DNA from: a virus
Lineage: Duplodnaviria > Heunggongvirae > Uroviricota > Caudoviricetes
DNA length: 11,077 bases
IMG/VR virus record: IMGVR_UViG_2703718845_000001
Reading direction: 5' to 3' (one strand)
In this document: positions 1 through 11,077 of the stretch, in pieces
Layout of the letters: each line of letters starts with the position of its first letter
Position numbering within the stretch: position 1 is the stretch's first letter
Notes under the pieces: generated by a model
The model's input: only the letters and a program-made list of their open reading frames with translations
Databases searched by the model: none
Told to the model about the DNA's origin: nothing
Program-made: the position numbers and the translations under genes

Positions 1-6924: not shown

Positions 6925-7026
6925 GTGTCTGAATCTCATTAATCTATTTTTATGATAGAAATATGTTTATCTACCACTTTTATCGATCAATAATGTGCAC
7001 AGTTTAGTCAGTAAGAGGAAGTTACT

Positions 7027-7233
7027 GTGAGTTGTATTAATGACCTGAACACGGGCGATATCAGGGGTGGTTCCGTTCATCTGGATGCGCAGACCGTTAT
7101 GCGCCTTAAGCAGTACAGGATCGACCATATAAATCATCATCCTGACAAACCATTACCAGGTGTGGCGCAGATTGTCAGACATGCCGTAAACACCTGGCTT
7201 AATCAGAATGGTTTTGCATCGGTGGGGGAATAA
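7027..7233 (+). CDS. Small hypothetical protein (68 aa), translationally coupled to the protease-capsid gene
   Basis: GTG start with AAGAGGA 7 nt upstream; stop overlaps the downstream ATG (TAATG); segment VHLDAQTVMRLKQY...GVAQIVRHAVNTWL could be RHH-like; function not assignable. Confidence 0.45.
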   Translation: MSCINDLNTGDIRGGSVHLDAQTVMRLKQYRIDHINHHPDKPLPGVAQIVRHAVNTWLNQNGFASVGE

Positions 7234-9146
7234 TGAATCGCTGGTACACCATTAAGGCGGCGGATGTTCGTGGAGCGGCGGATATATCTATCTATGAGGA
7301 GATTGGCGGCTTCGGTGTTACTGCAAAGCAGTTCGCGGAAGACCTGAAAGCCCTTGGCGATGTTTCACATATCAATCTGAGGATCCATTCACCAGGTGGT
7401 GATGTGTTTGAAGGCATCGCCATCTATAACCTGCTACGGAATCATCCGGCAGACATTACGGTTTATATCGATGGTGTTGCGGCTTCAATGGCTTCGGTGG
7501 TCGCAATGGCTGGCGATCGTGTAGTGATGCCGGAGAACGCCATGATGATGATCCATAAACCGTGGGGGATCTCTGGCGGAAATGCTGGCGATATGCGTGA
7601 TTATGCTGATTTGCTGGATAAGGTGGAAACCGTGTTAATCCCTGCTTATGCCAGAAAAACGGGCAAATCAGCACAGGAAATTACCGCCATGCTGGAGGAT
7701 GAAACCTGGATGGATGGGAAAGAATGCCTTAAGCACGGTTTTGCTGATGAATTGTTGCCATCCGTCAGAGCAATGGCGCGAATTGAATCGAAACGCACAG
7801 GAGATTTTTTACATATGCCGGAAACCATTAAAGGAATGATTACACCGCCACAGGGAGCGGCAAATATTGCTGGTAATGAACAGAAGCGCATCAATGGAAT
7901 AAGTGAAGTGTTTAGCCTGTTCGGCAGTCGTTACGACGGGATCAAAATGGCGTGTCTGGAAGATGCATCATGTACACCGGAAATGGCCCGTGAAAAGCTG
8001 TTGAACGAGCTGGGGCGCGAGTCCACGCCATCCAATAAAAATACCCCGCCTCATATCTATGCCGGAAACGGAAACATAACAGGTGATGCAATTCGTCAGG
8101 GGCTTTATTCCCGTCTTGGGTATGAACGCCCTGAACGAGGCAACCCTTACGCGATGATGAGCCTTTTTGAAATGGCCCAGGCATCACTGGTTGATCGTGG
8201 TATCACTGTGAGCGGTTTTATTAATCGCTCGCAGGTTGTTAATGCGGCTTTTACACACAGCAGCAGTGATTTTTCTCATATTCTGGCTGGTGGGGCTGAA
8301 AAATCTGTACTGAAAGGCTGGCAGGACAGCGGCGAAACGTTCCAGAAATGGACGCGTACCGGTTCGCTTTCAAACTTTCATGAAGCAAAGCGCGTTGGTC
8401 TGAATGGTTTTTCAAAGCTGGATAAAGTACCGGAAGGTGCGGAATATAAATACATCACCACCAGCGATAAAGGTGTACCTATTGCGCTGGCCACGTACGG
8501 GAATATTTTTTCCGTTACCCGTCAGGCCATTATCAACGATGACCTGACCCAGTTAACTACAATCCCCATGGCGATGGGACGCGCAGCCGCCAGAACAGTT
8601 GGCAATCTGGTTTATCTCCTGTTAACCAGCAACGGCAAGTTTACGGATGGTAAAGCGTTATTCCATGCCGATCATAAAAATCTTATTGCGAAGGATATGG
8701 ACATGGTGGGGCTTGATGAAGCCCGTAAGCGGATGCGCCTCCAGGAGGATGCTAACGGCGACTCCCTGAATATTACCCCTGCTTTTGTTCTGGTCCCTGC
8801 CGCGCTGGAATCTGCCGCGCGTCGCGCCATTTTGTCATCGTCATCAGTCTTTCCGGTTGGTGATGAGAGCACTATCAATCAGAACCCCGGCATCATTAAC
8901 GTGGTGAAAGATATGGCAGAAGTAATTGTTGAGCCACGTCTTGATAAGGCCAATAGCAAGGAATGGTATGTAGCCGCAGCTAAGGGGATGGACACAATAG
9001 AAGTCGCTTATCTTGATGGGATGGATACGCCATATCTTGAGGAGCAGGTGGGCTTTACTGTTGATGGTGTCGCCTGGAAAGTACGCATAGATGCAGGTGT
9101 CGCGGCCCTCGATTATCGCGGATTACTGAAATCGAGTGGAGCATGA
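7233..9146 (+). CDS. ClpP-family prohead serine protease fused to a major-capsid-protein-like domain (capsid precursor polyprotein)
   Basis: N-terminal about 190 aa carry ClpP/S14 motifs GVAASMAS (Ser) and MMIHKPWG (His), compare E. coli ClpP GQAASMG and MIHQPLGG; the C-terminal about 400 aa is large, A/G/V-rich and ends in a glycine/beta-rich tail, consistent with an HK97-fold capsid protein but not verified; cos site and terminator follow. Confidence 0.85.
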   Translation: MNRWYTIKAADVRGAADISIYEEIGGFGVTAKQFAEDLKALGDVSHINLRIHSPGGDVFEGIAIYNLLRNHPADITVYIDGVAASMASVVAMAGDRVVMPENAMMMIHKPWGISGGNAGDMRDYADLLDKVETVLIPAYARKTGKSAQEITAMLEDETWMDGKECLKHGFADELLPSVRAMARIESKRTGDFLHMPETIKGMITPPQGAANIAGNEQKRINGISEVFSLFGSRYDGIKMACLEDASCTPEMAREKLLNELGRESTPSNKNTPPHIYAGNGNITGDAIRQGLYSRLGYERPERGNPYAMMSLFEMAQASLVDRGITVSGFINRSQVVNAAFTHSSSDFSHILAGGAEKSVLKGWQDSGETFQKWTRTGSLSNFHEAKRVGLNGFSKLDKVPEGAEYKYITTSDKGVPIALATYGNIFSVTRQAIINDDLTQLTTIPMAMGRAAARTVGNLVYLLLTSNGKFTDGKALFHADHKNLIAKDMDMVGLDEARKRMRLQEDANGDSLNITPAFVLVPAALESAARRAILSSSSVFPVGDESTINQNPGIINVVKDMAEVIVEPRLDKANSKEWYVAAAKGMDTIEVAYLDGMDTPYLEEQVGFTVDGVAWKVRIDAGVAALDYRGLLKSSGA

Positions 9147-9152
9147 CAACAA

Positions 9153-9175
9153 GGGCGGCGACAGCCGCCTTTTTT
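9153..9175 (+). terminator. Rho-independent terminator after the protease-capsid gene
   Basis: ggcggc-gaca-gccgcc followed by tttttt, 7 nt after the stop codon. Confidence 0.6.
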
Positions 9176-9300
9176 ACGGGTCCTCCCGGTGGAGTGGTCT
9201 GCCACGGGGCGGGAGCGGCGCGGAAAAAGGCTAGTTTTTGCATTTTCATTCGTCATCATCATCTTTCTATGATATTGAATTTTAAGTGTTTTTATTTTTA
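9165..9300. other. Lambda-like cos site (cosQ/cosN/cosB-like), copy B
   Basis: acgggtcctcccggtggagtggtctgccacg gggcgggagcgg... aligns with the lambda cos junction; downstream cgtcatcatc...aagtgtttttattttta resembles lambda cosB (cgtcataacttaatgtttttatttaaaa); sits about 100 bp upstream of the Nu1-like gene, as in lambda. Confidence 0.65.
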
Positions 9301-9402
9301 GTATGTTAATTTTGCTTGTTTTATGCTCAACATATAGCGCATTTTTTGACCTCTTCTGAAAATTGTTCGCAAGATGCATGTTTAAAACATTCTGGAGCGG
9401 GT

Positions 9403-9888
9403 ATGGATCGAGAACTGAAAAATCTGATGCTGAACATTAATCAACTGGCGGCGATAGCGGGAATATGTCGTCAGACTGCGGCGGCAAGGCTGAAAAACAT
9501 CCAGCCAGCCGGAGGGCATGACAAGCTGAAACTCTATCGGGTGACTGACATTCTGACCTGTTTTCTTGATCTTCCCGTTCCGGCATCACTGGAAGAAATG
9601 GAGCCACATGACCGTAAGGCCTGGTATCAGTCCGAACGTGAGCGCCTCAAGTTCGAACAGGAAACGGCGCAACTCATACCCGCCGATGATGTGCGAAAAG
9701 AGATGGCTATATGGGGGGAAATCGTAAGCGAGGAACTGGCAAAACTCCCCAATATTCTGGCACGTGATGCCGGGCTTAAACCGATGGCAGTAAACAGAGT
9801 GCAGTCAATTATTGACGATTTGTGTAATCAGATTATCAGCCGGATGGTAAAAAATGACGTAGTGAATGAGGTCGCAAAACAGGCATGA
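9403..9888 (+). CDS. Nu1-like small terminase subunit homolog (possible Rpp-type packaging-redirection protein)
   Basis: Probable start is ATG 9403 (GGAG 5 nt upstream; ORF track starts at in-frame ATG 9316); N-terminus INQLAAIAGICRQTAAARLKNIQPAGG...KLYRVTDI parallels lambda Nu1 VNKKQLADIFGASIRTIQNWQEQGMPVLRGGGKGNEVLYDSAAVI (winged HTH). Confidence 0.75.
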   Translation: MDRELKNLMLNINQLAAIAGICRQTAAARLKNIQPAGGHDKLKLYRVTDILTCFLDLPVPASLEEMEPHDRKAWYQSERERLKFEQETAQLIPADDVRKEMAIWGEIVSEELAKLPNILARDAGLKPMAVNRVQSIIDDLCNQIISRMVKNDVVNEVAKQA

Positions 9889-10172
9889 TAATGACTGAAT
9901 CTGAAATACTGCGATTAATCCGCCGTGCTGGTGGAATCAGCCAGCTGGCTGACGAACAGGCCAAGCAGCCGGATACCGTCACCGCTGAAAATTACGCGCG
10001 TGTGGTGGCTGATGTGATGCGCCGTGACGGTATTGAGCTTAACGGCGTGGATATGCGCAACATACGAACCAGAGTTCTTGAGTTGCTGGCATACCGTCGC
10101 CGTTCTCAACAACGGAGGGAGAGCGCGAAAAATACTTACCAGTGGAAGAAGCCGAAACGGTTGCGGCGGTAG
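9885..10172 (+). CDS. Hypothetical protein (95 aa), basic C-terminus
   Basis: Start overlaps the upstream stop (ATGA); no motif recognised; last gene before the ORF-free region. Confidence 0.55.
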   Translation: MIMTESEILRLIRRAGGISQLADEQAKQPDTVTAENYARVVADVMRRDGIELNGVDMRNIRTRVLELLAYRRRSQQRRESAKNTYQWKKPKRLRR

Positions 10173-10915
10173 ATTCCTGATATTCAGGAAAACCACGAAT
10201 CTGTGGGGTTTACTGGCGCGGTTACGGCGGTGACATGCACCGAGGCAGAACAATTACCGTAGGTTAAAGCGACAGTAGTCACACCAAAGGCAGAAATTAG
10301 CGGTTAACGTAACTGACTGATATTTTCGGGAACAGCCAACGGCTGAGGCCGGAGCTATAAAAATAGCTTTGGGTACAGTCCTCAGTTTTGAGGGATGTTA
10401 ACCAACTGAATAATAAGCAAAGCTCAAAATTGAGTTTTGTATCTGCCTGAGTTATTTCTGTGCTAACTTGTTGATATTCCCGACGGCCCAAAAATGGGTT
10501 GGCGGGTGGGTGAGTTGCAGATTTGCAACTCGACCATGAAACTACGGAAACTACCCGTAGTTTGGGTAGTAAGAGCAACACCCAGATTTTGGGGCTTACT
10601 CGCGATACCCAAATAAAGGGTATCGGTGTAAGAAATATCGTTTCTCATATGTGAGTACCGAGGGCGGAATTCCGCCTTCGGTTACTTATTGTGCCCATGC
10701 ACAGGGAGGGGCGGGTCAAATCTCTGTACCCTGACGTCTTCCGGACTGCCAGCCCCATCGATTTTTTATACCCGCGAAAAATGAAAAACGCTTCACGCTG
10801 GTGGGCCTGATGCCGATATGGGGATCCACATAACGGATTATCCGTGATCATCGACCAGCTATCATGTCGGATAGTTAAAGTTTCATGACAGGTATGATGT
10901 TGCGTAACTTGTTGT

Positions 10916-11053
10916 TTTTATACCTGCTTATACTCTGTCACGGTATCCTATAGGTATCCTAGAAAAAACGAAGGGGTCACGCTGTTAACGTAACCCCTTG
11001 ATAGATATGGTGGCCCCTGTTGGGTTTGAACCAACGACCAAGCGATTATGAGT
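10916..11053. repeat. Right copy of 138-bp imperfect direct repeat (element-side att arm overlapping the intact tRNA 3' half)
   Basis: Colinear with 1-138; includes the 20-mer cggtatcctataggtatcct (10941-10960), the terminator and the tRNA 3' half. Confidence 0.8.
10961..10999 (-). terminator. Rho-independent terminator of the tRNA gene (minus strand)
   Basis: Minus-strand hairpin aagggg...cccctt followed by a U-run (plus-strand agaaaaaa), immediately 3' of the tRNA CCA end. Confidence 0.6.
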
Positions 11054-11077
11054 CGCCTGCTCTAACCACTGAGCTAA
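11008..11077 (-). tRNA. tRNA with CAU anticodon (ileX/ileY-like tRNA-Ile2, or Met-type); 5' end truncated by the window edge
   Basis: Reverse complement reads TTAGCTCAGTGGTTAGAGCAGGCGACTCATAATCGCTTGGTCGTTGGTTCAAACCCAACAGGGGCCACCA: D-arm, anticodon loop CTCATAA, T-arm and CCA end; about 6 nt of the 5' acceptor strand lie beyond position 11077. Confidence 0.85.

What the first reader, a model, noticed from the sequence alone, without database searches (positions are those of the whole stretch)
9165..10172. Lambda-like cos plus Nu1-like small terminase without a large terminase
The cos segment aligns with lambda cosQ/cosN/cosB and is followed, as in lambda, by a Nu1-like gene whose N-terminus parallels the Nu1 winged HTH. 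No gpA-like large terminase follows, only a 95-aa basic ORF. This fits a packaging-hijack module of the Rpp type reported for E. coli PICIs (from memory) and implies a lambdoid cos helper; the 95-aa partner is uncharacterised.
Basis: partly seen in the sequence, partly recalled or inferred. Interest (0 to 1): 0.55.

Follow-up and report, generated by a model that had tools for sequence, protein, structure and literature searches.

The report
Satellite packaging module: cos plus TerS-like gene
This is the DNA-packaging module of a small E. coli phage satellite (a PICI): it carries a copy of its helper phages' cos cutting site and an altered copy of their small terminase, a known kind of hijacking module but built from a different terminase family than the studied Rpp proteins.

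Summary
Window 9176-9402 is a lambda-style cos region. Window 9403-9888 encodes a 161-aa small-terminase-like protein. A 93/95-aa ORF follows, and there is no large terminase.

The window is one complete 10.9-kb Gram-negative PICI: int, alpA, primase, ori, protease-capsid fusion, cos, TerS-like gene and a 93-aa gene. It is flanked by 138-nt repeats next to tRNA-Ile.

The TerS-like protein is not an Rpp or Nu1 family member by sequence. It is DUF1441 (PF07278), the TerS family of mEp460/Gifsy-2-type lambdoid phages. [quoted passage not shown] It sits in the same slot as rppA in EcCICFT073, between cos and the conserved 93-aa gene.

The gene is mosaic. cosQ, cosN, the spacer and codons 1-~75 form a cassette shared almost identically with a prophage that has its own TerL. 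The last ~65 residues are an island-only module (191 of 5426 complete E. coli genomes) that lacks the acidic tail seen in phage TerS of this family.

I favour an Rpp-like mixed oligomer with helper TerS (about 0.4). Direct recruitment of helper TerL is nearly as likely. The 93-aa protein is a general PICI gene, not a specific partner. This is a known kind, and the interest is moderate-low.

The parts
9154..9175 (+). Terminator-like hairpin (GGCGGC-GACA-GCCGCC) plus a T6 run, ending the capsid gene transcript just before cosQ. This left flank of cos is island-specific.
   Evidence: Read directly from the sequence. The hairpin was flagged. The same flank is present in island relatives (45-46 of 46 nt) and absent from phages. 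EcCICFT073 has an analogous hairpin and T-run before its cos.
9178..9184 (+). cosQ-like heptamer GGGTCCT.
   Evidence: Identical to the lambda heptamer in the aligned position. It is part of the 40-nt core that occurs twice in the window with 0 expected by chance.
9207..9218 (+). cosN-like 12-mer GGGCGGGAGCGG. By analogy with lambda this would be the cohesive end. The exact nick positions have not been determined.
   Evidence: Alignment with lambda and EcCICFT073 cos. The ends of phage record LR595868 fall at window-equivalent 9201|9202. A dyad symmetry is centred at about 9199/9200.
9219..9402 (+). cosB-equivalent spacer and terS leader, the presumed binding region for the wHTH domain. It has no similarity to the lambda R sites.
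   Evidence: Near-identical to the cos-terS spacer of a P0014-type prophage. It differs from the spacers of PhiR40_1, mEp460 and the P0009 island, which carry other DNA-binding-domain types.
9176..9632 (+). Exchangeable cassette: cosQ, cosN, spacer and TerS codons 1-~76. It is shared between islands and phages.
   Evidence: 10 mismatches in 457 nt against the prophage of E. coli CFSAN064035, and none across 9363-9632. Beyond 9632 the two sequences diverge strongly. Against the P0009 island the pattern is the reverse: diverged across 9241-9618, then 5 mismatches in 270 nt.
9403..9888 (+). 161-aa satellite TerS-like protein of the DUF1441 family. Predicted layout: wHTH at about residues 9-55, invariant central helix 68-88, island-specific helical C-terminal module from about 95 to 150, and a non-acidic tail.
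9891..10172 (+). Conserved 93-aa PICI protein with a basic C-terminus and unknown function.
   Evidence: 73% identical to the ORF downstream of rppA in EcCICFT073. 744 clusters, all named hypothetical, with no Pfam, NCBIfam or PADLOC hit. No tblastn hit in 50,697 phage records.
6621..6714 (+). Second, directly repeated cos copy (cos1), with GGGTCCT at 6643-6649 and GGGCGGGAGCGT at 6672-6683. It keeps cosQ, cosN and about 35 nt beyond, but lacks the spacer shared by cos2 and the phages.
   Evidence: 93% identical to 9156-9249. Segment-by-segment comparison. The surrounding 781-nt segment is contiguous in 155 complete E. coli genomes.
7233..9146 (+). ClpP-like prohead protease / major capsid protein fusion, a satellite copy of the helper-type head gene.
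   Evidence: PF00574 plus PF25209, and NF045540 at 898 bits. 57% identical over its full length to the fusion protein of the P0014-type prophage.
319..6460 (+). The rest of the PICI backbone. Integrase 319-1740, AlpA-like HTH 2583-2801, DUF4222 4132-4431, D5/P4-alpha-type primase 4413-6245, and an ori-like cluster of TGTTCACC repeats at 6244-6460.
   Evidence: Pfam and PHROG hits. Repeats. Same gene order as EcCICFT073 and the HS13-1 island.
10916..11077 (-). Right attachment repeat (10916-11053, 95% identical to 1-138) overlapping the 3' end of a tRNA gene (11011-11077, cut by the window end). The corresponding gene in relatives is annotated tRNA-Ile.

Best explanation
What it is (about 0.85 confidence). 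The segment is the packaging module of a canonical Gram-negative PICI. The island makes no large terminase, portal or tail. To be packaged it must be cut at its own cos (9178-9218 plus the spacer to 9402) by the GpA-type terminase of an mEp460/Gifsy-2-type lambdoid helper.

How I think it works (inferred, about 0.4). The 161-aa protein is a satellite derivative of the helper's small terminase. Its N-terminal winged-HTH binds the adjacent spacer, which is the cosB equivalent. The DNA-binding domain and the spacer are inherited together as one cassette. Through the invariant central helix (RKAWYQSERERLKFEQE) the protein assembles with helper TerS subunits into mixed oligomers. Those helper subunits supply the contact to TerL, which the satellite version has probably lost because its island-specific C-terminal module lacks the acidic tail. 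This is the logic of Rpp: it diverts terminase to island concatemers and spoils helper packaging.

A limit on this model. Discrimination against the helper can work only when the helper carries a different DBD/spacer cassette. With a helper carrying the same cassette, the island is simply packaged as a cos-bearing replicon.

Shown versus inferred. Shown here: the anatomy, the homologies, the mosaic structure and the partition of C-terminal types by genomic context. Inferred: every protein-protein and protein-DNA interaction.
For: PICI identity. The window has int, alpA, primase, ori, a capsid gene, cos, a TerS-like gene and 138-nt att repeats at a tRNA. This matches the five PICI core components listed in PMC10085698 and the gene order of EcCICFT073.

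Same slot as rppA. The gene lies between cos and the conserved 93-aa gene. RppA is needed for island transfer and acts through helper TerS (PMC6739421).

TerS origin. PF07278 and phrog_141 match. The protein is up to 70.7% identical to TerS of sequenced phages, where the gene is followed by TerL, a W-like gene, portal and the protease-capsid fusion. [quoted passage not shown]

Partition of C-terminal types by context.
- The island-type C-terminus forms a discrete group: at least 84% identical within the group and 45-52% identical to the phage type. It is joined to at least 3 different N-terminal types.
- It is contiguous with the 93-aa gene in 191 complete genomes.
- The phage-type C-terminus is contiguous with TerL in 1360 genomes and in every phage or prophage locus examined.
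- A search of 1.84 billion representative proteins found no closer relative of the island C-terminus than the phage type, at about 57% identity.

Tail charge. Net charge of the last 15 residues is 0 to +1 in 12 island clusters. The median is -7 in 77 phage clusters.

Recombination pattern. The junction sits at codons ~73-77. Exchange with phages is therefore frequent, yet it never replaces the island C-terminus. This argues for selection on a distinct function of that module.
Against: 1. Unlike Rpp, the protein is full length. Its C-terminal helical domain keeps all family-invariant core residues (L112, P116, L119, R121, D122, V133, Q134, D138). It could therefore still bind TerL directly.

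2. Nothing is known experimentally about which part of a DUF1441 TerS contacts TerL. The role of the acidic tail is my inference.

3. The spacer and DNA-binding domain are 97.8-100% identical to those of a real prophage found in the same genome as a sister island. Redirection by altered DNA specificity, the defining Rpp trick, cannot operate against that phage.

4. Some related islands have cos and the 93-aa gene with no TerS-like gene at all. The gene is therefore not universally required.

5. No helper has been demonstrated for this island.
Confidence: 0.42

Rival explanations
1. Autonomous satellite TerS, as in pac-type SaPIs. The 161-aa protein forms its own oligomers, binds the island spacer, and recruits helper TerL directly through its diverged but still homologous C-terminal domain. 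It competes with helper TerS for TerL rather than binding helper TerS.
For: It is full length (161 vs 163 aa) and all invariant residues of the C-terminal domain are retained. De Sousa et al. list a small terminase as a PICI core component that redirects packaging (PMC10085698). Another island in the same slot carries a full-length Nu1-type TerS that is 38% identical to lambda Nu1 through to the C-terminal end. A diverged oligomerisation/C-terminal module would keep satellite and helper TerS from mixing, as reported for different Rpp variants.
Against: The acidic tail is present in 75 of 77 phage-type clusters and missing in all 12 island clusters. If binding the helper's TerL were the constraint, the frequent recombination with phages should also homogenise the C-terminus. 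Instead it is kept island-specific in 191 genomes. With a DBD/spacer cassette shared with phages, a stand-alone TerS would give no specificity against those phages.
Confidence: 0.3
2. Passively captured late genes. The cos site alone gives packaging by the helper's own TerS/TerL, as for cos-type SaPIbov5. The TerS-like gene and capsid gene are hitch-hiking copies acquired by recombination with helper prophages and have little or no dedicated role.
For: GN-PICIs and helper-embedded PICIs often capture helper late genes, and a PICI capsid gene could be knocked out without loss of transfer (bioRxiv 10.1101/2022.07.18.500453 and PMC10111431). The cos cassette is phage-identical. A related island has cos and the 93-aa gene but no TerS-like gene.
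Against: The island-type C-terminal module is intact and conserved (at least 84% identity) across at least 3 N-terminal backgrounds and 191 genomes. It is clearly distinct from every phage copy. That is not the pattern of a recent neutral capture or of decay. The ORF is uninterrupted and has a good ribosome-binding site.
Confidence: 0.15
3. Pure interference factor. The protein is a dominant-negative TerS that poisons helper terminase by mixing into TerS oligomers or occupying the helper's cosB. It protects the host or favours the island only indirectly and is not needed for island packaging.
For: The N-terminal half and central helix are identical to phage TerS, while the C-terminal module is altered. 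Rpp proteins also block helper reproduction.
Against: The island uses the same cos/DBD cassette. A pure poison would block the island's own packaging equally. In the Rpp precedent, interference and island packaging are two faces of one interaction.
Confidence: 0.1

Closest known systems
RppA/RppB/RppC of E. coli PICIs (EcCICFT073; PDB 6HLK, 6HN7; Fillol-Salom 2019, PMC6739421)
   Same: A PICI-encoded protein of about 150 aa, thought to derive from TerS, with an N-terminal winged-HTH. It is encoded immediately downstream of the island's cos and upstream of the same conserved 93-aa gene. The island has no TerL and depends on a cos helper.
   Different: No detectable sequence similarity, and a different Pfam family. 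It is full length relative to helper TerS rather than 30-40 aa shorter. Its DNA-binding domain and spacer are shared with phages rather than private. What is island-specific is the C-terminal module, not the DNA-recognition part.
Small terminase (DUF1441, PF07278, phrog_141) of mEp460, mEp213, PhiR40_1, Gifsy-2, cdtI and VT1-Sakai-type lambdoid phages
   Same: Same family (E 1.3e-35). Residues 1-95 are up to 100% identical to a prophage TerS. The same cos core lies ~190-200 nt upstream in the loci examined.
   Different: It is followed by a 93-aa PICI gene rather than GpA-type TerL. The last ~65 residues are only 45-52% identical to the phage type. The acidic tail is absent.
Lambda cos and Nu1 (PF07471)
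   Different: The cosN 12-mer matches at 7 of 12 positions. There are no R3/R2/R1-like repeats. The protein does not match the Nu1 HMM.
SaPI-encoded TerS (pac SaPIs) and cos-type SaPIbov5
   Same: A satellite that carries either its own TerS homologue or the helper's cos so as to be packaged by the helper's TerL. It also carries a homologue of the helper capsid protein, as SaPIbov5 carries Ccm.
   Different: A Gram-negative element with cos (not headful) packaging that has both cos and a TerS homologue. No Ppi-like gene was identified.
Helper-embedded PICIs (Williams lab; PMC10111431)
   Same: Close relatives of this island carry the same capsid fusion, cos and 93-aa gene. They sit inside the TerL or portal genes of DUF1441-type or lambda-type prophages.
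   Different: This copy is integrated at a tRNA-Ile gene, not inside a prophage.

Membership tests
Rpp (RppA/B/C/G) proteins | Sequence homology to RppA/RppB/RppC | tested here: not met
   BLASTP against RppA (CFT073 c1503) gave no alignment. hhalign of the DUF1441 alignment against RppA gave E 0.13 and probability 0.45%. phmmer against all PDB chains, which include RppC 6HLK/6HN7, gave no hit.
Rpp (RppA/B/C/G) proteins | N-terminal winged-HTH structurally like the helper TerS DNA-binding domain | tested here: met
   [not shown]
Rpp (RppA/B/C/G) proteins | Shorter than helper TerS and lacking the TerL-binding C-terminus | tested here: inconclusive
   It is not shorter: 161 aa against 163 aa. 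However, the acidic tail present in phage TerS is absent. Which residues bind TerL in this family is unknown.
Rpp (RppA/B/C/G) proteins | Island cosB differs from helper cosB, giving a private DNA specificity | tested here: not met
   The spacer plus DNA-binding domain is 97.8-100% identical to that of a TerL-bearing prophage. It does differ from the cassettes of most other phages of the group.
Rpp (RppA/B/C/G) proteins | Gene position: directly downstream of the PICI cos | tested here: met
   The order is cos, gene, 93-aa ORF, as in EcCICFT073.
Rpp (RppA/B/C/G) proteins | Binds helper TerS, blocks helper packaging and is required for island transfer | not testable with these tools
   This needs two-hybrid or pull-down assays and transfer assays.
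DUF1441 (PF07278) phage small terminase | HMM match above the gathering threshold | tested here: met
   122.9 bits against a cutoff of 35.1, E 1.3e-35, covering residues 10-148. phrog_141 at E 6.7e-57.
DUF1441 (PF07278) phage small terminase | Encoded next to, and working with, a cognate GpA-type large terminase | tested here: not met
   There is no TerL in the window. Phage and prophage copies are all followed by a 700-aa GpA TerL.
DUF1441 (PF07278) phage small terminase | Acidic C-terminal tail, as seen in phage members | tested here: not met
   Net charge of the last 15 residues is 0 to +1, against a median of -7 in 77 phage-type clusters.
Lambda Nu1 family (PF07471) | HMM match | tested here: not met
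   No PF07471 hit at E <= 0.1. hhalign against Nu1 gives E 0.018 over the HTH only.
Gram-negative PICI (EcCI type) | int, alpA, pri-rep and ori, then capsid gene, then terS/cos in one orientation; size about 10 kb; att repeats; no lysis or tail genes | tested here: met
   Compared with EcCICFT073 and with the component list in PMC10085698.
Gram-negative PICI (EcCI type) | Induction and high-frequency transfer by a helper phage | not testable with these tools
   Only indirect support is available. A sister island and a prophage with the same cos cassette co-reside in E. coli CFSAN064035.
Lambda-type cos site | cosQ, cosN and cosB in lambda order and spacing, with cohesive ends generated at cosN | tested here: inconclusive
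   The cosQ heptamer is identical. The cosN 12-mer matches at 7 of 12 positions and the spacing is 1 nt shorter. There is no R-site similarity. Phage record ends fall within 5 nt of the predicted nick. The actual nick positions are not determined, and a dyad symmetry is centred 13 nt to the left.

The most novel reading that the evidence does not exclude
These islands may carry a second, independently evolved TerS-derived redirection protein. In it, the hijacking function would reside in an island-specific C-terminal module that rewires or withholds the TerL contact. The DNA-binding domain and cosB would be swapped freely with helper phages as a cassette. This is the reverse of Rpp, where the DNA-binding specificity is what is private. 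The protein would then be a living intermediate answering the open question of where Rpp proteins come from.
Probability: 0.3. Interest if true: 0.55.

Novelty: new member of a known kind. Interest (0 to 1): 0.3.

Why it matters
Packaging redirection in Gram-negative PICIs has been worked out only for Rpp and lambda/phi80-type helpers. This module is about twice as common as rppA in complete E. coli genomes at megablast sensitivity (191 vs 97 of 5426). It is aimed at a different and very widespread prophage group: the phage-type cos-terS-TerL arrangement is present in 1609 genomes, and the group includes VT1-Sakai and some Stx2-converting phages.

Its mosaic structure suggests a concrete swap experiment. 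The N-terminal cassette is shared with phages and the C-terminal module is island-only. Exchanging the C-terminal modules would show how a satellite converts a helper's TerS into a hijacking factor. That bears on the stated open question of where Rpp proteins come from (PMC6739421).

It does not reveal a new kind of system.

Tried and rejected
1. 93/95-aa protein as a mimic or remnant of the TerL N-terminus. The idea came from its position where TerL starts in phages and from its basic tail. BLASTP against the 700-aa TerL found nothing. Rejected at sequence level.

2. Function of the 93-aa protein.
- Pfam, NCBIfam and PADLOC gave no hit. PHROGs matched only families of unknown function (phrog_1561, E 1.1e-51).
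- phmmer against the PDB found nothing.
- The AF2 model is helical with pLDDT 68.6, and Foldseek against the PDB gave no match at E < 1.
- There is no hit in 50,697 phage records.

4. Looking for a phage lineage whose TerS carries the island-type C-terminus.
- A word-indexed search with the last 68 residues returned only fragments of island copies.
- An exhaustive HMMER search returned phage-type DUF1441 at about 57% identity as the nearest relative.

5. A third C-terminal type (P0016, P0019). Only contigs of 1.4-1.8 kb were found, with no called neighbouring genes. Context unresolved.

6. Supplementary tables of Fillol-Salom 2018 were searched for DUF1441 or terminase annotations of PICIs. 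Nothing usable was found.

7. Rfam found only the tRNA. The promoter and terminator scan was not informative.

8. Which prophages co-reside with the 191 islands could not be determined systematically with the tools available.
Full report
**What the window is.** The 11,077-nt window is one complete integrated element.
- 138-nt direct repeats lie at 1-138 and 10916-11053, 95% identical.
- The right repeat overlaps the 3' end of a tRNA at 11011-11077 on the minus strand, cut by the window end.
- In E. coli HS13-1 and CFSAN064035, near-identical elements sit between nfeF and tRNA-Ile/mug.
- On the plus strand the element encodes a tyrosine integrase, an AlpA-type HTH, a DUF4222 protein and a D5/P4-alpha-type primase.
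- Next comes an ori-like cluster of TGTTCACC repeats.
- After that it encodes a 68-aa protein, a ClpP-protease/major-capsid fusion, the TerS-like gene and a 93-aa gene.
- This is the gene order of EcCICFT073. It also matches the five core components used to define PICIs: integrase, regulator, primase-replicase, capsid gene and small terminase (PMC10085698).

*The cos region.*
- A 40-nt core at 9178-9217 contains lambda's cosQ heptamer GGGTCCT.
- It also contains GGGCGGGAGCGG, in register with lambda's cohesive end GGGCGGCGACCT. Seven of 12 bases match, the flanking ACG and CGCGG are conserved, and the cosQ-cosN spacing is 1 nt shorter.
- The core occurs twice in the window, with none expected in 200 shuffles.
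- A looser version of the core pattern matches once in each of 12 fetched loci, ~190-200 nt upstream of a DUF1441 gene in those examined.
- The record of phage mEp460_4F5 starts and ends within 5 nt of the predicted nick.
- Downstream of cosN there is no similarity to lambda R3/R2/R1.
- The exact nick positions remain inferred. A strong dyad symmetry (z = -4.1) is centred about 13 nt to the left of the centre of the 12-mer.

*The TerS-like gene.*
- The gene at 9403-9888 matches DUF1441 (PF07278, E 1.3e-35) and phrog_141 'terminase small subunit' (E 6.7e-57).
- It does not match the Nu1 HMM.

*No large terminase.* No TerL is present anywhere in the window.

**Which family, and which helpers.**
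- DUF1441 is the small terminase of mEp460, mEp213, Ayreon, PhiR40_1, Gifsy-2, cdtI, VT1-Sakai and several Stx2 phages.
- In those phages the gene is followed by a 700-aa GpA-type TerL, a W-like gene, portal, and a ClpP-capsid fusion.
- The island's own capsid fusion is 57% identical to the prophage one.
- The island therefore carries satellite copies of two head genes of this phage group. The implied helpers are these phages rather than lambda.

**Relation to Rpp.**
- I located EcCICFT073 in the CFT073 genome.
- rppA (144 aa) lies directly downstream of the island's lambda-like cos.
- It is followed by an inverted second cos and then a 93-aa ORF that is 73% identical to the ORF at 9891-10172.
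- The window's 161-aa gene therefore occupies the rppA slot.
- It shows no sequence similarity to RppA or to RppC in the PDB.
- It is not shortened relative to helper TerS.

**The 93-aa gene.**
- It is present in 955 of 5426 complete E. coli genomes.
- It is joined to the island-type DUF1441 gene in 191 of them.
- An rppA-like gene is found in 97 genomes.
- The 93-aa protein is thus a general PICI component of unknown function, not a dedicated partner.

**The mosaic structure.** This is the main new detail. The alignment of island and phage proteins, a census of 120 homologue clusters and the context look-ups show two modules.

*N-terminal cassette.*
- Residues 1-~95 comprise the wHTH and the invariant helix RKAWYQSERERLKFEQE.
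- They come in several variants that are shared between islands and phages.
- The window's variant is identical to that of prophage TerS P0014. The island carrying P0009 has the mEp460 variant.

*C-terminal module.*
- The last ~65 residues come in an island type and a phage type.
- Island type: EMAIWGEIVSEELAKLPNILARDAGLKPMAVNRVQSIIDDLCNQIISRMVKNDVVNEVAKQA.
- Phage type: ...RDQIALRVTEAGADDEEELQQEE.
- The island type is at least 84% identical within its group and only 45-52% identical to the phage type.
- The island type is always found in island context, and the phage type is always followed by TerL.

*DNA-level boundaries.*
- Against a TerL-bearing prophage of strain CFSAN064035, the window has 10 mismatches in 457 nt across 9176-9632.
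- It has none across 9363-9632, and it diverges after 9632.
- Against the P0009 island the pattern is reversed.
- The junction is at codons ~73-77.

*Consequences.*
- cosQ, cosN, the spacer and the DNA-binding domain travel as one cassette that moves between islands and phages.
- CFSAN064035 carries both a sister island and that prophage.
- That prophage type matches at 100% identity over the full query in only 2 of 5426 complete genomes. The transfer may therefore have gone from island to phage.

*Tail and nearest relatives.*
- The last 15 residues have net charge 0 to +1 in 12 island clusters, against a median of -7 in 77 phage clusters.
- An exhaustive search found no closer relative of the island C-terminus than the phage type, at about 57% identity.

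**Mechanism.** The element must be packaged by a helper's GpA-type terminase acting at its cos. That much follows from its gene content.

For the 161-aa protein I favour an Rpp-like mode, at about 0.4 probability:
- The wHTH binds the adjacent spacer.
- The invariant central helix allows mixing with helper TerS.
- The island-specific C-terminus, which lacks the acidic tail, no longer makes the phage-type contact.
- TerL is therefore brought in by the helper subunits, and helper packaging suffers.

The main argument is that recombination with phages is evidently frequent in this gene, yet it never replaces the island C-terminus. This indicates selection for a function different from that of the phage TerS C-terminus.

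The nearly equal rival, at about 0.3, is an autonomous satellite TerS that binds TerL directly. The C-terminal domain keeps all invariant core residues.

Two lesser rivals are passive capture (about 0.15) and pure interference (about 0.1).

There is a clear difference from Rpp. Because the DBD/spacer cassette is shared with phages, discrimination by DNA specificity can work only against helpers that carry another cassette. All interaction steps are inferred and none is shown.

**Second cos.**
- cos1 (6621-6714) duplicates cosQ, cosN and about 35 nt beyond. It then diverges, with 3 of 18 bases matching at the R3-equivalent position.
- The segment containing it is contiguous in 155 complete genomes. 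It is absent from the HS13-1 island.
- By analogy with lambda (established knowledge: termination needs cosQ/cosN and initiation needs cosB), cos1 could serve as an extra termination site.
- With a unit of 10.9 kb, cos sites would fall at about 32.7, 41.1 and 43.7 kb from an initiation at cos2.
- Those positions are close to the 42-45 kb genomes of these phages.
- EcCICFT073 also has two functional cos sites, and why is an acknowledged open question (PMC6092414 and PMC6739421).

**Verdict.** It is wrong on family (DUF1441 TerS, not Rpp or Nu1) and on the role of the small ORF. This is a new, uncharacterised but common member of a known kind of system. The mosaic architecture gives a testable handle on how satellites derive hijacking proteins from helper TerS.

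Noticed in passing
window 6621-6714 (core 6643-6682): There is a second cos copy in direct orientation, 2535 nt upstream of the main one, so the two copies flank the capsid gene. It keeps cosQ, cosN and about 35 nt beyond, but not the spacer shared with phages. Its 12-mer differs at the last base (GGGCGGGAGCGT). The surrounding segment is contiguous in 155 complete E. coli genomes, but the copy is absent from the closest relative, HS13-1.
   Followed up: partly
L003 38270-38345 (EcCICFT073 in CFT073): EcCICFT073 carries an inverted second cos copy between rppA and the 93-aa gene. This matches the 'two cosN sequences' reported in PMC6092414. Deleting its cos2 increased transfer in that study.
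   Followed up: partly
window 6244-6460: A dense cluster of direct and inverted TGTTCACC-containing repeats lies just downstream of the primase gene. It is probably the island's replication origin.
   Followed up: no
window 9171-9228: An extended dyad symmetry (TTTTT..GGTCCTCCCG / CGGGAGCGGC..AAAAA) is centred at 9199/9200. The DNA fold z-score is -4.1. The centre lies 13 nt to the left of the lambda-analogous cosN centre and next to the ends of phage record LR595868. The real nick sites may therefore differ from those predicted by analogy with lambda.
   Followed up: partly
window 6245-7027; L023 8068-8781; L001 8839-9503: The stretch between primase/ori and the capsid gene is a variable slot. 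This window has cos1 and non-coding DNA there. HS13-1 has a hypothetical gene and an SSB gene. CFSAN064035 has a reverse-strand HEPN-domain gene, a possible defence cargo.
   Followed up: no
window 1724-2449: A 241-aa ORF between the integrase and alpA has no Pfam, NCBIfam or PADLOC match. It is annotated as hypothetical in relatives. It occupies the accessory-gene position of PICIs.
   Followed up: partly
[not shown]
   Followed up: partly
L023 and L024 (E. coli CFSAN064035): A sister island and a prophage in the same genome share the cos/DNA-binding-domain cassette. That prophage TerS type matches at 100% identity over the full query in only 2 of 5426 complete genomes. This suggests a cassette transfer from island to phage.
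   Followed up: partly
P0016, P0019 (L025, L026): A third DUF1441 C-terminal type (...VIQANDWQGNDSQVAQEIHQGDNSRHS) is about equally distant from the island type and the phage type. It was seen only on short metagenomic contigs with no called neighbouring gene.
   Followed up: partly

What the first reader, a model, noticed from the sequence alone, without database searches (positions are those of the whole stretch)
10173..10915. About 740 bp of ORF-free, hairpin-dense DNA at the right end
No convincing ORF on either strand, yet the region holds several strong local structures: a perfect 8-bp stem hairpin (10512-10531), 7-bp stem hairpins at 10541-10561 and 10604-10624, a hairpin at 10353-10368, a 14-bp perfect palindrome ggcggaattccgcc (10663-10676, extendable to about 22 bp) and paired gcggttRcggcggt repeats (10159-10171, 10217-10230). 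This is too long for a simple att arm; it may encode small RNAs, a partition or packaging-accessory site, or arm-type recombination sites.
Basis: seen in the sequence. Interest (0 to 1): 0.5.

Follow-up and report, generated by a model that had tools for sequence, protein, structure and literature searches.

The report
Satellite right end: second cos, hairpins
The gene-free 740 bp is the right end of an E. coli phage satellite: it holds a second kind of DNA-packaging (cos) site, matching that of capsid-forming satellites, and before it a conserved satellite-specific hairpin block of unknown function.

Summary
10173-10915 has no credible gene, and 10400-10800 is far more structured than chance (z about -8).

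The window is one roughly 10.9-kb PICI-type phage satellite inserted at tRNA-Ile (attL 1-138, attR 10916-11053). The finding covers everything between its last gene (orf95) and attR. It is a mosaic of four modules:
- **A (10173-10463):** an optional insert made of degenerate copies of the "orf95 3' end + TGATATT + hairpin" junction.
- **B (10464-10703):** a hairpin array found in 13% of complete E. coli genomes. It always lies downstream of orf95, across satellites with different integrases, capsid genes and terminases, and never in phage genomes. It shows compensatory stem changes and ends in a terminator-like hairpin.
- **C (10704-10786):** a homologue of the experimentally mapped cos site of SfI/SfV/phiP27 (HNH-dependent terminases). 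It is 99-100% identical to the cos of capsid-forming PICIs. The cohesive-end equivalent is TGCCAGCCCC at 10747-10756.
- **D (10787-10915):** only 10838-10915 is confined to islands at this att site.

The island therefore carries two packaging systems' sites: two lambda/mEp460-like cos copies upstream, plus C. Module B's function is inferred only; a structured 3'UTR/terminator is my best guess. This is a new variant of a known kind, of moderate interest.

The parts
9885..10172 (+). orf95 (phrog_1561, unknown function), the last gene of the satellite. Its stop codon and last codons form the first copy of the repeated junction. The hairpin block always lies downstream of a homologue of this gene.
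   Evidence: (phrog_1561, E 1e-51). No Pfam, NCBIfam, PADLOC or PDB sequence match.
10173..10463 (+). Module A, an optional 291-bp insert. It holds degenerate copies of the junction 'GCGGTTRCGGCGGTRA + TGATATT + short hairpin' (at 10158, 10217, 10298 and 10455) and small hairpins at 10174-10190, 10193-10206, 10333-10345, 10353-10368, 10380-10393 and 10422-10435.
   Evidence: A is absent from most related islands, where the orf95 stop abuts module B. The motif TAACTNNNTGATATT occurs 8 times against 1.05 expected. A looser version with the same three-unit skeleton occurs in cf-PICIs.
10464..10506 (+). Module B1. An exact IHF consensus lies on the - strand (TATCAACAAGTTA, 10464-10476), followed by a hairpin (10479-10506) whose stem varies by compensatory changes between islands.
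   Evidence: pairs 33/44 and 34/43 changed on both sides. In some islands the hairpin is replaced by an unrelated hairpin (L050, L017 second copy, L008).
10507..10628 (+). Module B core, 122 nt. It holds a 20-bp palindrome or hairpin (10512-10531), the 9-nt repeats AAACTACNN x2 with inverted GTAGTTTGG and GTAGTAAGA (10539-10573, two alternative hairpins), a hairpin at 10573-10602, and a hairpin at 10603-10625.
   Evidence: This is the most widely shared part (715 of 5426 E. coli genomes match the wider 10464-10700 query). It is absent from 50,697 phage records. It is 93-97% identical where the adjacent orf95 3' end is only 72-82% identical. Compensatory changes are seen.
10629..10703 (+). Module B3. 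A small hairpin (10633-10649) and a GC-rich 11-17-bp hairpin (10657-10682, extendable to 10651-10690) followed by TTACTTATTGT. This is the candidate terminator of the late operon.
   Evidence: (terminator-like site on the + strand). The U-tract is interrupted, so function is not shown.
10704..10786 (+). Module C, a cos site of the HNH-dependent SfV/SfI/ST64B/phiP27 type, in the variant carried by capsid-forming PICIs.
   Evidence: It is 82-95% identical to the genome termini or annotated cos of these phages. It is 99-100% identical to the site in cf-PICIs that encode their own HNH, P27-family TerS and TerL (L017, L042, L078).
10747..10756 (+). Equivalent of the 10-nt cohesive end. It reads TGCCAGCCCC here, TGCCCGCCCC in SfI (mapped experimentally) and CGCCCGCCCC in phiP27.
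   Evidence: Alignment A2; PMC3636060; phiP27 feature at L004 2544-2553; variant table.
10787..10915 (+). Module D. 10787-10837 is shared with islands that use other integrases. 10838-10915 is found only in islands at tRNA-Ile (probable att arm). It contains a - strand promoter-like site (10865-10837).
   Evidence: D matches of 32, 51, 88 or 129 nt according to att site; a D-like block also occurs in an island at yejO.
10916..11053 (.). attR, a 138-nt direct repeat of attL (1-138, 95% identical). It comprises 95 nt downstream of tRNA-Ile plus the 3' 43 nt of the tRNA (tRNA on the - strand, 11011-11077, cut by the window end).
   Evidence: D1; Rfam tRNA, 55 bits; tRNA-Ile annotated in L001.
9156..9249 (+). 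Lambda/mEp460-like cos (copy 2), just upstream of the DUF1441 small-terminase gene (9316-9888). The cohesive end starts near 9202. Copy 1 is at 6621-6714.
   Evidence: D2, 93% identity between copies; the record of mEp460_4F5 starts at window 9202.

Best explanation
The 743-bp stretch is the non-coding right end of a PICI-type phage satellite. It is a mosaic of exchangeable modules, not one element.

**Shown**
1. 10704-10786 is a second cos site, of the HNH-dependent SfV/SfI/phiP27 class. It is identical to the cos of capsid-forming PICIs, and it points the same way as the island's two lambda/mEp460-like cos copies.
2. 10464-10703 is a hairpin array specific to satellites. It always follows orf95, whatever integrase, capsid gene or terminase the satellite has. 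Its stems are kept by compensatory changes.
3. 10173-10463 is an optional insert built from degenerate copies of the orf95-end/hairpin junction.
4. Only 10838-10915 is confined to islands at this att site.

**Inferred mechanism**
- After excision the island replicates as concatemers. These can be cut and packaged at the lambda-type cos (with its own DUF1441 TerS and a lambdoid helper) or at module C. Cutting at C would need a terminase/HNH set from an SfV/P27-type prophage or from a co-resident cf-PICI. This would widen the range of helpers.
- The hairpin array is transcribed as the 3'UTR of the late (capsid/packaging) operon, because nothing separates it from the orf95 stop codon.
- It most likely acts at the RNA level as a stabilising, terminating block whose last GC-rich hairpin stops transcription before cos, attP and int. 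Its strong sequence conservation suggests that some factor also recognises it specifically.
- Module A is most simply a scar of repeated recombination at that junction.
For: **Context**
- attL/attR and the tRNA.
- Gene content (integrase, AlpA-like HTH, Icd-like, DUF4222, D5/P4-alpha-like primase, ClpP-protease/capsid fusion, DUF1441 TerS, orf95).

**cos**
- Matches to the termini of SfII, SfV, SfI, SfIV and ST64B and to the annotated phiP27 cos.
- The SfI cohesive end TGCCCGCCCC was mapped experimentally (PMC3636060). The window has TGCCAGCCCC at the aligned position.
- cf-PICIs with their own HNH, TerS-P27 and TerL carry a 99-100% identical module C at the same place.
- This cos class occurs in 1651 of 5426 E. 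coli genomes.
- The lambda-type cos is confirmed by mEp460-family termini.

**Hairpin block**
- z-scores of about -8, and an outlier within the window.
- Present in 715 of 5426 genomes and in no phage record.
- Always downstream of orf95 in about 96 loci, and more conserved than the orf95 3' end.
- 89.9% of cells paired against about 41% when partners are slid; 9 pairs changed on both sides (shuffles 5.8 +/- 1.4); the covariation score was exceeded by 0 of 500 shuffles.
- Examples: CGATACCC/GGGTATCG becomes TGATACCC/GGGTATCA, CGATACCT/ATGGTATCG or CGATCCCC/GGGGATCG.
- The + strand folds 8.7 kcal/mol better than the - strand in 24 of 25 variants.
- Terminator-like site at 10657-10682.
- Non-coding.

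**Module A and the att arm:**
Against: - No transcript data exist, so the RNA-level role of module B is inference only.
- z-scores are equal on both strands. Two stems are perfect palindromes through their centres (GCAGATCTGC in most islands, GGAATTCC), as expected for DNA-level sites.
- The putative terminator has an interrupted U-tract. In L008-type islands the same hairpin lies upstream of the B core.
- The structure tested was derived from the window sequence, which inflates 'cells paired'. The sequences are closely related, so covariation counts are few.
- The near-invariance of the B core is more than a simple stabiliser or terminator needs.
- The window encodes no HNH, TerL or P27-type TerS. 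Module C may therefore be an unused passenger acquired by recombination with a cf-PICI. Its cohesive-end sequence differs by one base from the mapped phage sites.
Confidence: 0.55

Rival explanations
1. The hairpin block B is a DNA-level cis-acting site. It could be an accessory part of the cf-PICI-type cos (analogous to cosQ or cosB, giving satellite-specific recognition or termination of packaging). It could instead be a binding array for orf95 and IHF that organises the DNA end.
For: - B core, B3 and C form one contiguous conserved block wherever C is present.
- All L007-type cf-PICIs whose right end is intact and fully within the contig have B followed by C.
- An exact IHF consensus lies at 10464-10476. 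The other exact matches lie next to a lambda-type cos copy and in the att core.
- Some stems are perfect palindromes through the centre, and there are 9-bp direct and inverted repeats.
- In other islands the same location holds iteron cassettes that duplicate the island's main origin iterons. The right end is therefore a place where DNA sites accumulate.
- B is strictly linked to orf95.
Against: - B occurs in satellites that lack module C and use lambda-type cos and TerS (L003-type), and in cf-PICIs without a detectable C (L008-type). It is therefore not tied to one terminase.
- In the related phages everything left of about 50 bp from the cut site is HNH coding sequence, so no upstream accessory site is expected.
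- Four unrelated palindromes would need several different binding proteins.
- Compensatory changes at different stem positions fit a folded strand better than protein read-out.
Confidence: 0.25
2. B (or part of it) is an independent regulatory small RNA, or a 3'UTR-derived sRNA, that acts in trans on helper-phage or host transcripts.
For: - The structure is conserved, with some covariation and a better fold on the + strand.
- The core is more conserved than the neighbouring coding sequence.
- It is restricted to satellites.
- A terminator-like 3' end is present.
Against: - No Rfam match at E<=1.
- No conserved sigma-70-like promoter upstream.
- The upstream flank of the core is replaced by unrelated hairpins in different islands.
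- No single-stranded seed region is evident.
- No published sequence match.
Confidence: 0.12
3. The whole region is the extended attP arm, carrying arm-type integrase, Xis and IHF sites.
For: - The region abuts attR.
- An IHF consensus is present.
- 10838-10915 is confined to islands at this att site.
Against: - Modules A to C occur unchanged in satellites with different integrases (412 aa against 473 aa) and different insertion sites: tRNA-Ile, fis, ydgV, a prophage terminase gene and yejO.
- The IHF site is more than 440 bp from the core.
Confidence: 0.04
4. The region is non-functional: a decayed gene remnant or random spacer kept only by recent common descent.
For: - Module A looks like recombination scars.
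- The islands are closely related, so conservation alone is weak evidence.
Against: - No protein-family hit in any frame.
- Fold z-scores of about -8.
- Compensatory stem changes.
- The core is better conserved than the adjacent gene across divergent islands.
- Module C matches a mapped cos site.
Confidence: 0.04

Closest known systems
cos sites of HNH-dependent cos phages (SfV, SfI, SfII, SfIV, ST64B, phiP27; HK97-like packaging with P27-family TerS, TerL and an HNH endonuclease)
   Same: 83 bp are 82-95% identical, covering the GC-rich 10-nt cohesive-end position. The orientation is the same as in the phages.
   Different: - In the phages the site lies between the HNH gene and terS. Here it follows a hairpin block and precedes att and int.
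- The window has none of the three enzymes.
- The cohesive-end sequence differs by one base, TGCCAGCCCC against TGCCCGCCCC.
Capsid-forming PICIs (cf-PICIs; prototype EcCIEDL933, bioRxiv 10.1101/2022.09.08.507074)
   Same: orf95, hairpin block B and, in L007-type elements, a 99-100% identical module C occupy the same right-end position after terL.
   Different: The window island has no portal, connector, HNH, P27-TerS or TerL genes. It has a ClpP-protease/capsid fusion, a DUF1441 TerS and lambda-type cos sites instead. It is not a cf-PICI.
EcCICFT073-type Gram-negative PICIs with two lambda-like cos sites (cos1 and cos2) and Rpp (PMC6092414, PMC6739421)
   Same: - The overall island plan (integrase, AlpA-like regulator, primase with an adjacent origin) is the same.
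- Both have duplicated lambda-like cosN regions.
   Different: - Both EcCICFT073 cos sites are of one class.
- Here a third cos, of a different terminase class, is added at the right end.
- The island encodes a TerS and a capsid protein. No relative of the solved Rpp structures was found among PDB sequences for orf95 or the TerS.
SaPIbov5 of Staphylococcus aureus, a satellite using two packaging routes. This is from my own knowledge of Quiles-Puchalt et al. 2014, which is cited but was not read here.
   Same: One satellite carries determinants for two different packaging machineries, one of them an HNH-dependent cos.
   Different: - It is an unrelated element in a different phylum.
- SaPIbov5 combines a cos site with a pac-type TerS, not two cos classes.
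Lambda nut sites (boxA + boxB) and BIME-1/RIP elements (an IHF site between palindromes at operon ends). Both are from my own knowledge and serve as leads only.
   Same: - A conserved linear motif is followed by a 5-bp-stem hairpin with an A-rich loop, repeated downstream of a gene whose product ends in an arginine-rich tail.
- An IHF consensus sits next to palindromes at the 3' end of an operon.
   Different: - No boxA or REP consensus is present.
- The loops are AAAA or AAAU, not GAAAA.
- orf95 gives no alignment to lambda N.
- The sites lie after the last gene, not near a promoter.

Membership tests
HNH-dependent (SfV/phiP27-type) cos site | Sequence homology to an experimentally mapped cos region | tested here: met
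   Identity is 82-95% over 76-83 bp to the SfI, SfV, SfII, ST64B and phiP27 termini or cos feature. The SfI ends were mapped by sequencing virion DNA (PMC3636060).
HNH-dependent (SfV/phiP27-type) cos site | A GC-rich 10-nt cohesive-end sequence at the aligned position | tested here: met
   TGCCAGCCCC at 10747-10756 matches TGCCCGCCCC at 9 of 10 positions.
HNH-dependent (SfV/phiP27-type) cos site | Cognate HNH endonuclease, P27-family TerS and TerL encoded by the same element | tested here: not met
   tblastn with the L007 HNH, TerS and TerL finds nothing in the window. The enzymes would have to come from a helper prophage or a cf-PICI.
HNH-dependent (SfV/phiP27-type) cos site | Cleavage at the site and packaging in vivo | not testable with these tools
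   This needs virion DNA end-mapping or cos-plasmid transduction.
Capsid-forming PICI | The island encodes the full capsid and packaging set (major capsid, protease, portal, connectors, HNH, TerS, TerL) | tested here: not met
   Only a protease/capsid fusion and a DUF1441 TerS are present.
Gram-negative PICI (EcCICFT073-like) | A size of about 10-15 kb; an integrase with att repeats; an AlpA-type regulator; a primase/replicase with an adjacent iteron origin; a helper-type cos; no tail or lysis genes | tested here: met
   - The att repeats are 10,915 bp apart.
- Integrase, HTH_17, D5-type primase and TerS are present.
- TGTTCACC iterons lie at 6244-6481.
- A lambda-type cos is present.
- Inducibility by a helper was not tested.
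Any described RNA family (Rfam 15) | A covariance-model match | tested here: not met
   No match within 10173-10915 at E<=1. Only the tRNA at 11011-11077 matched.
Intrinsic (Rho-independent) terminator | A GC-rich hairpin followed directly by a U-tract on the transcribed strand | tested here: inconclusive
   The site at 10657-10682 has an 11-bp stem with 8 GC pairs and the tail TACTTATTGT. The U-tract is interrupted, and no equivalent site was called in L003 or L008.
Lambda-type nut site / N-like antiterminator pair | A boxA consensus, a boxB hairpin with a GNRA-like pentaloop, and an N-family protein | tested here: not met
   No boxA is present. The loops are AAAA or AAAU. orf95 has no Pfam family and gives no BLASTP alignment to lambda N.
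Origin of transfer (oriT) mimic | Similarity to the oriT of a conjugative or mobilisable plasmid | tested here: not met
   The only plasmid-collection hits to module B are an excised satellite, a mislabelled chromosome and one 32.6-kb record (CP088587.1) that was not examined. No other plasmid record matches it.
attP arm (arm-type integrase sites) | The sequence co-varies with the integrase and insertion site | tested here: not met
   This fails for 10173-10837, which is shared across integrase types and five insertion sites. It holds only for 10838-10915.

The most novel reading that the evidence does not exclude
The island may be a satellite of a satellite. It is a lambda-cos PICI with its own capsid protein, and it also keeps the exact cos variant (TGCCAGCCCC) and upstream hairpin block of capsid-forming PICIs. 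A co-resident cf-PICI's HNH/TerS/TerL machinery could then package it. In this reading the orf95 + hairpin block is the shared, satellite-specific recognition or regulatory module that separates satellite DNA from helper-phage DNA. orf95's arginine-rich tail might bind the hairpins.
Probability: 0.12. Interest if true: 0.8.

Novelty: new variant of a known kind. Interest (0 to 1): 0.45.

Why it matters
Phage satellites move virulence and defence genes, and their host range depends on which helpers can package them.

- **Two cos classes in one island.** A single 11-kb island carries cos sites for two unrelated terminase classes. One class is shared with about 30% of E. coli genomes and with cf-PICIs. 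This would explain promiscuous transfer and would point to cross-parasitism among satellites.
- **An undescribed conserved element.** The hairpin block is a strongly conserved non-coding element that marks a whole superfamily of E. coli satellites (13% of complete genomes). I found no description of it in the papers I searched.
- **Practical uses.** The block is a ready marker for finding satellites and a defined target for deletion experiments.

Tried and rejected
- **Rfam at E<=1:** nothing in the region. ARAGORN found no tRNA-like gene.
- **Coding remnant:** no PHROG or Pfam hit for any internal ORF. The open + frame over the core is not conserved as a gene.
- **Tandem repeats:** none.
- **Lambda-type cos inside the region:** rejected. 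The lambda/mEp460-like cos copies are at 6621-6714 and 9156-9249, outside it.
- **oriT mimic:** no plasmid homology.
- **KilA-N gene fragment in module A:** only a 38-nt match at E 4e-3 inside phage kilA-like genes. Treated as chance.
- **P4-type crr:** TGTTCACC iterons occur only at 6244-6481. Related islands do carry a second iteron cluster at their right end.
- **Distant relatives for covariation:**
  - An exact-pattern scan of one genome per species found nothing.
  - An orf95 scan found one Shigella locus that lacks the B core.
  - The family is therefore narrow, and covariation power is limited.
- **orf95 structure:** the AlphaFold model had pLDDT 65 and was all-helical. It was too weak for a fold search, so none was run.
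- **orf95 against lambda N:** no alignment.
- **Literature:** no paper contains the core sequences. The cf-PICI and PICI papers give no cos position or description for this region.
Full report
**Context**

The window is essentially one mobile element. A 138-nt direct repeat (1-138 and 10916-11053, 95% identical) brackets it. The right copy contains the 3' part of a tRNA gene on the - strand (Rfam tRNA, 55 bits). That gene is annotated as tRNA-Ile in a 98%-identical E. coli locus, next to mug and rpoD.

All genes between the repeats are on the + strand:
- a tyrosine integrase (319-1740);
- an unassigned low-GC ORF;
- an AlpA-like HTH_17 protein;
- an Icd-like protein;
- a DUF4222 protein;
- a D5/P4-alpha-like primase (4413-6245), followed by TGTTCACC iterons;
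- a ClpP-protease/major-capsid fusion (7233-9146);
- a DUF1441 small terminase (9316-9888);
- a 95-aa protein of unknown function (orf95, phrog_1561).

This is a PICI-type phage satellite. The finding (10173-10915) is exactly the stretch between the orf95 stop codon and attR.

**Observation check**

No gene is present:
- The internal ORFs (94, 61 and 68 aa on the - strand; 40 aa on the + strand) have no PHROG or Pfam match.
- Most listed E. coli matches have no feature annotated under them. In the loci inspected, the 'hypothetical protein' listed is the upstream orf95 homologue, which overlaps the match by 3 nt.

The structure is far beyond chance:
- 10464-10700 gives z = -8.1 on the + strand and -8.2 on the - strand.
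- The whole region gives -6.6 and -8.3.
- In a sliding scan of the window, 10401-10640 (z -5.9) and 10561-10800 (z -4.5) rank 2nd and 4th of 68 windows. The background is -1.1 +/- 1.7, and only the origin iterons are more structured.
- The last 200 bp are not unusual.

**The region is a mosaic**

Megablast against 5,426 complete E. coli genomes finds the region in 737 of them, but only 41 cover 80% or more of it. Most matches start at 10464 and stop at one of several recurrent points: 10628, 10677, 10704, 10788, 10818 or 10837. I compared annotated loci and 85 IMG/VR loci recovered with a core pattern. Four modules emerge.

**Module C (10704-10786) is a cos site**
- It matches, at 82-95% identity, the physical ends of the genomes of SfV, SfIV, SfI, SfII and ST64B, and the feature annotated 'cos-site' in phiP27.
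- In these phages the site lies between an HNH endonuclease gene and terS/terL.
- The SfV record begins, and the SfI record ends, within the aligned block.
- For SfI the 10-nt cohesive end TGCCCGCCCC was determined by sequencing virion DNA (PMC3636060). phiP27 has CGCCCGCCCC. The window has TGCCAGCCCC at 10747-10756.
- Capsid-forming PICIs that encode their own HNH, P27-family TerS and TerL (L017, L042, L078) carry a module C that is 99-100% identical to the window's. It has the same TGCCAGCCCC and sits at the same place, after terL and an orf95 homologue.
- The window itself has none of those three enzymes.
- This cos class is very common. Its core occurs in 1,651 of 5,426 E. coli genomes, mostly in prophages. 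cf-type terL occurs in 532.

Upstream, the island also has two copies of a lambda-like cos (6621-6714 and 9156-9249). mEp460-family genome ends map to window 9202. Duplicated lambda-like cos sites are already known in EcCICFT073 (PMC6092414 and PMC6739421). What I did not find described in the papers searched is a third cos, of a different terminase class, in the same small island. All three cos sites have the same orientation.

**Module B (10464-10703) is the hairpin array**

Distribution:
- It is present in 715 of 5,426 genomes, with up to six copies per genome.
- It is absent from 50,697 phage records.
- In the plasmid collection it appears only in a 10.8-kb circular record that looks like an excised satellite, a mislabelled chromosome and one unexamined 32.6-kb record.

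Association with orf95:
- B accompanies orf95 in satellites that otherwise differ in integrase and insertion site: tRNA-Ile, fis, ydgV and a prophage terminase gene.
- These satellites also differ in capsid genes and terminase type.
- B is therefore not an integrase arm site, and it is not tied to one packaging enzyme.

Conservation:
- The 122-nt core (10507-10628) is 93-97% identical in islands whose adjacent orf95 3' end is only 72-82% identical.

Evidence for selection on structure:
- The last core hairpin occurs as CGATACCC/GGGTATCG, TGATACCC/GGGTATCA, CGATACCT/ATGGTATCG and CGATCCCC/GGGGATCG.
- The first hairpin has stems GCCC/GGGT, ACGC/GCGT and GTGC/GCAC. In some islands it is replaced by an unrelated hairpin.
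- The extension of the 20-bp palindrome changes from GGT/ACC to AGTC/GACT.
- On a 25-sequence alignment, 89.9% of cells pair against about 41% when partners are slid. Nine pairs change on both sides (shuffles 5.8 +/- 1.4, 15 of 500 reach this). The covariation score is reached by 0 of 500 shuffles.
- Caveats: the structure was taken from the window sequence, and the sequences are close relatives.

Coding potential:
- The core is not coding. An open + frame exists, but its start and stop vary from 13 aa to more than 70 aa, and most differences are nonsynonymous.

Which strand, or DNA versus RNA, is not settled:
- The + strand folds on average 8.7 kcal/mol better in 24 of 25 variants.
- But the shuffle-corrected z-scores are equal, and two stems are perfect palindromes through the centre.

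Position in the transcript:
- B begins at the orf95 stop codon with no intervening terminator.
- It ends in a GC-rich hairpin with a U-rich but interrupted tail (10657-10682).
- It must therefore be transcribed as the 3'UTR of the late operon.

**Modules A and D**

Module A (10173-10463) is present in only about 10% of the loci. Elsewhere the orf95 stop abuts B.
- It is bounded by copies of TAACTNNNTGATATT (8 matches in the window against 1.05 expected).
- It contains degenerate copies of the last codons of orf95 (GCGGTTRCGGCGGTRA), each followed by TGATATT and a short hairpin.
- cf-PICIs have a looser version with the same three-unit skeleton.
- The conserved TAACTTGTTGATA is an exact IHF consensus on the - strand. 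The only other exact matches in the window lie next to a lambda-type cos copy and in the att core.
- I read A as a scar of repeated recombination at this junction. A function for the repeated unit is not excluded.

Module D: the first 32-51 nt are shared across integrase types, and only 10838-10915 is confined to islands at tRNA-Ile.

In other islands the same right-end position carries iteron cassettes:
- GCGGGTTA repeats between two B-core copies, identical to those at the island's main origin (L045, L088).
- GTGACA x4 in place of the core (L097, L099).

The right end is therefore a general depot for cis-acting DNA sites.

**Mechanism**

Shown: a cos homologue of a second class, a conserved satellite-specific hairpin array linked to orf95, and mosaic exchange.

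Inferred:
- Concatemers of the excised island can be cut at the lambda-type cos (own TerS plus a lambdoid helper's TerL) or at C.
- Cutting at C would use an SfV/P27-type prophage's terminase or a cf-PICI's terminase.
- The hairpin array acts as a structured 3'UTR and terminator that ends late transcription before cos, attP and int.

The main rival is a DNA-level role for B, as a cos accessory or a binding array for orf95 and IHF. The arm-site and junk explanations are poorly supported.

**Comparison and novelty**

The closest known things are the SfV/phiP27 cos, cf-PICIs, EcCICFT073-type PICIs with two cos sites, and dual-route packaging in SaPIbov5 (the last from my own knowledge). The island is a PICI but not a cf-PICI. 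Module C passes the sequence tests for the cos family but lacks cognate enzymes in cis. B matches no described RNA family or plasmid site, and no paper contains its sequence.

The cf-PICI papers mention a variable region after the packaging operon, and a 'hypothetical gene 1792' whose loss severely reduces transfer. I could not establish whether that gene is orf95.

Verdict: a real, conserved, composite cis-acting region. One part is now explained (cos) and one remains open (the hairpin block). It is a new variant of a known kind, of moderate interest.

Noticed in passing
window 6621-6714 and 9156-9249: A 94-nt lambda/mEp460-like cos-containing segment is present twice (93% identical). The two copies flank the protease/capsid fusion gene, and the second lies just upstream of terS. 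This is reminiscent of cos1 and cos2 of EcCICFT073.
   Followed up: partly
window 6244-6481: A dense array of TGTTCACC/GGTGAACA iterons in direct and inverted order lies downstream of the primase gene. From memory, this is the iteron sequence of the P4 alpha protein. It is the most structured stretch of the window (z -9.4).
   Followed up: partly
window 1724-2449: A 241-aa ORF directly after the integrase lies in a 32-34% GC patch. It has no convincing Pfam, PHROG, NCBIfam or PADLOC match. It is a candidate accessory or defence cargo gene.
   Followed up: partly
window 2808-3812: The 334-aa ORF is probably an artefact. Only its last roughly 80 residues match a family (Icd-like, 3561-3812). A near-consensus promoter (3463-3491, 11 of 12) and a strong - strand terminator (3573-3537) lie inside it.
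   Followed up: partly
window 4-48, 224-268, 10919-10963: A 45-nt motif containing GGTATCCTATAGGTATCCT occurs in both att repeats. A third, 78%-identical copy lies between attL and the integrase gene. It may be an integrase-binding repeat or an old att remnant.
   Followed up: no
L017 4650-4960; L045 2051-2166 and 9710-9854; L088: In some cf-PICIs two copies of the hairpin core, 434 bp apart, flank a cassette of GCGGGTTA iterons around an AT-rich stretch. The same iterons occur at the island's main origin. This gives a P4 ori/crr-like two-site arrangement.
   Followed up: partly
L097 4531-4561; L099 5407-5437: Four GTGAC(A/G) repeats at 10-11-bp spacing occupy the position of the hairpin core in a Shigella cf-PICI and in an island at yejO. 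L099 also has a diverged cos variant (CATGCACAGGGAGGGGGCGGGTAAAATCTCTG...GACCGCCGCCTGACCC).
   Followed up: no
L005 (NZ_CP148328.1, whole record): A 10,790-bp circular 'plasmid' is a complete satellite of this family, with integrase through orf95 plus modules B and C. It is presumably an excised or episomal copy caught by the assembly.
   Followed up: partly
L003 (NZ_CP038416.1 1881394-1899607): In O157:H7 a related satellite carrying module B sits inside the large-terminase (gpA) gene of a lambdoid prophage. This is the helper-embedded PICI arrangement described in PMC10111431.
   Followed up: partly
window 10090-10169 (orf95 residues 69-95): orf95 ends in a nearly invariant arginine-rich tail (YRRRSQQRRESAKNTYQWKKPKRLRR). 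By eye it resembles RNA-hairpin-binding arginine-rich motifs such as that of lambda N, but BLASTP finds no alignment.
   Followed up: partly
L045 about 10110-10250: The second hairpin-core copy is cut short by a sequence that I recognise from memory as an IS903-type insertion-sequence end.
   Followed up: no
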